Shown: positions 1-64,000, numbered from the stretch's first letter. The stretch is DNA of 64,000 bases from Bacteroidia bacterium (GCA_026391255.1 JAPLDU010000096.1:3777-67776); one strand, 5' to 3'. The notes: a model not told the origin generated them from the sequence alone. Made by a program: numbers and translations.

Positions 1-2
1 GC

Positions 3-479
3 TTTGGATTCCTGAAAAACACTCTGGATGCCGAAGACGCAGCCCAGGAAGTATTCCTCGAAGTCTGGTATTCAGTCTCAGGATTCAGGCAGGATTCAAG
101 TCTCGGTGTCTGGATTTACCGCATTGCCGTAAACAAATCACTCGATCAGTTACGGAAAATGAAACGTAAGAAACGAATGTCCATGTTTAAGGAAATGGTT
201 GGATTCACAAGTAATCCGGAAGCATTGTCATTTCCGGCTGACAGCGATCCCTATTCAGAGACAGAACAAAATGAAACAACAAGGATTTTACTGAATGCCA
301 TTGAAAAACTTCCAGTAAGCCAGAAAGTCGCATTTACTCTGCACAAATACGAAAATATCAGCTATGTGGATATTGCGAAGGTAATGGATATCACTGTTCC
401 AGCTGTCGAATCCCTGATTCACAGGGCAAAAATGAACCTCAAAAAAACATTATCACTTTATTATTATGGTAAAGTATAA
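3..479 (+). CDS. ECF-type RNA polymerase sigma-70 factor, 5'-truncated by the window edge
   Basis: Frame 3 is open from nt 3. It reads FGFLKNTLDAEDAAQEVFLEVWYSVSGFRQDSSLGVWIYRIAVNKSLDQLRK (sigma region 2) and runs in frame into ORF 159..479, which has a region-4 HTH (ISYVDIAKVMDITVPAVESLIHRAKMNL). Confidence 0.85.
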   Translation, partial: FGFLKNTLDAEDAAQEVFLEVWYSVSGFRQDSSLGVWIYRIAVNKSLDQLRKMKRKKRMSMFKEMVGFTSNPEALSFPADSDPYSETEQNETTRILLNAIEKLPVSQKVAFTLHKYENISYVDIAKVMDITVPAVESLIHRAKMNLKKTLSLYYYGKV

Positions 480-610
480 ATATAGGTCAGTCCTAATCTT
501 AGACTTAATGAGAAATTAGACCGGGACAAGGACAAAGACCAGGACATGCAGATTAGTTAAAATAACTGCAAGTTTTTTTTAAAACCGACGTCAAATAATA
601 AAACAGCAAT

Positions 611-949
611 ATGAAACTCAGCGAACAGGAGATTGATAGCATCCTTAATGATGACGGGATATATCGGGGAGTAGATGCTAGCCCGGGTTTTTATGACCAA
701 ATGATGGCAAGAATTGAACAGGAAATGATTTCAGGAAAACACAAAGATAAAATCCTTGGCCTTCAGGGCAAAAATTTCCGTATAATCATTTTGATCCTGG
801 TATGCATTTTAAATATCAGTAGTTTCCTGTACTTCGGCCATGTTCAGAGTACCGGTAAATCATCCGAATCAGCTTATTTACTTACACTGGCAGAAGCCAG
901 CGCTGTTGACCAGTCAAATTTAAATCTGCTGACTTTAAATTCAAAATAA
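611..949 (+). CDS. hypothetical single-pass membrane protein, possibly the cognate anti-sigma factor
   Basis: It lies directly downstream of the ECF sigma gene, has one hydrophobic helix (FRIIILILVCILNISSFLYFG), and its stop overlaps the next start (ATAATG). The function is inferred from position only. Confidence 0.45.
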   Translation: MKLSEQEIDSILNDDGIYRGVDASPGFYDQMMARIEQEMISGKHKDKILGLQGKNFRIIILILVCILNISSFLYFGHVQSTGKSSESAYLLTLAEASAVDQSNLNLLTLNSK

Positions 950-1485
950 TGGATATATTTAAAAAGAATAAAATATTGATCAGCATTGTGGTTATACTTA
1001 CTGTCCTGAATATTGCTTCTCTGATTACCCTGTGGCTGATGAATTACAGGGATTTTCATCACAGGTTGGGTTTACCACAGATCCCTCCCCAGGAACTCAT
1101 GCAGAAATTTCTGAATAATGAACTGAACCTGAGTGATAAACAGTCAGATTTTTTCAGGAAATCGGGAAACCTGCATTTTACCAGGGTCAGGAATATTCTT
1201 GACAGCATTCATGAAGATAAAAAACAGATGTTTGATGAACTGTTCAAGGAACATCCGGATACATTGAAAATAAGAGGACTGATTTCGAATATCGGGAGAA
1301 AACAGGCAGAGATCGAAAGAGTCACTTTCAATAATTTTCTCATAATGAAGAATAAATGTAACGCAGTCCAGCAACTTAAATTCAAATTAATTTTCAGGGA
1401 AATGCTTGATCTGATTGATCCTTCTAAGCGCTTACCCGGGCCGCATCCGCCATCACAACTACCTGACAGGCCATACCATCCATGA
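949..1485 (+). CDS. membrane-anchored periplasmic protein, Spy/CpxP-like (LSxxQ motif)
   Basis: It has an N-terminal TM helix (ILISIVVILTVLNIASLITLWL) followed by a helical region with LSDKQ, resembling LTXXQ-motif periplasmic stress or metal-sensor proteins. Confidence 0.5.
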   Translation: MDIFKKNKILISIVVILTVLNIASLITLWLMNYRDFHHRLGLPQIPPQELMQKFLNNELNLSDKQSDFFRKSGNLHFTRVRNILDSIHEDKKQMFDELFKEHPDTLKIRGLISNIGRKQAEIERVTFNNFLIMKNKCNAVQQLKFKLIFREMLDLIDPSKRLPGPHPPSQLPDRPYHP

Positions 1486-1531
1486 TCAACAAAAAAATAT
1501 ATATATAGTAAATCTGTAATATCATAAAATT

Positions 1532-2038
1532 ATGAAAAACAACAAATTAAAATTAAAATCAATGTGTATCACATTGGTATTGATCATGGTAAGCCTCACG
1601 GTATTTTCGCAACCTGGCCAGAAAGACAGGCCTTCCCGGCAAAGTAAAGAAGCTCAGATGCAGCAACAGCAGCCACCTGAGCCCCCGATGCCTGGTGAAA
1701 ACTGCGGACCGGATCAACATTTCCCGCCAAAATTAGACCTACCGGATTTGTCAGAAGACCAGGAAAAACAACTGAAAGAAATGGGAATAAAACATCTTCA
1801 GACCTTGATCCCGTTAAAGGCGCTGGAAAGAGAAAAAGAAGCTCACCTGGCTGCTTTGCTTACCGCAAATGACAGCGACCCAAAACATATCAGCGAAGCA
1901 ACTGATTTACTCGGAAAGGTAAGAAACGATATTCTCAAACAGGTAGTTGACCACGATCAGGCCATCCGCAAAATACTCACTCCGGAACAGAAGGTCGTGT
2001 TTGATATGAAACCGAAACCGTTCTTGGAACCGAAGTAG
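1532..2038 (+). CDS. Spy/CpxP-family periplasmic protein
   Basis: It has a signal peptide (MCITLVLIMVSLTVFSQ) and two L[ST]xxQ motifs (LSEDQEKQL, LTPEQKVVF). The context is an ECF sigma operon. Confidence 0.6.
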   Translation: MKNNKLKLKSMCITLVLIMVSLTVFSQPGQKDRPSRQSKEAQMQQQQPPEPPMPGENCGPDQHFPPKLDLPDLSEDQEKQLKEMGIKHLQTLIPLKALEREKEAHLAALLTANDSDPKHISEATDLLGKVRNDILKQVVDHDQAIRKILTPEQKVVFDMKPKPFLEPK

Positions 2039-2065
2039 TATCAAGTATCAGGTATCAAGTATCAT

Positions 2066-2158
2066 GATGTAGTCACTCACGGCGTGAGTGAACAAGTTAT
2101 GAATTATGAACTATGAGTTATGAGTGAAGAACAATTGAACATTCGAACAATCGAACAT
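2066..2158 (+). repeat. about 90-bp direct repeat, copy 1 (hairpin TCACTCA-CGGCG-TGAGTGA plus ttatgag and cattcgaa word repeats)
   Basis: gatgtagtcactcacggcgtgagtgaacaagttatgaattatgaactatgagttatgagtgaagaaca...ttcgaaca recurs almost identically at 3814-3910. Confidence 0.8.
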
Positions 2159-2284
2159 CCGAATTAATGAGCATACGAGTAAAAATAATTGTTGGTCATT
2201 ATAATTATGATCCATGAATTTCATGACGTTTGTGACGCCCATGACCCATCACTTCAATTTGTACTATTAATCAAAATAAAAACA

Positions 2285-3793
2285 ATGAACAACAAACATC
2301 AAAATTTCAGGCTATTTATTTCACTGTATTTTGCAATGATCATTGTTCCTGGATTTTCTTTTTCACAATTACCTTACAAAATTCCGGGAACCGGTGTGGT
2401 TATTTGCTATGATACAGTCGCTCCGATACCTTGTCCTCAAAACAGCACCGACCCTTTTTTCGGGCAGTTCCAAGGCGCACCAATGTCTTACCATGACAAT
2501 GGAGATGGAACTGTTAGCGATTTGGTAACCGGTCTGATGTGGCAAAAGTCACGTAATTTCAAAATATCATGGGCTGAAGCGGCAAGCGGAGCAGCAACCT
2601 GTACAACGGGAGGTTACAACGACTGGAGGATGCCTGCCATCAAGGAATTGTACTCACTGATCAATTTTAACGGTAAATGCGGTACGACACCACAGAATTC
2701 AACTCCTTATATTGATACCGCTTATTTTCAGTTTCTTTACGGAGATACCACTCTTGGAGAAAGGCTGATTGACTGCCAGGATTGGTCTTCCACACAATAT
2801 GTAGCTTTTACCATGATGGGCGACAGCACGGTTTTTGGGGTCAATTTTGCCGACGGTCGTATTAAAGGTTATCCGAAATATCAACCCGGAACAAGCAGTA
2901 CTGTTCCTTATACATTGTATGTCAGGTATGTAAGAAATAATCCTTTATATGGGATTAATGACTTCACAAACAATGGTGACAGTACAATTTCCGATCATGC
3001 CACTGGCCTGATGTGGACTAAGTTTGACAATGATTCAGCAATGAAATGGCAGGATGCTCTTTCCTGGGTGCAGGAAATAAACCTTCAGAATTTCAAAGGA
3101 CATAATGACTGGCGTTTGCCGCATGCCAAGGAGTTGCAGAGTATTGTCGATTATACCCGCGCCCCGGCTGCTACCAATTCCCCGGCAATTAATCCGATGT
3201 TCTATTGCACACAGATCATTGATGAAGCTGGTCACCCGAACTGGCCCTATTACTGGGCATCTACCACCCACAGGGAAGAAGGCCTTGGGAACAGCGGTAA
3301 CAGGGCTGTATATGTAGCTTTTGGTACGGCCGGAGGATGGATGCAGATACCTCCGAATTCAGGAAATTATCAGTTACTTGATGTGCATGGCGCAGGCGCA
3401 CAACGAAGCGATCCTAAAACAGGCAACCCTGCTGATTATCCCTATGGCATGGGACCCCAGGGCGATGTGATCAGAATTTATAATTATGCCAGGTTGGTTA
3501 GAAATATCGATACTACCACTGCAATAAATGAAATCCGTAAAGTGGAAGAATTCCGTGTTATGCCTGATCCATTTACAAATTATTTAGACATTGTTATACC
3601 GGTCAACAGTTCAGGTATATCTAAGATTGAACTGATAAACGATACAGGCCGGTTGCTCGAATCTGAAGTAATAAACACCAACCCTGGAGATAAATACAGG
3701 TTCAGACTGAATAGAACTTATCCATCCGGATTATATCTTGTAAGGTTGATAACGTCTGATCACATATATATCAAAAAAGTGATCAGGCAATGA
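2285..3793 (+). CDS. DUF1566 (Lcl C-terminal-like) domain protein with a T9SS C-terminal sorting domain
   Basis: There are two DUF1566-type signatures (NDWRMPAIKELYSL, NDWRLPHAKELQSI). A signal peptide begins at the internal Met (MNNKHQNFRLFISLYFAMIIVPGFSFSQ, ATG at 2285). The C-terminal about 80 aa has the Por-secretion-tail pattern (PDPFTNYL...GLYLVRL...IKKVI). Confidence 0.75.
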   Translation: MNNKHQNFRLFISLYFAMIIVPGFSFSQLPYKIPGTGVVICYDTVAPIPCPQNSTDPFFGQFQGAPMSYHDNGDGTVSDLVTGLMWQKSRNFKISWAEAASGAATCTTGGYNDWRMPAIKELYSLINFNGKCGTTPQNSTPYIDTAYFQFLYGDTTLGERLIDCQDWSSTQYVAFTMMGDSTVFGVNFADGRIKGYPKYQPGTSSTVPYTLYVRYVRNNPLYGINDFTNNGDSTISDHATGLMWTKFDNDSAMKWQDALSWVQEINLQNFKGHNDWRLPHAKELQSIVDYTRAPAATNSPAINPMFYCTQIIDEAGHPNWPYYWASTTHREEGLGNSGNRAVYVAFGTAGGWMQIPPNSGNYQLLDVHGAGAQRSDPKTGNPADYPYGMGPQGDVIRIYNYARLVRNIDTTTAINEIRKVEEFRVMPDPFTNYLDIVIPVNSSGISKIELINDTGRLLESEVINTNPGDKYRFRLNRTYPSGLYLVRLITSDHIYIKKVIRQ

Positions 3794-3813
3794 GATTTGG
3801 TTTCAGGTTTCAG

Positions 3814-3910
3814 GATGTAGTTACTCACGGTGTGAGTGAACAAGTTATGAATTATAAACTTTGAGTTATGAGTGAAGAACATTCGAACATTCGAACAAAC
3901 GAACATTTGA
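3814..3910 (+). repeat. about 90-bp direct repeat, copy 2
   Basis: It has the same sequence as 2066-2158, with a few substitutions. The two copies bracket the DUF1566 gene. Confidence 0.8.
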
Positions 3911-4029
3911 ACTCCGCCTTCGGCGGACGAACATTATCACATTATCACATTACCACATTTTCACATTTTCAAATCCTGATACCTGATACCTGATACCCCC
4001 CCTTACGACTTACGACTATTGACTAACGA

Positions 4030-6195
4030 CTACTCAACGAGCGTCATTTCCTCAATAAGGTTCTTTGCCCCTGCATATTTATCAATGATGAACAGAATAT
4101 AACGGATATCAACATTGATGCATTTCTGCAATGCAGGTTCATAGGCAATGTCGCCGCTCATGGCTTCCCAGTTACCGTCAAAGGCTGCGCCTATTAGTTG
4201 TCCCTTTGCATTGAGCACCGGGCTGCCTGAATTACCGCCGGTAATGTCGTTATTGGTGGTAAAGCAGGTATTTAACACACCATTTTTCCCATAGCGGCCG
4301 AAATCCTTTTTCTCAATCAGGTCTTTGAGTTTGGCAGGTACAATGAATTCCTCGTTCGTCGGATCTTCTTTCTCAAGTATACCTTTTGTTGTGGTAAAAT
4401 AGTCGTAATGAACTGCATCGCGGGGATTGTAGCTTCCTACATAACCATAGGTAAGCCTTTCGGTAGAATTTGCGTTAGGATAAAAGGTCTTGTCAGACTG
4501 CATCTCCATCATGGCAGCGACAAAGGTCCTGTTTCCTTTGGCCAGCCTTGCACTGATGGCCTCCGTCTCTTTCCTGATCTCCATAGATTTGTTGATTACC
4601 GACTGGTAAATGATGAAGGCAGGGTCTTTCTGCAGCTTTTTCAATGACGGATTTTTCAGAAATTCCGCATATTTATTTTTATCGGCAAACAATGACTTCT
4701 TGAATACATAATCAGCATATTCATTAAAATTATTATCATATTTTTTTGCTATAAAAGCAAATACGTCAGGATGGTACTCCTTTGCAACATCAGTGGCAAA
4801 CATGCTGAACATGGCCGATAAGAGTTTTTTGTCGGTGGCCTGGTCATAATCTTTGAAATATCCTTCAGAAGCCTTCAGCAGGTCTGCTGAAGCTACATTC
4901 ACTGCTTTTTCATCAACCTGTTTTTGATTCAGAAGGGGATACAACTTATTAAAAACCTGTGCCGGGAACATGACAATCTCAGGACCGCCCAGCGCTTCAG
5001 AGAAATAGGCCGAGGTTTTTGACAATACCTTTCTTTCCTCGTAAGCGCCGGATATCATACCAATTGCATCACCGTATTTCTGTTTACGGCTGTTGTCGGC
5101 ATTTATCCAGTTCTGCAGTTTATTTTCAAACTCTTTTTTCTTGTCATATACATCCAATCTTTTCAGGCCTGCCGTCTGGCCGATGAAGTATTTCCAGTAG
5201 TTCGAAATACGGGCATATTTTGATGCGTATTGAATTCTTACTGCGTCGGAGGCATCCATATCCTTTTTCATAATATCGAGCTTCTCTGCGCGGATTTTCA
5301 CCCTTGACGGGTTGGTGATCTGGATGGATTCTTCGATGCCGTATGAAGTAAGATACCTGTCGGTGGTACCGGGGAAACCCATCACCATGGTAAAGTCACC
5401 TTCTTTCACGCCTTCCAGCGAAATGGAAAAATGAAATTTGGGCTTTAAAGGGATATTGTCTTTGGAATAAGGAGCCGGTTTCCCATCAGGGCCGGTATAA
5501 ATGCGGAACATGGAAAAATCACCGGTGTGCCTGGGCCACATCCAGTTATCGGTATCGCCGCCGAAATTACCGATGGCATCGGGCGGCGCCCCTACCAGCC
5601 TGACGTCTTTATATGTTTCATATATAAAAAGATAAAACTGGTTTCCGTCAAAAAACGAACGGACTGCAGCATTATAATCTGTGCCTTTGGTCGCTTCATC
5701 CTGGATTGATTTGGTCAGATCGGCAATTTTTTTCTGCCGGTCGCTCTCGCTCATCTGGGCATTAAGCTGGCTGACGATCTTATCCGTAACGTCTTCCAGC
5801 CGGAGCAAAATAGAAACCGTCATTTTCGGGTTGGTCAGCTCTTCGGCTTTTGACATTGCCCAGAACCCGTTCCTGGTGTAATCATTCTGTGTGGAACTGT
5901 GTTCCTGTATGCTTTCATAACCGCAATGATGGTTGGTGAGCACCAGTCCCTGGTCTGAAATGATCTCCCCGGAACAGAAGAAACGCATACCCATGCCATC
6001 GGCGCCCAGCCCGACCACGGCATCCTTCAGGCTCGAATGATTGATACTGTATATATCTTCCGGGCTTAACTTGCAACCCTTTTCATTCAGATTCAGCTTA
6101 TTAAGCATAGTCAGTAACCACATGCCCTCGTCGGCAACCACCGTAAACCTTACAATCAGAAGAAATACAGCAATAATAACAGGTATTTTTTTCAT
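4030..6195 (-). CDS. S46-family dipeptidyl-peptidase (DPP7/DPP11-like)
   Basis: It has a signal peptide followed by DEGMWLL, a catalytic His region (VLTNHHCG) and a catalytic Ser region (TGGNSGSPVLN). The 721-aa length is typical of S46. Confidence 0.9.
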   Translation of the reverse strand: MKKIPVIIAVFLLIVRFTVVADEGMWLLTMLNKLNLNEKGCKLSPEDIYSINHSSLKDAVVGLGADGMGMRFFCSGEIISDQGLVLTNHHCGYESIQEHSSTQNDYTRNGFWAMSKAEELTNPKMTVSILLRLEDVTDKIVSQLNAQMSESDRQKKIADLTKSIQDEATKGTDYNAAVRSFFDGNQFYLFIYETYKDVRLVGAPPDAIGNFGGDTDNWMWPRHTGDFSMFRIYTGPDGKPAPYSKDNIPLKPKFHFSISLEGVKEGDFTMVMGFPGTTDRYLTSYGIEESIQITNPSRVKIRAEKLDIMKKDMDASDAVRIQYASKYARISNYWKYFIGQTAGLKRLDVYDKKKEFENKLQNWINADNSRKQKYGDAIGMISGAYEERKVLSKTSAYFSEALGGPEIVMFPAQVFNKLYPLLNQKQVDEKAVNVASADLLKASEGYFKDYDQATDKKLLSAMFSMFATDVAKEYHPDVFAFIAKKYDNNFNEYADYVFKKSLFADKNKYAEFLKNPSLKKLQKDPAFIIYQSVINKSMEIRKETEAISARLAKGNRTFVAAMMEMQSDKTFYPNANSTERLTYGYVGSYNPRDAVHYDYFTTTKGILEKEDPTNEEFIVPAKLKDLIEKKDFGRYGKNGVLNTCFTTNNDITGGNSGSPVLNAKGQLIGAAFDGNWEAMSGDIAYEPALQKCINVDIRYILFIIDKYAGAKNLIEEMTLVE

Positions 6196-6850
6196 TTATA
6201 AATTATTTGAGATAGAATTTCTGCAAAAAAAGCCATTTAGGAGGGAATATGCAAATTGTGGGATGGGGCGGTCGTGTGCAATAATATTATTTGGTTAGCA
6301 TTAGTGTCAAAATTATTTAGTGTTTGTCCATAAAGTCAGTACTTTTGATTTACGAATATCGATTAACGAACTATGATTTTAGAAGTAACTGATAATCTGA
6401 AATCTAAAATCGTTAATCCTTGTTCTTAAATCAGTTTCATTGACTTTAAAGACAGACTCTATTTAGTTTATAATTGTATTGAGAATTATATATGATAGTT
6501 TCATGTTTTACTCCTTTGTGTGTTATTTCATTATATTTAAGATAGATACATTCGGCAAGACAGACTGTCCTGAAGGGAATTATTTAAAAATTTTATCATC
6601 TGGTTTTATCGTTAACATATCCTCATTTTTAGTAGAGATTTGAAATGCATCTCAAGACAAGGTATGTTAAGTACTTATATAATAGGCATAATTGAAATTT
6701 AAAGGAAGTAAAATTTCGTGTCTGCTCCAGTAATTCATAAAAAAGCTGAAAAAATATTTGTATCTTGAAAACCTTATTACAAAAATTCTTACCTTTGACT
6801 GAATTTTATAACTTTCGGAAATTAGAAAATGGCACTTTAATAAAACTGAT

Positions 6851-9022
6851 ATGAATACAATCAATATTGAAGAGTTTAATTCTTTTATTGAGGTGGCGAC
6901 AAAAATAGGATTGCCTTTTGGATTATATACGACTAGTATTGAAGGAGTTCTTCTTACTCATAATAAGTATTTTGCTGATTTACTAAAACCCACAATATTT
7001 AAAAATGGTGAAACAAATGTAATTGATTTATTTCAAAATCCTGAAGATCGAATAAAAAGAATAGAATGGTTCAAAAATCCCGATAATCAGGGCAAATGGA
7101 ATGTTGATATATTATTTCTTAAAAATTGTAACGAAGAGATAATTTTAAAAGATGCTTGTTCTCCAATAATATCTAAGGATGGACAAACATTTTGTTTTTT
7201 CGGTCTTCTTATTGATATAAAAAATGAATATCTCTATGGACGACTATTTGAAAATTTACCAATTGGCGTTTATCAATTAGACAGTAATAATAAATTTGTG
7301 AAGGCTAATAAAGCACTCCATGAAATGCTTAAATATGATGATGAAGAATTAATTGGAAAGGATGTCAGAGATATTTATATTGATCCAAAAGTACTAGATG
7401 ACGTAACGGATGCTATTAAATCAGATCCTTTTTATATTATTAACCAAAATGTTGAATTGATTGATAAAAATTTTAAAAGAGTCTGGGTTTCATTAAACTC
7501 ATATAAAATTCCAAAATGTGGTGGTTGGTATTTTGGTAGAGAGGGAACTGCAATTGAAAAAACAGAAGAAGTACTAAGAAATAAACTTCTTTTTAATGTA
7601 CCTGTTGGATTCTATATCGTTCAAAGAGAGAATGATAATGATTTAGTTGAACATTGTAATGATCAGTTTGCAAAAATATTTGGATATAATGATGCAAAAG
7701 AAGTAATTGGAAAAAACCCATTAGTTTTTTTTAATAATATAGCGGAATACAAGAAATATATAGCCGCAATACATGCTGCTGATAAAAACAAGGAACCATT
7801 ATGGGGTCATGTTTTCATTGGGAGAAAGAAAAACGGTGACACTTTCGCTTCTGAGATTAATAGCCAATTTATTCATGATGCTTATGATAATATTACTGGG
7901 AGAGTCGGCGTTGTCAGGGATATTTCGAGAGAAAATACTCTGAGGGAGAAAATAAATGAAATCACATCTGATATTGGTGCTGTAATGCATACATATTCTA
8001 CTGTTTTAATTCAAATTAGGAATTATTTAGAGGCAATAATTCAATGTAATGGTAATGACCCTTTTAATTTAAAAAAGCAAATAGATTATCAAGAAACAAT
8101 ATCTCAAGTTGAGAAATATAGGACTGTTCTTTCAAAGTCGATAGATAATCTTGTTATACAATTAAAAAGGAAAGAAATATCGATTAATTTTCCTGAAAAA
8201 ATAATTCAATCAATATGCGATAAAAGTGAAGTGTTAAAATCATTAAAGACAGAAAAGATTGAAAAACTTAAAATTCCATTATTAAGGTACGTCGCATATG
8301 ATTTAAATGAGATTATCGGTAAAAAGGAATTTACCGGAATTTCACGAGATGACTTGAAGCAAATAAAAAGTAATATTAATGATGTTTTGCGAATATCATG
8401 TTTCATTGCTATACATCAAATAAATGATACTATTGTTGATCTTGAACGTCAAGTAAGAAATTTTAGAGAATTTGTTACTGATGAACAACGTGAAAAGCCT
8501 AAGCCTACAAATGAGGATATTTGTTTTCTTGTAAGACATGTTGCTTTTGATTTTATGGAATACGCCAATAGAAAAAATATAGAAATTCGATGTAATATTC
8601 CGGAGGGACCAATAAAACTATTTGTTATTAAAAATGATATTATTAGAGCATTGACGAATATTCTTCATAATGCAATCAAATATTCATATTCAAGAAATAC
8701 CAAAAATAGTTGGATTCAAATAGAAGTTAAGAAAGATGATATTAATTTAATAATTTCTTTTGAAAACTATGGGGTCCCGATTGATAAGGAAGAAATTGTC
8801 CAAGGCTTTATATTTAAAATGGGATATAGAGGAATATATTCGGGAGAATATGGAAGAACAGGTACTGGATTTGGTATGAATGATACATACAATATTGTGA
8901 AGAGTTGTAAAGGTGAGTTAATTGTTGATAGTAGACCTGCTGATTCGTTTGCAAAACAGGATAATTACAATCAACCATTTCTTACAACTGTTTCCATTAA
9001 ATTAAATTTAATAAATAATTAA
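6851..9022 (+). CDS. soluble multi-PAS sensor histidine kinase (divergent)
   Basis: It has no TM segment. PAS-like modules are present (LFENLPIGVYQLDSNNKFVKANKALHEMLKYDDEELIGKDV; LLFNVPVGFYIVQ...FGYNDAKEVIGKNP...GRVGVVRDISRE). It has an H-box-like HTYSTVL (His codon 7988-7990), an N box (NILHNAIKYS) and a G2 box (GTGFGMN). The G1 box is degenerate (ENYG). The gene is very AT-rich. Confidence 0.75.
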   Translation: MNTINIEEFNSFIEVATKIGLPFGLYTTSIEGVLLTHNKYFADLLKPTIFKNGETNVIDLFQNPEDRIKRIEWFKNPDNQGKWNVDILFLKNCNEEIILKDACSPIISKDGQTFCFFGLLIDIKNEYLYGRLFENLPIGVYQLDSNNKFVKANKALHEMLKYDDEELIGKDVRDIYIDPKVLDDVTDAIKSDPFYIINQNVELIDKNFKRVWVSLNSYKIPKCGGWYFGREGTAIEKTEEVLRNKLLFNVPVGFYIVQRENDNDLVEHCNDQFAKIFGYNDAKEVIGKNPLVFFNNIAEYKKYIAAIHAADKNKEPLWGHVFIGRKKNGDTFASEINSQFIHDAYDNITGRVGVVRDISRENTLREKINEITSDIGAVMHTYSTVLIQIRNYLEAIIQCNGNDPFNLKKQIDYQETISQVEKYRTVLSKSIDNLVIQLKRKEISINFPEKIIQSICDKSEVLKSLKTEKIEKLKIPLLRYVAYDLNEIIGKKEFTGISRDDLKQIKSNINDVLRISCFIAIHQINDTIVDLERQVRNFREFVTDEQREKPKPTNEDICFLVRHVAFDFMEYANRKNIEIRCNIPEGPIKLFVIKNDIIRALTNILHNAIKYSYSRNTKNSWIQIEVKKDDINLIISFENYGVPIDKEEIVQGFIFKMGYRGIYSGEYGRTGTGFGMNDTYNIVKSCKGELIVDSRPADSFAKQDNYNQPFLTTVSIKLNLINN

Positions 9023-9026
9023 TAAA

Positions 9027-9515
9027 ATGATGAAGATTAGAGTTTTGTGGATAGAGGATCAGGCAATTAGTATGCTTGAAGAATATTGTGCTAAAGTCAT
9101 TAATGATGGCAAATATTCATTAAAATTTGTACTAAATGCATCAGAAGGAATTAAAAATATTCAAGAGAATATTTTTGATATAGTTATTATTGATATACGC
9201 CTTGAACCTGGATCTGATACAGCATGGAAAACATGTATTTTAAAACATGGTGGAGATAAAAAAAAGGCACGGCTAGGTATGGAATTATTAAAATTATTAT
9301 TTATGCCTCATATTGCAGAAGTTGAAATTCCGGGATTTAAAAAACCATATTGGGTTAGACCAGAAATATTTGGTGTTTTGACTGTTGAAAGCAGAAATGA
9401 AGTAGATAGAGAATTAAGTGAAATGAAAATTAATTCCTATAAAAGAAAAATTATTGAAGCTGGTGCATCTGTATTAATTGATCTTATTGAAGAGATTATT
9501 AATTTGAATAAATAA
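9027..9515 (+). CDS. stand-alone receiver (REC) domain protein with no output domain
   Basis: It has the acidic pair in IRVLWIEDQ, a phospho-acceptor-like Asp in DIVIIDIRL (codon 9192-9194), and the conserved T in GVLTVES. It starts 4 nt after the kinase stop. Confidence 0.65.
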   Translation: MMKIRVLWIEDQAISMLEEYCAKVINDGKYSLKFVLNASEGIKNIQENIFDIVIIDIRLEPGSDTAWKTCILKHGGDKKKARLGMELLKLLFMPHIAEVEIPGFKKPYWVRPEIFGVLTVESRNEVDRELSEMKINSYKRKIIEAGASVLIDLIEEIINLNK

Positions 9516-9517
9516 TT

Positions 9518-10636
9518 ATGGAATTTCCTCAATTATCAGAAACCTGGGCTGGTGCGTATATTCAAATATTAGTTGCAGTATTAATATTTTTTGTTGGCTT
9601 GCCTCTTTTAATAACACAACTAAGTATGCCTGAAGATATAAGGAGAATATATTTTCGGTACCAAAAAAAATGGATTATTCTTATAATAATTATAACTATT
9701 ATTTCTGCTATTTTGTTGATTTGGTATGTTCATCCTTGCCCAGGCATAATATCTTCATTTGAAAAAAGTATAATAATTTCTGTATTAGTGACTATCATAT
9801 TATCAAGCTTTTTATATATTTATTGGAAATTGTATAATCAAAATAGACTAACTTTAATTAATAATATATTTATAAATTGCCTTGTTAATGGTGGACTAAA
9901 TCAAGCTTTTAAGGATCTTGCGTATTTAGGTGAATGCGGAAAACAAGGGGATGAAAAATATCTTGTAGTCAAAAAGATTTCTGATATCACAAAAATAATT
10001 ATTAAAAAACAAATTTACCATTATCATATGTTTGATCATATTATTGATGCTGTAAGGAAAACTGTAATTAATAGATTTCAATCTGGAAATGAAGATAATT
10101 TTAGATCAGTTTTATATTTGTTGAATGAAATACATGAATATTATATATTAAACCTTCCAGAATCTCAATATGATAAAAGATCTGTTGATAAAGTAATCGG
10201 AGAATTATGTATTAAATGTCTAAACCTCGGATTTATTGAAACGGCAATACTTTATCAGCAGGTTATGAAAGAAGATACAAATGAACTACTAAAAATTGGA
10301 ATTACAGCAATTCAATTGAAAAAATACAATCTTGCTGTAGCATGCCTTAATGATATTGAATCAAATGTTGTTAATATACTGGAAGATAATAATATATTGC
10401 GTGAGAAAGATTTATTTCAATTAATAGGTTTAGCTGCACATATTTGGGCAATTAATGCTGTTTCACATGATCGTGTTTTAAAGGCATTTAATTTGTTTAA
10501 TAATATTAATATATCTATAAGCAATTGTTTAGAATCTGCTAAAAAAGAGTATTCAAGTATTCAAGATTATAGCACTGCTCAACAAATTAATAATTTATTA
10601 CACAGCGAAGTATTTAGAGAAAATTTACAATTATAA
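9518..10636 (+). CDS. 3-TM membrane protein with a roughly 250-aa cytoplasmic helical-repeat region, family not recognised
   Basis: Three N-terminal hydrophobic helices are present (YIQILVAVLIFFVGLPLLI; WIILIIIITIISAILLIWYV; IIISVLVTIILSSFLYIYW). The remainder looks helical. It starts 2 nt after the receiver stop and has the same low-GC composition. Confidence 0.55.
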   Translation: MEFPQLSETWAGAYIQILVAVLIFFVGLPLLITQLSMPEDIRRIYFRYQKKWIILIIIITIISAILLIWYVHPCPGIISSFEKSIIISVLVTIILSSFLYIYWKLYNQNRLTLINNIFINCLVNGGLNQAFKDLAYLGECGKQGDEKYLVVKKISDITKIIIKKQIYHYHMFDHIIDAVRKTVINRFQSGNEDNFRSVLYLLNEIHEYYILNLPESQYDKRSVDKVIGELCIKCLNLGFIETAILYQQVMKEDTNELLKIGITAIQLKKYNLAVACLNDIESNVVNILEDNNILREKDLFQLIGLAAHIWAINAVSHDRVLKAFNLFNNINISISNCLESAKKEYSSIQDYSTAQQINNLLHSEVFRENLQL

Positions 10637-10673
10637 CTTCAAAATATATTACAAATATTTCGAAAGTTATAAA
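10631..10673 (+). terminator. imperfect hairpin overlapping the cassette stop codon (ttataactt ... aagttataa)
   Basis: ttataacttc-aaaatatattacaaatattt-cgaaagttataa. A 9-10-bp AT-rich stem flanks a roughly 20-nt loop and no clean T-tract follows. Confidence 0.3.
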
Positions 10674-10778
10674 TTACAATCAATAGTAATCATTATTAAT
10701 AGGTCTTTCTATTTTCCAAATGTTTTTCAAATTTTTATGAAAAGTCGGGGTCGACCAGGAAATATTACTCTTTTAAAT

Positions 10779-10850
10779 GTAAGCGTTGGGCCTTGTACAG
10801 GTATCTGATTTGATCATGTGGTGCATTTTGCTCCGGAATAGGTGGTAACC
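10779..10850 (+). repeat. IS66-type terminal sequence, diverged solo copy 1
   Basis: It starts gtaagcg and ends ...ctccggaataggtggtaac, and aligns with copies at 14649, 17338 and 17641. Confidence 0.5.
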
Positions 10851-10889
10851 AAAAATGCTTAAATTTGTATCTGAATAAGCATTATCCTG

Positions 10890-10970
10890 ATGAAAGGCTA
10901 CAATCTGTTTAAGGATTTCGATTTTAAGAGGCTCGATTCACCTGACTTCAAGGAGGACAGTGTGCGTTAA
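10890..10970 (+). pseudogene. orphaned 26-codon N-terminal leader of the nuclease-methylase, closed by an in-frame TAA
   Basis: The ATG at 10890 gives MKGYNLFKDFDFKRLDSPDFKEDSVR, then TAA (10968-10970), in frame with the GTG at 10971. The paralogous fragment at 14763 has GAA (Glu) at this codon and reads straight through. Confidence 0.7.
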
Positions 10971-13130
10971 GTGATCATTCTGCCTGTGCTTTATGAATTG
11001 GGATATACCAATATTGATATTGTACGTAGTAAAATGTTGCAACACCCGTTCCTGAAGATAGGCTCGCAAAAGAGACAGGTCAACATTGTTCCGGATTACC
11101 TGTTGAAGGTAGGCGACAATTATGCCTGGGTGCTTGATGCAAAAGCGCCGGATGAGGACATCAAAACTGGTTACAATGTTGAACAGGTTTTCAGCTATGC
11201 CATTCACCCCGAAATTCGTACCAGGTATTTTGCATTATGTAATGGCCGTGAGTTTGCACTTTACCGTCAGGACACTGAAAGGCCGGTACTTTTCTTCAAT
11301 ATGCAGGACGTCGGCAGCTATTGGGGAAATCTTGAAACATACCTGTCACCCGGTTCATTCCAGGAAGGCAAAAAACCAGTATTTGAATTAGTTGAAAAGT
11401 ACAGAAAAAAATATGATAATTTCGATTATATCAACAGGCCATTACTTGATGAAATACCTGTTCGAAAAAGAGCGGCAAAGAGGCACTTCGGAGTGCACGG
11501 TTACTTCACCAAACAAGCTTGGAATGTTGTCCGGGAATATATATTAAATTTTTCTAAGCCTGGGGACATTGTATTTGATCCTTTCGGAGGAAGTGGTGTA
11601 ACACTTGTAGAAGCCTTAATGACTGACCGGCAAGGTATACATATCGATTTAAATCCTATGTCAATATTTATAGTTGATAGCTTAATTGCACCTGTTAATA
11701 TTCCTGAATTGAATAATGCTTTTGACAGGATAAAAAATCGCTTCCAAAAACTCAAACCTGAAACAAAGGAAGAAATTGATAAAGCCTTATCAAAATATCC
11801 TTATCCACAGGGGTATACCCTTCCAAAAGGTTCTGATGTAGAAACCATTGAACAATTGTTTACAAATGAACAATTAGCAAATCTATCATTAATTAAGTAC
11901 CTGATTAAAAATGAAAAAAATGAAAATTTAAGAAAAACCCTGTTATTAGCTTTTTCAACAACAATCACGAAAATTAATAGAACATATCACAACTCAGATT
12001 ATGCCAGTGAAAATGCTGGTGATTGTGCAGCATTTCGTTATTACCGATACAGAATTGCTACAGAACCAGTTAATTTAAATATATGGGATACATTTGAAGG
12101 AAAATTCTGGAAAATTGTCAATGCAAAGAAAGATATAGCTCCAAAGATCAATGAAGACACTATTTCCAATGCACAGGTTTATAAAGGAACGGCCACAAAT
12201 TTAAAGGAAATTAAAACAGAAAGCATTGATTACATTTATACCGATCCGCCTTATGGTTCAAAGATACCATACCTTGATCTGTCGGTAATGTGGAATGCCT
12301 GGCTCGGGCTTGAGGTAACCGAGCAGGACAGGGAGCTTGAGGCAATTGAAGGCGGTGAAATGCACAAAACAAAAGACGATTACAGCGACCTGATCTCAAA
12401 ATCCATTATGGAATGTTACCGGGTGCTGAAGTTCGATCGCTGGATGAGTTTTGTATTTGCACATAAGGACCCGGAGTTCTGGCACCTGATCATCGAAACT
12501 GCCGAGCGCGCAGGCTTTGAATATGCCGGTGCGGTGAAGCAGGCAAACGGACAGACCAGTTTCAAGAAGCGCCAGAATCCTTTTACAGTTCTTGCCGGGC
12601 AATTGATCATCAATTTTAAGAAAGTGCGCAAACCGAAGGCAATTCTCAGGGCCAATCTGGGCATGAATATCGGCGATATTGTACTCGAAACCATCGAAGG
12701 AGTAATAGCTAAACATAATGGCGCAACACTGGAACAGATCAATGACGAGCTCATTATTAAAGGACTTGAGCTTGGCTTTCTCGATCTTCTCAAAAAAGAA
12801 TACTCCGACCTCACATCCATACTGATGTCAGAGTTTGATTACAATACAGAAACAGAACAATTCATGATCCGTAAGAACATGAAATTCAAGACTTCCATTG
12901 ACCTGAACCTGCGTGTTAAATATTATCTGATGTCGTACCTGCGGAGGCAGGAAATCGAAAATAAAACTCCCACCTTTGACGAGATAGTCCTGAACATCCT
13001 GCCACTTTTACGGAACGGAACCACCCCGGAACATCAGACTATTCTGAATGTTCTCGAAGCCATAGGCGAACATATAGGGAAAGACCGGTGGAAACTGAAG
13101 AGCGAAGAAGCGCAATTGAAGTTGTTTTGA
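10971..13130 (+). CDS. fusion of an HsdR-N-like PD-(D/E)xK nuclease domain with an N6/N4 DNA methyltransferase (single-polypeptide RM-like enzyme)
   Basis: Nuclease motif: P41-D42 (11091-11096) and D56-A57-K58 (11136-11144), in VPDYLL...VLDAKAP. Methylase motif I is FDPFGGSG (11574-11597), preceded by HGYFTKQ. Motif IV is DPPY (12243-12254). Motif I precedes motif IV with about 220 aa between them. Confidence 0.8.
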   Translation: MIILPVLYELGYTNIDIVRSKMLQHPFLKIGSQKRQVNIVPDYLLKVGDNYAWVLDAKAPDEDIKTGYNVEQVFSYAIHPEIRTRYFALCNGREFALYRQDTERPVLFFNMQDVGSYWGNLETYLSPGSFQEGKKPVFELVEKYRKKYDNFDYINRPLLDEIPVRKRAAKRHFGVHGYFTKQAWNVVREYILNFSKPGDIVFDPFGGSGVTLVEALMTDRQGIHIDLNPMSIFIVDSLIAPVNIPELNNAFDRIKNRFQKLKPETKEEIDKALSKYPYPQGYTLPKGSDVETIEQLFTNEQLANLSLIKYLIKNEKNENLRKTLLLAFSTTITKINRTYHNSDYASENAGDCAAFRYYRYRIATEPVNLNIWDTFEGKFWKIVNAKKDIAPKINEDTISNAQVYKGTATNLKEIKTESIDYIYTDPPYGSKIPYLDLSVMWNAWLGLEVTEQDRELEAIEGGEMHKTKDDYSDLISKSIMECYRVLKFDRWMSFVFAHKDPEFWHLIIETAERAGFEYAGAVKQANGQTSFKKRQNPFTVLAGQLIINFKKVRKPKAILRANLGMNIGDIVLETIEGVIAKHNGATLEQINDELIIKGLELGFLDLLKKEYSDLTSILMSEFDYNTETEQFMIRKNMKFKTSIDLNLRVKYYLMSYLRRQEIENKTPTFDEIVLNILPLLRNGTTPEHQTILNVLEAIGEHIGKDRWKLKSEEAQLKLF

Positions 13131-13173
13131 GCGGGAATAATGATGGGCATGGTTTTCTGTTTAACTGCTTATC

Positions 13174-13332
13174 CCCTTTAAAAAGGTTGATGATAATTTA
13201 TAATATTTGTATTTTTTTTACCACATAGGCACAGTAGATACATAGAAAGACACATAGTTTAAATCCGGAATTATCACTGCAAATAAAGGTTAAGCCTATG
13301 TGCAGCCTATGTTTCTATGATACTATGTGGTA
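13174..13332 (+). repeat. about 160-bp hairpin-forming element, copy 1 (MITE or ncRNA-like)
   Basis: ccctttaaaaaggttgatgataatttataat...accacataggcacagtagatacatag...ctatgtttctatgatactatgtggta. It is roughly 90 percent identical to 17437-17600, and its arms are mutually complementary. Confidence 0.75.
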
Positions 13333-13441
13333 AAATATAAATTGCTCTATCTATTTTTTCTCCAGGTACTATTGATAATTTTCCCATGTTATTAATGTTG
13401 TCACAATTTGCGATATCTTCTGCAAATATATTCAATTCATT

Positions 13442-13642
13442 CTATTGAGATGATTTGTTTTTGTATGGTTGGTAACAGTTGTGTGGAAGGATGCTGCCAG
13501 GTTCTGATGTTTTGGTATCAGGTAACCATGTGAGGACATCGGTTAGCCAGGCAAAAGGTTCTATGTAGTTTAATTTACAGGTTCCCAGGAAAGAGTATAT
13601 CAGGGCTGCACTTTGTGCACCCTCATGTGATCCGGCGAACAT
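13442..13642 (-). pseudogene. IS66-family transposase, C-terminal fragment only
   Basis: FAGSHEGAQSAALIYSFLGTCKLNYIEPFAWLTDVL matches the conserved C-terminus of IS66 TnpC-type transposases. No upstream catalytic region is present. Confidence 0.7.
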
Positions 13643-13712
13643 GTGTAACTATCCGGCCTGGTACATCCTTACAGGAATATTCTGATTATATTACTTTGCC
13701 TGAAAAAATTAT

Positions 13713-13865
13713 ATGTCAACAACAGTACAGACCAATGAACACAATAGTGAGATGCTGCAAATGATAGAAGAGTGGCTGAAAAGCGAGCTTAGTAAAAAAG
13801 GAGTTTGTGAGACCTGCAAGATTGCATAGTGTAAATTCTACTATTGGTTGAAACGGTATCATTAG
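13713..13865 (+). pseudogene. IS accessory HTH protein remnant (IS66 TnpA-like) with an in-frame stop
   Basis: It reads MSTTVQTNEHNSEMLQMIEEWLKSELSKKGVCETCKIA*CKFYYWLKRYH*. The pattern ...W..S.LSKK.FC....I....FYYW.KRY is typical of IS accessory HTH proteins, but a TAG interrupts it. Confidence 0.4.
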
Positions 13866-13987
13866 AAAGAGAATAATGAGCAGGGGTAATGGTGTTTGGG
13901 CAATGTCATGGATAGAGAAAAAAAATTGCGCGAGAAGGAAAAGAAAATAAATTTGCATAATGTTCACTATTTAGCTAACTTTGCATC

Positions 13988-14332
13988 GTGAATGAAAAAT
14001 TTATCCGGAACATATTTTATTACAAGAACTATTACCTTGACTTCTTCGACACGTTGAGACCGGAAGTTAAGAAAAAGTTCAACTGGACATTGCAGCTTAT
14101 TGCAACTGTTAAGCATATTCCGGAAAAGTATTTTAAACACCTGACAGGAACAACCGGGCTTTTTGAGATTCGGGTTGAAATTGGTTCTGATACTTTTCGG
14201 GTTTTTTGTTTCTTTGATGAAGGACAATTGATTATTTTGGTTAATGGCTTTCAAAAAAAATCTAAGAAAACTCCGGAAAAAGAAATTGAAATTGCAGAAA
14301 AATTAAAAAAACAATATTTCGATGAAAAATAA
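13988..14332 (+). CDS. type II toxin, RelE/ParE superfamily (phage Gp49-like)
   Basis: IFYYKNYYLDFFDTLRPEVKKKFNWTLQLI...GLFEIRVEIGSDTFRVFCFFDEGQLIILVNGFQKKSKKTP. It has a GTG start and overlaps the downstream HTH gene by 11 nt. Confidence 0.75.
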   Translation: MNEKFIRNIFYYKNYYLDFFDTLRPEVKKKFNWTLQLIATVKHIPEKYFKHLTGTTGLFEIRVEIGSDTFRVFCFFDEGQLIILVNGFQKKSKKTPEKEIEIAEKLKKQYFDEK

Positions 14333-14630
14333 TAGAAAAAACCTTACATCTTTTATTAGTCATTTGGATAAGCAATACGGCAAACGCGGAACTGAAACCC
14401 GAGAAAAATATGAGGAAGAATTTGAATCCTTTAAACTTGGAGTTATGATTCAAGAACTCAGAAAAGAAAAGGGTTTGACGCAGGGACAATTAGCTGAAAA
14501 ATGCGGAACGACAAAGACTTATATTTCGAGGATTGAAAACAATGCAAGTGACATCAGACTTTCGACACTTATGAGAATAATTCGTGAAGGGTTTGGTGGA
14601 CATTTAAACTTAAGTGTTGATATCTATTAA
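14322..14630 (+). CDS. XRE-family HTH antitoxin
   Basis: The HTH is LTQGQLAEKCGTTKTYISRIENNASDIRLSTLMRII. It is translationally coupled to the RelE-like gene. Confidence 0.8.
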   Translation: MKNNRKNLTSFISHLDKQYGKRGTETREKYEEEFESFKLGVMIQELRKEKGLTQGQLAEKCGTTKTYISRIENNASDIRLSTLMRIIREGFGGHLNLSVDIY

Positions 14631-14648
14631 GAAAAATGAACTTAGCCC

Positions 14649-14721
14649 GTAAAACCCTCCGGGCAAGTACACATCCCTGACTTTATGAGGTGATACACTT
14701 TACTCCGGAATGGGTGGTGAC
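14649..14721 (+). repeat. IS66-type terminal sequence, solo copy 2
   Basis: gtaaaaccctccgggcaagtacacatccctgactttatgaggtgatacactttactccggaatgggtggtgac. Confidence 0.55.
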
Positions 14722-14762
14722 AAAAAAATGCCTGACTTTGTATCTGAATAAACATACTCCGG

Positions 14763-14948
14763 ATGAAAGGCTACAACCTGTTTAAGGATTTCGATTTTAA
14801 AAGGCTTGATTCACATGACTTCAAAGAGGAAAGAGTGCGTGAAGTGATTATTCTGCCTGTACTTTATGAACTCGGGTACAACAATTTTGATATTTCACAG
14901 ACTCGAAAACAAGAAATTCAAACCATCGAATCATGCCAATCAAAATAA
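14763..14948 (+). pseudogene. 5' fragment of a paralogous nuclease-methylase gene (about the first 45 codons conserved)
   Basis: MKGYNLFKDFDFKRLDSHDFKEERVREVIILPVLYELGYNNFDI matches 10890-11020 at both DNA and protein level. It then diverges and stops. Confidence 0.65.
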
Positions 14949-14971
14949 TCATATAAATCACAGTTCAGACA

Positions 14972-15142
14972 ATGGATGAGAAGCAATACCACTATTGGGA
15001 AGCGCCAAACGAGAAAAACGAGCCTGCCGAAGAAAAACAAGTTTGCAAAAAATGTGGAAACGATACTTTCAGGGTATACATTAAGATCATTATTGACGAT
15101 GCCCGCTTGTATTGTGCAAAATGTGGTGAATTCTATATTTAA
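14972..15142 (+). CDS. possible 56-aa zinc-ribbon protein
   Basis: MDEKQYHYWEAPNEKNEPAEEKQVCKKCGNDTFRVYIKIIIDDARLYCAKCGEFYI has a CxxC...CxxC pair. It is below the ORF-track size cut-off. The overlapping listed ORF 14976..15173 looks less protein-like. Confidence 0.35.
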   Translation: MDEKQYHYWEAPNEKNEPAEEKQVCKKCGNDTFRVYIKIIIDDARLYCAKCGEFYI

Positions 15143-15267
15143 ATTACCAAAAACAGAAAATTCGGATGCATAAATGGAAACATATAAAACAGTTATGTGG
15201 GATTAAAAAAGAAGCATTGCTTTGAAAATATACCAATAATTGGTAACTTTGTGAAAATTTTAAAAAT

Positions 15268-15525
15268 ATGAATAGGAACACTTCTATATCACTGGGGAGC
15301 TATTTCGACCATTTTATACAAAGTAAAATAGCCACTGGCAGATTTAAAAATGCTAGTGAAGTAGTTAGAGCTGGCCTTAGACTTTTGGAAGAAGAGGAAA
15401 GTAAAGTGATTGCTTTAACAGAAGCTATTCAGGAGGGAATTAATAGTGGAATTGCTTTTGATTTCAATCCTGTGACACATTTAGCAAAGCTGAAATCCCA
15501 AAGACAATTGAATGAAAAAACTTAG
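15268..15525 (+). CDS. parD: ParD-family (ribbon-helix-helix) type II antitoxin
   Basis: MNRNTSISLGSYFDHFIQSKIATGRFKNASEVVRAGLRLLEEEE is the typical ParD/CopG N-terminus. It overlaps the ParE start by 14 nt. Confidence 0.8.
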   Translation: MNRNTSISLGSYFDHFIQSKIATGRFKNASEVVRAGLRLLEEEESKVIALTEAIQEGINSGIAFDFNPVTHLAKLKSQRQLNEKT

Positions 15526-15681
15526 ATTTACAAATAAAGCTGTTGAAGATTTAACGCAGATTTGGGATTACACTCTGAATAATTGGTCAGAGAAGCAGGC
15601 AGACATCTATTATTCATTATAATACTCCCCAATATTCGGACCACGAGTTAAGCAAATATTTAAACTTAACTTTACAGTGAA

Positions 15682-15972
15682 ATGATAAAAGGGCAAAGAA
15701 GGAAATTGACAGGGTCTTACAAAGGCCAAGTTGCTGTTGCAGCGTTGAAAGAACGAGAGACATTGGCAGAATTATCAAAGCGGTTCAGTGTTCATCCTAC
15801 AGTGATTTCAAAGTGGAAACAAGAGTTAATTGAACGGTCCGGTGAAATATTTGAGACCAAAGGATCAAAAAAGGACAATACTCCTGATATTGAGAAGCTT
15901 TATGCAAAAATTGGCCAATTGGAAATGGAGTGTGACTATTTAAAAAAAATCTCAAAAATGACCGGAGTATGA
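15682..15972 (+). CDS. IS3 transposase OrfA (HTH plus leucine zipper)
   Basis: LAELSKRFSVHPTVISKWKQEL is the HTH and the C-terminus looks coiled-coil. An A8 run at 15942-15949 lies in the A_AAA_AAA register. Confidence 0.85.
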   Translation: MIKGQRRKLTGSYKGQVAVAALKERETLAELSKRFSVHPTVISKWKQELIERSGEIFETKGSKKDNTPDIEKLYAKIGQLEMECDYLKKISKMTGV

Positions 15973-16796
15973 AAGAGCTTCAAGGATATATAAATGAAAA
16001 TGAGAAACTAAGCATACGCCGGCAATGTTGTCTCCTGGGAGTAAACCGAAGTTGCTTCTATTACAAGCCAAAAGGGGAATCCGTGGAAAATTTGGAAATC
16101 ATGTTGTTCATGGATAAACGTCATACCGACAAACCAACGCATGGTATCCTACAGATGCAAGATTACCTGATGACACTGGGCTTAGAGGTAAATTACAAAA
16201 GGGTAAAGCGGTTATTGCGTAAAATGCGAATCATGGCCATTTACCCGATGCGAAACCTTAGCAAATTGGGAAAAGCAAAATATATAAGACCGTATTTACT
16301 GAGAAACCTGGCAATTACCAGATCCAACCAGGTTTGGGAAATTGACATCACATATATTCCCATGAGGAGAGGTTTTATGTACCTTACGGCCATTATAGAC
16401 GTATATAGTCGTTATGTTGTGGGCTGGGACATTTTTAACACCTTAGATGCTGAAAACAGCTTAAATGTGACCACCGACGCCATTGCAAGAAATGGCAAAC
16501 CGGAAATAATCAATTCAGACCAGGGGAGCCAGTTTACAAGTGCGCTATGGACGGAATATTTGGAACATGAGACCATCCAGATCAGTATGGATGGAAAGGG
16601 ACGGGCACTAGATAATATCTATATAGAACGGTTCTGGCGAACATGCAAGCGTGATTATGTATACCTTTATCCTTCATCCGATGGATATGAGCTATTTAAA
16701 GGTTTGTCCGGGTTCATGGATGAGTATAATCATGAAAAGCGTCATCAGGGCATTGGACGGTGTATACCGTTTGACTTATATTCTCCGGCAGCATGA
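15969..16796 (+). CDS. IS3 transposase OrfB (DDE integrase core)
   Basis: The DDE residues lie in WEIDITYIP, INSDQGSQFTS and IERFWRTCKRD. It is in the -1 frame relative to OrfA with an ATGA overlap, and the -1 frame is open from the slippery run. Confidence 0.9.
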   Translation: MKELQGYINENEKLSIRRQCCLLGVNRSCFYYKPKGESVENLEIMLFMDKRHTDKPTHGILQMQDYLMTLGLEVNYKRVKRLLRKMRIMAIYPMRNLSKLGKAKYIRPYLLRNLAITRSNQVWEIDITYIPMRRGFMYLTAIIDVYSRYVVGWDIFNTLDAENSLNVTTDAIARNGKPEIINSDQGSQFTSALWTEYLEHETIQISMDGKGRALDNIYIERFWRTCKRDYVYLYPSSDGYELFKGLSGFMDEYNHEKRHQGIGRCIPFDLYSPAA

Positions 16797-17337
16797 GTTA
16801 TCAACAGAAAAAACGGTTATGAACAAAAGAAAAAAGAAGCAAAAAAGAAAAAATGTTAATACCGAGAATAACTCGAAGAGTTATTTCCCGTTATTAACAC
16901 CTCTACATCATCATCATCTTTATTATTCTAATAATTCAACTAAGAAAGCCATTCTTGTGGTCTGACAAATGGGGAGTACTTTACATTGCTCATTGAAAAT
17001 TGTGAAGAAATTTTATTCAATGCCGGACCAGGTAAAAAATACTCAAGAATAAGGGAAGGACTATTAGGGTGTAAAACAGGAAGGCATATTATTTTTTATA
17101 GAGAAATAGTAGAAAATGAAATTGAAATTGTAAGAATTCTCCATGAACAAATGGATTTAAAGAACAGAATAAAAGAAAAATAACCCCACATAACAAAAAG
17201 AAATTGAAAACCACACAATCCGCCACTGCTCATAGCTGCCGGCCGTTGTCAATAATTGACAAAAGTGGGTTTAACCCTAAACCAGAGGGTGTATTCCGTT
17301 TGCTAAATAACATCAGTATTTTATAGTTACATTTGCC

Positions 17338-17406
17338 TAAGCGTCCTGGCAAGTACATATTCCTTACTTTATCAGGTGGTACACTTTGCTCCGGAATTAG
17401 TGGTCC
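17338..17406 (+). repeat. IS66-type terminal sequence, solo copy 3
   Basis: taagcgtcctggcaagtacatattccttactttatcaggtggtacactttgctccggaattagtggtcc. Confidence 0.55.
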
Positions 17407-17436
17407 ACTTTGAACCGGCATATATAAACTTCTTTT

Positions 17437-17600
17437 CCCTTAAAAAAGGTCGATGATAATTTATAATATTTACCTCTTTTTTACCACATAGACACAGTAG
17501 ATACATAGTAAGGCACATAGTTTATATCCGGAATTATCATTGCAAATAAAGGTTAAGTTAAGTCTATGTGCAGCCTATGTTTCTATGATACTATGTGGTA
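17437..17600 (+). repeat. about 160-bp hairpin-forming element, copy 2
   Basis: It aligns end to end with 13174-13332. Confidence 0.75.
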
Positions 17601-17640
17601 CATTAAAAGGATTATAAAAGTTTATATTGTCAAATTTATC

Positions 17641-17712
17641 GTAAGCCTCCGTGCAAGTACACAATCTTGACTTTGTCAAGTGGTACACTTTCGCCAGGAA
17701 TAATTTTGTGAA
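17641..17712 (+). repeat. IS66-type terminal sequence, copy 4 (still joined to a transposase 3' remnant)
   Basis: gtaagcctccgtgcaagtacacaatcttgactttgtcaagtggtacactttcgccaggaataattttgtg. Confidence 0.6.
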
Positions 17713-17715
17713 TTA

Positions 17716-17790
17716 CCTTTCCCGGTTGTGTGGAAGGAGGCTGCCGGGTTCTGGTATTCTGATATCATGTAACCAAAATATCCCTTACCT
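17716..17790 (-). pseudogene. short remnant of the 3' end of an IS66 transposase gene
   Basis: ggttgtgtggaaggaggctgccgggttctggtattctgatatcatgtaacc aligns with 13478-13530, which is inside the IS66 C-terminal fragment. Confidence 0.45.
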
Positions 17791-17854
17791 TCATAATAAA
17801 CAAAAAATACTTACCAAATTGGTAAATTTATTTTATTAGTTGTATTTTTGCATC

Positions 17855-18154
17855 ATGAGAATTATTGCTTTCAGGAGGATAAAAGAATTTTGGGAACACC
17901 CAGAATATACTGATTCTGAGGTATCATTACGAGCATGGTATCATGATGTCAAAAATGCAGATTGGGAAAATTCAAACGGACTTAAACAGCAATACGTAAA
18001 CGCTAGTATAATAGGAGAAGTCAGGGTTGTTTTCAATATCAAAGGTAACTGCTACAGGCTGGTTGTTGCTATAGATTATGAATTTCAGATCATATTTATC
18101 CGGTTTATCGGTACACATAAACAATATATTAAAATTGATGCTAAAACTATATAA
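17855..18154 (+). CDS. higB: HigB-family type II toxin (mRNA interferase)
   Basis: MRIIAFRRIKEFWEHPEYTDSEVSLRAWYHDVKNADWENSNGLKQQYVNASII...CYRLVVAIDYEFQIIFIRFIGTHKQY. The ATG at 17855 is preferred over the upstream TTG. Confidence 0.8.
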   Translation: MRIIAFRRIKEFWEHPEYTDSEVSLRAWYHDVKNADWENSNGLKQQYVNASIIGEVRVVFNIKGNCYRLVVAIDYEFQIIFIRFIGTHKQYIKIDAKTI

Positions 18155-18156
18155 TA

Positions 18157-18507
18157 ATGGAAATCAAACCTATAAAAACAGATAAGGACTACAACGAAGC
18201 GATTAAAAAAATTGAAATGTTGTGGGGCGCAAAGAAAAACACATTAAAGGGTGATGAATTAGATTTGCTTTGCACCTTAGTAGAAGCTTATGAAATGAAA
18301 CATTTTCCTGTATTACCTCCAGACCCTGTTGACGCTATTAAATTCAGAATGGAGCAAATGAATATGACAAAAACAGATATGGCGAAATACCTTGGTAGTC
18401 AAAGCAGAGTAAGCGAAGTATTAAATGGGAAAAGGCATTTGACTTTGAAAATGGTAAAATCATTGTACAAAGGATTAAAAATACCTGCAGAGATATTGCT
18501 GGCATAA
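18157..18507 (+). CDS. higA: HigA-family antitoxin (XRE HTH)
   Basis: The HTH is MTKTDMAKYLGSQSRVSEVLNGKRHLTLKMVKSL. It starts 3 nt after the higB stop. Confidence 0.85.
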   Translation: MEIKPIKTDKDYNEAIKKIEMLWGAKKNTLKGDELDLLCTLVEAYEMKHFPVLPPDPVDAIKFRMEQMNMTKTDMAKYLGSQSRVSEVLNGKRHLTLKMVKSLYKGLKIPAEILLA

Positions 18508-18524
18508 AATTGAAATATTTTAAG

Positions 18525-18712
18525 TACAAGAAATTACAAATTTCAATCCGCCAAGGCGGAACAAATAACAAATAAATATCAATCGAAAAAATGACAAATT
18601 CAAAATAGCTTGTTTCGTATTTGAAAATTTGAAATTATTTGTTTTTTGTAATTTGTATTTTGGATTTTTTTTACAAAACACGTCAAGATTTCAGAATTAA
18701 GATATTTAAATC
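18525..18712 (+). repeat. about 200-bp palindromic intergenic element (family P), copy 1, lacking the left terminus
   Basis: acaagaaattacaaat...caaataaatatcaatcgaaaaaatgacaaattcaaa...tttgaaaatttgaaattatttgttttttgtaatttg...cacgtcaagatttcagaattaag aligns with copies at 42093, 54971 and 60858. Confidence 0.8.
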
Positions 18713-18737
18713 TAAAAGCCTAAAATCAATATTTCAG

Positions 18738-20132
18738 ATGGGAGTTTACGGGTCAGTAAAATTTAAATCAGTATGGATATTCATTTTGTTCATATCTTTT
18801 GGACTGGTTGTTTATGGGCAAAAGAAAGATTTAAATGCCCTGCTTCTCAATGCTGCCTTTGATGATAAGCTTACACTGGCCGACAGTCTTTTGAAAGCCG
18901 GGGCAGATGTAAATACCATTTCAGTCGAGGGAATTACTTCCTTGATGTATGCTGCACAAAGTGGCGATACCAACTTGGTCATATTGTTTATTAATTATAA
19001 TGCCCTCATTAATGCAAAACCATTTGACGGTGTATCTGCATTGATCGCAGCCGTCAGAAGTAATAAACCGGCAGCAGCGGAATTGCTGTTAAGAAATAGT
19101 GCAGAGATTAATGAAATGGACTATTATGGATGTTCCGCATTAATGTATGCATCGGCATTTGGTCTTGATACTATGGCCGATATGCTCATGTATTATGATG
19201 CAGATGTGAATATCCGCTCATCAGTTGACAGTTCATCGGCATTGAACATGGCTGCACTTACTGCTAACGTTGCTATTGCTCAGAATCTTCTTGATCATGG
19301 GGCCGATGTTAATTCAGCAGATCTTTTTGGTTATACTCCTCTGATGATTGCCATACAGAATAATGATACAGCAATGGTCAGCCTTTTTTTGAATCACAAA
19401 GCTGATGTAAATAAATTCAACTCGGTTGGCTATAATGCATTGCATATTGCCTCAGAAAAAGGATTCGCCGATATTGTTTCGAGGCTGATTACCAAGGGTG
19501 CCGATCCCCATCAGCCATCCCGGGCAGGCATGCTTCCACGTGAGATTGCAAGCATGAATGAGAACTATGATGTGGTAACTGTCCTAAAAAAAAACGGCGC
19601 CGGTTTTGATTACCGCCCCCGGTTTAATAAGCTGGTATTTTCGTTTGACGGTGATTTCAACCTGAAAGATGTTTTTTTGGGTGGTTATGCAGGAATTAAC
19701 GAAGTGAATTACAATACTCTGTTCTGCCTGGGGTTCCTGACACGTGCCGGTGCGCTTCCTGTACTGGTAAGAGATACACTGAACCATTACTATCAGTTTA
19801 TGGAAAACCGTTCCTTCTTCTACGCTGGTGTCGTGAAATATATTAACATCCGCAGAAAAAATAATATTGCTGAAGGTATTTCGATCGGCGCCAGGGAATT
19901 GTTTACTTATGGCAGTTACCACGGGACATACCAGATGCCGGCAAGTATTTTCCTTTTTTCCCCTCAGCTGGGATTATATGTTAAATGGAAACATTTTGGG
20001 ACTGAGTTAAAATATGAATACGTTGATTTTAAGATTGATAAATCATCTCCCCACCGGATAGGACTAAATCTCTGGTTTGCCGTTAATATTTTCAGGAAAA
20101 AGAACAGGGATAAAGTGATTGACTGGGTTTAG
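18738..20132 (+). CDS. secreted ankyrin-repeat protein with a non-ankyrin C-terminal domain
   Basis: A signal peptide follows the ATG at 18738 (MGVYGSVKFKSVWIFILFISFGLVVYG). There are about 7 ANK repeats (e.g. GITSLMYAAQSGDTNLVILFINYNALINA, GYTPLMIAIQNNDTAMVSLFLNHKADVN). The last roughly 170 aa are rich in aromatic residues and Gly, and could form beta strands. Confidence 0.75.
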   Translation: MGVYGSVKFKSVWIFILFISFGLVVYGQKKDLNALLLNAAFDDKLTLADSLLKAGADVNTISVEGITSLMYAAQSGDTNLVILFINYNALINAKPFDGVSALIAAVRSNKPAAAELLLRNSAEINEMDYYGCSALMYASAFGLDTMADMLMYYDADVNIRSSVDSSSALNMAALTANVAIAQNLLDHGADVNSADLFGYTPLMIAIQNNDTAMVSLFLNHKADVNKFNSVGYNALHIASEKGFADIVSRLITKGADPHQPSRAGMLPREIASMNENYDVVTVLKKNGAGFDYRPRFNKLVFSFDGDFNLKDVFLGGYAGINEVNYNTLFCLGFLTRAGALPVLVRDTLNHYYQFMENRSFFYAGVVKYINIRRKNNIAEGISIGARELFTYGSYHGTYQMPASIFLFSPQLGLYVKWKHFGTELKYEYVDFKIDKSSPHRIGLNLWFAVNIFRKKNRDKVIDWV

Positions 20133-20289
20133 CTAAATACAATTTGAAGATTTGAAAATTTGAGGATTTGAAGATGAATAGGATTAATTGATTAGTAATT
20201 GTCAATGGTCAATTGTTATCTACAATTACTATTTTCACATTATTAAAGATCATGATTTTTCATTTTCAAATTTTCAAATCTCCAAATTT

Positions 20290-23200
20290 TCAAATTATAT
20301 TTCCTTCGGATTTCCTCAGTTTTTCAAGATGTTCTTTTTTTGCCTGGTCACGTAACCTGCGTGCTGTTTCGGTATGATACGAATGCTTCTCGATAAATTT
20401 TATCTGAGTTTTGTTCCATTCTTCCAGTGATTTCACCTTTTTCCTTTCGGATAATTCAAGGAAAAGGTTTTTAGAATGAACTTCAAAATCTTCCCGGCCT
20501 AAATAATCCAGGTCCGAATCACAGAGTATCTGTTCCAATTTGTTGACGGGTTTGGGCGGAAAACGTGTTGACATGATCAGTTCCCCTATTTTACTTATCT
20601 GTTCCTTGGTATACTGGTAAGCAGGTAAAATTTCCCCTGCCATTTTTACTCCGAAAATTTCGTGTTTGTCATAAGCTATGCTAAATCCCATATCATGAAA
20701 TAATGCGGCAGTTTTTAATATCAATTTATCTTCTTCGCTGATATTCTCAGCCTCACCGATATATTCCACCTGAATCCCCACATCAATGGTATGTTCAACA
20801 CTATGATAGTAAAGGTTCTCAGGGAGTTCCTTCCTCATCTTTTCCAGCATTTTCTCTTTCAGGTCTTCAAAGCGCAACATAGCCATCATTGTATTGAACT
20901 TCTGATTGGGTGCAATAGGTCCTAAGCCGGAATCAATAAGATCAGGTCTTATTCCTTTTACAAAGTACATATCAATGAATCCCTTGTACTTTACTGATAT
21001 TTTACCTCTTGGTTCACATATGAAATAGTTTTTAACCAGCTCATATGTTGAATCTGAAATGTTGATCTCCCCACTTTCACATAATGATTCCATACGATTG
21101 GCTGTGTTTACCGTGACGCCATAAATATCATAAAGGTATTTTTTCCTGCCGATAACACCGGCTATTACACTTCCGGAATGTACACCGATACGCAAACCCC
21201 AGCCCTGAAATTTTCCTTTGTCATCAAAACTGAAAGTCCTGACAAAGATTTGCAGCTCAAGGGCAGCAAGCACAATGTCAACCGGATTGGTACTGTTCTT
21301 TTCCGGGACTCCGCCTGCGCACATATACCCGTCGCCAATGGTTTTAATCTTCTCAATATTATATTTCTCAATGATCAGGTCGAACTGGTAAAATAGCTCA
21401 TCCAGCCTTTCTACCAGAATATCGGGGTTGAGTTCCTGTGATATTTTTGTAAATCCCTGAATATCAGAAAATAATACGGTTACAAGGTCGAATTTTATCG
21501 TAGATGCCTTTCCTTTAAGTTTTAATTCCTGTGCAGTCTGATTGGGCAACATGTTCACCAGAAGATCTTCTGCACGTTCATTTTCCTTCAGCAGTTCTTC
21601 GGTTCTTTCCCGGATGATGGTCTCAAGATTGGCTTTTACCTTTGCAAACTGGTAAGTTCGAATCTTAATAACCATTAGCACGAATGAAATTAGCAGGATT
21701 AAATAAATCAGATATGCCCAGATGCTACGATAATAGGGTGGTTTGATGATAAAGTGGAAAACAGCTTCATCTGTAAGTTGTCCATAAATGTCGCTCGCTT
21801 TTACCCTGAAAACGTATTTTCCTTCAGACAAAGACGTGTATTCTTTTACATTACGGGTACTCCAGTCTGACCAGCTCTTATCGTAATTTTCAAGCAAATA
21901 CTGGTACTGAATATCATTTTCGCTTTCATAATAAGGAGCAGCAAATTCAAACAGTATTGAAGACAGGTTGTGAGTTAAGGTAACTACACTTTTGTAATTA
22001 TTGATGATATTGTCGCCTAATACATTTAATATTACCGCATTAGAAAAAAATGAAGAGTCTTTACTGGTCACTATCCTACTGATAAAACAGGGGATATCTA
22101 AATTTGTGTCCTTTCTCATTTGCTGATAATCAAGCCTGACAAGCCCTTCATCACCACCAAACCAAACAATTTGCGAATCAGGGAAAATTGTTTCGACGCT
22201 GAAATCTTTCAGTTTGACTTCCGGCAAGGTTATTATTTTGTATTTTTTTCCTGTTCCGGCATATTCCGCGATACCTGTCTTTTTATCGTATTTGTAAGAC
22301 ATGGCGTAACTAAACCAGATGTTTTTTCTTGAATCTTCTGCTAAAGGAAATATCCGGTAATCCAGGTTTTTTTGTTCAGGATTGAGTAAACTGTCGGGAA
22401 AGAACCATGCTTTGTTTTCATCATAGGTATAAAGACCTTTAGGGGTAGAAAAAATAACTCCGGATGATGTACGGTAAACATCATTACCATGTTCATCGGA
22501 AGGTAAACCGGCTGAGTTCATATATTGTCTTACCGTATTATTGATCTGGTAACCCCTTGAGCAATCTACCCTGAATACACCGTTATAATCTGTTCCAAGC
22601 CATAAGTTACCATTCGATGTTTCTGCAATGGTTCTCACTTCACAATTCACACCACGCAATCTTCCGAGAGTTTCCCATTTTGTTCCCAATAGCCTGAATG
22701 CCTGCAGTCCGTTATCATCAACCGAATAAATTATTCCGGGAAATAACCTGGATGCAAGGATAGATCTGACTTTTTTGCCATAAACCTGTCTGACTTTTTT
22801 CTGGTCAGCCTGGAATATTCCTTTGCTTGAAGTGATATACAACTGGTCTGAGATAATATAAAAATGATAACATTCGGCATTAATTCCTGAAACAGCTTTG
22901 AATGTTTTTTCGTTTCTGAAAGTATTGCCTGAAAGATCATAGATATTTTCGTCAGAATGTACTGAAACACCATGATTTGTAGCAATAAATATATTATCAT
23001 GCCAACGTATTATAGATGATATGCTACCTTTTATCCCATAATTTTTATCAAAAAAAGTAAATCTCGAAAGGTACTCTATCCTGCTGATGCCATTATTTAA
23101 AGTCACCCACAGATTTCCGGCCTGATCAATAAACATGGATGTTACAGCATCATCATAAAGGCCGTTTTGTTTATTCAGATTAGAGATCAGATGTCCAAGG

Positions 23201-24117
23201 GCATCGATAAAAACGATACCTCCGCGTTTAGTTCCCAGGGCATAATATCCACCACTCAGGTACAAGCCACAAACCAATTCATTTTTCTCAATAAACTCAT
23301 CCACATCTGTGTGAATTATGTTGAATTTATTCCTTGAAAATTGCACCAGGCTCTTTTGACCCTTAATCTTGATAAGGAATTCGTCATCACCTGAAGGTAA
23401 TATCTCAGATATCTGCTTGCCTTTGAACTTATCGCCATTCACCATCAGGTTAAAATGCCCCTGGTCGTATATCATAAGACCTTTTTCGGGATTATTCAGA
23501 AAAACACGGGGGTTGCTGTTTTTTCCATCAGAGTTGCTAACTTTTAATAAGGAATAGGTGGAATCAATTTTTGAAATTACTTCGAATACATCGTCAGAAT
23601 ACCGGTACAACCTGTCTGCTGTTGAGAATAATACCTCCTTGTTTATACAGATTATTTTATCAATCTGCCCAAAATTGCGCAAAGGAGGCTCAATCCTGGT
23701 ATAAAGTGAGTTTAAAAATGTATTGTTCTTCGAATAATAATCCAAGTAACCAAACTCATTGCGTCCTCCGGCATATACCCGTCCATGCCTGTCCACATCA
23801 AGAACAGGATGACCTTTCATGTTGATCAGTTTCCAGTTTACACCGTTGAATTCAAGAATACCATTCATGTTTCCGAAATAGAGAATAAAACGTGCATCCT
23901 GAGTAACAGAAAAGTTCTGGCTTTCATATCCGTATTCTCGAGGGCTGATATTTTGAACATAGGGTTTTCCCGTTTCTGAATGTTGGCAAAATGAGTAATT
24001 ATCAATGATGCAGATAATTAAAGAAAGCAGGACTAATTTGTTAAAATAATTCGTCAATTTATGAAGATAATATTTGGTCATGTTTAAAATTTGTCTTATT
24101 TTCAAACGGTCATTCAA
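20290..24117 (-). CDS. periplasmic beta-propeller/Y_Y_Y sensor fused to a class III adenylate/guanylate cyclase and an HD phosphohydrolase domain
   Basis: It has an N-terminal anchor and a long propeller-repeat region. The Y_Y_Y region is YQYLLENYDKSWSDW...GKYVFRVKA and the TM helix is IWAYLIYLILLISFVLMVIKI. Cyclase motifs are VTVLFSDIQGFTKIS and KTIGDGYMCAGG. The HD motif is HSVEHTIDV...AALFHDMGF. Confidence 0.8.
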   Translation of the reverse strand: MNDRLKIRQILNMTKYYLHKLTNYFNKLVLLSLIICIIDNYSFCQHSETGKPYVQNISPREYGYESQNFSVTQDARFILYFGNMNGILEFNGVNWKLINMKGHPVLDVDRHGRVYAGGRNEFGYLDYYSKNNTFLNSLYTRIEPPLRNFGQIDKIICINKEVLFSTADRLYRYSDDVFEVISKIDSTYSLLKVSNSDGKNSNPRVFLNNPEKGLMIYDQGHFNLMVNGDKFKGKQISEILPSGDDEFLIKIKGQKSLVQFSRNKFNIIHTDVDEFIEKNELVCGLYLSGGYYALGTKRGGIVFIDALGHLISNLNKQNGLYDDAVTSMFIDQAGNLWVTLNNGISRIEYLSRFTFFDKNYGIKGSISSIIRWHDNIFIATNHGVSVHSDENIYDLSGNTFRNEKTFKAVSGINAECYHFYIISDQLYITSSKGIFQADQKKVRQVYGKKVRSILASRLFPGIIYSVDDNGLQAFRLLGTKWETLGRLRGVNCEVRTIAETSNGNLWLGTDYNGVFRVDCSRGYQINNTVRQYMNSAGLPSDEHGNDVYRTSSGVIFSTPKGLYTYDENKAWFFPDSLLNPEQKNLDYRIFPLAEDSRKNIWFSYAMSYKYDKKTGIAEYAGTGKKYKIITLPEVKLKDFSVETIFPDSQIVWFGGDEGLVRLDYQQMRKDTNLDIPCFISRIVTSKDSSFFSNAVILNVLGDNIINNYKSVVTLTHNLSSILFEFAAPYYESENDIQYQYLLENYDKSWSDWSTRNVKEYTSLSEGKYVFRVKASDIYGQLTDEAVFHFIIKPPYYRSIWAYLIYLILLISFVLMVIKIRTYQFAKVKANLETIIRERTEELLKENERAEDLLVNMLPNQTAQELKLKGKASTIKFDLVTVLFSDIQGFTKISQELNPDILVERLDELFYQFDLIIEKYNIEKIKTIGDGYMCAGGVPEKNSTNPVDIVLAALELQIFVRTFSFDDKGKFQGWGLRIGVHSGSVIAGVIGRKKYLYDIYGVTVNTANRMESLCESGEINISDSTYELVKNYFICEPRGKISVKYKGFIDMYFVKGIRPDLIDSGLGPIAPNQKFNTMMAMLRFEDLKEKMLEKMRKELPENLYYHSVEHTIDVGIQVEYIGEAENISEEDKLILKTAALFHDMGFSIAYDKHEIFGVKMAGEILPAYQYTKEQISKIGELIMSTRFPPKPVNKLEQILCDSDLDYLGREDFEVHSKNLFLELSERKKVKSLEEWNKTQIKFIEKHSYHTETARRLRDQAKKEHLEKLRKSEGNII

Positions 24118-24159
24118 AAGTAAAAATTTAACTGTAATTTTACGTGTGAATTAATAAAT

Positions 24160-25023
24160 ATGATGATGGAAAATAACAAAAAGCCGATGATTGTACCATG
24201 GGATTTCACTCATGAAGCTCAGTATGCACTTGATCATGCTGTCAGAATCGCCAAAATACTTGATAATGATATTACTTTGGTTCATATTATAGATGAAGGT
24301 GGAATGCTCTCTAACAAATCTGGTATTAAGAAAAAAATTGAAGAAGCCACAGACAGGTTAAATGAAATTTCTGAAAACACATACAGGGAACATGGAACAA
24401 AACCTATGTTCATTGTCAAACAGGGCAATATATACAATACCATCAATGAAATTTCCAATGAGTTGGAAGCCAGAATGGTGGTTATGGGAACGCATGGATA
24501 CCGCGGTATTGAAAAATTCACCGGCAGTAAGGCGTTAAAGGTCATTGCCGGTTCCAAGATACCTTTTATGGTGGTTCAATCTCCTTATGAATACAGGCCA
24601 TATAATGATATTGTTTTCCCGGTTGACCACAAACCTGAAAACAAGGAAAAATTAGTCTGGGCAAATTACATGTCTCATTACTTCGGGTCCAAGATCATGA
24701 TTATAATACCAAATCATTCTGATGATTTTCTGAGGAGAAATACGCTGGCAAATCTGAATTTTGCAAAAAAATATCTGGAGGAAAAGAATATCAGTTATGA
24801 AATTCATTATGCAAATAAAAAGAAGAAATTCAGTGAGCAGATGGTTGAATTTGCCCAACAGGTAAATACCAACCTGATCCTTATCATGATCACAAAAGAA
24901 ATTGGTTGGCAGAATTATCTTTTCGGTGCTGATGAACAGACAATAATTGCCAACAAAGCTAAAATTTCTGTTATGTGTGTCAATCCACGAACTGATCTTC
25001 GCAGGGGTGGGTTTAACCAATAA
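24160..25023 (+). CDS. tandem universal stress protein (UspA family)
   Basis: It consists of two Usp-like halves (IVPWDFTHEAQYALDHAVRIAK...VVMGTHGYRG, and a second half ending ISVMCVNP). Confidence 0.75.
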   Translation: MMMENNKKPMIVPWDFTHEAQYALDHAVRIAKILDNDITLVHIIDEGGMLSNKSGIKKKIEEATDRLNEISENTYREHGTKPMFIVKQGNIYNTINEISNELEARMVVMGTHGYRGIEKFTGSKALKVIAGSKIPFMVVQSPYEYRPYNDIVFPVDHKPENKEKLVWANYMSHYFGSKIMIIIPNHSDDFLRRNTLANLNFAKKYLEEKNISYEIHYANKKKKFSEQMVEFAQQVNTNLILIMITKEIGWQNYLFGADEQTIIANKAKISVMCVNPRTDLRRGGFNQ

Positions 25024-25035
25024 TTTCTTCGTCTT

Positions 25036-25668
25036 TCAGATTGTCCAGTGGCTGGGATCCTGGCGCCATTGTTTAAGTATTTCCAGGTCTTCTTTTTTAA
25101 TGTAATTGATGGCCAATGCGGTATCAATGAGGGTATCGTAATTGCATAAAGACAAATAATGACAGTCAGCATCCAGGAAATTTGATGCAGCTATCTCAAA
25201 CTGGTACGAAAAGATAGCAATCAGCGCAGTAACATTCAATCCGGCTTTTCTTAATGCATGAACAGCTTTAATACTGCTGCCCCCGGTAGATATCAGGTCT
25301 TCAATGACAATAACCTGTTTGCCGGGCATAATCTCGCCTTCGATCAGGTTTTCCAAACCATGATTCTTGGGTTCAGACCGGACATAAATAAATGGCAGAT
25401 TCAAAGCATCGGCTACCAGTGAACCATGAGCAATTGCTCCTGTAGCAATCCCTGCTATCATACCTGTTCCCGGAAATTCTTCCCTGATCAGCTTTACAAA
25501 TGCATTTTTAACTATCTCCCTTGTTTCAGGGTAGGATAATATTTTCCTGTTATCACAATAGATGGGCGATAACCAACCTGATGCCCAGGTAAATGGCCTG
25601 TCAGGGCTCAGTTTTACTGCTTTAATGTGAAGCAGGTGCTCTGCAATAATACTCGCTGTGTCGTTCAT
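25036..25668 (-). CDS. pyrE: orotate phosphoribosyltransferase
   Basis: It has the PRPP-binding motif VIVIEDLISTGGSS. The 210-aa length and overall match fit PyrE. Confidence 0.9.
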   Translation of the reverse strand: MNDTASIIAEHLLHIKAVKLSPDRPFTWASGWLSPIYCDNRKILSYPETREIVKNAFVKLIREEFPGTGMIAGIATGAIAHGSLVADALNLPFIYVRSEPKNHGLENLIEGEIMPGKQVIVIEDLISTGGSSIKAVHALRKAGLNVTALIAIFSYQFEIAASNFLDADCHYLSLCNYDTLIDTALAINYIKKEDLEILKQWRQDPSHWTI

Positions 25669-26162
25669 TGCCGGGTATTTAATATCTTCTGAATAACCGA
25701 TGAGGTTGAATAGCCTTCGGCAAAATCAATGGTTTCAATTTTACCGCCGCTGGAAGTTACAATATCATAACCAACAATATTTTCGGGATGATAATCACTT
25801 CCTTTCACCAAAAAATCCGGTTTTATAGTTGCAATCAGTTCATACGGGGTTTCTTCGTTAAACAGTACCACTGCATCCGTGAAATGAAATGCCGCCAGGC
25901 AATATGCCCTGGTTCTTTCATCCTGTACCGGTCGCGAATCTCCTTTGATCTTTCTCACTGAAGCATCAGTATTCAGTCCGATAATCAAAATATTGCCCAA
26001 TTGTGAGGCTTTTGTAAGATATTCAACATGGCCATAATGAAGAATATCAAAACAACCGTTGGTAAAAACCAGCTTATGCCCTTTAAATCGCCATATTTTT
26101 ACCATATGGCGGAGTTCTTCAAAGGTCATTATCTTTTTACTTAAGAAATTGATCTTATCCAT
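25665..26162 (-). CDS. rfaE: D-glycero-beta-D-manno-heptose 1-phosphate adenylyltransferase-like cytidylyltransferase (RfaE domain II type)
   Basis: It has the FTNGCFDILHYGHVEYL (HxGH) nucleotidyltransferase motif and is 165 aa long. Confidence 0.8.
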   Translation of the reverse strand: MDKINFLSKKIMTFEELRHMVKIWRFKGHKLVFTNGCFDILHYGHVEYLTKASQLGNILIIGLNTDASVRKIKGDSRPVQDERTRAYCLAAFHFTDAVVLFNEETPYELIATIKPDFLVKGSDYHPENIVGYDIVTSSGGKIETIDFAEGYSTSSVIQKILNTRQ

Positions 26163-26176
26163 TTATTATCAAATTA

Positions 26177-27055
26177 TTAAACAATTTTTCTGCGTCGGTT
26201 CAAAAACAACATCAATAAGGAATATCCGGCCAGCAGGAATATCAGAATAGCCTGAGATTCATGGGCAATGGTCGCATAAACCAGTCCCTGCTCCCTGGGA
26301 ATACCATACAATGTCAGTCCAAGAGAAATGATACCGTGGAATGCTCCAAAGCCATTCTGAACGGGGGCTGACATGCCTATTCCCCCGATTACAAGCAGGA
26401 ACAACCCGTCAATCAGCGATAGCCCTGAAGTAGCCGGAATGGCAAAAACCACAACATATGTCATCATAGTATACATCGTCCAGATAAACAAGGTATGCAA
26501 AAGAAACTGCCATCGTTTTTGCATATGAATGATGGTAGAAAGCCCGGCATAGATACCCCTGATCAATTTTTTAGTTTTTCTCACGATAAAGATCTCATTG
26601 ATCTTCCGGCGGAATACAAAATATAAAATAATTATACCCAGTACAAAGACACCGGCGAAAATATAGTAGAACACTGAAATTTGCAGGCTTGCATGAACTT
26701 TCCCGAAAAGTGGAATAAATAGCTTGTCGATGAAGAACTGGCCGAAGAATTTGATTTTGGCAATAAAAACCACAAAAAGTAGAATGACCAGGGTAATTAC
26801 ATCAATCACTCTTTCAGCAATCACGGTTCCTATCAAAGCATCAACAGGTATTTTTTCGGATTTTGAAAGAGTGGCACAGCGGGTGATCTCCCCGAGTCTT
26901 GGCAGGGCAAAATTTGCAAGATAACCAGTCATTACGGCATAGAAACTGTTGCTTACCTTAGGTTTATGTCCGAGGGGTTCTATGAGCAGGTTCCACCTGA
27001 TGGACCGGCTGATAAATCCCGCGACAGAAAAAACTAGTGATAATAAAATACCCAT
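26177..27055 (-). CDS. UPF0104 / lysylphosphatidylglycerol-synthase-TM-region (flippase-like) membrane protein, apparently frameshifted at its 5' end
   Basis: It is a multi-TM protein with the SIRWNLLIEPLG motif. The expected first TM helix and linker (LKKIIIKAINYLVFLALAIVLLYFAFKGINYHLLLHDLRNARYSW) are encoded at 27052-27186 in another frame. Confidence 0.65.
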   Translation of the reverse strand: MGILLSLVFSVAGFISRSIRWNLLIEPLGHKPKVSNSFYAVMTGYLANFALPRLGEITRCATLSKSEKIPVDALIGTVIAERVIDVITLVILLFVVFIAKIKFFGQFFIDKLFIPLFGKVHASLQISVFYYIFAGVFVLGIIILYFVFRRKINEIFIVRKTKKLIRGIYAGLSTIIHMQKRWQFLLHTLFIWTMYTMMTYVVVFAIPATSGLSLIDGLFLLVIGGIGMSAPVQNGFGAFHGIISLGLTLYGIPREQGLVYATIAHESQAILIFLLAGYSLLMLFLNRRRKIV

Positions 27056-27191
27056 GAATATCTGGCATTTCTCAGATCATGCAAGAGAAGATGGTAGTTT
27101 ATTCCTTTAAATGCAAAATATAGCAGGACTATGGCTAAGGCAAGGAAAACGAGATAGTTAATCGCTTTTATAATAATCTTCTTCAAGGCGA

Positions 27192-27545
27192 TCAGTCAAT
27201 TATCCGGTTTGAGGCTGTATCCGGGAAAATCATATACGGCTTGAATTTCTTTGCTTCTTCGAAATCCATGGTGGCATAGGAAATAATGATAATCACATCA
27301 CCAACGGATGCCTTACGTGCAGCGGGCCCATTCAGGCAAATCATCCCGCTGTTACGCTCTCCCTTGATCACGTAAGTTTCAATACGCTCGCCATTATTGA
27401 TGTTAACAATCTGGACCTTTTCGTTCTCAATCAGATTAACGGCTTCCATCAATGCTTCGTCAATAGTAATACTGCCTACATACTGAAGATTAGCCTCGGT
27501 GACTGTTACTTTATGAATTTTCGATTTTACAACCTCAATGAACAT
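27192..27545 (-). CDS. panD: aspartate 1-decarboxylase
   Basis: [27 protein letters not shown] carries the self-processing Gly-Ser site. It is 117 aa long. Confidence 0.92.
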
Positions 27546-27557
27546 ATCGCGGCAAAA

Positions 27558-28406
27558 TTATAAATAAAATCGGATATTATCTATAAGTCTCACAAACCCC
27601 GCGTATACGGCAATGCAGCCCACCAATGCCCTGGAGGAATTCCATTGCGTGGCAATGGTCAGCTCATCAGGGTCGACAATTTCAAAATATTCAAATTTAA
27701 GACAGGGATACAAACTGATGAAATCAATAAGTGAAGTTTTTACCTCTCCAATTGTTGCTCCTTCTTTTGCCTTTGATACTGCTTTCGTTAATGCCTGAAA
27801 AATATGCGGAACATTCCTGCGTTCCTCTTTACCGAGAAGTAAATTACGGGAACTCATGGCAAGACCATCATCTTCACGTATTATCGGACAGCCGGTTATT
27901 TTAATATTGTAATTAAATTGCTTTGCCAGTTTTTTTATGATCACAAGCTGCTGATAATCTTTTTCGCCGAAATATGCATTGTCAGGATTGATGATATCGA
28001 AAAAGCGGCTTACAACTTGTGCCACACCATTAAAATGATTCGGACGGAACCTGCCTTCCATCACTTTATCAAGCATGCCAAACTCAAATATTCTGGTATC
28101 CGGTTCAGGATATACCTCTTTTTCGTCCGGTGCAAAAAGTATATCACACCCCGCTTTCTCAAGCAAAGCAATATCTTCATTCATCATCCGCGGATAATTC
28201 CGCAGATCTTCAGGATTATTAAACTGATTTGGATTAACAAAAATACTTGCAATGGTTACCTTATTTTCCTTACAGCTCCTTTCAACCAGCGAAATATGAC
28301 CCTTGTGCAGAGCGCCCATCGTTGGTACAAAACCAACAGATTTACCTGCATTTTTCAGGTTTGTTATTTCTCTGCGGATCTCTTCTCTGGTTTTATATGT
28401 TTTCAT
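27558..28406 (-). CDS. panC: pantoate--beta-alanine ligase
   Basis: GFVPTMGALHKGHISLV carries the HIGH-type motif. The start is taken at MKTYKT, and the listed ORF extends 4 codons further upstream. Confidence 0.92.
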   Translation of the reverse strand: MKTYKTREEIRREITNLKNAGKSVGFVPTMGALHKGHISLVERSCKENKVTIASIFVNPNQFNNPEDLRNYPRMMNEDIALLEKAGCDILFAPDEKEVYPEPDTRIFEFGMLDKVMEGRFRPNHFNGVAQVVSRFFDIINPDNAYFGEKDYQQLVIIKKLAKQFNYNIKITGCPIIREDDGLAMSSRNLLLGKEERRNVPHIFQALTKAVSKAKEGATIGEVKTSLIDFISLYPCLKFEYFEIVDPDELTIATQWNSSRALVGCIAVYAGFVRLIDNIRFYL

Positions 28407-28507
28407 TCGACAAGTCAATTACTGATGATTAATTAAGAAGCTGTTTTGAATTTTATTAAGTATTTGATTATTAACGTATAATTTTATTTTATATACCCTC
28501 CCCATTG

Positions 28508-28599
28508 TCCCCTCCCTGCTGACAGGGAGGGGATTGTCCGCTATGTAATATGTACTAAATTAGCAGAACTCAGTTCCCCTCCTTGCTCGCAGGGAGGGG
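28508..28599. repeat. pair of GC-rich hairpins (CCCCTCCCTG-ctga-CAGGGAGGGG and CCCCTCCTTG-ctcg-CAGGGAGGGG)
   Basis: The two palindromes (28508-28533 and 28576-28599) were read directly. The second is the start of an 80-nt module that recurs at 52888-52970. Confidence 0.8.
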
Positions 28600-28677
28600 C
28601 TAGGGGTGGGTAAAAAGTACAATATGGCAAAATTTTAAGATATTAATAAATTAAAACAACTAAGAGTTTAATGGATT

Positions 28678-30336
28678 TTAATTTTTCAGCAAGTCTCTTG
28701 CATTTAAAAATGCTGCTTCAGTCAATTCATTGCCGCTCAGCATTTTTGCAATTTCCACCAATTTTTCTTCTTCAGATAATAATTTAATATTGGTATTAGT
28801 TGAAACCGCATCTTCCGATTTATATACCAGGAAATGATCATTTCCTTTCACTGCTATTTGTGGCAGATGGGTAATATTTATCACCTGGATACCGGCTGAC
28901 ATATCTTTCAGGATATTTCCCACCTTATCAGCAATTTCTCCTGATACACCAGTGTCTATTTCATCAAAAATAATGGTCGGCATATCCTGTGCGCTGGATA
29001 ACAGAGATTTAATGCTTAGCATAATTCTTGAGAACTCGCCACCGGAAGCCACTTTTGAAATCTCCTGCATCTCAACATTGCGGTTGGTCGAAAGTAAAAA
29101 ACGCACGTTATCAATACCACGTATGTTAAGTTCGTTTACTTGTTCTGAAAGTATTTTAAACTGGATGGCAGGAATTCCCATTTGTGACAGCAACTCTTTA
29201 ATTCGTTTTTCGATGCCGGGTACCACCTTTTTCCTGTTCTCCGAAATTCTAACAGCCAGTTTGTGCAGTTCTTCTTTCATTTTCACAACACCGGCATTTA
29301 ATTCTGTAATTTCAATGTCGTAATTTGCAATATGTTTAATTTGCTTTTCCAGTTCATCACGTATTCTCATTAATTCACCGGGGTTTTCTGCCCGGTGCTT
29401 TTGCTCCAGCTGATAAATCTGGTTTAGGCGGGTATTAATTTGATCTATCCTTTCGGAACTGTATTCCACTGATTCATTCAGTATCCCGGCTTCGGATGCG
29501 ATATCTTTTAATTCAATATTCACCGACTCAAGTCTTTGCGCCAGGGTTTCTGCATTTGTGATGAATGATCCTACCTGGGAGAGCGAAAGCATGATGTTTC
29601 TCAGTTTAGAAATGACCGGGTCGTCCTCACCATTCAGCGTTTTAACAGTTCTGTCAAGAGCAAGTTTGATCTCTTCGCAATGTGTCAATGTTTCGAGTTC
29701 TGATTCAAGCGATTTTTGTTCATTTTCATCATAAAGTCTGGCCTCGTTCAACTGGTCGAACTGAAACTGATAATAATCAAGATCAGCTTTTGCTTTGACT
29801 GAATGTGCAAGTAATTCTGCCAATTTTCCGGTTAATTTCCGGTGATCCTGAAATTTCGAAGTATATTTCTCCAGTAATTCCTGGTGCCCTGCCACTGTAT
29901 CGACAACTTTCAGCTGGAAAAGGTTATCAGAAAGAAGCAATGTTTCGTGTTGGGAATGAATATCAATCAGTTTTGAACCAATACTTTTAATAAGTGCCAG
30001 GTTAACAGGTGTGTCGTTAATGAATGCCCGTGATTTTCCTTCGGGTAGTATTTCACGTCTGATAATTGTTATATCGCTGTAATCAAGTTCGTTATCTTCA
30101 AAGAAAGATTCAAAATGGTAATTGCTGATATCGAATATACCTTCGACAATGCATTTTTTTGATTTGTCTTTCAGGATATTGGACTCGACTCTCTGTCCCA
30201 GGATCAGGGATAAAGCGCCAAGAAGGATTGATTTCCCGGCGCCGGTCTCACCGGTGATAATAGAAAAACCTCTCCCGAAGTTAATTTCAAGTGATTGGAT
30301 CAGAACATAATTTTCTATGGTAAGGGTTTTTAACAT
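28678..30336 (-). CDS. recN: DNA repair protein RecN
   Basis: It has Walker A (ITGETGAGKSILLGAL), a long coiled coil, the signature ASGGEFSRIMLSIK and Walker B (IIFDEIDTGVSG). Confidence 0.92.
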   Translation of the reverse strand: MLKTLTIENYVLIQSLEINFGRGFSIITGETGAGKSILLGALSLILGQRVESNILKDKSKKCIVEGIFDISNYHFESFFEDNELDYSDITIIRREILPEGKSRAFINDTPVNLALIKSIGSKLIDIHSQHETLLLSDNLFQLKVVDTVAGHQELLEKYTSKFQDHRKLTGKLAELLAHSVKAKADLDYYQFQFDQLNEARLYDENEQKSLESELETLTHCEEIKLALDRTVKTLNGEDDPVISKLRNIMLSLSQVGSFITNAETLAQRLESVNIELKDIASEAGILNESVEYSSERIDQINTRLNQIYQLEQKHRAENPGELMRIRDELEKQIKHIANYDIEITELNAGVVKMKEELHKLAVRISENRKKVVPGIEKRIKELLSQMGIPAIQFKILSEQVNELNIRGIDNVRFLLSTNRNVEMQEISKVASGGEFSRIMLSIKSLLSSAQDMPTIIFDEIDTGVSGEIADKVGNILKDMSAGIQVINITHLPQIAVKGNDHFLVYKSEDAVSTNTNIKLLSEEEKLVEIAKMLSGNELTEAAFLNARDLLKN

Positions 30337-30441
30337 CCGGCGAAGTGTTGTTTACCTGCACATGATAAAAATAACCTGTGATTTTGCGGTAAAATTACAG
30401 TTTCCTGATCAAAATTTAAAAAGTTAAAGGAACAGTATCTG

Positions 30442-31488
30442 TCAATATTTGATACCGCCGGGTTGGTTGACCCCTGAACCCTGACTTCCCTGCTGGCCTG
30501 GCATTGAACCAGACATTGAACCCGGCATTGAACCTGGCATTGAACCTGTCTGAGTACTGGTGTTGCCAACAGTGTTAGTGGTTTTTATTTTATTATATTT
30601 TGCAGAATTAGAAGGATCAATTTCATTAAGTATCAGAACGACCCTGTCCTGCTCGTCGGTAAATGATTCGGTGAATATATTAACCAGTTCGTCTGCCTTG
30701 GCATCAAAGAAAAGTTGCATCAGAAACGACCCCGGTTTATCACGGTGCACGGATTGTAGCAATTCCAGACCTGAGGCTATCTGGGCACGTCCTTCGCTCA
30801 CTTTGTCTGACATAACATCAAGCCCCAAACGATGGTACATATAATAACACTGTCTTATACCGCTATAACGGTCATTTAAAAGATTCTCCGTTAACCAGTA
30901 CCTGTTTTTAAGGCTTTCAAAAGCCTTCCAGCCCTTTTCCTGTGCATTCTGGTTGCGTGTCACTATTGACTCGGCTTTCTGAAACCATGGTGACCCACCT
31001 TCGGAGCTAAAGGAGTCATAATCAAGTCCAATAATAATATAGGCATAATAGGCCATGAGACTTACCAGTGAAGAGTTTGAGGAAATTTCGTTATATTGAA
31101 TAGGTTCAAATTCCACATACTTAAACTGAATATTATTATCCTGGTAATTCAGGAGCACAGAATTGTAAGAGCTGTTGAACACAGGTCTGCGTGCCTGCAC
31201 CTGCATGGTTCCTTTAAATTCATCAACAGAAAGTTCTTCAGTAATGTTAATATTTATATTACAGTCAATTCTTTCCTCATTGCTGAAGATGTTATCAGTC
31301 CATTTATGATTGTTCATGAATTCAAATAACTCATTCTGCAAGGTACGGAATACCTGTTTATTAGTACCCTGAATCTGCTGTGACATCACCTGTAATTTAC
31401 AGTCGAGTTCCTGTGAAAATACGGAATGACCCAGCATTATGGCGGTGATCAGAATGGCTATTTTTTTCATTTCACAAAATTTATTCAT
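30442..31488 (-). CDS. DUF4835-family secreted protein with a C-terminal (SMPG)4 repeat
   Basis: It has a signal peptide (MKKIAILITAIMLGHSVFSQ). The conserved coaBC-DUF4835-recN synteny of Bacteroidota is present. The C-terminus reads GSMPGSMPGSMSGSMPG. Confidence 0.7.
   Translation of the reverse strand: MNKFCEMKKIAILITAIMLGHSVFSQELDCKLQVMSQQIQGTNKQVFRTLQNELFEFMNNHKWTDNIFSNEERIDCNININITEELSVDEFKGTMQVQARRPVFNSSYNSVLLNYQDNNIQFKYVEFEPIQYNEISSNSSLVSLMAYYAYIIIGLDYDSFSSEGGSPWFQKAESIVTRNQNAQEKGWKAFESLKNRYWLTENLLNDRYSGIRQCYYMYHRLGLDVMSDKVSEGRAQIASGLELLQSVHRDKPGSFLMQLFFDAKADELVNIFTESFTDEQDRVVLILNEIDPSNSAKYNKIKTTNTVGNTSTQTGSMPGSMPGSMSGSMPGQQGSQGSGVNQPGGIKY
30497..30544. repeat. 12-nt tandem repeat x4 (ccNgNcattgaa) inside the DUF4835 gene
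   Basis: cctggcattgaa ccagacattgaa cccggcattgaa cctggcattgaa encodes SMPG x4 on the minus strand. Confidence 0.85.
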
Positions 31489-32696
31489 GAATGATCAGTT
31501 GAATACATAGAAAATATTTTTTCAACAATGTCTTTTGCAACATCCTTCTTTGATTTCAACTCATATTGATCAATTTTATTGTATTTGTCAATCATCGTGA
31601 CCTTGTTTGTATCAGTTATAAATCCGGCGCCGCTATCGTTCAGTGAATTAAGAACAATAAGATCCAGATTTTTTTCAGCCAGTTTCTTCTGTGCATTGAC
31701 GATCCCGTTGTCCGATTCAAGAGCAAAACCTGCCAGTATCTGACTCTCTGTTTTTATCTTACCCAGTTCAGCGGCAATATCCCTGGTTGGAATCAGTAAT
31801 AAATTAAGTGAATCCTGTTTACTTTTCAGCTTGGTTAAGGAAAGGGAAGCTGGTGAATAATCGCTTACCGCAGCTGCTAAAACTGCGATGTCGCATGTTG
31901 AGAAATGTTCAGCAGCAGCCAGATACATCTGAGCAGCAGATTCAAGCCTGATAAGATTTACTCCCGGGTGATCAATCTGCAATGCTGTGGGCCCACTTAT
32001 CAGAGTAACCTCAGCACCCTGTTCTGCAAATTCCAGAGCAAGGGTGTAACCCATTTTCCCACTCGAAAAATTCCCGATAAACCTCACAGGATCAATCATT
32101 TCATAAGTTGGTCCAGCGGTGATCAGAATCTTTTTGCCCTGAAACCTGGAAAACTTCCTGAAGAATTCTGTCAGTTCTGTAATTATAAACTCAGGTTCCT
32201 GCATCCTGCCCTTTCCGCTCAGTCCGCTGGCGAGTTCACCGATGGATGGTTCAATGAAATTATGGTTGTAGGATTTAAGAATTTTTATGTTTCCCTGCGT
32301 GGCAGGGTGGTTCAGCATGTCCATATCCATGGCCGGTGCAATGACTACAGGGCATCTGGATGATAAATAAGTGGTAAGGAGCAGGTTGTCGCAAATACCA
32401 TGAGCCATTTTAGCCAATGTATTTGCTGTTGCCGGTGCAATCAGCATCAGGTCTGCCCATATGCCAAGATCAACATGACTATTCCAGTCGCCGTCTTCAA
32501 CCCTGAAAAAATCCGTCAATACCGGATTACCTGAAAGAGTGGCCAAGGTCACGGGGGAAATGAATTCACGCGCGTAGGGCGTCATTATCACTTTGACGAT
32601 GGCTCCTTCTTTAACCAGCAATCTGACAAGAATAGCCGCCTTGTAAGCGGCTATGCTGCCGGTTATTCCAAGAATTAATTTCTTGTCTTTCAGCAC
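31485..32696 (-). CDS. coaBC: bifunctional phosphopantothenoylcysteine decarboxylase / phosphopantothenate--cysteine ligase
   Basis: The flavoprotein N-terminus is LGITGSIAAYKA. The ligase half contains ITAGPTYEMIDPVRFIGNFSSGKMG. It is 403 aa long. Confidence 0.92.
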   Translation of the reverse strand: MLKDKKLILGITGSIAAYKAAILVRLLVKEGAIVKVIMTPYAREFISPVTLATLSGNPVLTDFFRVEDGDWNSHVDLGIWADLMLIAPATANTLAKMAHGICDNLLLTTYLSSRCPVVIAPAMDMDMLNHPATQGNIKILKSYNHNFIEPSIGELASGLSGKGRMQEPEFIITELTEFFRKFSRFQGKKILITAGPTYEMIDPVRFIGNFSSGKMGYTLALEFAEQGAEVTLISGPTALQIDHPGVNLIRLESAAQMYLAAAEHFSTCDIAVLAAAVSDYSPASLSLTKLKSKQDSLNLLLIPTRDIAAELGKIKTESQILAGFALESDNGIVNAQKKLAEKNLDLIVLNSLNDSGAGFITDTNKVTMIDKYNKIDQYELKSKKDVAKDIVEKIFSMYSTDHS

Positions 32697-32716
32697 AGCA
32701 AGTGAAATTTGCCTTA

Positions 32717-33049
32717 CTAGGGTGTCTTTGTCTCAGCCTTCCCGGGATTCCTGTAATAAATCTGGTGTTCCAGAAACTCCTGGGTAGCTATCAGTGAAGG
32801 TTTGGGAAGTTTTTCATAATAACGGGATATCTCGATTTGTTCCCTGTTCTCAAAAACTTCCTCCAGATTGTCGGAATAAGAAGCAAATTCTTCCAGTTTG
32901 GAATTCAGTTCTTCTTTCATTTCTGAAGCGATCTGGTTTGCCCTTTTCGATAAAATAGCCACACTTTCATATACATTACCTGTCTCACGGTCCATTTTTT
33001 CAAGATCACGTGTGATGGTAGTTGTAGAAGCCTGTTTTTTATGCTCCAT
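32717..33049 (-). CDS. rpoZ: DNA-directed RNA polymerase subunit omega (long Bacteroidota form)
   Basis: It has the NVYESVAILSKRANQIA core, is 110 aa long, and sits in the conserved position between bamD and coaBC. Confidence 0.6.
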   Translation of the reverse strand: MEHKKQASTTTITRDLEKMDRETGNVYESVAILSKRANQIASEMKEELNSKLEEFASYSDNLEEVFENREQIEISRYYEKLPKPSLIATQEFLEHQIYYRNPGKAETKTP

Positions 33050-33070
33050 GAGAATATATTATTTAATTAA

Positions 33071-33874
33071 CTAATTATTAACTAATTGAATTTTTGTGTT
33101 ATTGTAAATCTTATCTGCTTCACTTATCCTGCTGCTACCCGGAAACTCACTTTTAAAAGCATTATAATTATCGACCGTATCCTGCAGGCGCTCATTCTTT
33201 TTTTCTGTGATACTGTTTGCAGCAAGCAGGTAACTTGCCTGAAGTATCATGAACATGATTTGTTCGCGATATGACGAATCCGGGAAATCTTTCAGAGTAT
33301 TTTTAAAAGAAATGATTGCTGCCTTATATTCACCTATGTCAAAATACAATTTTGCATTGGAATATGATTTTGTTTCTAATTTATACCTGAGCTCGTCAAT
33401 CAGTTTGTTGGCTTCCACCAGTCTTTCACTCTGTGAATGATGATTAATAAACAATTGCAGTTGCTGTATGGCTTTTACGGTATTTGCCTGGTCAAGGCTG
33501 AAATCCGGTGATTCAAGAAAAAAACAATATGCTCCCATGTATTCAGCCTCTTCGCTGTGTAAACTCTGGGGATACATTTTGGCAAAATCCTGAAAATAAT
33601 AGCCTGCCATAATGTAATCGTCCTCGTAATAATAACAGTAGGAATAAAGAAAATAGATCTCCTCCGCTTTTGAAGTGCCCTTATATATTGTCAGCAGTTC
33701 TTCAAGCAACGATAAGGAACGGGGATAATCCTTCTTATCGTAATAGTATTTGGCCCTTTCATATTTTTTTTCATAATCGGTACTTTTCAGCAGTTTCTGG
33801 TAATCACTGCACGAAGACATCAGGATAAGAAAACCGAGCAAAGAGAAAATATAAAAACGGCACTTAAAATTCAT
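33071..33874 (-). CDS. bamD: outer membrane protein assembly factor BamD (TPR lipoprotein)
   Basis: It has a lipoprotein signal (LILMSSCS), TPR-like repeats and conserved synteny. Confidence 0.75.
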   Translation of the reverse strand: MNFKCRFYIFSLLGFLILMSSCSDYQKLLKSTDYEKKYERAKYYYDKKDYPRSLSLLEELLTIYKGTSKAEEIYFLYSYCYYYEDDYIMAGYYFQDFAKMYPQSLHSEEAEYMGAYCFFLESPDFSLDQANTVKAIQQLQLFINHHSQSERLVEANKLIDELRYKLETKSYSNAKLYFDIGEYKAAIISFKNTLKDFPDSSYREQIMFMILQASYLLAANSITEKKNERLQDTVDNYNAFKSEFPGSSRISEADKIYNNTKIQLVNN

Positions 33875-33959
33875 GCTGCAAAGTTATTAATAATTATAGA
33901 TGTATTACAAAAAGATGATATACAGAAAAATGCATCGCTGAAGGCACAAGATATAATGA

Positions 33960-35663
33960 TTATTTGGAATCATCGTCCAATTCACGATCATCAATTTTCT
34001 TGCTGGTATCAGTCAGTAAAGACCTGTATTCTGAAGGGTTTTTAAGAATTTCAGTTGCCCTGATCACTTCAGGGTCAGTAAGGAAAGAATATTCAATAGC
34101 TCCTTTCTGGTAATAATACCGGCTGACTATTTCCTCAGAGATCAGGTCTTTTATTTCTTCTTTAAAAGTAATCAGATCTTTCTGTTTATCATGGGCAATT
34201 TTTTTATGCAAAGCCTCAAATTCAGGTTTGGCGCTTTCATAGTATTTTTCCTTTTTGCTTATTTCTTCCAGTTTGGAGTACACTTCGTCGCTTTTTGATT
34301 CATAATCAAACTCTTTACCCGAAAGGAATTGGATAAAGTCCTGATAATCGGCATCTGCCAGTACAAATTCTTTTGGAGGTGCAATGGAAGCATGCTTCAA
34401 ACAATAGTCAGTCACATAGTCGAATATCATTGATTTAGTAATTAGGCTGACGGCAATATTGCTCAGTTTGGAAGGGGTCACCTTCACATCGGGTGAAATA
34501 CCACCGCCATCAAATACTTTTCTTCCTGCTTTTGTTTTGAACTGTGTAATAAGACTGTCGGGTACTTTACCTACACTGCCATCATCACGCCTGTGCGTAT
34601 AATCAAGCGCCTGTATACATCTGCCACTGGGAACATAATATTTGGCGGTGGTAATCTTAAGCTTGGCATTATAGCTCAGGTCACGGGTTGCCTGTACAAG
34701 TCCTTTACCAAACGTTCGCTGACCTACAATAATTCCCCTGTCGAGATCCTGTATCGCCCCGGAAACTATTTCGGAAGCCGATGCAGAGCCACTGTTTACA
34801 AGTATTGCAAGTGAAATAGCAGTATCAACAGGCATATTTACAGCGGTATAGGTTTTATCAAGGTCTTTTATCTTTCCTTTTGTACTGACCACTTCCTGTC
34901 CCTTACCAACAAAGAGGTTGACAATATTTACCGCTTCAAGAAGCAACCCTCCTGGATTACTTCTCAGGTCAAGAATGACCGATTTCAGTTCAGGGTTCTT
35001 TTTCAGTTCTACCAAGGCATCCTTGACATCCTGACCTGCTTTCTCAGTAAAGGAGGTAAGTTTGATATAACCGGTCTCATTATTAAGCATTTGGTAATGA
35101 GGAACGCTTTTGATCTTCACTTCTTCACGAGTAATCGACTTTGTAATGGTCTCCGATGTGCCCGGTCTTTTCATCAGAATATTTACAACTGTATTCGGTT
35201 GTCCTTTAAGTGCTTCGCTAACATCATCTATCTGTTTGTCTTTTACGGGTTTATTATTAACTTCGATGATAATATCACCGGCTTTCAATCCTGATTTCAT
35301 GGCTGGTGAATTTTCGTAGACCTCTTCAATGACTACCTGGCTTCCGATTTTCCTGATTACAGCACCCACACCACCATATTGGCCTGTAGTCATAAACCGG
35401 TAGTCTTCAATCTGTGATTCAGGTATATAATTTGTGTAAGGATCCAGTGACTTCAGCATGGCATCAATACCTGTTCTTATCAGTTTACCGGGATCAGTCT
35501 GGTCGACATAATAGATATTTGTCTCTTTGAAAAGAGAATAAAAAATATCGAGATTTTTGGCGATTTCAAAACTGTCATCACGAAAACTAAAGAAAAAAAC
35601 GGAAGCAATGAATACGATTGCCGAGATTATCAGAATTCTGAATTTTTTGAACCAGGTCTTCAT
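33960..35663 (-). CDS. ctp: S41-family carboxy-terminal processing peptidase with a PDZ domain
   Basis: The catalytic Ser region is NSGSASASEI and the Lys region is RTFGKGLVQ. The PDZ is GLKAGDIIIEVNNKPV. The start is taken at MKTWFKKFRILII (35663) so that it does not overlap yidD. Confidence 0.88.
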   Translation of the reverse strand: MKTWFKKFRILIISAIVFIASVFFFSFRDDSFEIAKNLDIFYSLFKETNIYYVDQTDPGKLIRTGIDAMLKSLDPYTNYIPESQIEDYRFMTTGQYGGVGAVIRKIGSQVVIEEVYENSPAMKSGLKAGDIIIEVNNKPVKDKQIDDVSEALKGQPNTVVNILMKRPGTSETITKSITREEVKIKSVPHYQMLNNETGYIKLTSFTEKAGQDVKDALVELKKNPELKSVILDLRSNPGGLLLEAVNIVNLFVGKGQEVVSTKGKIKDLDKTYTAVNMPVDTAISLAILVNSGSASASEIVSGAIQDLDRGIIVGQRTFGKGLVQATRDLSYNAKLKITTAKYYVPSGRCIQALDYTHRRDDGSVGKVPDSLITQFKTKAGRKVFDGGGISPDVKVTPSKLSNIAVSLITKSMIFDYVTDYCLKHASIAPPKEFVLADADYQDFIQFLSGKEFDYESKSDEVYSKLEEISKKEKYYESAKPEFEALHKKIAHDKQKDLITFKEEIKDLISEEIVSRYYYQKGAIEYSFLTDPEVIRATEILKNPSEYRSLLTDTSKKIDDRELDDDSK

Positions 35664-35688
35664 AATATTAATTAAGCGATAGATAAAT

Positions 35689-35910
35689 TCATGGTACCGG
35701 ATCATAACCATGCCCACCCCATGGATGGCAAGATAAAAAACGTTTTAATGTAAATAATCCGCCTTTAAACGGACCGTGCTTTTTTACTGCTTCAATGCCA
35801 TACTGGGAACAGGATGGAGTATAACGGCACCTGGCACCCAGTAAGGGAGAAATGGCAAGCTGGTAAAAACGGATTAATCCGATAATGATAAAGCTAATGA
35901 ACTTTTTCAC
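35689..35910 (-). CDS. yidD: membrane protein insertion efficiency factor YidD
   Basis: [35 protein letters not shown] is the canonical YidD sequence. Confidence 0.9.
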
Positions 35911-36283
35911 AATCCTTGATTAAACGCTGAAGGGACGAAATTATTTTTAATTCAATTTCTTCAAAAGAGCAAATTTCTTTACCTATATATAAAATCATCA
36001 TTGCAATTCCTTTGTCTTTTCCGGCCAGGTACTGGTAGAGAATACTTTTATTTTTCCGGTAAGCTTCACGCATTCTGCGTTTTAATAAATTTCTGAGGTA
36101 AGCTTTCCTGAAGTTTCGTGTAATAACGCTGAAACCTGCCTGTGCCGGATATTTTCCTTTTATTTCTGTTTCTGACCAGACAACACGGATAGGTGGAAGG
36201 AACAAACTGTGTCCTTCAGTAAAGATTTTTTGAATCAGCAAATTACTTTTGAGCCGTTCTTCTTTACGAAAGCTAAATTTCAT
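35894..36283 (-). CDS. rnpA: ribonuclease P protein component
   Basis: It is a basic 129-aa protein ([20 protein letters not shown]) immediately upstream of yidD, which is the classic rnpA-yidD arrangement. Confidence 0.8.
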
Positions 36284-36434
36284 ATCTGGCTACAAGGCTG
36301 TAGGCTATTAGTCTGTATGTTTCAGGATGTAGTAAATAGGCAAAAGGCATAAGTTAAAAGGCATAAGGCAGTAAGCAGTGGAGATAACATTATAAATTTT
36401 ATGAACATATAACTTATGACTTACGACTTATGAC

Positions 36435-37199
36435 TTACGACTTACTTTTATTATTGTCTTTATTGAATTTTTTGATGAATTCTTCAAGGGCCATGGTCAT
36501 CGAAGGCGACTGGGGGGTGGGTGCCGGAATATCGAGGCGCAATCCGGCTTCAGCAACCGCGTGGGTTGTAATCGGACCAAATGCAGCAATTTTAGTGCTA
36601 TTCTGCTGGAAATCAGGAAAATTATGAAATAGGGAATTGATTTCAGCAGGACTGAAGAATACCAAGATATCATAGTAAACATCCTGTAGGTCAGACAAAT
36701 CGCTTACTACTGTGCGGTATAGAATTGCAGGAGTGAATTTAAATTTATGCTTCTGAAGTTTTTCCGGTATTTCCTGTTTGTGAATGTCAGAAAGAGGTAC
36801 AAGAAATTTATCCTCGCGGTATTTTTCAATCAGATCAATCACACTGTCGAATTTCCCTTTGCCATAAAATACTTTTCTTTTCCGGAACACAATGTACTTT
36901 TGCAGGTAAAATGCTATTGACTCACTGATACAGAAATACTTCATCTCATCAGGAACTTCAATTCGCATTTCTGTGCAAATGCGATAAAAATGATCAACCG
37001 AAGTGCGACTGGTAAAAATTACTGCCGTATGATCAAGGATATTGATTCGTTCTTTTCTGAAATCCCTGGCAGGAATTGGTTCGACGTGGATAAAAGGACG
37101 GAAATCAACCTTCAGGCAGTACTTTTCTGCCAACTCAAAATAGGGAGATTTTACGTCTTCTGGTTTCGGCTGCGAAACTAAAATGCTTTTAATTTTCAA
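36435..37199 (-). CDS. hemD: uroporphyrinogen-III synthase family protein
   Basis: The MKIKSILVSQPKP...AVIFTSRTSVDHF...FSPAEINSLF pattern resembles Bacteroidota HemD-like proteins. It is adjacent to DUF4271, as in many Bacteroidota. Confidence 0.65.
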   Translation of the reverse strand: MKIKSILVSQPKPEDVKSPYFELAEKYCLKVDFRPFIHVEPIPARDFRKERINILDHTAVIFTSRTSVDHFYRICTEMRIEVPDEMKYFCISESIAFYLQKYIVFRKRKVFYGKGKFDSVIDLIEKYREDKFLVPLSDIHKQEIPEKLQKHKFKFTPAILYRTVVSDLSDLQDVYYDILVFFSPAEINSLFHNFPDFQQNSTKIAAFGPITTHAVAEAGLRLDIPAPTPQSPSMTMALEEFIKKFNKDNNKSKS

Positions 37200-37239
37200 T
37201 TGGGTAAAGTTTGTAAGATACTGATGATTAACCTGTTAC

Positions 37240-38283
37240 CTATAATAATAAAAGCGATAAAACGAATTTATATACTACCAATAAGGGTAAAATTTCGAGG
37301 GCGCAAAGGTATAAAATTAAATAATATTTATAGATATTGTTGTACAGAATAATTTTTAAACCCCTGATAATCTGAGCACAATATGTAAGAATAAAGCAAA
37401 TAACCCCTATATAAATTGCTATTGACCTAAACCTTTCTTCAAGAAAAGGAATAGCGGTAACTACCGGTATAAGGGCCAATCCTAATGTTTTATTGTAAAC
37501 AAATAAGTTATGAATGAAAATTGAAATCAATTTATCAATCATGAAAAGAAAACCAAATATCTTGTATACCAGATATTTAATCAAATGAGCCACGACAATT
37601 GCAAGTAAAATAATGAAAAATCCAGTAAGTTCACTGAAATTAAATATCTGCAGTTTGAAATGATGAAGAATCTGGCATATAAACAAGGCGGAATTAATAA
37701 TAAATACAGTATTTAATACAAATGATACCCTGGCAGTCAGCGTATTACGTTCACGGAACATTTTGTCAGCTACCTGTGAATTGGTGGTTGAATTCAATGT
37801 GACTACCAGGAAATTATCATAATAAAATCTGACCCATGCTATTGAAAAGAAAGAAAGCAAAATGACCATCACCATCCAGTCAGTCTGTGCCTCCTGCCTG
37901 GGAAGTATTTTCTGATCCGAATCAACCTGCTTATTTTCAGTAAATTGTTTTACTTCTTGTTTCCGGGTTAAAATCCTTATTTGCTTTGGCTTTAATTCTT
38001 CTATTGACCTTTTGTCGCTTTTTCCAGGAACTCCCTGTTTTAAAGCGTATTGATTCAGAAGATCAAGAAACTGATTATTAACTCCGACTTGAATGTGATT
38101 CGAGTAATTGTTATCAGGGCGGGGACAGAAATTCAGGCTATCCGCAGTTACTGCAGAGTTTGAATCCAGGCTGGCCTGATTGCTGTAATGATCCTTATTT
38201 TGCAGATCGAATACTTTCTCCAAAGAGGGAGACTCAGTGAGATAATATCCACAATTAGTGTTCATTACAAAATAACCTGGCAT
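37240..38283 (-). CDS. DUF4271-like multi-pass membrane protein
   Basis: The C-terminal half has 5-6 TM helices. It occupies the conserved position upstream of hemD. Confidence 0.5.
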   Translation of the reverse strand: MPGYFVMNTNCGYYLTESPSLEKVFDLQNKDHYSNQASLDSNSAVTADSLNFCPRPDNNYSNHIQVGVNNQFLDLLNQYALKQGVPGKSDKRSIEELKPKQIRILTRKQEVKQFTENKQVDSDQKILPRQEAQTDWMVMVILLSFFSIAWVRFYYDNFLVVTLNSTTNSQVADKMFRERNTLTARVSFVLNTVFIINSALFICQILHHFKLQIFNFSELTGFFIILLAIVVAHLIKYLVYKIFGFLFMIDKLISIFIHNLFVYNKTLGLALIPVVTAIPFLEERFRSIAIYIGVICFILTYCAQIIRGLKIILYNNIYKYYLILYLCALEILPLLVVYKFVLSLLLL

Positions 38284-38531
38284 AAAAGACCATCATAGTT
38301 TTAACTTGCAAATATAGCAGTTCAGCGAATGAAAATCTATATCTGTCCTGGTTATTTAGGCCAAAGTATACATACTTAAAGCTTTTTCTAATAGAAGAAT
38401 CAAGACTGATATGTTAGCCTTCAGCCTAAAAGCCTACAGCCTATCAGTCTGATTAGTCTCATTGTAATTAATAATGTAAGGTGTAAAATTTTATCAATGA
38501 ATTGATTAATTTTGTCCTTTCTTTATTCAAA

Positions 38532-39506
38532 ATGTTCTTAACTGATCAGATACAGGCTCCTATTGCTTCCGAGATGAAGAAATTTGAGGACTATTTCAGA
38601 ACTTCCCTGAAAAGCTCCATTCCTTTGCTTGATATCATTATGAATTACATCCTCAGAAGAAAAGGTAAACAAATGCGCCCGATGTTCGTAATCCTATCCG
38701 CAAAACTTATCGGGGAAGTGAATAATTCCACATATGTAGCTGCTGCGCTCATTGAACTTCTTCATACGGCGACTCTCATTCATGATGATGTAGTGGATGA
38801 AGCATACGAACGACGAGGTTTTTTTTCAATCAATGCTCTCTGGAAAAGTAAAATATCAGTACTTGTCGGCGATTATCTTTTATCAAAAGGTCTTTTACTT
38901 GCAATTGACAACAACGAAAATGAGCTGCTAAAGATCGTTTCTGTAGCTGTGCGTGAGATGAGCGAGGGAGAACTCCTTCAGATCGAGAAATCAAGAAAAC
39001 TGGATATTTCCGAAGAACAATATTTTGATATCATCAGGAAAAAAACTGCCACTTTGATTGCTTCCTGTACTGCCGGTGGGGCTCTTTCAGCAGGAGCCAA
39101 TGAACTAACTGTTTCGAGGATGCGACTTTTTGGTGAATATACCGGGATTGCTTTTCAGATTAAAGACGATATTTTTGATTACCAGTCAAATGGATTAATT
39201 GGAAAACCTACAGGTAATGATATCAAAGAAAAGAAGATCACCCTGCCTTTGATCTATGCTCTTCGAAATGCTTCTGACAGTGACCGCAGGCACATTCTGC
39301 GTATAGTAAAAAACAGTAACCATAATTCTGTGAAAGTTCGTGAAGTGATTGATTATGTAGTTAGTAATAAGGGAATTGAATATGCATCCGTTAAAATGGA
39401 CGAATATAAGTACAAGGCGATTGCTTTATTAGGTGACTTTCCTGAAAATGATGCAAAAAAATCCCTGATTGATCTTGTAAACTATTCAACTACAAGAAAA
39501 TCATAG
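38532..39506 (+). CDS. ispB: polyprenyl (octaprenyl-type) diphosphate synthase
   Basis: The first Asp-rich motif is LIHDDVVDE and the second is KDDIFDY. The ATG at 38532 is preferred over the upstream TTG. Confidence 0.88.
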   Translation: MFLTDQIQAPIASEMKKFEDYFRTSLKSSIPLLDIIMNYILRRKGKQMRPMFVILSAKLIGEVNNSTYVAAALIELLHTATLIHDDVVDEAYERRGFFSINALWKSKISVLVGDYLLSKGLLLAIDNNENELLKIVSVAVREMSEGELLQIEKSRKLDISEEQYFDIIRKKTATLIASCTAGGALSAGANELTVSRMRLFGEYTGIAFQIKDDIFDYQSNGLIGKPTGNDIKEKKITLPLIYALRNASDSDRRHILRIVKNSNHNSVKVREVIDYVVSNKGIEYASVKMDEYKYKAIALLGDFPENDAKKSLIDLVNYSTTRKS

Positions 39507-39590
39507 AGGTAGGTATAATTTTACATTATTGTACCTTTGGGTTAAAATATAAAATGTAATGATCGCTTAGGACTCAATAATGATTAAATA

Positions 39591-40313
39591 CTAAAACAGT
39601 CCGACTTCCAGACCGACCTGTAATTTTGGTAATTCGGGCAGATCAGTCAAACCACCACCATTCTTAAACAAATCGCTCAGCCTGTAATGCGCATCAATCA
39701 CCCATCGGCCGAAACCCAGGCGGGCGCTGACACCATAATTCAGACGGTTGGTATATTTCAGTTCCCGCTCGTACATCTCATAAAAACCATAGGTGGGTGA
39801 ATTTCCGTTATCCTTGATATAATGAGAGATATAATATGAAAAATTGCCGAATGCGCCTATATCAATGAACTTGCCAATGGCATTGCCACGTCTTCCATAA
39901 TTAATCCGGTTGAAGAATTCAAGCCCCAAACTTGTAAAAGTCAGACTTTCTTTTTTAAAATTACCTGTGTCTCCCTGATTGATCATAACAGATAAATTAT
40001 CCTGTTTTAATTTGTAATTACTTGTTGATAAAAAGTTGAAATCCATCCCAATGGCATCATATTTACATAATTTGAGCTTGTACCTCATTCCAAAATCAAA
40101 ATTAGAACTTCCAGGCTTATAATTGGCACCCACATCATTTTTGCCAACCATAAAATCCCACCTGATGTAAAAATGTATGAAGTTTTTCATGTTCTGTCCC
40201 CATTTAGCTTCAATGGTATCTTTTGATGGTTTTTGTTCCAGGACAACATTCTGTGCAGACAATAAAAAACTCATGCATAACAGCATGGTTACTAATGTGA
40301 TAAATTTTTTCAT
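39591..40313 (-). CDS. outer-membrane beta-barrel (porin-family) protein, hypothetical
   Basis: It has a signal peptide, an alternating aromatic/Gly pattern and a C-terminal ...LQVGLEVGLF. Confidence 0.5.
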   Translation of the reverse strand: MKKFITLVTMLLCMSFLLSAQNVVLEQKPSKDTIEAKWGQNMKNFIHFYIRWDFMVGKNDVGANYKPGSSNFDFGMRYKLKLCKYDAIGMDFNFLSTSNYKLKQDNLSVMINQGDTGNFKKESLTFTSLGLEFFNRINYGRRGNAIGKFIDIGAFGNFSYYISHYIKDNGNSPTYGFYEMYERELKYTNRLNYGVSARLGFGRWVIDAHYRLSDLFKNGGGLTDLPELPKLQVGLEVGLF

Positions 40314-41905
40314 TTATTTTTTGTTAAATTATATTCTTTTGTAAAACCTTTATAATGAATTCGTAGTGTTTCTCCATGTTTGAGATCATTTAACGGGATA
40401 TCAAGTACATCTTCCTTTTCCACAGAAAGTACTGCATATTTATCGAGGTAGCCCTTTTTGTTTTCAATATGATAATACAGATAACCGGTTGAATCCTTAC
40501 TCAGCCACTTCTTATCGATCATGATATGAAAACTATCACCTCGCGTTATCATTTCGAAAGTGGGAGATATTGGTTTATTGTCCTTATTGACAATTTTACC
40601 GGCTTGAGGTACCCCGTAACCATGCGCATAATCAAAATATGGATATAAATTTCCTGATTTCTCAATTTCATGAAGAAGTTGCATACAGGTGAACCCGGGG
40701 TTTTTCTGTAATACACAGGCGGTAAAACCAGCAACCAATGGTGTTGAAAAAGAGGTTCCTGAAGCCACCTGAAGGCTGTCAGACGAAGCCACGGTTGCTG
40801 TTCCGAATGCACATACATTGGGTTTTAGCCGTTTGTCAGCTGTTGGCCCAAATGAACTGAAACTGATGTGAATATTTGTTGATGGGTTTATGCCACCGAC
40901 AGATAATACACTATCGGCATCTGCCGGTGTTATCAGGTATTTCCAGTTTCCGTTACCTTCATTGCCCATGGCGGTAATTACGAGCATGCCTTTTTTTGCT
41001 GCCATTCGGGCAGCCCTGGAAACCAGGCTTGTTTTACCATCCATCTGGTTTACAAAATACCTGTTGAAATAATATCCCAAAGAACTGCTGATGATCTGTG
41101 CCCCGTTTTTATCTGCCCATTCCATGGCCGAAAGCCAGTTTACCTCTTCTGAATATGGTTCAATATGGGCATATTCAGTACGCGCAAGCAAAAACTCCGC
41201 ATCCGTGGCAAGACCCAGCTTACGTCCATTGAACAAGCCGGTAATGCATGACAGTACCATTCGTCCATGAAAATTATGACCATATACATTCTCTTTCTTC
41301 CTGATAAAATCATAGGTTTTGATGATCCTGTGATTTTCCCACAGGTGGCGGAAAGCCGGGTGCTTATCTACCTCAGGAAAACCAGCATCGAATACTGCAA
41401 TTCTGACTCCTTTACCCGTCAGTCCCCGTTCTGCAAAAATTTCACCCTGCATGCTCGATAATTGTTCACTGGTAAGGTCTGTCCCTGTTCCCTCATTATG
41501 ACCGGGTTCATCAGTGAAACATGTTACTGCAATAACAGGTTCAATTGATATTATTTCTTTTACAAAAGGAAGTGATCTGATTAATCCGATCTGCAAATCA
41601 TTGCCCGATATGAACATTGCATTCAGCCACCTGCTCTGATATCCTGTACTATCTGCAATATTGGCAACAGTATTTGCATAGTCCGCGTTAAGAGGGAAAT
41701 CCGTGGAATCGAACAATGAAACTCCGTTAACTATTCTTCTTTCAATTGCTTTTGGATCAAAATATTCGTATGGATTGAAACCGGTACCTTTCTTATTCTT
41801 AAAGAAAACCCAGTAATGGTTCTGGCTGATAGCAGTCTTTGGAAAAAATTGAAATGAAAAAAGCAGTATAAAGAAATACAGCAGCAGCTTATTTTTATTT
41901 TGCAT
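40310..41905 (-). CDS. S8-family (subtilisin-like) serine peptidase
   Basis: The catalytic triad contexts are RIAVFDAGF, HGRMVLSC and SGTSFSTPLVAG. It has a signal peptide. Confidence 0.85.
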   Translation of the reverse strand: MQNKNKLLLYFFILLFSFQFFPKTAISQNHYWVFFKNKKGTGFNPYEYFDPKAIERRIVNGVSLFDSTDFPLNADYANTVANIADSTGYQSRWLNAMFISGNDLQIGLIRSLPFVKEIISIEPVIAVTCFTDEPGHNEGTGTDLTSEQLSSMQGEIFAERGLTGKGVRIAVFDAGFPEVDKHPAFRHLWENHRIIKTYDFIRKKENVYGHNFHGRMVLSCITGLFNGRKLGLATDAEFLLARTEYAHIEPYSEEVNWLSAMEWADKNGAQIISSSLGYYFNRYFVNQMDGKTSLVSRAARMAAKKGMLVITAMGNEGNGNWKYLITPADADSVLSVGGINPSTNIHISFSSFGPTADKRLKPNVCAFGTATVASSDSLQVASGTSFSTPLVAGFTACVLQKNPGFTCMQLLHEIEKSGNLYPYFDYAHGYGVPQAGKIVNKDNKPISPTFEMITRGDSFHIMIDKKWLSKDSTGYLYYHIENKKGYLDKYAVLSVEKEDVLDIPLNDLKHGETLRIHYKGFTKEYNLTKNK

Positions 41906-42092
41906 AATGAATTAATATCTTGATTTTCTGAACATAAGATCAGAATAAATCGATTTTTGACTGGTTTTAAAAATAACAAATTAATATTTCAGGTAAGAAT
42001 ATTCTTTGATTTTGAATTGTATGGAAGGCTAATAGGCTGTAGACTATTAGGCTGCAGGAAATTAAGAATTAATTAATGAAATTTCCTAAATA

Positions 42093-42310
42093 CCTAACCT
42101 AGACGAACCATAACCAAACAAGAAATCACAAATCTCAAAATACAAATCACAAATAAATATCAATCAACAAAATTACAAATTCAAAGTAGTTTGTTTTGTA
42201 TTTGAAATTTTGATATTGTTTATTATTTGTTTTTTGTTCCGCCACGGCGGATTGTTTTTTGTTTTTTTGCCAACATGCGTTAAGATTTCAGAAATAAGCA
42301 CCTAAAATTA
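42093..42310 (+). repeat. family P palindromic element, copy 2 (carries a TCCGCC-ac-GGCGGA hairpin in the right arm)
   Basis: cctaacctagacgaaccataaccaaacaagaaatcacaaatctcaaaatacaaatcacaaataaatatcaatcaa...ttgccaacatgcgttaagatttcagaaataag. Confidence 0.85.
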
Positions 42311-42430
42311 AATAGCCTTCAGTCTAATAGCCTGATCAGTTACTAAAATTTAATATTATGCTGATTGGCTATAAAATATTACTTTAGCAAATCAGTTAAA
42401 TAATTATGTATTTTTAAAAATGAGATAGTT

Positions 42431-43285
42431 ATGATTAAGATTGTTAAAATAGTAGCATTACTTTCAGTTTTTTTTATGCCAATTGTACCATTTGCAGCAA
42501 AAGAGGCAAAAGTAACACTGGCAAATGAAAAAGGGGTCAAGGTTTTTTCGTATTCAAAAGACAGTCAGATATTTATAATTGTGAAAGATTCACTGTCGAA
42601 TAAGGATAAAACAAAAAAAGAACCGGTAAGTATTAAAATTACCAGTGACACTGAACCTGGCGGAGAAGCATTGCTATTAATGGAAACAGACATCAATACG
42701 GGTATATTTACTGGCAAGCTTGCAGTAAAAGAATCAAATACTGCTGTTGCCGGAGATTATGTTCTTCAGGTTAGTGGCGGGGATAAAATAACTGCCAGTT
42801 ATACCTTACCAAAAGATGATAAAGGGATAGAGCATGTGATAGATGACCAGGCATATTATATGGGTCCATCGTGGTCTTTTGAAAATACCGGGGAGAATCA
42901 TACTATTCTTATACCTGATAATGCGACAATAACCATTGACGGGAAACCTATTGAAAAGGGTGATTTTATCAGTTGTTTTTACAACACAACTGAAAATGGG
43001 AAAAAGGTTTTGAAAAACGGGGGTGGCACCGGACGTGATATTTCACCCGGAGGAATTAAATGGACAGGTAAAACCACTGCTACTGCTGCCTGGGGGGCAC
43101 AACAGGGAAAGAAAAACGGCTTTGCCCCCAAAGAAGAATTCAAATGGAAAATCTGGCGTGCTTCTGATGGGAAAGAATATGATGCCGTTGCTACTTATAT
43201 GATTGATGATCGTATTCCTGATAAAGGACAATATGTGAAAGATGGTATCAGTGGAGTTCAAACCCTGACAGCAACCAGCAAATAG
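42431..43285 (+). CDS. hypothetical secreted protein
   Basis: It has a signal peptide (IVKIVALLSVFFMPIVPFAA). I recognise no family. Confidence 0.5.
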   Translation: MIKIVKIVALLSVFFMPIVPFAAKEAKVTLANEKGVKVFSYSKDSQIFIIVKDSLSNKDKTKKEPVSIKITSDTEPGGEALLLMETDINTGIFTGKLAVKESNTAVAGDYVLQVSGGDKITASYTLPKDDKGIEHVIDDQAYYMGPSWSFENTGENHTILIPDNATITIDGKPIEKGDFISCFYNTTENGKKVLKNGGGTGRDISPGGIKWTGKTTATAAWGAQQGKKNGFAPKEEFKWKIWRASDGKEYDAVATYMIDDRIPDKGQYVKDGISGVQTLTATSK

Positions 43286-43401
43286 AGTCTGCAAATAAAC
43301 TCCGGAGGGTGATAAAGTGATGTAGTGATGTAGTGATGAAGTGACAAAACTGATTCATAATTCTTCATCTTCCGCTTGCGTGACTTTTGACTCGTGACTT
43401 A

Positions 43402-43770
43402 TCACTTTTTGAAAATAAAATACACTGCCAGTATCAGGAAGAAGAAACCAATCACATGATTGATGCGAAAGGTTTCATTTCTAAAGACCACTACTGTAAA
43501 CAGTGTGAAGACAATAAGGGTAATGACTTCCTGTATCACTTTCAGTTGCCATAGATTGAAGGGACCTCCGTTTTCATGAAAGCCAATCCTGTTGGCCGGA
43601 ACCTGAGCTGAATATTCAAACAGGGCAATGCCCCAACTGAGCAGGATGATCAGCGGTAATCCCAGGTTGCTAAACCATCCCATTTGTCTGAACTTCAGAT
43701 GCCCATACCAGGCAATGGTCATAAATATATTCGACACGACCAGCAGTGCAATTGTATAGAATCCTTTCAT
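43402..43770 (-). CDS. DMT-superfamily small membrane protein (DUF486-like)
   Basis: It begins MKGFYTIALLVVSNIFMTIAWYGHLKF, has 4 TM helices and is 122 aa long. Confidence 0.7.
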   Translation of the reverse strand: MKGFYTIALLVVSNIFMTIAWYGHLKFRQMGWFSNLGLPLIILLSWGIALFEYSAQVPANRIGFHENGGPFNLWQLKVIQEVITLIVFTLFTVVVFRNETFRINHVIGFFFLILAVYFIFKK

Positions 43771-43872
43771 AACAGTGATAATATCTAGGCTTTGCGAATT
43801 AATATTTCAGTAATCCTGTTGAAATAGTATTTATGCCATTACTAATCTGATTTTTTATTTATGGCAAAAATA

Positions 43873-45012
43873 TCAATTTACCTCTAAATCTTCCGAATGA
43901 TGAGGCATGAACCATTTTTGAGCAACAAATGTAGGTATTACGGCGCTTGCAACAACAACGCCAACTAAAACCGAATATTGAACCTGATTTATTAAACCAG
44001 CCTGAAGCCCGTACAAACTTGAGATTGTTCCAAAGGTCAGACCAGTACTCATAAGAAGAGTAGTGTAAATACTTCCGTTCGGAATAAATTTTTTTGCAAA
44101 AAAGAATACACCAATAAATTTTGCAACGATTTTAACTGAAAACAAAATTACAAACAATCCTATAGCAGTTATAATAAATGGAAGTGATATTTTCATCCCA
44201 CCCACAATAAAAAATATGGGTGTAATAATAGCATAGGCAACCGTTCGCAATTTATCCCGGACTGCAACTGTCTTACGTTGTTCTTTAAAATGCTTTGACA
44301 TTAATAAGCCTAAAATAAAAGCAGGTAAAACTGCCTGACCATCTCCGAGTTTTGCAAAATAAATAAACGCCAGTAATACTAAAAAGATAAATTTGATTTC
44401 CGGTTCAATAACTTTACCTGCCCATTGCTTGTTTCGTAAAACTACAAGTGAATATTTATAAACTAAAACTATCAGAATCGCCGAAACACCAATGAATACA
44501 AGCGTATAAAGGGTTGGTTTAATAAACAGGATACTTAAAGCAAGCGCAGTTCCCATATCTGTAATGAAAGTTGCCGACATGATTTTTTTCCCGATAATAT
44601 TTTTTGACAGACCTGTTTCAACAAGTACAGAATATACCACAGCCAGGGAAGTTGTGGATAATGCAACTCCTGCAATTAATGATCCCTGAAGCGTCCATTT
44701 TGATATTAAATATGTATAAAGAAATGTTGCGATAAAAGGTAACAGGAATGAAAAAAATCCAATAAGAAAACTTTCTTTAAAATTTACCCGCATCATTTTT
44801 GTATCAATTTCTGTTCCAGCCAGAAATGTAAGAATTATACCGCCAAAATTGGCTAAATACAACATCCAGTCTTCGGTATGTAATCCCAGATTTCCGGCAA
44901 TTACACCCAACACAATTTCAATGATTGCTACTGACAAACCAAGCCGAAGCGAAATAAGACTTGAGAGAAGAACCAGGCTACCAACTATTAATGGAATGAA
45001 ATCAGCATTCAT
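43873..45012 (-). CDS. cation:proton antiporter (Na+/H+ exchanger family)
   Basis: It is a 379-aa protein with about 11 TM helices and the overall pattern of the CPA family. Confidence 0.75.
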   Translation of the reverse strand: MNADFIPLIVGSLVLLSSLISLRLGLSVAIIEIVLGVIAGNLGLHTEDWMLYLANFGGIILTFLAGTEIDTKMMRVNFKESFLIGFFSFLLPFIATFLYTYLISKWTLQGSLIAGVALSTTSLAVVYSVLVETGLSKNIIGKKIMSATFITDMGTALALSILFIKPTLYTLVFIGVSAILIVLVYKYSLVVLRNKQWAGKVIEPEIKFIFLVLLAFIYFAKLGDGQAVLPAFILGLLMSKHFKEQRKTVAVRDKLRTVAYAIITPIFFIVGGMKISLPFIITAIGLFVILFSVKIVAKFIGVFFFAKKFIPNGSIYTTLLMSTGLTFGTISSLYGLQAGLINQVQYSVLVGVVVASAVIPTFVAQKWFMPHHSEDLEVN

Positions 45013-45255
45013 AATAACTCCTCTTTATGATCCAACATCAATTATTAAAGTAGGAGTTATCAGCCAATTTATGCGGTTACAGGCGAACTCCATCGCCTAA
45101 AGACTTTGCAAAAATAATTAAATTAGTTGAAAATGAAATCCCTTTCCGGGTCTATTCATAAACATTGCAAAGTCATGAATATCTTTTTCTCTTTTCCGGA
45201 TACCTGATTTCATTTCAAGTGACCCGTGACTTGTCACATGTCACTTTGAATTTAA

Positions 45256-45789
45256 TCATCTCATTAACCCGGCCAGTTCAGTCACTGTGTTCCAATTACG
45301 GGTGGTAGCGGTGAGTTTCAGATTTTTCTCGAAAAAACTGATGGTTAGCTTTGATCTGCCACTACCAAATGGACAAAAGAGAAATATATGCCTGCCCGAA
45401 ATAATGAATTCATCCGGTGGATAATTTATTTCCATGGTTTTCTGAATATCAGCAGGTTGTGGTTCACCTGAGAGAAAAGTAACGTGTAGTTTATCTTTAT
45501 TAATTTCTGGCCTGGTAAGAAAGGGATTGGACTTTAACAGGTCTTGCATTTCCTGTTGCGAACGTATGATGACCGGTACCTGGAAGCCATATTTCCTGAA
45601 AACAGACTGTTCAATTCTCCCGGTCAGATCAGGATTGTTATCATTTGTAAATATTACATTACCGCTTTGGATGTAAGTGATTACATTACTGAATCCCAGT
45701 CCTTCATACAAAGCCCTGAGGTCAGACATCACAATTTTCCTATGACCTCCAACATTGATACCACGTAGTATTGATAGGTATACAGGCAT
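45256..45789 (-). CDS. DUF1697 domain protein
   Basis: MPVYLSILRGINVGGHRKIVMSDLRALYEGLGF is a typical DUF1697 N-terminus. Confidence 0.7.
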   Translation of the reverse strand: MPVYLSILRGINVGGHRKIVMSDLRALYEGLGFSNVITYIQSGNVIFTNDNNPDLTGRIEQSVFRKYGFQVPVIIRSQQEMQDLLKSNPFLTRPEINKDKLHVTFLSGEPQPADIQKTMEINYPPDEFIISGRHIFLFCPFGSGRSKLTISFFEKNLKLTATTRNWNTVTELAGLMR

Positions 45790-45875
45790 TTATATTGATC
45801 AGGTTTTGGTCCCGTCAAGTTTGAGATGATAAGTAATTTGATACAAGTCACCAGGTCTCTTTGTCACTCAGTCAC

Positions 45876-46451
45876 TTAGTCCTTCTTCACCTGGCAGATA
45901 GGCATCACTTCCCTGCCACGTGATTCGTTGACTATTTCGGCCATGGCAAGATATATTGCAGAAAGTCCGCAGATAATGCCTTCCCAACCTGCAATGATCC
46001 CGATGATTGCACATCCCGACCAGTCTTTAATGGCAAGGAGTATGAATAATACAGTGAGGCTCAGGAAAACAAACTGTATGGCACGGTTTTTTCCGAAAGT
46101 TCCAAGCCACATGAAAAAAGTGAACACTCCCCACATAATGAGGTACCAGCCCATAAAGCACTCGCTGGTTGCAGGACCTTTGGCCCAGCCATGTTCGGGA
46201 ACCACCCATAATGCAACCAGTGATAACCAGAACATTCCATAGGAAACAAAGGCCGTCATTCCAAATGTATTGCCTTTTTTGAATTCGAGAATCCCGGCAA
46301 TAACCTGTGCAATACCTCCATAAAAAATCCCCATGGCCAGAATCATGGAAGTAACGGGGAAAAAGCCTGCATTATGAATATTCAGCAGTACAGTGGTCAT
46401 TCCGAATCCCATCAATCCCAGCGGTGCAGGATTAGCGTAATTATTTTCCAT
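45876..46451 (-). CDS. GPR1/FUN34/YaaH-family acetate/succinate uptake transporter
   Basis: It has the NPAPLGLMGFGMTTVLLN signature and six TM helices. Confidence 0.85.
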   Translation of the reverse strand: MENNYANPAPLGLMGFGMTTVLLNIHNAGFFPVTSMILAMGIFYGGIAQVIAGILEFKKGNTFGMTAFVSYGMFWLSLVALWVVPEHGWAKGPATSECFMGWYLIMWGVFTFFMWLGTFGKNRAIQFVFLSLTVLFILLAIKDWSGCAIIGIIAGWEGIICGLSAIYLAMAEIVNESRGREVMPICQVKKD

Positions 46452-46599
46452 AGGTTTAACTGTAATTAGTGATTTTATCTTATCAAGAGAAGTTATGAAT
46501 TATAAGTTATGAGTTATGAATTGATCGATGTTGACAACAAAATTACTTGTTAATCCAATAACCAAAAACTCATCACTCATAATTCATCACTCATAACTC

Positions 46600-47847
46600 C
46601 TAATTTCCGTACATATCGGTGATTTCCTGTTTTGTTTTGTGCAGGATATCGAACTTCCTGCCCACTTTGGTAAAAGCATCGAGGGCTTTCTGTAAGTGAT
46701 GCATTTCATGTCCGGCTGAAATCTGGGTGCGGATACGTGCTGCGCCTTGTGGTACAACAGGAAAGAAAAATCCGATGGCATAAATTCCTTCATCGTACAA
46801 AGCACGTGAAAAATCCTGTGACAGTTTAGCATTGAAAAGCATTACCGGAACAATTGGAGTGTCGCCTTCACGCAGGACAAAACCGGCCTCGGTAAGTCCT
46901 TTACGCCAGAAGGCAGTATTGGTTTCCAGCTTATCCCTGCGGTCAGTGCTTGCCGATAGAATATCGAGTACTTTGAGAACTCCTGCAACAACGACCGGAG
47001 CAATTGTATTGGAAAACAAATACGGACGGGCTTTCTGACGGCACATCTCCACCAGTTCGCGGCGTCCTGAAACACAACCACCAGATGCACCCCCCAATGC
47101 CTTTCCAAATGTGGTGGTAATTATGTCTATCTTTCCCATCACATTATATTTTTCATGAGTTCCGCGACCTGTCTTACCGATAAATCCCGAGGAATGTGAC
47201 TCATCCACAAGGATCATGGCATCGTACTGCTCGCACAGTGCAACCATTTCATCGAGTCTGGCTGTATCTCCATCCATGGAGAATACCCCGTCGGTGATGA
47301 CTAATTTAAATCTTTTGTCGGCATGAAGCTGCAGCTTGGATTCAAGATGCTTTATATCGGAATGCTTGAATGTATCCTGCACAGCACTGCATAGCCTGAT
47401 GCCATCTATGAGTGATGCATGTACCAGGCGGTCGGAGATCATCACATCGTCTTTGGTCAGTACTGCTTCAAATACCCCGGCGTTTGCATCCATGCAGGAA
47501 GGAAACAGAATGGTTTCTTCCGTTCCGAGGAATTCACTGATCTTTCTTTCCAGTTCGCGGTGAATATCCTGTGTGCCACAGATGAAACGTACCGATGACA
47601 TGCCATAGCCACGTGAATCAAGACCTTCGTGCGCTGCTTTCACTACATCGGGATGGCTCGACAATCCAAGATAATTGTTCGCACACATGTTGATCACTTT
47701 CTTTAACGGTGATCCGCTGGGAAATTCCACAACGATATCAGCAGCCTGCGGTGAATGGATGAATCGCTCCTGCTTGAAAATACCTGCATCACGGATTCCG
47801 CTTATTGTTTCCTGGTAAATGGAACGAACTTTATTACTGTATGCCAT
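46600..47847 (-). CDS. Kbl-like alpha-oxoamine synthase (AONS family, PLP-dependent), paralogue 1
   Basis: Motifs are CANNYLGLSSHP, VDESHSSGFIGKTGRG and the PLP-Lys in TTTFGKALGGASGG. It aligns along its full length with glycine C-acetyltransferase but is more diverged than the copy at 51233. Confidence 0.85.
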   Translation of the reverse strand: MAYSNKVRSIYQETISGIRDAGIFKQERFIHSPQAADIVVEFPSGSPLKKVINMCANNYLGLSSHPDVVKAAHEGLDSRGYGMSSVRFICGTQDIHRELERKISEFLGTEETILFPSCMDANAGVFEAVLTKDDVMISDRLVHASLIDGIRLCSAVQDTFKHSDIKHLESKLQLHADKRFKLVITDGVFSMDGDTARLDEMVALCEQYDAMILVDESHSSGFIGKTGRGTHEKYNVMGKIDIITTTFGKALGGASGGCVSGRRELVEMCRQKARPYLFSNTIAPVVVAGVLKVLDILSASTDRRDKLETNTAFWRKGLTEAGFVLREGDTPIVPVMLFNAKLSQDFSRALYDEGIYAIGFFFPVVPQGAARIRTQISAGHEMHHLQKALDAFTKVGRKFDILHKTKQEITDMYGN

Positions 47848-48088
47848 ATTTTTAAATTTACGATTTTTGATTTACGAATTATGATTTAAATATATAGTGA
47901 TGAAGTGATGAGATATGAGTGATGAAGTGATGAGGTGATGAAGTGATAATGAAACTATGTGATAATGTGATAATGTGATAATGTGATAATGTGACAATTA
48001 TCAGTATGCTTATTTTTAATGATAAACAATTATAACTCATAATTCATAACTCATAACTCATATCCTGATACCTGATACTTGATACCAA

Positions 48089-48334
48089 TTATTTCAGGAA
48101 TTCATTCACCAGGACACATATTTTATTCACCGTGTCGAATGCTTCAGGGGTTGCCTTATCATCTGGGATAGATATCTTGTATTTATTCTCAAGGAATCTT
48201 TTCAACGAAACCATTGAAAACGAATCAACTATACCACCTGAAATCAAAGGGGTATCATAACTGACCTCATCGCCGCCCTCTTCCACATATTCCTCTATAA
48301 CGTACTTAAGTACAACGTCTTTCATGTTTTCCAT
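48089..48334 (-). CDS. stand-alone acyl/peptidyl carrier protein
   Basis: It is an 81-aa acidic protein with a phosphopantetheine-Ser context (GGIVDSFSMVSL). Confidence 0.7.
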   Translation of the reverse strand: MENMKDVVLKYVIEEYVEEGGDEVSYDTPLISGGIVDSFSMVSLKRFLENKYKISIPDDKATPEAFDTVNKICVLVNEFLK

Positions 48335-48524
48335 TTTACTGTTCTCCTATTTTTATGTTTATTATTTAATTGCTTACTTTTTTTGTCACGGGTCACGGGT
48401 CATGAGCGTCATGTACGTCATGAAGGTCATGTATGTTATGTTAAGATCACAACTCATCATTCATAACTCATAACTCAACTCTCCAAAAGTCCTGATACCT
48501 GATACTTGATACCTGATGCCAGAT

Positions 48525-50178
48525 TTAATCATTCTCAAGCGTTGATGTATCGCCTATTTCCTCACCCCATTCCTTTGCTTTGAGGATACGGCGCATGATT
48601 TTTCCGCTGCGTGTTTTGGGAAGATTGGGAACATATTCAATTTCCTGGGGCATGGCAAGGGGGGAGAGTTTTTTACGTATGAAGTTCATAATCTGAAGCT
48701 CAAGATCATCGGATGGTTCGTAACCGGGTTTCAGGCATACGAAAGCTTTCACCACTTCCATATTGATAAAATCAGGTTTACTCACCACGGCTGATTCGGC
48801 TACAGCTTCATGTTCGAGCAGAGCCGATTCAACTTCGAAAGGACTGACCAGGTGTCCGCCGGTATTGATAATATCGTCGTCACGCCCGATGAACCAGAAG
48901 TATCCGTCAGTGTCAATAAGTGGCTTCATTGTTCCAGTACATACGCATCATGGAAGGCCAGCCGGGGCGGAAACCAATAAGTCCGGCCTTTCCGGGCTGA
49001 GTTATTTGTTCGTAGGTATCCACATCAACAACACCAGCGGTTATCCCCGGAAATGGTTTTCCCATGGAGCCCGGTTTAATTTTCATTCCGGGATAATTAG
49101 ACAACATGATAGAGCCGGTTTCGGTCTGCCAGTATGTATCATAAAAAGGTTTCCCGATCACCCGTTCCGACCAGACCACAGCTTCAGCATTTAAAGGTTC
49201 CCCAACGCTTGCCAGGTGTCTCAGGCAGGACATATCGAACTGTTTTGGCAGATCATCGCCTGCTTTCATGAGCGAACGTATGGCGGTCGGAGCCGAGTAC
49301 CACATGGTAATACGGTGTTTTTCAATGAAACGATACCATGCTTCGGCAGAAAATCCGGAATCGAGAACACACTGAGTGATGCCCATAGCCCATGGACCAA
49401 TAATACCATAGGACGTTCCGGTAACCCAACCCGGGTCGGCCGTACACCAGTAGATATCGTCATCACGTAAATCAAGTACCCATTTGGTAGTGAGATATTG
49501 GGCAATGAGGGCATAATGTACGTGCTTAACTCCTTTTGGCATACCAGTAGTTCCGGAAGTATAGTGAAGCACTGAAGGAGATTCGGCAGTAGTAGGATAT
49601 GCATCAAACTCTTCCACCCATGGCATTTTATCGAGCGAGAAAGCCACTTCCTTTTCATTCATGGCTTTCTTTTCATCAGGATCAACAATGATGATATGTT
49701 TCAGGTGTGGCAGTTTATCCAGTATCTTCCTGATCTTGGGAGCATGTTTACGCTGGGTGATGACTGCTGTGGTCTCTGCATTTTCAAGACGTACGAGCAG
49801 TGATTCGTCTCCAAATGCTGAAAACAGAGGTTGTGCAATGCACCCGGTTTTCAGAATTCCAATTAACCCGATGTATAATTCAGGTACTTTGTCCATGAAC
49901 AGGCAGACACGCTCACCAGGTTCAATGCCCAGGCTTCTGATGAACGTTGCTATGGTATTACTGGCTTTGCGGATATCATTATAGTTGTATGTCTTTTCTT
50001 TTCCGCCAAGTCCTTCCCAAATGAGAGCCGTCTTGCCAGCTTTTCCCATTTTGCAGATACGGTCGGAACAATACCAACCTATATTGATTACATCCCCTGG
50101 TTTGTAATCAAGCTCTTTTTCAGCAATTGTCCATGAAAAATTTTTAACTCTGTCTTCATAAGACCCAATATTTGACAT
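48525..50178 (-). pseudogene. AMP-dependent synthetase/ligase (ACS/MACS-like) split into two overlapping ORFs (48913-50178 and 48525-48929)
   Basis: The N-terminal ORF has HYTSGTTGMPKG, YWQTETG and PGWPSMMRMYWNNEATY, then TGA. The C-terminal ORF, in the adjacent frame, has DTDGYFWFIGRDDDIINTGGHLVSPFEVES and LPKTRSGKIMRR. The usual W-Y-x-T-G-D segment between them is absent. Confidence 0.75.
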
Positions 50179-50344
50179 ACTTATATAAATTTATGAATTA
50201 TTAATAATAACTGGTGAATATTTTATGGCCAAACATATAAAAAATTGAATACCTAATACCTGCGGTAAAACAGAAAATAAGTAAATTTTCAGAGGAATCA
50301 GGAATTAGGAATCAAGTTTCTGGCTGTGAGTTATTATTGTAAAT

Positions 50345-50550
50345 CATTGTTGTCCGGTTAAATGTTTGAGATTCTTCGCTTCGCTCAGAATGACAAGCTG
50401 TTCTGTTGATTAATAAAGGAGTGGGGTTACTGGAGACGAAGCCTCCAGTAACCCCACTCTTCCATCTCTTGAATGCTTGTCATTCCGAGCGAAACGAAGT
50501 GTAGAGAGGAAACTAAGATTTGTTTTGTTAGTTTTACCGGACAACAGAGA
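50345..50550. repeat. about 200-bp three-layer nested palindrome (MITE/REP-like)
   Basis: The outer layer is tgttgtccggttaaa / ttttaccggacaaca. The middle layer is ttcgcttcgctcagaatgacaagc / gcttgtcattccgagcgaaacgaa. The core is agtggggttactggag-acgaagc-ctccagtaaccccact. Confidence 0.8.
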
Positions 50551-50629
50551 TTGTTAATCATTAATAAATAAACATGCTGATAATTGTCACATTATCACAT
50601 TACCGCATTGTCATATTATCACATTTCTT

Positions 50630-51004
50630 TCAACATTCTAAAATGACAAAAGCCATGGCCAGTTGGCTGATATGGCTCATGGTCAGGTGCATGCCTGTAA
50701 TTCCGGCATGTTCGCAAAAATCCCTGACCTTGCCCGTCACCCTAATCTCCGGTCTTCCAAGTTCATTGTTGTACACTTCTATTTCAGAGAATCTCATGCC
50801 ATCACGCCATCCGGTACCAAGTGCTTTGAAGAAAGCTTCTTTTGCCGTGTAACGGGCTGCGAAATGCTGGGCTTTGTTGCGTTTTTTTTCGCAATATTCT
50901 GTCTCGGCAGGAGTAAATACTTTTCCGGTAAGTCCGCCTTCCCTCCCGATTTCCTTATGTATCCTGGTTACTTCGATTACATCAATTCCTATCCCGAAGA
51001 TCAT
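50630..51004 (-). CDS. acpS: holo-[acyl-carrier-protein] synthase (AcpS-type 4'-phosphopantetheinyl transferase)
   Basis: It has MIFGIGIDVIEVTRI ... FAARYTAKEAFFKALGTG and is 124 aa long. Confidence 0.85.
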   Translation of the reverse strand: MIFGIGIDVIEVTRIHKEIGREGGLTGKVFTPAETEYCEKKRNKAQHFAARYTAKEAFFKALGTGWRDGMRFSEIEVYNNELGRPEIRVTGKVRDFCEHAGITGMHLTMSHISQLAMAFVILEC

Positions 51005-51232
51005 AATTATCTTTAATTAGTGTTTTTCTTTAAAGGCATTCTTATTTTATTTAAGAACAAGGATTACTCACAATATTATTGATTTTATAAGGAGTTCGTG
51101 AGATCGCTTCGCTAAGTTAACGATTTATGATTTAAGAAGTATGTGTAATTCTCTGATTTAATGATAACATCAAAAATCAAAAATCGTTAATCGATATTCA
51201 TCAATCAAAATATTGAATATTATGGACAGACT

Positions 51233-52453
51233 CTAATTCGATGCGTCAATATACCTCAGAGCACCGAGTTTACGTCCTACTTTCACGAATTTCTCGATGG
51301 CAAGGTTAATATGCTCTTTGGTATGAGCTGCGCTGATCTGCACCCTGATGCGTGATTTTCCCCTGGGTACGACCGGGAAATAAAAACCGATGACATAAAT
51401 TCCTTCCTTCAGCAATTCATTGGCAAAATCCTGGGACAACTGGGCATCGTTAGGCAGGTGGCCAAGCATCACCGGAACAATGGGATGGGTACCCGGGACA
51501 ATTCTGAATCCTGCATCCACCATTCCTTTTCTGAAAAGTGTGGTATTTTCCTCAAGACGGTCTTTCAATTCAGTAGACTGAGAAAGGATTTTAAGTACTT
51601 CGATTGTGGCGCCTGTAATAGCGGGCGACAGTGAATTTGAGAACAGGTATGGTCTTGAGCGCTGGCGCAGGAAGTCAATGATCTCCTGTTTGCCTGAGAT
51701 ACAACCACCTGACGCTCCTCCCAGGGCTTTCCCGAAGGTTGTGGTAATGATGTCGACCCTGTCAATGGCATTGCAGAACTCATGTGTACCCCGTCCGGTT
51801 TTTCCAATGAACCCGGTAGCATGTGAATCGTCCACCATTACAAGTGCATCATACTTATCCGCGAGGTCACAGATTTTGTCAACCTGGGCAATGAGTCCAT
51901 CCATAGAGAATACTCCATCGGTGACTATCATCCTGAAACGTGCATTTTTGGCCAGTTTAAGCTGTTCTTCCAGATCATCCATATCGTTGTTAAGATAACG
52001 ATAGCGCTCTGCTTTACAAAGCCTTACCCCGTCAATGATAGAGGCGTGGTTCAGTTCATCGGAAATGATGGCACAATCTTCCTGGAGTAAAGGTTCAAAA
52101 ACGCCACCATTAGCATCAAATGCAGATGAATAAAGCATTGTATCATCAGTTCCCAGATACTCGCTCAACATCCTTTCCAGATCTTTATGTACCTGCTGGG
52201 TGCCACAGATGAAACGCACCGATGCCATACCGAAACCCCATTTAAAAAAAGTATAGTTCGCTGCAGCCATCACCTGCGGTTCATTACAAAATCCCAGGTA
52301 GTTATTTGCGCAGAAATTCAAAACCTTCAATCCTTTATCTGTCCTGATTTCAACTCCCTGAGAAGTGGTCAGTACCCTTTCTTCCTTGTACAATCCTTCC
52401 TGCCTGATCTTTTCCAGTTCTACCTGAAGAAAGTCTTTAAATTTTCCGTACAT
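51233..52453 (-). CDS. kbl: glycine C-acetyltransferase (2-amino-3-ketobutyrate CoA ligase)
   Basis: It is very close in pattern to E. coli Kbl: FCANNYLG, ISDELNHASIIDGVRLCKAERYRY, DDSHATGFIGKTGRG, TTTFGKALGGASGG, FFPVVPRGKSRIRVQISAAHT. Confidence 0.88.
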   Translation of the reverse strand: MYGKFKDFLQVELEKIRQEGLYKEERVLTTSQGVEIRTDKGLKVLNFCANNYLGFCNEPQVMAAANYTFFKWGFGMASVRFICGTQQVHKDLERMLSEYLGTDDTMLYSSAFDANGGVFEPLLQEDCAIISDELNHASIIDGVRLCKAERYRYLNNDMDDLEEQLKLAKNARFRMIVTDGVFSMDGLIAQVDKICDLADKYDALVMVDDSHATGFIGKTGRGTHEFCNAIDRVDIITTTFGKALGGASGGCISGKQEIIDFLRQRSRPYLFSNSLSPAITGATIEVLKILSQSTELKDRLEENTTLFRKGMVDAGFRIVPGTHPIVPVMLGHLPNDAQLSQDFANELLKEGIYVIGFYFPVVPRGKSRIRVQISAAHTKEHINLAIEKFVKVGRKLGALRYIDASN

Positions 52454-52586
52454 ATTATTTTAATAATTGATAATCAAAAAGAAAGGTCAAAGTTAAGGAT
52501 TAATTACCAGACGAAAAATGACAAACAACATGATAACAAAATGATTTCTAAAAATATCGGGAATTCAGAATTCAATATATTTTCTC

Positions 52587-52842
52587 TTGGTTACTTTTTG
52601 TCGTCACAAAAAGTAACCAAAAAAGACTTAACGAATTGAACTCGCTCCGTCTCGTTCCTCGACTTCTCTCAAACAGCAATTCGTTGATAAGGAATTTTTA
52701 AATCTTATGCTTCGCATTCATAATTGATAACAATAGCTTGTAAAAAAGATTTGACTTTTTCAGCTATCCCAAATTATTGCAAATCTCATTTAGCGGAGAT
52801 TTTTCTTTGTTACTTTCTTTTGATGGTTGCAAAAGAAAGTAA
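52587..52842. repeat. two related hairpins bracketing about 190 nt in the kbl / dehydrogenase divergent spacer
   Basis: The hairpins are ttggttacttttt-gtcgtcac-aaaaagtaaccaa (52587-52620) and ttactttctttt-gatggttgc-aaaagaaagtaa (52810-52842). An internal pair aacgaattg...caattcgtt is also present. Confidence 0.7.
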
Positions 52843-52887
52843 TAATCAGTACTTTAGTATATATTGAAAAGATATGAATAAAGAGCA

Positions 52888-52970
52888 GGCTCGCAGGGAT
52901 GGGTTTAGTGGTGGGTAAAAAGTAAATAATGGCAAAGTTTTGAGATATTTATAAATTTAAAACAGCATCT
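52888..52970 (+). repeat. second copy of the 80-nt module seen at 28586-28668
   Basis: gctcgcagggatgggtttagtggtgggtaaaaagtaaataatggcaaagttttgagatatttataaatttaaaac compares with gctcgcagggaggggctaggggtgggtaaaaagtacaatatggcaaaattttaagatattaataaattaaaac. Confidence 0.75.
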
Positions 52971-53045
52971 TACATAATCACAAATTTGTTATTTTGAATT
53001 TGACCATTACTTTTGCGACAACATACTTAATAATAATATTGGGAC

Positions 53046-54344
53046 ATGATAAGCATTTTTCAAAGACTGATCAGGAAAGAAACAAAACTATCTCTCATCG
53101 GGCTGGGATATGTTGGATTACCTATTGCTCTTGAGTTTGCCAGAAAGCTGAAGGTTGTTGGTTTTGACGTTCGTGAGGACCGTGTCAGACTGATGAAAAA
53201 AGGCATTGATCCAAGCAAGGAGATCAGTTCTGACAGTTTCGCAAGTTGTGACATTGAATTTAGCTCCAGCCTGGAAGATTTGAGATCCTGTTCTTTTCAC
53301 ATAATTGCTGTTCCCACTCCGGTGGACCGTCATAACCTGCCCGACCTCTCGCCTGTGATTAAAGCTTCTGAAACTATTGGTAAGATTTTAAAAAAGGGAG
53401 ATTATGTGGTTTATGAATCCACTGTTTATCCCGGTTGTACTGAAGAAGACTGTGTACCGGTGCTGGAAAAATTCTCGGGATTGAAATCTGTCATTGACTT
53501 TAAGGTAGGTTTTTCGCCTGAACGGATTAATCCGGGAGACAAGGAACACTCGCTGGTTAAAATAAAGAAAGTGGTATCAGGATGTGATGAAGAATCGCTG
53601 AATAATATTGCAGATGTTTACGGGCTGATCATTTCAGCAGGAATTCACAGAGCACAGACCATCAAGGTTGCAGAAGCTGCCAAGATCATTGAGAATACAC
53701 AAAGGGATGTAAACATCGCCTTAATGAACGAGCTGTCAATAATATTTAACCGCATGGATATCAACACTTATGATGTTCTGGAAGCGGCGGGTACCAAGTG
53801 GAATTTTCTCAGGTTCTACCCGGGTCTTGTCGGTGGGCATTGCATCGGGGTTGATCCTTATTACCTTGCTTTCAAGGCAGAAGAATACAATTATCACCCG
53901 CAGGTAATCAAAGCCGGGCGATCGGTGAATGACAACATGGGTTTTTATATTGCCGGACAACTGGTGAAGAAACTGATCGCTGCCGGTAAAAATGTGAGGA
54001 ATACAAAGGTGCTGATCATGGGGGCTACTTTCAAGGAAGATGTAACGGATATCCGTAATTCCAAAGTAGCTGATGTAATCAGTGAGCTTAAAACTTATGG
54101 TGTAAATATTGAAGTGATCGATCCTGCTGCTTCTTCTGCCGAACTGATGCATGAATATGGCTTCGACCTGATCGGACAACCTTCCGGTAATTACGATGCT
54201 GTTGTTATTGCCGTTGCTCATAAGGAATATCTTGACTTAGATGAGGATTATTTCAGATCCATTGCAGCGCCAAATATTATACTTGTTGATGTCAAAGGTA
54301 TTTACCGGCATAAGATCAAAGAATTGACTTACTGGAGTCTCTGA
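53046..54344 (+). CDS. UDP-N-acetyl-hexosamine-type nucleotide-sugar dehydrogenase (UDP-glucose/GDP-mannose dehydrogenase family)
   Basis: The Rossmann motif is LSLIGLGYVGLPIALEFA and the catalytic Cys is in GGHCIGVDPYYL. It is 432 aa long. Confidence 0.88.
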   Translation: MISIFQRLIRKETKLSLIGLGYVGLPIALEFARKLKVVGFDVREDRVRLMKKGIDPSKEISSDSFASCDIEFSSSLEDLRSCSFHIIAVPTPVDRHNLPDLSPVIKASETIGKILKKGDYVVYESTVYPGCTEEDCVPVLEKFSGLKSVIDFKVGFSPERINPGDKEHSLVKIKKVVSGCDEESLNNIADVYGLIISAGIHRAQTIKVAEAAKIIENTQRDVNIALMNELSIIFNRMDINTYDVLEAAGTKWNFLRFYPGLVGGHCIGVDPYYLAFKAEEYNYHPQVIKAGRSVNDNMGFYIAGQLVKKLIAAGKNVRNTKVLIMGATFKEDVTDIRNSKVADVISELKTYGVNIEVIDPAASSAELMHEYGFDLIGQPSGNYDAVVIAVAHKEYLDLDEDYFRSIAAPNIILVDVKGIYRHKIKELTYWSL

Positions 54345-54354
54345 TTCGATTATT

Positions 54355-54954
54355 ATGTTAAATGATCCTTTATTCCCGCAGAACAAAATCAGTCACAGGC
54401 ATTATCACTGGTACGCCCTGCATACCAATTCAAGGGCAGAAAAGAAAGTGTTTGCTGAATTGACAGAGAATAATATTGAAGCGTATCTTCCTCTTTTAAA
54501 ACGTCTGAAACAATGGAGCGACCGTAAGAAATGGGTTGAAGAGCCTTTGATCAGGTCGTACGTTTTCGTAAGAGTGAGTAAAAAAGAATACCTGAAAGCC
54601 TTACAAACAAGGCTGGCAGTACGTTATATTTGTTTTAACGGCAAAGCAGCTATCATCCCGGATGATCAGATCAGATCGCTGAAAATATTACTTGCATCGG
54701 ACGAAGAACTGGAAGTCTCCACCCAGAACTATGCTCCCGGTGATTTAGTAAAAGTCGTTACAGGCCCCCTGGCACATCTGACGGGAGAACTGGTTGAAAC
54801 CATGGGAACTAAAAAGGTGAGGGTTCGTATTGAACATATTGGTTATTCCATCCTGGTCACTATACCTAATAATTATCTTTCAATTATCGATATCCATAAA
54901 ACAGCGATACCAGATCAGGATAAAGATCAGGGCAATCCGGAAAATTTACCTTAA
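54355..54954 (+). CDS. UpxY-family (NusG-like) transcription antiterminator
   Basis: The NGN domain is HWYALHTNSRAEKKVFAEL...YLPLLKRLKQWSDRKK and the KOW is GDLVKVVTGPLAHLTGELVE. Confidence 0.75.
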   Translation: MLNDPLFPQNKISHRHYHWYALHTNSRAEKKVFAELTENNIEAYLPLLKRLKQWSDRKKWVEEPLIRSYVFVRVSKKEYLKALQTRLAVRYICFNGKAAIIPDDQIRSLKILLASDEELEVSTQNYAPGDLVKVVTGPLAHLTGELVETMGTKKVRVRIEHIGYSILVTIPNNYLSIIDIHKTAIPDQDKDQGNPENLP

Positions 54955-54970
54955 ACGTAAAGCGATTCAA

Positions 54971-55179
54971 CCTAACCTGGCCGAGCCAGAACAAAATAAG
55001 AAATCACAAATCTCAAAATACAAATCACAAATAAATATCAATCAATAAAATGACAAATTCAAATTAGTTTGTTTCGAATTTGAAATTTTAATATTGTTAA
55101 TTATTTGTTTTTTGTGATTTGTTTTTTGGAATTTTTTTGCCAAAACGCGTCAAGATTTCAGAAATAAGATACTAAAAAA
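54971..55179 (+). repeat. family P palindromic element, copy 3
   Basis: cctaacctggccgagccagaacaaaataagaaatcacaaatctcaaaatacaaatcacaaataaatatcaatcaataaaatgacaaattcaaa...ttgccaaaacgcgtcaagatttcagaaataag. It fills the whole convergent spacer. Confidence 0.85.
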
Positions 55180-55180
55180 T

Positions 55181-57502
55181 CTACTTCACAAAGAGCATCT
55201 TTCCCACGTAGGTTTTTGATCCGTCGTCATTGGTGCAAAATATCATATAAACACCTGTGCTGGCTTTTTCACCGGAAAAGTTTTTACCATCCCAGATAGC
55301 CTGGCCTCCGAGTGATTTTGTTTCGTACACTAAGTTCCCGCTTACATCCGTGATTTTCACATCCGAATTGGCAATAATTCCTTTAATAGTGATAAGTCCC
55401 GTATAATTTTCCCTTACCGGATCAGGATACACATAAACCTGGCTGTAATTTGGTGGCCCAAGGGTAGCTGTGCTTTTATATGAAATTATTCCCAGATCGG
55501 TGCCGAAGAAAACTTCGCCCGTAGTATTATTAATAGTGATACTGGTAATATTATCAGATAAAAGAGGGCTGTTTTCAGAATTAAAATGTTCGACCTGCTG
55601 GGTACAGTCGGCCGACATCAGGAACACTCCTGATTTTTCGGTACCGAACCATTTGCGATTGGCGCCATCGACTGCAATTGCAGTAACTGTTTCAGTTGCC
55701 AGCAGGTATTGAGGAGTGCCGTCAATGTCGATGGTGATTTTCTGTGCATAAAATCCCTGTCCGTCAAAAACATTGTACGGGTTGTAATAGGCTGCCACCC
55801 CTGCCGATGTTCCTACCCAGATTGTCCCGTCCAGGTCTTCCGCTATTGAATAGATATCATTGGAAATTATAGAACCATATTCATCGAGGACGCTGAATTT
55901 TTTCTTCTGGTCATCGGAAGTAGTATTGAAAGTGCCATTATCATAAAACGCAAAAAGTCCCTCACCACGTGGCAATACAATCCATTTATGGTCATTCTGG
56001 GTGACAATGATATTGGCGATATCCTCAGAATTCATGGCTGTTTTCAGGGCAAAACTCTTCCATGTGCCATCCGGAAATCTCACCGACAATGGATTATCCA
56101 CACCGGCATTTGTTACCCAAAGGTTACCGTAACGGTCGAAGCACATGCCGCCTATCTTGCAGTAAGGACCGGGCAAAATACTCTGCAGGGTACTGTTGCT
56201 GGAATCGTTATAAATTTTTACTAATTCCTGATTCATGAGTTCAATAACGCCCCAGCCACCCCAGGAACCAAGATAGACATGACCGGTATTTGACGGATCA
56301 ATTGCCACACAGGTCAGATCATAAATATTCTGGTTAATCACATTTCCGCTCATGTCGTTATATGATTTCCAGTACTCATTTACGAATGAGAACACCCCGT
56401 CGTGACTATATAGGTTTTGCCAGGAAGCATCCCTGCCACCTGAAGCCGCCCATACGTCATTTCCCTGTGATGTGAGCGATACCACATTATTGCTGAAAGG
56501 GCCATTTGGAATAATACTGATAAAATTGAGATCATTGATACTCCGGATCAGTCCGTAGTTACCATCTGCTACCCAAAGCCAGTTATCACTACCTAACTCA
56601 CCATATTTCGGAGCAACACTATTCCCTTCAAAACTTGCGAAATAATTTGTACGGTCAAAGGTCGTGTCATATGCCTGCAGACTGTACCAGGTAACAACTA
56701 TCAGGTGGTTGTTGCTTGTACTGACTCTCAGGTAATTATCTGCCTGACCGGGATAAAAATAATCCCATCCGCTGTCATTAAAACTGTAAATGGTATCCTT
56801 GTTATTAGCAGGATTATCATAAATTGTATATAACCTCCCATTAAAAAAGGTAATTGAACCGAATTTTTTATCAAAATTAGGGAGATAGCTGATCCTGGTC
56901 CAGAATTGGTAGTTGGCCAGGTTAGGACTGTTGATATCAGCTTTATAAATTCCGTTTTCGGTAGCGGCATAAATATTCATTCCATCGAAAGCGGTTTCAT
57001 AAACATTCAAATATCCGCCATTATCACCAATCAGGTAGGTATCCTTAATTTCCTTACGTTGAAGGTTAACCACAACAATGCCAAAACCGCATGACAGGTA
57101 AGCATAATTGTTGATAAACATGATATTGTTTATGGTCTTATTCCCAGTAATCTCTTTGCGTTGTATATCCGAGATATTATAAATGGAGTTATCTTTTACC
57201 AGGTCGATATTCGCATCATCATATCCTATGAACAGCATTTTATTTTCTGAACTGTACCTGATTGCTTTTATTGAAACATCTGATAAACCTGATACTTTGG
57301 TCATTTTATCAATGCTGCTGTTTATTTTATTGAAAGAAAACAGGCTGACATCGGAGGCACAATAAACGGTATCACCTGCAAGTGAAAGCATTATTGCATG
57401 AGAATAGGGCAGATGTGTTCTCCATTGACCGACTGCTGTCTGGGAAGATGCTGAATAACCAATGATAATTGAAAAACACAGAGTAACCAGAGATCTGTTC
57501 AT
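55181..57502 (-). CDS. double beta-propeller protein with a T9SS C-terminal sorting domain (PorZ-like)
   Basis: It has a signal peptide, N-terminal QTAVGQWRTHLPYSHA, propeller repeats throughout, and a CTD (VYPDPVRENYTGLITIKG...GVYMIFCTNDDGSKTYVGKMLFVK). At 773 aa its size and architecture match PorZ. Confidence 0.6.
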   Translation of the reverse strand: MNRSLVTLCFSIIIGYSASSQTAVGQWRTHLPYSHAIMLSLAGDTVYCASDVSLFSFNKINSSIDKMTKVSGLSDVSIKAIRYSSENKMLFIGYDDANIDLVKDNSIYNISDIQRKEITGNKTINNIMFINNYAYLSCGFGIVVVNLQRKEIKDTYLIGDNGGYLNVYETAFDGMNIYAATENGIYKADINSPNLANYQFWTRISYLPNFDKKFGSITFFNGRLYTIYDNPANNKDTIYSFNDSGWDYFYPGQADNYLRVSTSNNHLIVVTWYSLQAYDTTFDRTNYFASFEGNSVAPKYGELGSDNWLWVADGNYGLIRSINDLNFISIIPNGPFSNNVVSLTSQGNDVWAASGGRDASWQNLYSHDGVFSFVNEYWKSYNDMSGNVINQNIYDLTCVAIDPSNTGHVYLGSWGGWGVIELMNQELVKIYNDSSNSTLQSILPGPYCKIGGMCFDRYGNLWVTNAGVDNPLSVRFPDGTWKSFALKTAMNSEDIANIIVTQNDHKWIVLPRGEGLFAFYDNGTFNTTSDDQKKKFSVLDEYGSIISNDIYSIAEDLDGTIWVGTSAGVAAYYNPYNVFDGQGFYAQKITIDIDGTPQYLLATETVTAIAVDGANRKWFGTEKSGVFLMSADCTQQVEHFNSENSPLLSDNITSITINNTTGEVFFGTDLGIISYKSTATLGPPNYSQVYVYPDPVRENYTGLITIKGIIANSDVKITDVSGNLVYETKSLGGQAIWDGKNFSGEKASTGVYMIFCTNDDGSKTYVGKMLFVK

Positions 57503-57728
57503 TATTGGTAATAGTTTAAGAAAATATCAGTAAATCATAAACTTAATAAATACTTCTTTAGTATTTTAAATTCTGAATTTTTGTGATAATTCAGGTTGTT
57601 CAGGAATTATGAATTATGAGTTGATACTTGATTAACTCATCACTCATCACTCATAACTCATATCTTGATACCTGATACTGATAAATAAGCCAATAGCCTA
57701 TCCTTCTGAAGAGTGAGCAATGCAAAAA

Positions 57729-58388
57729 TTACATGTCAAAAGAGGCTTTGTCAAAATCCTCGTTTAACTTGTAATAAATAAGTTTTTCGGTAATAATGAT
57801 CCTGACAATATCTAATAAAATAAAATTAACAAGAATATTTTCAGCCTGAAACCTGGGTATTCCGGCAATCCTGCAAAAACCGGAAAGGGTAATTTCCATG
57901 TGTTGGTCGAGGTATTCAAGCAGTGTTTTTTCAAGTTCCGTAAAACGGATGAAAGTTCCGACGGCCTTTTCATTTCTTCTTTTCCAGACTTTCAGCATAA
58001 TTGTATTAGCAAGCAGGTTCTGGTCGCCAACCCTTACATATGCCAGTTGCCGGCCATTGCTTTCATTCACAAAATGAGGAGGTTCATGACTTTTGGGAAT
58101 GATAATTTCAAGAACCGTTTTTCCTTCCACATTCCAGTCAGCATGCTGAAACGGCACTTCGGGCTTACTGTATACCTGTGCTGCAGCTTCGATCATGTAA
58201 TATTCTTCGTCAGATCTTACGCCTGCAATCGATCCGTTATCCTTTATTCCTACCAATAACCTTCCTCCATCGGTATTGGCAAAAGCAGTCATCGACCGTG
58301 CTATCTTACGTGAATCGGTTATGCTGAATTTAAAGTCGAGCTGCTGGTGCTCTCCCTGTTCAATCAATTTTTTGATGTATGTACTCAA
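57729..58388 (-). CDS. AlbA_2 (Schlafen-type) putative DNA-binding domain protein
   Basis: EHQQLDFKFSITDSRKIARSMTAFANTDGGRLLVGIKDNGSIAGV is the typical AlbA_2 core. The C-terminus is wHTH-like. Confidence 0.6.
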   Translation of the reverse strand: MSTYIKKLIEQGEHQQLDFKFSITDSRKIARSMTAFANTDGGRLLVGIKDNGSIAGVRSDEEYYMIEAAAQVYSKPEVPFQHADWNVEGKTVLEIIIPKSHEPPHFVNESNGRQLAYVRVGDQNLLANTIMLKVWKRRNEKAVGTFIRFTELEKTLLEYLDQHMEITLSGFCRIAGIPRFQAENILVNFILLDIVRIIITEKLIYYKLNEDFDKASFDM

Positions 58389-58441
58389 CTGACCTGTAAC
58401 CTGGATGTGTCATTGTTGATTATTCAAAACAGGAATAATAA

Positions 58442-58681
58442 TCAGTCTTTTTGGTGACAATTTGCAACAACTCCAATATATTGACCGCCCTGTTGTAGAA
58501 GTGCAGCCGCTTTCTGATTATAACTGTCTTCAAAATTTTTTACCTCAGCACTGGTACCACAATAATCTTCAGGATAAGTAGAGAACCCGTTATAATTGGT
58601 CACCTGGCAGGTTGCACATTTCTTGCATGAAGCAAATCCGAAGGTAACTGCAACAAGTATTATCAAAACTGTTTTCTTCAT
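58442..58681 (-). CDS. small Cys-rich lipoprotein, hypothetical
   Basis: It has a lipobox-like sequence (VTFGFASCKKC) and is 79 aa long. Confidence 0.45.
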   Translation of the reverse strand: MKKTVLIILVAVTFGFASCKKCATCQVTNYNGFSTYPEDYCGTSAEVKNFEDSYNQKAAALLQQGGQYIGVVANCHQKD

Positions 58682-58940
58682 TCGATTGAAAATTTGGCCT
58701 GTAAAATTAATAAAAATGTTAGTATCATTATGTTAATTTTAGAATTACGATCCGCCGGAGGCGGAACGATTTACGAGTTATCCTGATACTTGATACCTGA
58801 TCTGCCACGGCGGACTGATACCTATTCTAAAAGCCTACAGCCTCTTAACTTCAGCCAAACTGAATTTTGTTAATTTCCTGTTGAAAAACAATTATCAGGT
58901 CATAGGTTGTTATTGGTATTTTTGTAAAAATTTATCTGGA

Positions 58941-60776
58941 ATGATAGCCAAATATACCGACGAAACCATACTCACACTCGACTGGAAAGAGCATATACGC
59001 AAGAGACCCGGCATGTACATAGGAAAACTTGGTGACGGCTCATCTCAGGATGATGGAATTTATGTGCTTATCAAAGAAGTAATTGACAATTCTGTAGATG
59101 AGTTCATGATGGGTTTCGGCCATGCTGTGGAAATCGAGATCATCGACCGGACAGTAAAAGTGAGGGATTATGGGCGCGGAATTCCATTAGGCAGACTGGT
59201 CGACGTAGCCTCAAAAATGAATACCGGCGCCAAGTATGATTCCAAAGTATTTAAAAAATCGGTAGGACTGAATGGAGTTGGTATCAAAGCAGTCAATGCA
59301 TTATCCTCATATTTCAACATACAGACTGTCCGCGAAGGTGAAATTAAGACCGTGGAATTTTCAGAAGGTGAAATTACCGACAACCCTGAAATCCATAAAA
59401 CAGAATTGCCTGATGGCGTAATTGTCACTTTCCGTCCTGATGAGAAAATTTTCGGCCATTATCATTACATCCCCGAATATGTGGAGACGATGCTCCGCAA
59501 CTACGTATATTTGAATGCAGGACTGGTGCTGGACTTTAACGGGTCAAAGTTTTATTCCAAAAACGGGCTTTACGACCTGCTGACCGATTACATGGGATCA
59601 CCGGGGCTGTACCCTGTGATACACCTGAAAGCTGAGGATATCGAGTTAGCTATGACACATGGCAACCAGTACAGCGAGGAATATTATTCATTTGTCAACG
59701 GACAGCATACCTCACAGGGAGGCACTCACCTGCTTGCTTTCAGGGAAGCCATAGTAAAAACCATCCGTGAGTTTTACCATAAGGACTTTGATGCTTCAGA
59801 TATTCATACATCCATCATTGCTGCCATAAGTATCAAGGTGGAGGAGCCTGTGTTCGAATCACAGACAAAAACAAAACTGGGGTCAAGGGATATGGCGCCG
59901 GATGGCATTTCTGTACGTAATTTTATTATTGATTTTGTTAAAAATGCATTGGATAATTTCCTGCATAAGAACAGTGAAACAGCTTCCATCCTGATGAATA
60001 AAATACAGGAGTCGGAAAAAGAGAGAAAAGCGATTTCAAACATCAAAAAAATTGCCCGTGAACGGGCAAAAAAAGCCAACCTTCATAACCGTAAGTTACG
60101 CGACTGCAGGATTCATTATAATTCAAATGAAGAAAAGCGTTTTGAATCAACCATATTTATTACCGAGGGAGATTCAGCAAGTGGTTCCATCACAAAATCA
60201 AGGGATGTAGGCAGCCAGGCAGTGTTCAGCCTCAGGGGCAAACCGTTGAACACTTACGGTATGTCAAAAAAAGTTGTGTATGAGAACGAAGAATTTAACC
60301 TTCTTCAGGCAGCTCTTAACATTGAGGATGGCATTGAAAATCTTCGGTACAACAGGGTTGTGATCGCTACAGATGCCGATGTGGATGGCATGCATATACG
60401 CTTGTTGCTTATCACCTTCTTTCTGCAATTTTTCCCTGACCTGATACGCTCGGGACATCTGTATATACTTCAGACTCCCTTGTTCAGAGTCAGGAATAAA
60501 AAAAGAACGGTTTATTGCTATTCCGAGGAAGAAAGAAATAAAGCTGCAAAATCTTTAGGACCGACTCCCGAAATAACCCGTTTTAAAGGATTAGGTGAAA
60601 TTTCCCCGGAAGAGTTCAAACACTTCATCGGGAAAGACATCCGCATCGAACCGGTGATACATAAAAGAGAAGAGTCGATTGCCCTGCTGCTTGAATTCTA
60701 CATGGGGAAAAACACTCCTGAAAGACAGAAATTTATTATGGAGAATTTAAGGGTGGAAGAAGATACATTCACCTGA
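58941..60776 (+). CDS. parE: DNA topoisomerase IV subunit B
   Basis: The GHKL N-terminus is [42 protein letters not shown]. The Toprim motifs are [10 protein letters not shown] and [12 protein letters not shown]. The roughly 611-aa length and N-terminal pattern fit Bacteroidota ParE rather than GyrB. The ATG at 58941 is preferred over the upstream TTG. Confidence 0.85.
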
Positions 60777-60857
60777 TTGAACAGATCTGATCTGCTATTT
60801 TTCTTAGTCTTTGTCCTAATCCTAGTCTAAAATCCGACTAAGACTAAAACAAGGATT

Positions 60858-61059
60858 AGTATTTTATTTCTGAAATCTTTACACGTTTTGGCAAAAAATT
60901 CCAAAAAACAAATCACAAAAAACAAATAATAAACAATATCAAAATTTCAATTATATAACAAACTACTTTGAATTTGTCATTTTGTTGATTGAATTTTATT
61001 TGTTATTTGTATTTTGAGATTTGTGATTTCTTGTTTGGTTCTGGCTCGTCCAGGTTAGG
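60858..61059 (-). repeat. family P palindromic element, copy 4 (inverted orientation)
   Basis: The reverse complement reads cctaacctggacgagccagaaccaaacaagaaatcacaaatctcaaaatacaaataacaaataaaattcaatcaa...ttgccaaaacgtgtaaagatttcagaaataaa. Confidence 0.85.
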
Positions 61060-61106
61060 AATATGGGAATAATAGAAGAAGTCTGTTCTGGTAAAGTTCT
61101 GAGAGC

Positions 61107-62405
61107 TTATTGAAGAATTCCGGTTACATTGCCATCCTCGTTAATACCCTGAAGAACTACCTTCACCGGTTGGTTGATCAATCCCTGGTCAAATGGAATT
61201 TCTACTTTAATGTAATTAGCGGTAAATCCTGTCATCATCTTATCCTTATGCTGGTTTTCCGGCAGGACTACTGCCGTTTTCCCAATATTATCCTGATAAA
61301 AACTGACTCTCTTTTTATCCGACAACTGATGTAGTAATTTACTCCGGCGATTGATCTCCAAGGGTGAAATTCTGTCAGTTATTTCCACCGCTTTAGTATC
61401 AGGCCTGGCAGAATAAGAAAAGACATGCAGGTATGAAATACCGAGTTGATCAATAAAATCATAACCCGTCTGAAAATCATTTTCAGATTCTGACGGAAAA
61501 CCGGTAATAACATCCACCCCAATACAGGCATCCGGGATATTGGCTTTTATATTGCTGATCAGTTCTGCAAAATGTGCCGTGCTGTAACGTCTCTGCATCA
61601 ATCCAAGAATGTGGTCGGAACCTGATTGAAGCGGAATATGCAAATGAGGCGCAACCCTTTTTGATTTGGCGATAAACTGTATCATATCAATGGAAAGAAG
61701 GTTTGGTTCGATGGAAGAAATACGAAATCTCTCAATGCCATCCACCCGGTCAAGTTCACGGATCAGGTCGAAAAAGCTCTCACCTGTCGATTTACCAAAA
61801 TCACCGATATTGACACCCGATAACACAATCTCCCTTATCCCTGTTCCTGCAATTTTCCTGGCTTCCGAAACGATTTCCTGAACTGGTGCATTGCGGCTTT
61901 TACCACGGGCTTTGGGTATGGTGCAGTAGGTACAGTGGTAATCACAGCCATCCTGCACTTTTAGAAAAGAACGTACTCTGTCCCCAATTGACCACGAAGG
62001 AAAAAAATGTGTTACATCCTCAATGGCACAGGAATGAATTTCAGGAATATTCCGTTTCTGCTTATCTTCAAGGTAATTCATGATGTTGAATTTTTCCTGT
62101 TCACCGAGAACAATATCGACACCTCTGATCTTGGCTATTTGTCCGGCCTGCAACTGTGCAAAGCAGCCTGTAACGATCACCAGTGCAGAGGGAGACAGGC
62201 TTGTGGCCTTATAAATGGCATGCCTGCATTTTTTATCAGCAGCGGCAGTTACCGAACAGGTATTAATTACATAAATATCTGCCGGTGAATCAAAGCTGAC
62301 TTTCTCATATTCAGTTTCATCGAAAAATCTTTTGATGGTAGATGTTTCAGAAAAGTTAAGTTTACATCCGAGTGTGTAAAAAGCAACCTTCAGTCTTTTA
62401 TCCAT
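61107..62405 (-). CDS. mtaB: tRNA (t6A37) methylthiotransferase MtaB (radical SAM)
   Basis: The N-terminal UPF0004 domain is KVAFYTLGCKLNFSE, the radical-SAM motif is CDYHCTYCTIP, and a C-terminal TRAM-like domain is present. Confidence 0.88.
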   Translation of the reverse strand: MDKRLKVAFYTLGCKLNFSETSTIKRFFDETEYEKVSFDSPADIYVINTCSVTAAADKKCRHAIYKATSLSPSALVIVTGCFAQLQAGQIAKIRGVDIVLGEQEKFNIMNYLEDKQKRNIPEIHSCAIEDVTHFFPSWSIGDRVRSFLKVQDGCDYHCTYCTIPKARGKSRNAPVQEIVSEARKIAGTGIREIVLSGVNIGDFGKSTGESFFDLIRELDRVDGIERFRISSIEPNLLSIDMIQFIAKSKRVAPHLHIPLQSGSDHILGLMQRRYSTAHFAELISNIKANIPDACIGVDVITGFPSESENDFQTGYDFIDQLGISYLHVFSYSARPDTKAVEITDRISPLEINRRSKLLHQLSDKKRVSFYQDNIGKTAVVLPENQHKDKMMTGFTANYIKVEIPFDQGLINQPVKVVLQGINEDGNVTGILQ

Positions 62406-62425
62406 TTTCTGATTGAGTTGACTGA

Positions 62426-63754
62426 TCAGAGCAGGTTGCTGGCCAGTTCGGCGAGATAACTGCGTTCTCCTTTTTCGAGGTGAACATGGGAGAACAGGTC
62501 CTGACCAAGCATTTTATTTGACAGATATGACAAACCGTTGGATTTAGAATCAAGGTAGGGAGAATCGATCTGCTGGATATCACCGGTAAAAACCATTTTG
62601 GTTCCCTCACCTGCACGGGTGATGATGGTTTTAACTTCATGTGGAGTAAGGTTCTGGGCTTCATCTACAATAAAATATACATCTGACAGGCTGCGTCCCC
62701 TGATATATGCCAAAGGAGTGATCACTAATTTTTCCTGGGCCAGCATTTCTTCAATAGTCAGATATTCCCTGCTTTGTGCATTAAACTGGTGTTTTATTAC
62801 TGCCAGGTTATCAAATAAAGGAAGCATATAAGGGCCTATTTTTTCATTAACATCCCCCGGCAAAAAACCCAGATCGCGGTTAGCGAGTGAGATGATCGGT
62901 CTGGCCAGGAGTATCTGTTTGTAATGTTTTCGCTGATGCAAAGCTGCCGCCAGGGCCAGTAATGTTTTACCTGTACCGGCTTTACCGGTCAGACCTACCA
63001 GTTGGACTTCTGTGCGCATCAGGGCATCCAGTGCAAATGTCTGTTCTGCATTCCTGGGTTTAATACCATAAGCTGCCTGTTTTTCAATCCTTATCATATT
63101 ATTTGTGGATGGATCGTATCTTACTAATGCGCTGTTGGTTGTGCTCTTAAATATATAATCCTGCTGACCCTTTGGTTTTGCATCCAGTTTAAACTGATCT
63201 GCAGGAATACCGCTGATGTCTTCATATAATTTATTGATCAGTTCATCCGGAATATTTTCCACAGTGATTGAACTCTGGTTTAAGGCATCCAGGTTCTCGA
63301 CCTTGTCGGTTTTATAATCCTCAGCTATTAAGCCAATAGCATTAGCTTTAAGCCGTAAATTAATATCTTTGGTCACCAGGATGACTTTCCGGTTTGGATT
63401 TTTGATCCTTATATAATCGGCAATAGCCAGTATACGGTGATCTGGTGTCTTTTCAGGAAAAGTTTCTTTCAGTACATCTGAAAATTCTTTCCCGGTTTCA
63501 ACAAACATTTTTCCGAGATCTTTGCCAAGTGATACACCCTCAGAGAAAAACATGCTTCCGGCCAGTTTATCCAGTTCACGGGTAAATTCACGGGCATGAT
63601 AATTAATTATGTCGTTCCCCTTTTTGAATTTATCCAGTTCTTCAAGAGCAACAATCGGAATTACAATGTCATTGTCCTGGAAATTATAGATACACTTGAA
63701 ATCATGCAGGAAAACATTGGTGTCGAGGACAAATATTTTGCTTGTTTTTTTCAT
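62426..63754 (-). CDS. PhoH2-type protein (PIN domain fused to a PhoH ATPase)
   Basis: The PIN N-terminus is FVLDTNVFLHD, Walker A is LTGKAGTGKTLLALA, and Walker B is YFIVDEAQNL. Confidence 0.88.
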   Translation of the reverse strand: MKKTSKIFVLDTNVFLHDFKCIYNFQDNDIVIPIVALEELDKFKKGNDIINYHAREFTRELDKLAGSMFFSEGVSLGKDLGKMFVETGKEFSDVLKETFPEKTPDHRILAIADYIRIKNPNRKVILVTKDINLRLKANAIGLIAEDYKTDKVENLDALNQSSITVENIPDELINKLYEDISGIPADQFKLDAKPKGQQDYIFKSTTNSALVRYDPSTNNMIRIEKQAAYGIKPRNAEQTFALDALMRTEVQLVGLTGKAGTGKTLLALAAALHQRKHYKQILLARPIISLANRDLGFLPGDVNEKIGPYMLPLFDNLAVIKHQFNAQSREYLTIEEMLAQEKLVITPLAYIRGRSLSDVYFIVDEAQNLTPHEVKTIITRAGEGTKMVFTGDIQQIDSPYLDSKSNGLSYLSNKMLGQDLFSHVHLEKGERSYLAELASNLL

Positions 63755-63971
63755 ACCAGTAATGGTTGGCCGGTTAAATACTAAATTGGTATTGACGTAA
63801 TGGAATTTACAAATTTATTGATTATATTAAACCGAAATTAATTTATTACATCAATCTTGATTAATCCACTAAATATCATTTGATTGTATTCGTAAATCGT
63901 AAATCGTAATTCTAAAATTAATATAATGCCTCCTAAAACGGTAATAACCATCAAAATGTTATAAATAAAAA

Positions 63972-63993
63972 ACCCGGGAGTCACCCGGGTTTT
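63972..63993 (-). terminator. GC hairpin with a T-tract on the minus strand (possible terminator of a gene beyond the window end)
   Basis: ACCCGGG-agtca-CCCGGGT is followed by TTTTTTATTT on the minus strand. An alternative is that it is the coding 5' end of a small hydrophobic minus-strand ORF (MKTRVTPGFFIYNILMVITVLGG...). Confidence 0.3.
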
Positions 63994-64000
63994 CATATCA

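What the first reader, a model, noticed from the sequence alone, without database searches (positions are those of the whole stretch)
6851..10636. Low-GC cassette of a soluble PAS histidine kinase, an output-less receiver and a 3-TM helical protein is a candidate undescribed two-component-based defence or abortive-infection module
Three ORFs are packed with 4-nt and 2-nt gaps, so they are almost certainly one operon. My hand GC counts on sampled 60-nt lines give roughly 23-32 percent inside the cassette, against roughly 35-60 percent in flanking genes, which argues for horizontal acquisition. The kinase has no membrane anchor. It has three PAS-like modules, an H-box-like HTYSTVL (His codon 7988-7990), an N box NILHNAIKYS, a G2 box GTGFGMN, and a degenerate G1 box. 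The 162-aa partner is a receiver (ED pair, Asp codon 9192-9194) with no DNA-binding or enzymatic output. The only candidate effector is the third protein, which has three N-terminal TM helices plus about 250 aa of helical repeats, and I recognise no family for it. The cassette sits directly beside a nuclease-methylase, three TA pairs and IS debris, which is a defence-island context. The logic resembles the published Detocs system (sensor kinase, buffer receiver, receiver-effector). However, the third protein here has no recognisable receiver domain and the kinase sensor is PAS rather than TPR, so it is not a straightforward member of that family.
Basis: partly seen in the sequence, partly recalled or inferred. 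Interest (0 to 1): 0.8.

Follow-up and report, generated by a model that had tools for sequence, protein, structure and literature searches.

The report
Mobile kinase–receiver–membrane protein cassette
Three tightly packed genes (a soluble sensor kinase, a bare receiver protein and a membrane-anchored helical-repeat protein from an undescribed family) form a cassette that recurs unchanged in unrelated bacteria, often next to anti-phage genes, so it is a credible but unproven new two-component-type conflict module.

Summary
ORFs 6851-9022 (K, 723 aa), 9027-9515 (R, 162 aa) and 9518-10636 (T, 372 aa) are separated by 4 and 2 nt. They have 27.6% GC against 38.8% for the rest of the window.

- **K** is a soluble kinase with three PAS domains. 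Its catalytic domain resembles HK853. His380 is invariant, but it lies outside a canonical H-box, and a three-helix insert splits the dimerisation hairpin.
- **R** is a divergent stand-alone receiver that keeps all the signature residues, including Asp56.
- **T** has three N-out/C-in membrane helices and a cytoplasmic TPR-like solenoid. It founds a family of at least 225 clusters with no Pfam, NCBIfam or PADLOC model and no natural relative in the PDB.

The K-R-T order is kept in all 16 distinct loci recovered, across roughly 28-63% GC. The three proteins co-diverge, and the cassette is usually lower in GC than its flanks. Known or candidate defence or mobile-element genes lie within 10 kb in 6 of 9 informative contexts.

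It is not Detocs: the sensor is not TPR-based and no receiver is fused to an effector. The likeliest working is a phosphorelay ending at the membrane protein. A defence role is plausible but not shown. I found no published description.

The parts
6781..6820 (.). Left arm of an imperfect 40-nt inverted repeat that brackets the cassette. It contains a Bacteroidetes-type -7 box, TAccTTTG, at 6791-6798, about 53 nt upstream of the K start codon.
   Evidence: 31 of 40 positions are complementary, and 0 of 200 shuffles reach that (maximum 27). The sequence was read. The promoter reading is inference from the known TAnnTTTG consensus. The repeat is not seen at other loci.
6851..9022 (+). K: soluble 723-aa PAS-PAS-PAS histidine kinase
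6851..7921 (+). Three PAS folds of K (aa 1-122, 124-236, 239-357)
   Evidence: Pfam PAS_9/PAS hits. AF2 secondary structure. Foldseek best matches are PAS kinases: NifL, WalK, YF1. K in L014 and L016 is shorter (525 and 537 aa), so the N-terminal sensor region is variable.
7925..8041 (+). Long helix aa 359-397 carrying the invariant His380 (codon 7988-7990). It is the presumed first helix of the dimerisation/phosphotransfer hairpin (DHp alpha-1).
   Evidence: His is invariant in all full-length homologues, in the motif G-x-[VI]-[LF]-H-x-[YFL]-[ST]-x-x-L. Helix from AF2. No HisKA match.
8087..8323 (+). Three-helix insert (aa 413-491) between the His helix and DHp alpha-2. This is atypical for histidine kinases.
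   Evidence: AF2. The family profile aligns to HK853 only from alpha-2 onwards, and the canonical H-box position has no conserved His.
8345..9007 (+). DHp alpha-2 (aa 499-544) and the catalytic ATP-binding domain (aa 553-719). The N, F and G2 boxes are present. The G1 Asp is replaced by Asn (ENYGVP).
   Evidence: Profile against PDB: HK853 at E 4e-22. Pfam HATPase_c. Alignment.
9027..9515 (+). R: 162-aa stand-alone divergent receiver. It has the acidic pair E10-D11, the phospho-acceptor Asp56 (codon 9192-9194), Thr119 and Lys141. The region after beta-3 is enlarged and conserved (PG..W...RLG).
9518..10636 (+). T: 372-aa membrane protein, founder of an unannotated family
9539..9835 (+). Three TM helices of T (aa 8-36, 39-70, 81-106) with N-out/C-in topology. 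The N-terminus plus TM1 (PQLSETW..Y.Q...F..G.P) is the most conserved part of the protein.
   Evidence: AF2. K+R counts per loop are 0.02 / 3.7 / 0.77 / 7.4, and conservation is 0.55-0.60 against 0.39 for the solenoid. Longer family members carry a long Pro/Ala/Ser/Thr-rich stretch in the TM2-TM3 loop.
9845..10627 (+). Cytoplasmic all-alpha TPR-like solenoid of T (aa 110-370)
   Evidence: AF2 pLDDT mostly above 90. Foldseek gives only weak TPR/SNAP/Sel1-type matches (E >= 2.6e-3, TM 0.2-0.3).
10658..10697 (.). Right arm of the bracketing inverted repeat, starting 22 nt after the T stop codon

Best explanation
The three genes are a self-contained, horizontally transferred phosphorelay cassette whose output is at the membrane, not at DNA.

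Proposed steps:
1. K is a cytoplasmic kinase that reads an intracellular cue through its PAS domains (inferred).
2. K autophosphorylates on the invariant His380 in an unusual, insert-bearing helical hairpin (inferred from conservation and the model).
3. K passes the phosphoryl group to Asp56 of the stand-alone receiver R (inferred from intact receiver chemistry).
4. R has no output domain, and the cassette works in unrelated phyla, so its partner must travel with it. That partner is T. Phospho-R most likely docks on T's cytoplasmic TPR-like solenoid and changes the state of T's three-helix membrane domain, for example its oligomerisation or permeability, or its contact with an envelope component (inferred).

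The biological role is most likely inter-genome conflict, meaning an abortive-infection-type or other anti-phage response. I infer this from the patchy distribution, the low GC, the signs of mobility and the frequent defence-island neighbours.

Shown here: the anatomy, the conservation of the triad as a unit, its mobility signals and its neighbourhoods. Inferred: the direction of signalling, the R-T contact, the membrane effect and the defence role.
For: Unit:
- R lies immediately upstream of T in 16 of 16 distinct loci, and K lies upstream of R in 14 of 14 loci where the contig reaches.
- Gene gaps range from -71 to +30 nt.
- The K, R and T distance matrices correlate at r = 0.73-0.86 (Mantel p = 2e-4).

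Chemistry:
- K's catalytic domain profile hits HK853 at E 4e-22.
- His380 is invariant.
- R keeps E10-D11, D56, T119 and K141 and hits receiver structures.
- K is soluble.

T:
- The AF2 model is confident (pLDDT 92.7): 3 TM helices plus a solenoid.
- Topology is N-out/C-in.
- No longer family member shows an enzyme domain.
- The family has 225 clusters at E < 1e-3 and no Pfam or PADLOC model.

Mobility:
- The triad has lower GC than its flanks in 7 of 8 long loci.
- In L014 it sits in an element with an integrase and an FtsK-type protein.
- In L013, 146-nt direct repeats bracket it.
- In the window, inverted repeats bracket it.
- The neighbourhoods differ at every locus.

Defence context:
- Window: methyltransferase, TA pairs similar to PD-Lambda-2 A/B, IS3.
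- L007: complete AbiEi/AbiEii.
- L014 and L016: type I RM.
- L004: GajB-like helicase.
- L013: PDC-M28B-like ParA-TPR protein and an LRR-Roc-COR protein.

Precedent: Detocs shows that two-component phosphotransfer can drive abortive infection, including with transmembrane effectors.
Against: - There is no phenotype and no biochemistry.
- Only nine informative contexts were recovered. Two are purely housekeeping: L019 (glycosidases, P-type ATPase) and L023 (MoxR/Bat operon, Mfd). L011/L032 has only Uma2 and a MazE-like gene.
- No background rate of defence neighbours was computed.
- No copy was found in plasmids, phages or viral contigs.
- T has no toxin or enzyme fold. Its best-conserved part is the outward-facing N-terminus and TM1, which is unusual for a non-specific pore and fits a sensor.
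- The G1-box Asp that contacts adenine is Asn in most members, so kinase activity is not certain.
- His380 is not in a recognised H-box, and that helix is modelled with low confidence (pLDDT about 57-63).
- An R-T contact was not tested.
Confidence: 0.4

Rival explanations
1. This is an accessory signalling module, not immunity. T is the membrane sensor or scaffold: its conserved outward-facing N-terminus, TM1 and TM2-TM3 loop read an envelope cue. T controls the soluble kinase K. R is a diffusible single-domain regulator or a phosphate sink acting on a conserved host target or back on T. The cassette tunes envelope or stress physiology and spreads as a niche-adaptation gene set. This would resemble three-component systems with an accessory membrane protein, such as LiaFSR or WalK-YycHI.
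For: - The N-terminus and TM1 of T are its most conserved part.
- T is a TPR-type scaffold without a catalytic fold.
- PAS kinases are typical physiological sensors, and K's nearest structures are NifL, WalK and LOV kinases.
- L019 and L023 have housekeeping neighbours.
- L007 and L011 have another histidine kinase next door.
- No PADLOC model matches R or T convincingly.
Against: - R has no output domain, and there is no DNA-binding partner in the cassette.
- A host-specific target is hard to reconcile with one cassette functioning across loci spanning about 28-63% GC.
- The low GC, the repeat-bracketed and integrase-linked copies, and the frequent RM/Abi/TA neighbours are more typical of conflict genes.
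- Occasional decay (an in-frame stop in L003, a split K in L031) fits dispensable accessory genes, but it does not separate the two readings.
Confidence: 0.35
2. The cassette is a divergent member of the Detocs family. K would correspond to DtcA and R to the DtcB buffer receiver. T would be a DtcC-type effector that has lost or hidden its receiver domain.
For: The layout is a three-gene kinase / lone receiver / third protein, and Detocs variants with transmembrane effectors exist.
Against: - K senses through PAS domains, not TPR.
- T is all-alpha with no receiver fold anywhere.
- No effector-fused receiver is present, so R would have to be the only acceptor rather than a buffer.
- The only PADLOC hits are generic ATPase-domain matches to PDC-M43B, plus E 0.02 to PDC-M60B.
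Confidence: 0.03
3. The cassette is a selfish addiction or toxin-antitoxin-like module. T would be a membrane toxin held in check by K/R phosphorylation, which stabilises the mobile DNA that carries it rather than defending the host.
For: - The cassette shows signs of mobility.
- It sits among TA loci in the window.
- T is a small membrane protein with tight translational coupling to R.
Against: - A 723-aa multi-PAS sensor kinase is elaborate for a simple addiction module.
- No plasmid or phage copies were found.
- T's 250-aa conserved solenoid is not typical of membrane toxins.
Confidence: 0.07

Closest known systems
Detocs (DtcA/DtcB/DtcC; Rousset et al. 2023, read)
   Same: It is a three-gene operon built on His-to-Asp phosphotransfer with a stand-alone receiver. 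It is used for conflict rather than transcription. Some Detocs variants have transmembrane effectors. It is found sporadically across phyla.
   Different: The Detocs kinase senses through N-terminal TPRs, whereas K uses three PAS domains. The Detocs effector is fused to its own receiver (DtcC) and the lone receiver is a buffer. Here there is only one receiver, and the third protein has no receiver and no enzymatic domain. The TPR-like repeats sit on the membrane protein, not on the kinase.
Three-component systems with an accessory membrane protein (LiaFSR, WalKR-YycHI; from general knowledge, and WalK-YycH appears among K's structural neighbours)
   Same: A kinase, a response regulator and a co-encoded membrane protein that has no enzymatic domain.
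   Different: Those kinases are themselves membrane proteins, their regulators bind DNA, and they are vertically inherited core genes. Here the kinase is soluble, the regulator has no output domain and the cassette is mobile.
Rap phosphatases acting on Spo0F (TPR proteins that bind a single-domain receiver; Rap structures are weak Foldseek hits)
   Same: A TPR-type solenoid paired with an output-less receiver. This offers a precedent for a direct solenoid-receiver contact.
   Different: Rap proteins are soluble and regulated by peptides. Similarity to T is only at the generic repeat level (TM-score about 0.2). T is membrane-anchored.
LapB/YciM-type membrane-anchored TPR scaffolds (weak Foldseek hits)
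   Same: An N-terminal membrane anchor followed by cytoplasmic TPR-like repeats that organise partner proteins at the inner membrane.
   Different: LapB has one TM helix and a rubredoxin domain and is a core envelope-biogenesis gene. There is no sequence relationship to T.

Membership tests
Detocs | Sensor kinase (DtcA) with an N-terminal TPR sensor | tested here: not met
   K has three PAS folds and no TPR (Pfam; AF2; Foldseek).
Detocs | Response regulator (DtcC) with a receiver fused to a cell-killing effector | tested here: not met
   T has no receiver domain. It is all-alpha with 3 TM helices plus a solenoid. None of 60 family members hits a receiver or effector family.
Detocs | Additional stand-alone receiver (DtcB) homologous to the Detocs profile | tested here: inconclusive
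   R is a stand-alone receiver, but it is the only receiver present. No DtcB-specific profile was available. The only PADLOC match is PDC-M60B at E 0.02.
Detocs | Protection against phage that depends on the His and Asp residues | not testable with these tools
   Needs an experiment.
Class I (HisKA-type) histidine kinase | GHKL catalytic domain with N, G1, F and G2 boxes | tested here: met
   The family profile hits HK853 at E 4e-22, and Pfam finds HATPase_c. The N, F and G2 boxes are conserved. The G1 Asp is Asn in 8 of 11 sequences, a deviation of unknown consequence.
Class I (HisKA-type) histidine kinase | Phospho-acceptor His in a recognisable H-box on DHp helix 1 | tested here: inconclusive
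   There is no HisKA hit, and the canonical position has no conserved His. An invariant His380 sits on the long helix after PAS3, separated from alpha-2 by a three-helix insert. That helix is modelled at pLDDT about 57-63.
CheY-like receiver superfamily | Acidic pair, phospho-acceptor Asp at the end of beta-3, conserved Thr/Ser and Lys | tested here: met
   E10, D11, D56 and K141 are invariant and T119 is conserved in at least 90% of 15 sequences. The profile hits receiver structures 4q7e (E 7e-6) and CheY (E 3e-5) with the Asp aligned. The single sequence is below the Pfam cut-off.
TPR superfamily (for T) | Tandem helix-turn-helix repeats recognisable by sequence or fold | tested here: inconclusive
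   No TPR Pfam hit in 60 members. Foldseek gives only weak TPR/SNAP/Sel1 matches (E >= 2.6e-3, TM 0.2-0.3). The sequence profile hits only designed helical repeats.
Any known or candidate defence system in PADLOC-DB v2.0.0 | Component proteins match the system's profiles | tested here: not met
   K matches only the ATPase part of PDC-M43B (E 1e-9). R matches PDC-M60B at E 0.02. T has no match. Among 60 T homologues there is one chance-level hit. DefenseFinder was not available.

The most novel reading that the evidence does not exclude
The triad is a new family of two-component-based abortive-infection or anti-phage systems, distinct from Detocs. A soluble PAS kinase detects infection. A free receiver carries the phosphoryl signal. 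The phosphorylated receiver then gates a dedicated membrane protein of a new fold family (3 TM helices plus a TPR-like solenoid), which collapses membrane function.
Probability: 0.3. Interest if true: 0.8.

Novelty: new variant of a known kind. Interest (0 to 1): 0.6.

Why it matters
If the cassette is a defence system, it would be a second, independent use of His-Asp phosphotransfer in bacterial immunity. The sensor logic differs from Detocs: PAS domains usually read small molecules, redox state or metabolic state. The effector would be controlled in trans by a free receiver. It would also give a function to a protein family of at least 225 clusters that currently has no annotation.

If it is not defence, it is still an unusual self-contained signalling unit. 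It would be a two-component system with no transcriptional output that ends on a membrane scaffold. Its kinase has a split dimerisation hairpin and an Asn in the adenine-contacting G1 position. Either way, the hypotheses are directly testable with three genes and two point mutants.

Tried and rejected
- A 60-sequence alignment of T was too diverse for the search for related loci. A 13-sequence alignment found only one locus among GTDB species representatives, nine in metagenomes and none in viral contigs. These scans depend on one short N-terminal peptide pattern, so the low counts are not prevalence estimates.
- tblastn of T against plasmids and phages found nothing.
- The word-indexed homologue search found almost nothing for T. 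The exhaustive HMMER search was needed.
- Looking up the flanking S46 peptidase, to test presence/absence among close strains and to identify the organism, failed because the exact product is not on record. The 'syntenic in relatives' refutation test therefore could not be run for the window's own lineage.
It succeeded after those sequences were registered through the listing of cluster members.
- Seven literature searches and three papers read gave no description of this triad. The receiver, HATPase and TPR abbreviations in the DefensePredictor figure legend could not be tied to this architecture.
- A conserved fourth gene was sought among flanking small ORFs and not found.
- The inverted repeat that brackets the window cassette is not present at seven other loci.
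- Rejected: Detocs membership (two defining features fail).
- Rejected: a LOV or haem-type cofactor assignment for the PAS domains (no supporting motif examined in depth).
- Rejected: reading the 'LGE.G..G.EK' motif of T as a P-loop (it lies in helix-turn-helix repeats of the model).


Full report
**1. The observation**

All are on the + strand, with gaps of 4 and 2 nt. GC in sliding windows is 0.24-0.32 from about 6250 to 10750 and 0.36-0.49 on both sides. Overall the triad is 0.276 and the rest of the window 0.388. Codon 7988-7990 is CAT (His380 of K) and codon 9192-9194 is GAT (Asp56 of R).

The flanks fit a Bacteroidota-like host; this is an inference from the families present. Upstream lie a family S46 peptidase and a protein with a T9SS sorting domain. 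Downstream lie the following:
- a 719-aa DNA methyltransferase with type II and PglX-like PADLOC matches
- a Gp49/HTH pair
- ParD
- an IS3 transposase
- a HigB/HigA pair that matches PD-Lambda-2 A/B

Only the 'nuclease' label on the methyltransferase was not checked.

**2. Anatomy of K**

Pfam finds PAS domains and HATPase_c but no HisKA. An AF2 model built from nine homologues (mean pLDDT 78) shows these elements:
- three PAS folds (aa 1-122, 124-236, 239-357)
- a long helix (aa 359-397)
- a disordered loop
- three shorter helices (aa 413-491)
- a second long helix (aa 499-544)
- an alpha/beta catalytic domain (aa 553-719)

The nearest solved structures are PAS kinases and relatives: NifL, WalK, the YF1 LOV-FixL chimeras, VicK and HK853 (E down to 3e-19). 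A profile of the C-terminal 360 residues hits HK853 at E 4e-22, but only from DHp helix 2 onwards. At the position where HK853 has its H-box, the family has no conserved His.

The only invariant His is His380, in the motif G-x-[VI]-[LF]-H-x-[YFL]-[ST]-x-x-L on the helix that leaves PAS3. It is present in every full-length homologue, and also in the upstream fragment of the L003 gene, which is interrupted by a stop codon. I read this as a dimerisation/phosphotransfer hairpin split by a helical insert of about 100 residues. The helix carrying His380 is modelled at only pLDDT about 57-63, as expected for a monomer model of a dimeric element.

The N, F and G2 boxes are conserved. The G1 Asp that contacts adenine in GHKL ATPases is Asn in 8 of 11 sequences and Asp in 3 of 11. 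K has no hydrophobic segment (maximum hydropathy 0.99). K in L014 and L016 is only 525-537 aa, whereas the C-terminal 360 residues are conserved. The sensor part is therefore the variable part.

**3. Anatomy of R**

As a single sequence, R is below Pfam's receiver threshold (E 0.003, N-terminal half only). In an alignment of 15 homologues, E10, D11, D56, P61, G62 and K141 are invariant, and T119 is conserved in at least 90%. These are the acidic pair, the phospho-acceptor, the Thr/Ser and the Lys of CheY-like receivers.

The family profile hits solved receivers with the phospho-Asp aligned: 4q7e at E 7e-6 and CheY at E 3e-5. The region after beta-3 is enlarged and conserved (PG..W...RLG). There is no output domain. 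R is a real, divergent, stand-alone receiver.

**4. Anatomy of T**

T has no match in Pfam, NCBIfam or PADLOC. The word-indexed search found only one fragment. The exhaustive HMMER search of 1.84 billion cluster representatives found 225 proteins at E < 1e-3 and 121 at E < 1e-10, most of them 370-400 aa and aligned end to end. Sixty of these, scanned individually, have no consistent Pfam or PADLOC family. The family profile has no natural relative among PDB sequences.

The AF2 model built on the 60-sequence alignment is confident (pLDDT 92.7, pTM 0.88). It shows three N-terminal helices (aa 8-36, 39-70, 81-106) followed by an all-alpha solenoid. Foldseek returns only weak, generic TPR/SNAP/Sel1-type matches in the PDB and BFVD (best E 2.6e-3, TM 0.2-0.3), including LGN, kinesin light chain, LapB, Rap and MamA.

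Mean Lys+Arg counts across the family are 0.02 (N-terminus), 3.7 (loop 1), 0.77 (loop 2) and 7.4 (after TM3). This gives an N-out/C-in topology with the solenoid in the cytoplasm. Longer family members differ by a long Pro/Ala/Ser/Thr-rich stretch between TM2 and TM3, or by an internal repeat duplication. None has gained an enzymatic domain.

The most conserved segment of the whole protein is the outward-facing N-terminus plus TM1 (PQL[ST]E.W...Y.Q...F..G.P). Its conservation is 0.55-0.60, against 0.39 for the solenoid.

**5. The triad is a unit**

Homologues of R and T were traced to their contigs. In all 16 distinct loci, R lies immediately upstream of T. K lies upstream of R in all 14 loci where the contig reaches that far. 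Gene gaps range from -71 to +30 nt. Pairwise distances of K, R and T across nine complete loci correlate at r = 0.73-0.86 (Mantel p = 2e-4). No fourth gene is conserved among the flanking ORFs.

The hosts are diverse. They include a Cloacimonetes MAG, a PVC-group bacterium and metagenomic contigs. Triad GC ranges from 0.28 to 0.63.

**6. Mobility**
- The triad is lower in GC than its flanks in 7 of 8 long loci, by up to 15 points.
- In L014 it lies downstream of an integrase, an FtsK/SpoIIIE protein and many small ORFs, and is followed by a type I RM system.
- In L013 a 146-nt direct repeat (96% identical) brackets a 5.3-kb segment holding the triad. This looks like the duplication left by site-specific insertion.
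- In the window an imperfect 40-nt inverted repeat brackets the cassette, with arms 30 nt before the K start and 22 nt after the T stop. It has 31 of 40 complementary positions, and 0 of 200 shuffles reach that. This repeat is not seen at other loci.
- In the PVC bacterium, 14 assemblies all break 38-63 nt upstream of K.
- Two copies are decaying: an in-frame stop in L003 and a split K in L031.
- No copy was found in plasmid, phage or IMG/VR collections.

**7. Neighbourhoods**

Of nine informative contexts, six have known or candidate defence or mobile-element genes within 10 kb:
- the window
- L007, with a complete AbiEi/AbiEii pair
- L014, with type I RM on an integrase-bearing element
- L016, with type I RM genes and RHH/HTH pairs
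- L004, with a helicase with GajB-like PADLOC matches and an unknown partner
- L013, with a ParA-TPR protein matching candidate PDC-M28B and an LRR-Roc-COR protein

L011/L032 has only Uma2 and a MazE-like gene. L019 and L023 are housekeeping. This is suggestive. But the sample is small, the choice of loci was not random, and no background rate was computed.

**8. How it most likely works**

The chemistry for a His-to-Asp transfer from K to R is intact apart from the G1 Asn. R has no output. The cassette functions as a portable unit in unrelated hosts, so R's partner should be inside the cassette, and that leaves T. T offers a large cytoplasmic repeat surface of the kind that binds proteins. 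Rap-Spo0F is a precedent for a TPR-type protein binding a single-domain receiver.

I therefore favour a relay from K through phospho-R to the T solenoid, which changes the state of T's membrane domain. The biological role would be in conflict, either abortive infection or exclusion. My confidence is 0.4.

The main rival (0.35) reverses the logic. T would be a membrane sensor or scaffold that controls K, and the module would be an accessory physiological signalling unit. The strong conservation of T's outward-facing N-terminus and TM1 favours a specific recognition role and weakens the picture of T as a simple pore. Both readings could be partly true.

**9. Comparison with known systems**

Detocs is the closest in concept. 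However, membership fails on two defining features: the kinase sensor is not TPR-based, and there is no receiver-effector fusion. The cassette works like a two-component system and may work like Detocs, but it is not a Detocs member.

It also differs from three-component envelope-stress systems. Here the kinase is soluble, the regulator has no DNA-binding domain, and the genes are mobile.

No PADLOC model (2023) or Pfam model (2025) covers T. The literature searches found no description. DefenseFinder and HHpred were not available.

**10. Verdict**

This is a real, conserved and undescribed three-gene module containing a new membrane-protein family. A defence function is plausible but unproven. 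Novelty: a new variant of a known kind (two-component-type module, possibly immune). Interest 0.6.

Noticed in passing
L013:6210-6355 and L013:11679-11824; arrays at L013:6347-6655 and 6881-7081: A 146-nt direct repeat (96% identical) brackets the triad-containing 5.3-kb segment. Inside the segment, upstream of K, are a tandem array of a 21-nt unit (about 14 copies, TTCGCAACCGCTACTTTG..) and three copies of a 67-nt unit. The direct repeat looks like an insertion duplication. The arrays are unexplained.
   Followed up: partly
window 6781-6820 and 10658-10697: An imperfect 40-nt inverted repeat (31 of 40 complementary; 0 of 200 shuffles reach this) brackets the cassette exactly. The left arm overlaps a TAccTTTG motif that resembles a Bacteroidetes -7 promoter box. 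It is absent from seven other loci.
   Followed up: partly
window 8765-8776 (K residues about 639-642, ENYG) and homologues: The G1-box Asp that contacts adenine in GHKL ATPases is Asn in 8 of 11 kinases of this family and Asp in 3. This could affect nucleotide affinity or specificity.
   Followed up: no
L003:2-1168 and L031:9592-11830: The kinase gene is interrupted in two homologous loci: by an in-frame stop in L003, and split into 134-aa and 609-aa ORFs in L031. This suggests occasional decay or sequencing errors.
   Followed up: no
L023-L030 (PVC-group bacterium): Fourteen independent assemblies carrying the same triad all end 38-63 nt upstream of the kinase start. This suggests a repeat or a strain-variable junction at that point.
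   Followed up: no
window 17840-18507: The HigB/HigA-like pair matches PADLOC PD-Lambda-2 A (E 2e-36) and the first 118 of 402 positions of PD-Lambda-2 B (E 3e-44). It could be a truncated or minimal relative of that defence system.
   Followed up: no
window 18639-20132: A 497-aa ankyrin-repeat protein matches the candidate defence protein PDC-M72A (E 4e-36), directly after the TA genes.
   Followed up: no
window 10971-13130: The 719-aa methyltransferase matches the central part of BREX PglX (E 9e-47) and many type II methyltransferase profiles. No cognate restriction gene was identified next to it.
   Followed up: no
window 20290-24117 (-): A 1275-aa protein combines Reg_prop/Y_Y_Y sensor repeats, an adenylate/guanylate cyclase domain and an HD domain. 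This is an unusual signalling architecture.
   Followed up: no
window 45044-45106 (-): A fluoride riboswitch (Rfam RF01734, 53 bits) lies upstream of the gene at 43873-45012.
   Followed up: no
JGI contig of P0006 (no DNA available): In one homologous locus, a gene of at least 816 aa starts one base after the T homologue. It could not be read, so a lineage-specific fourth component cannot be excluded.
   Followed up: no
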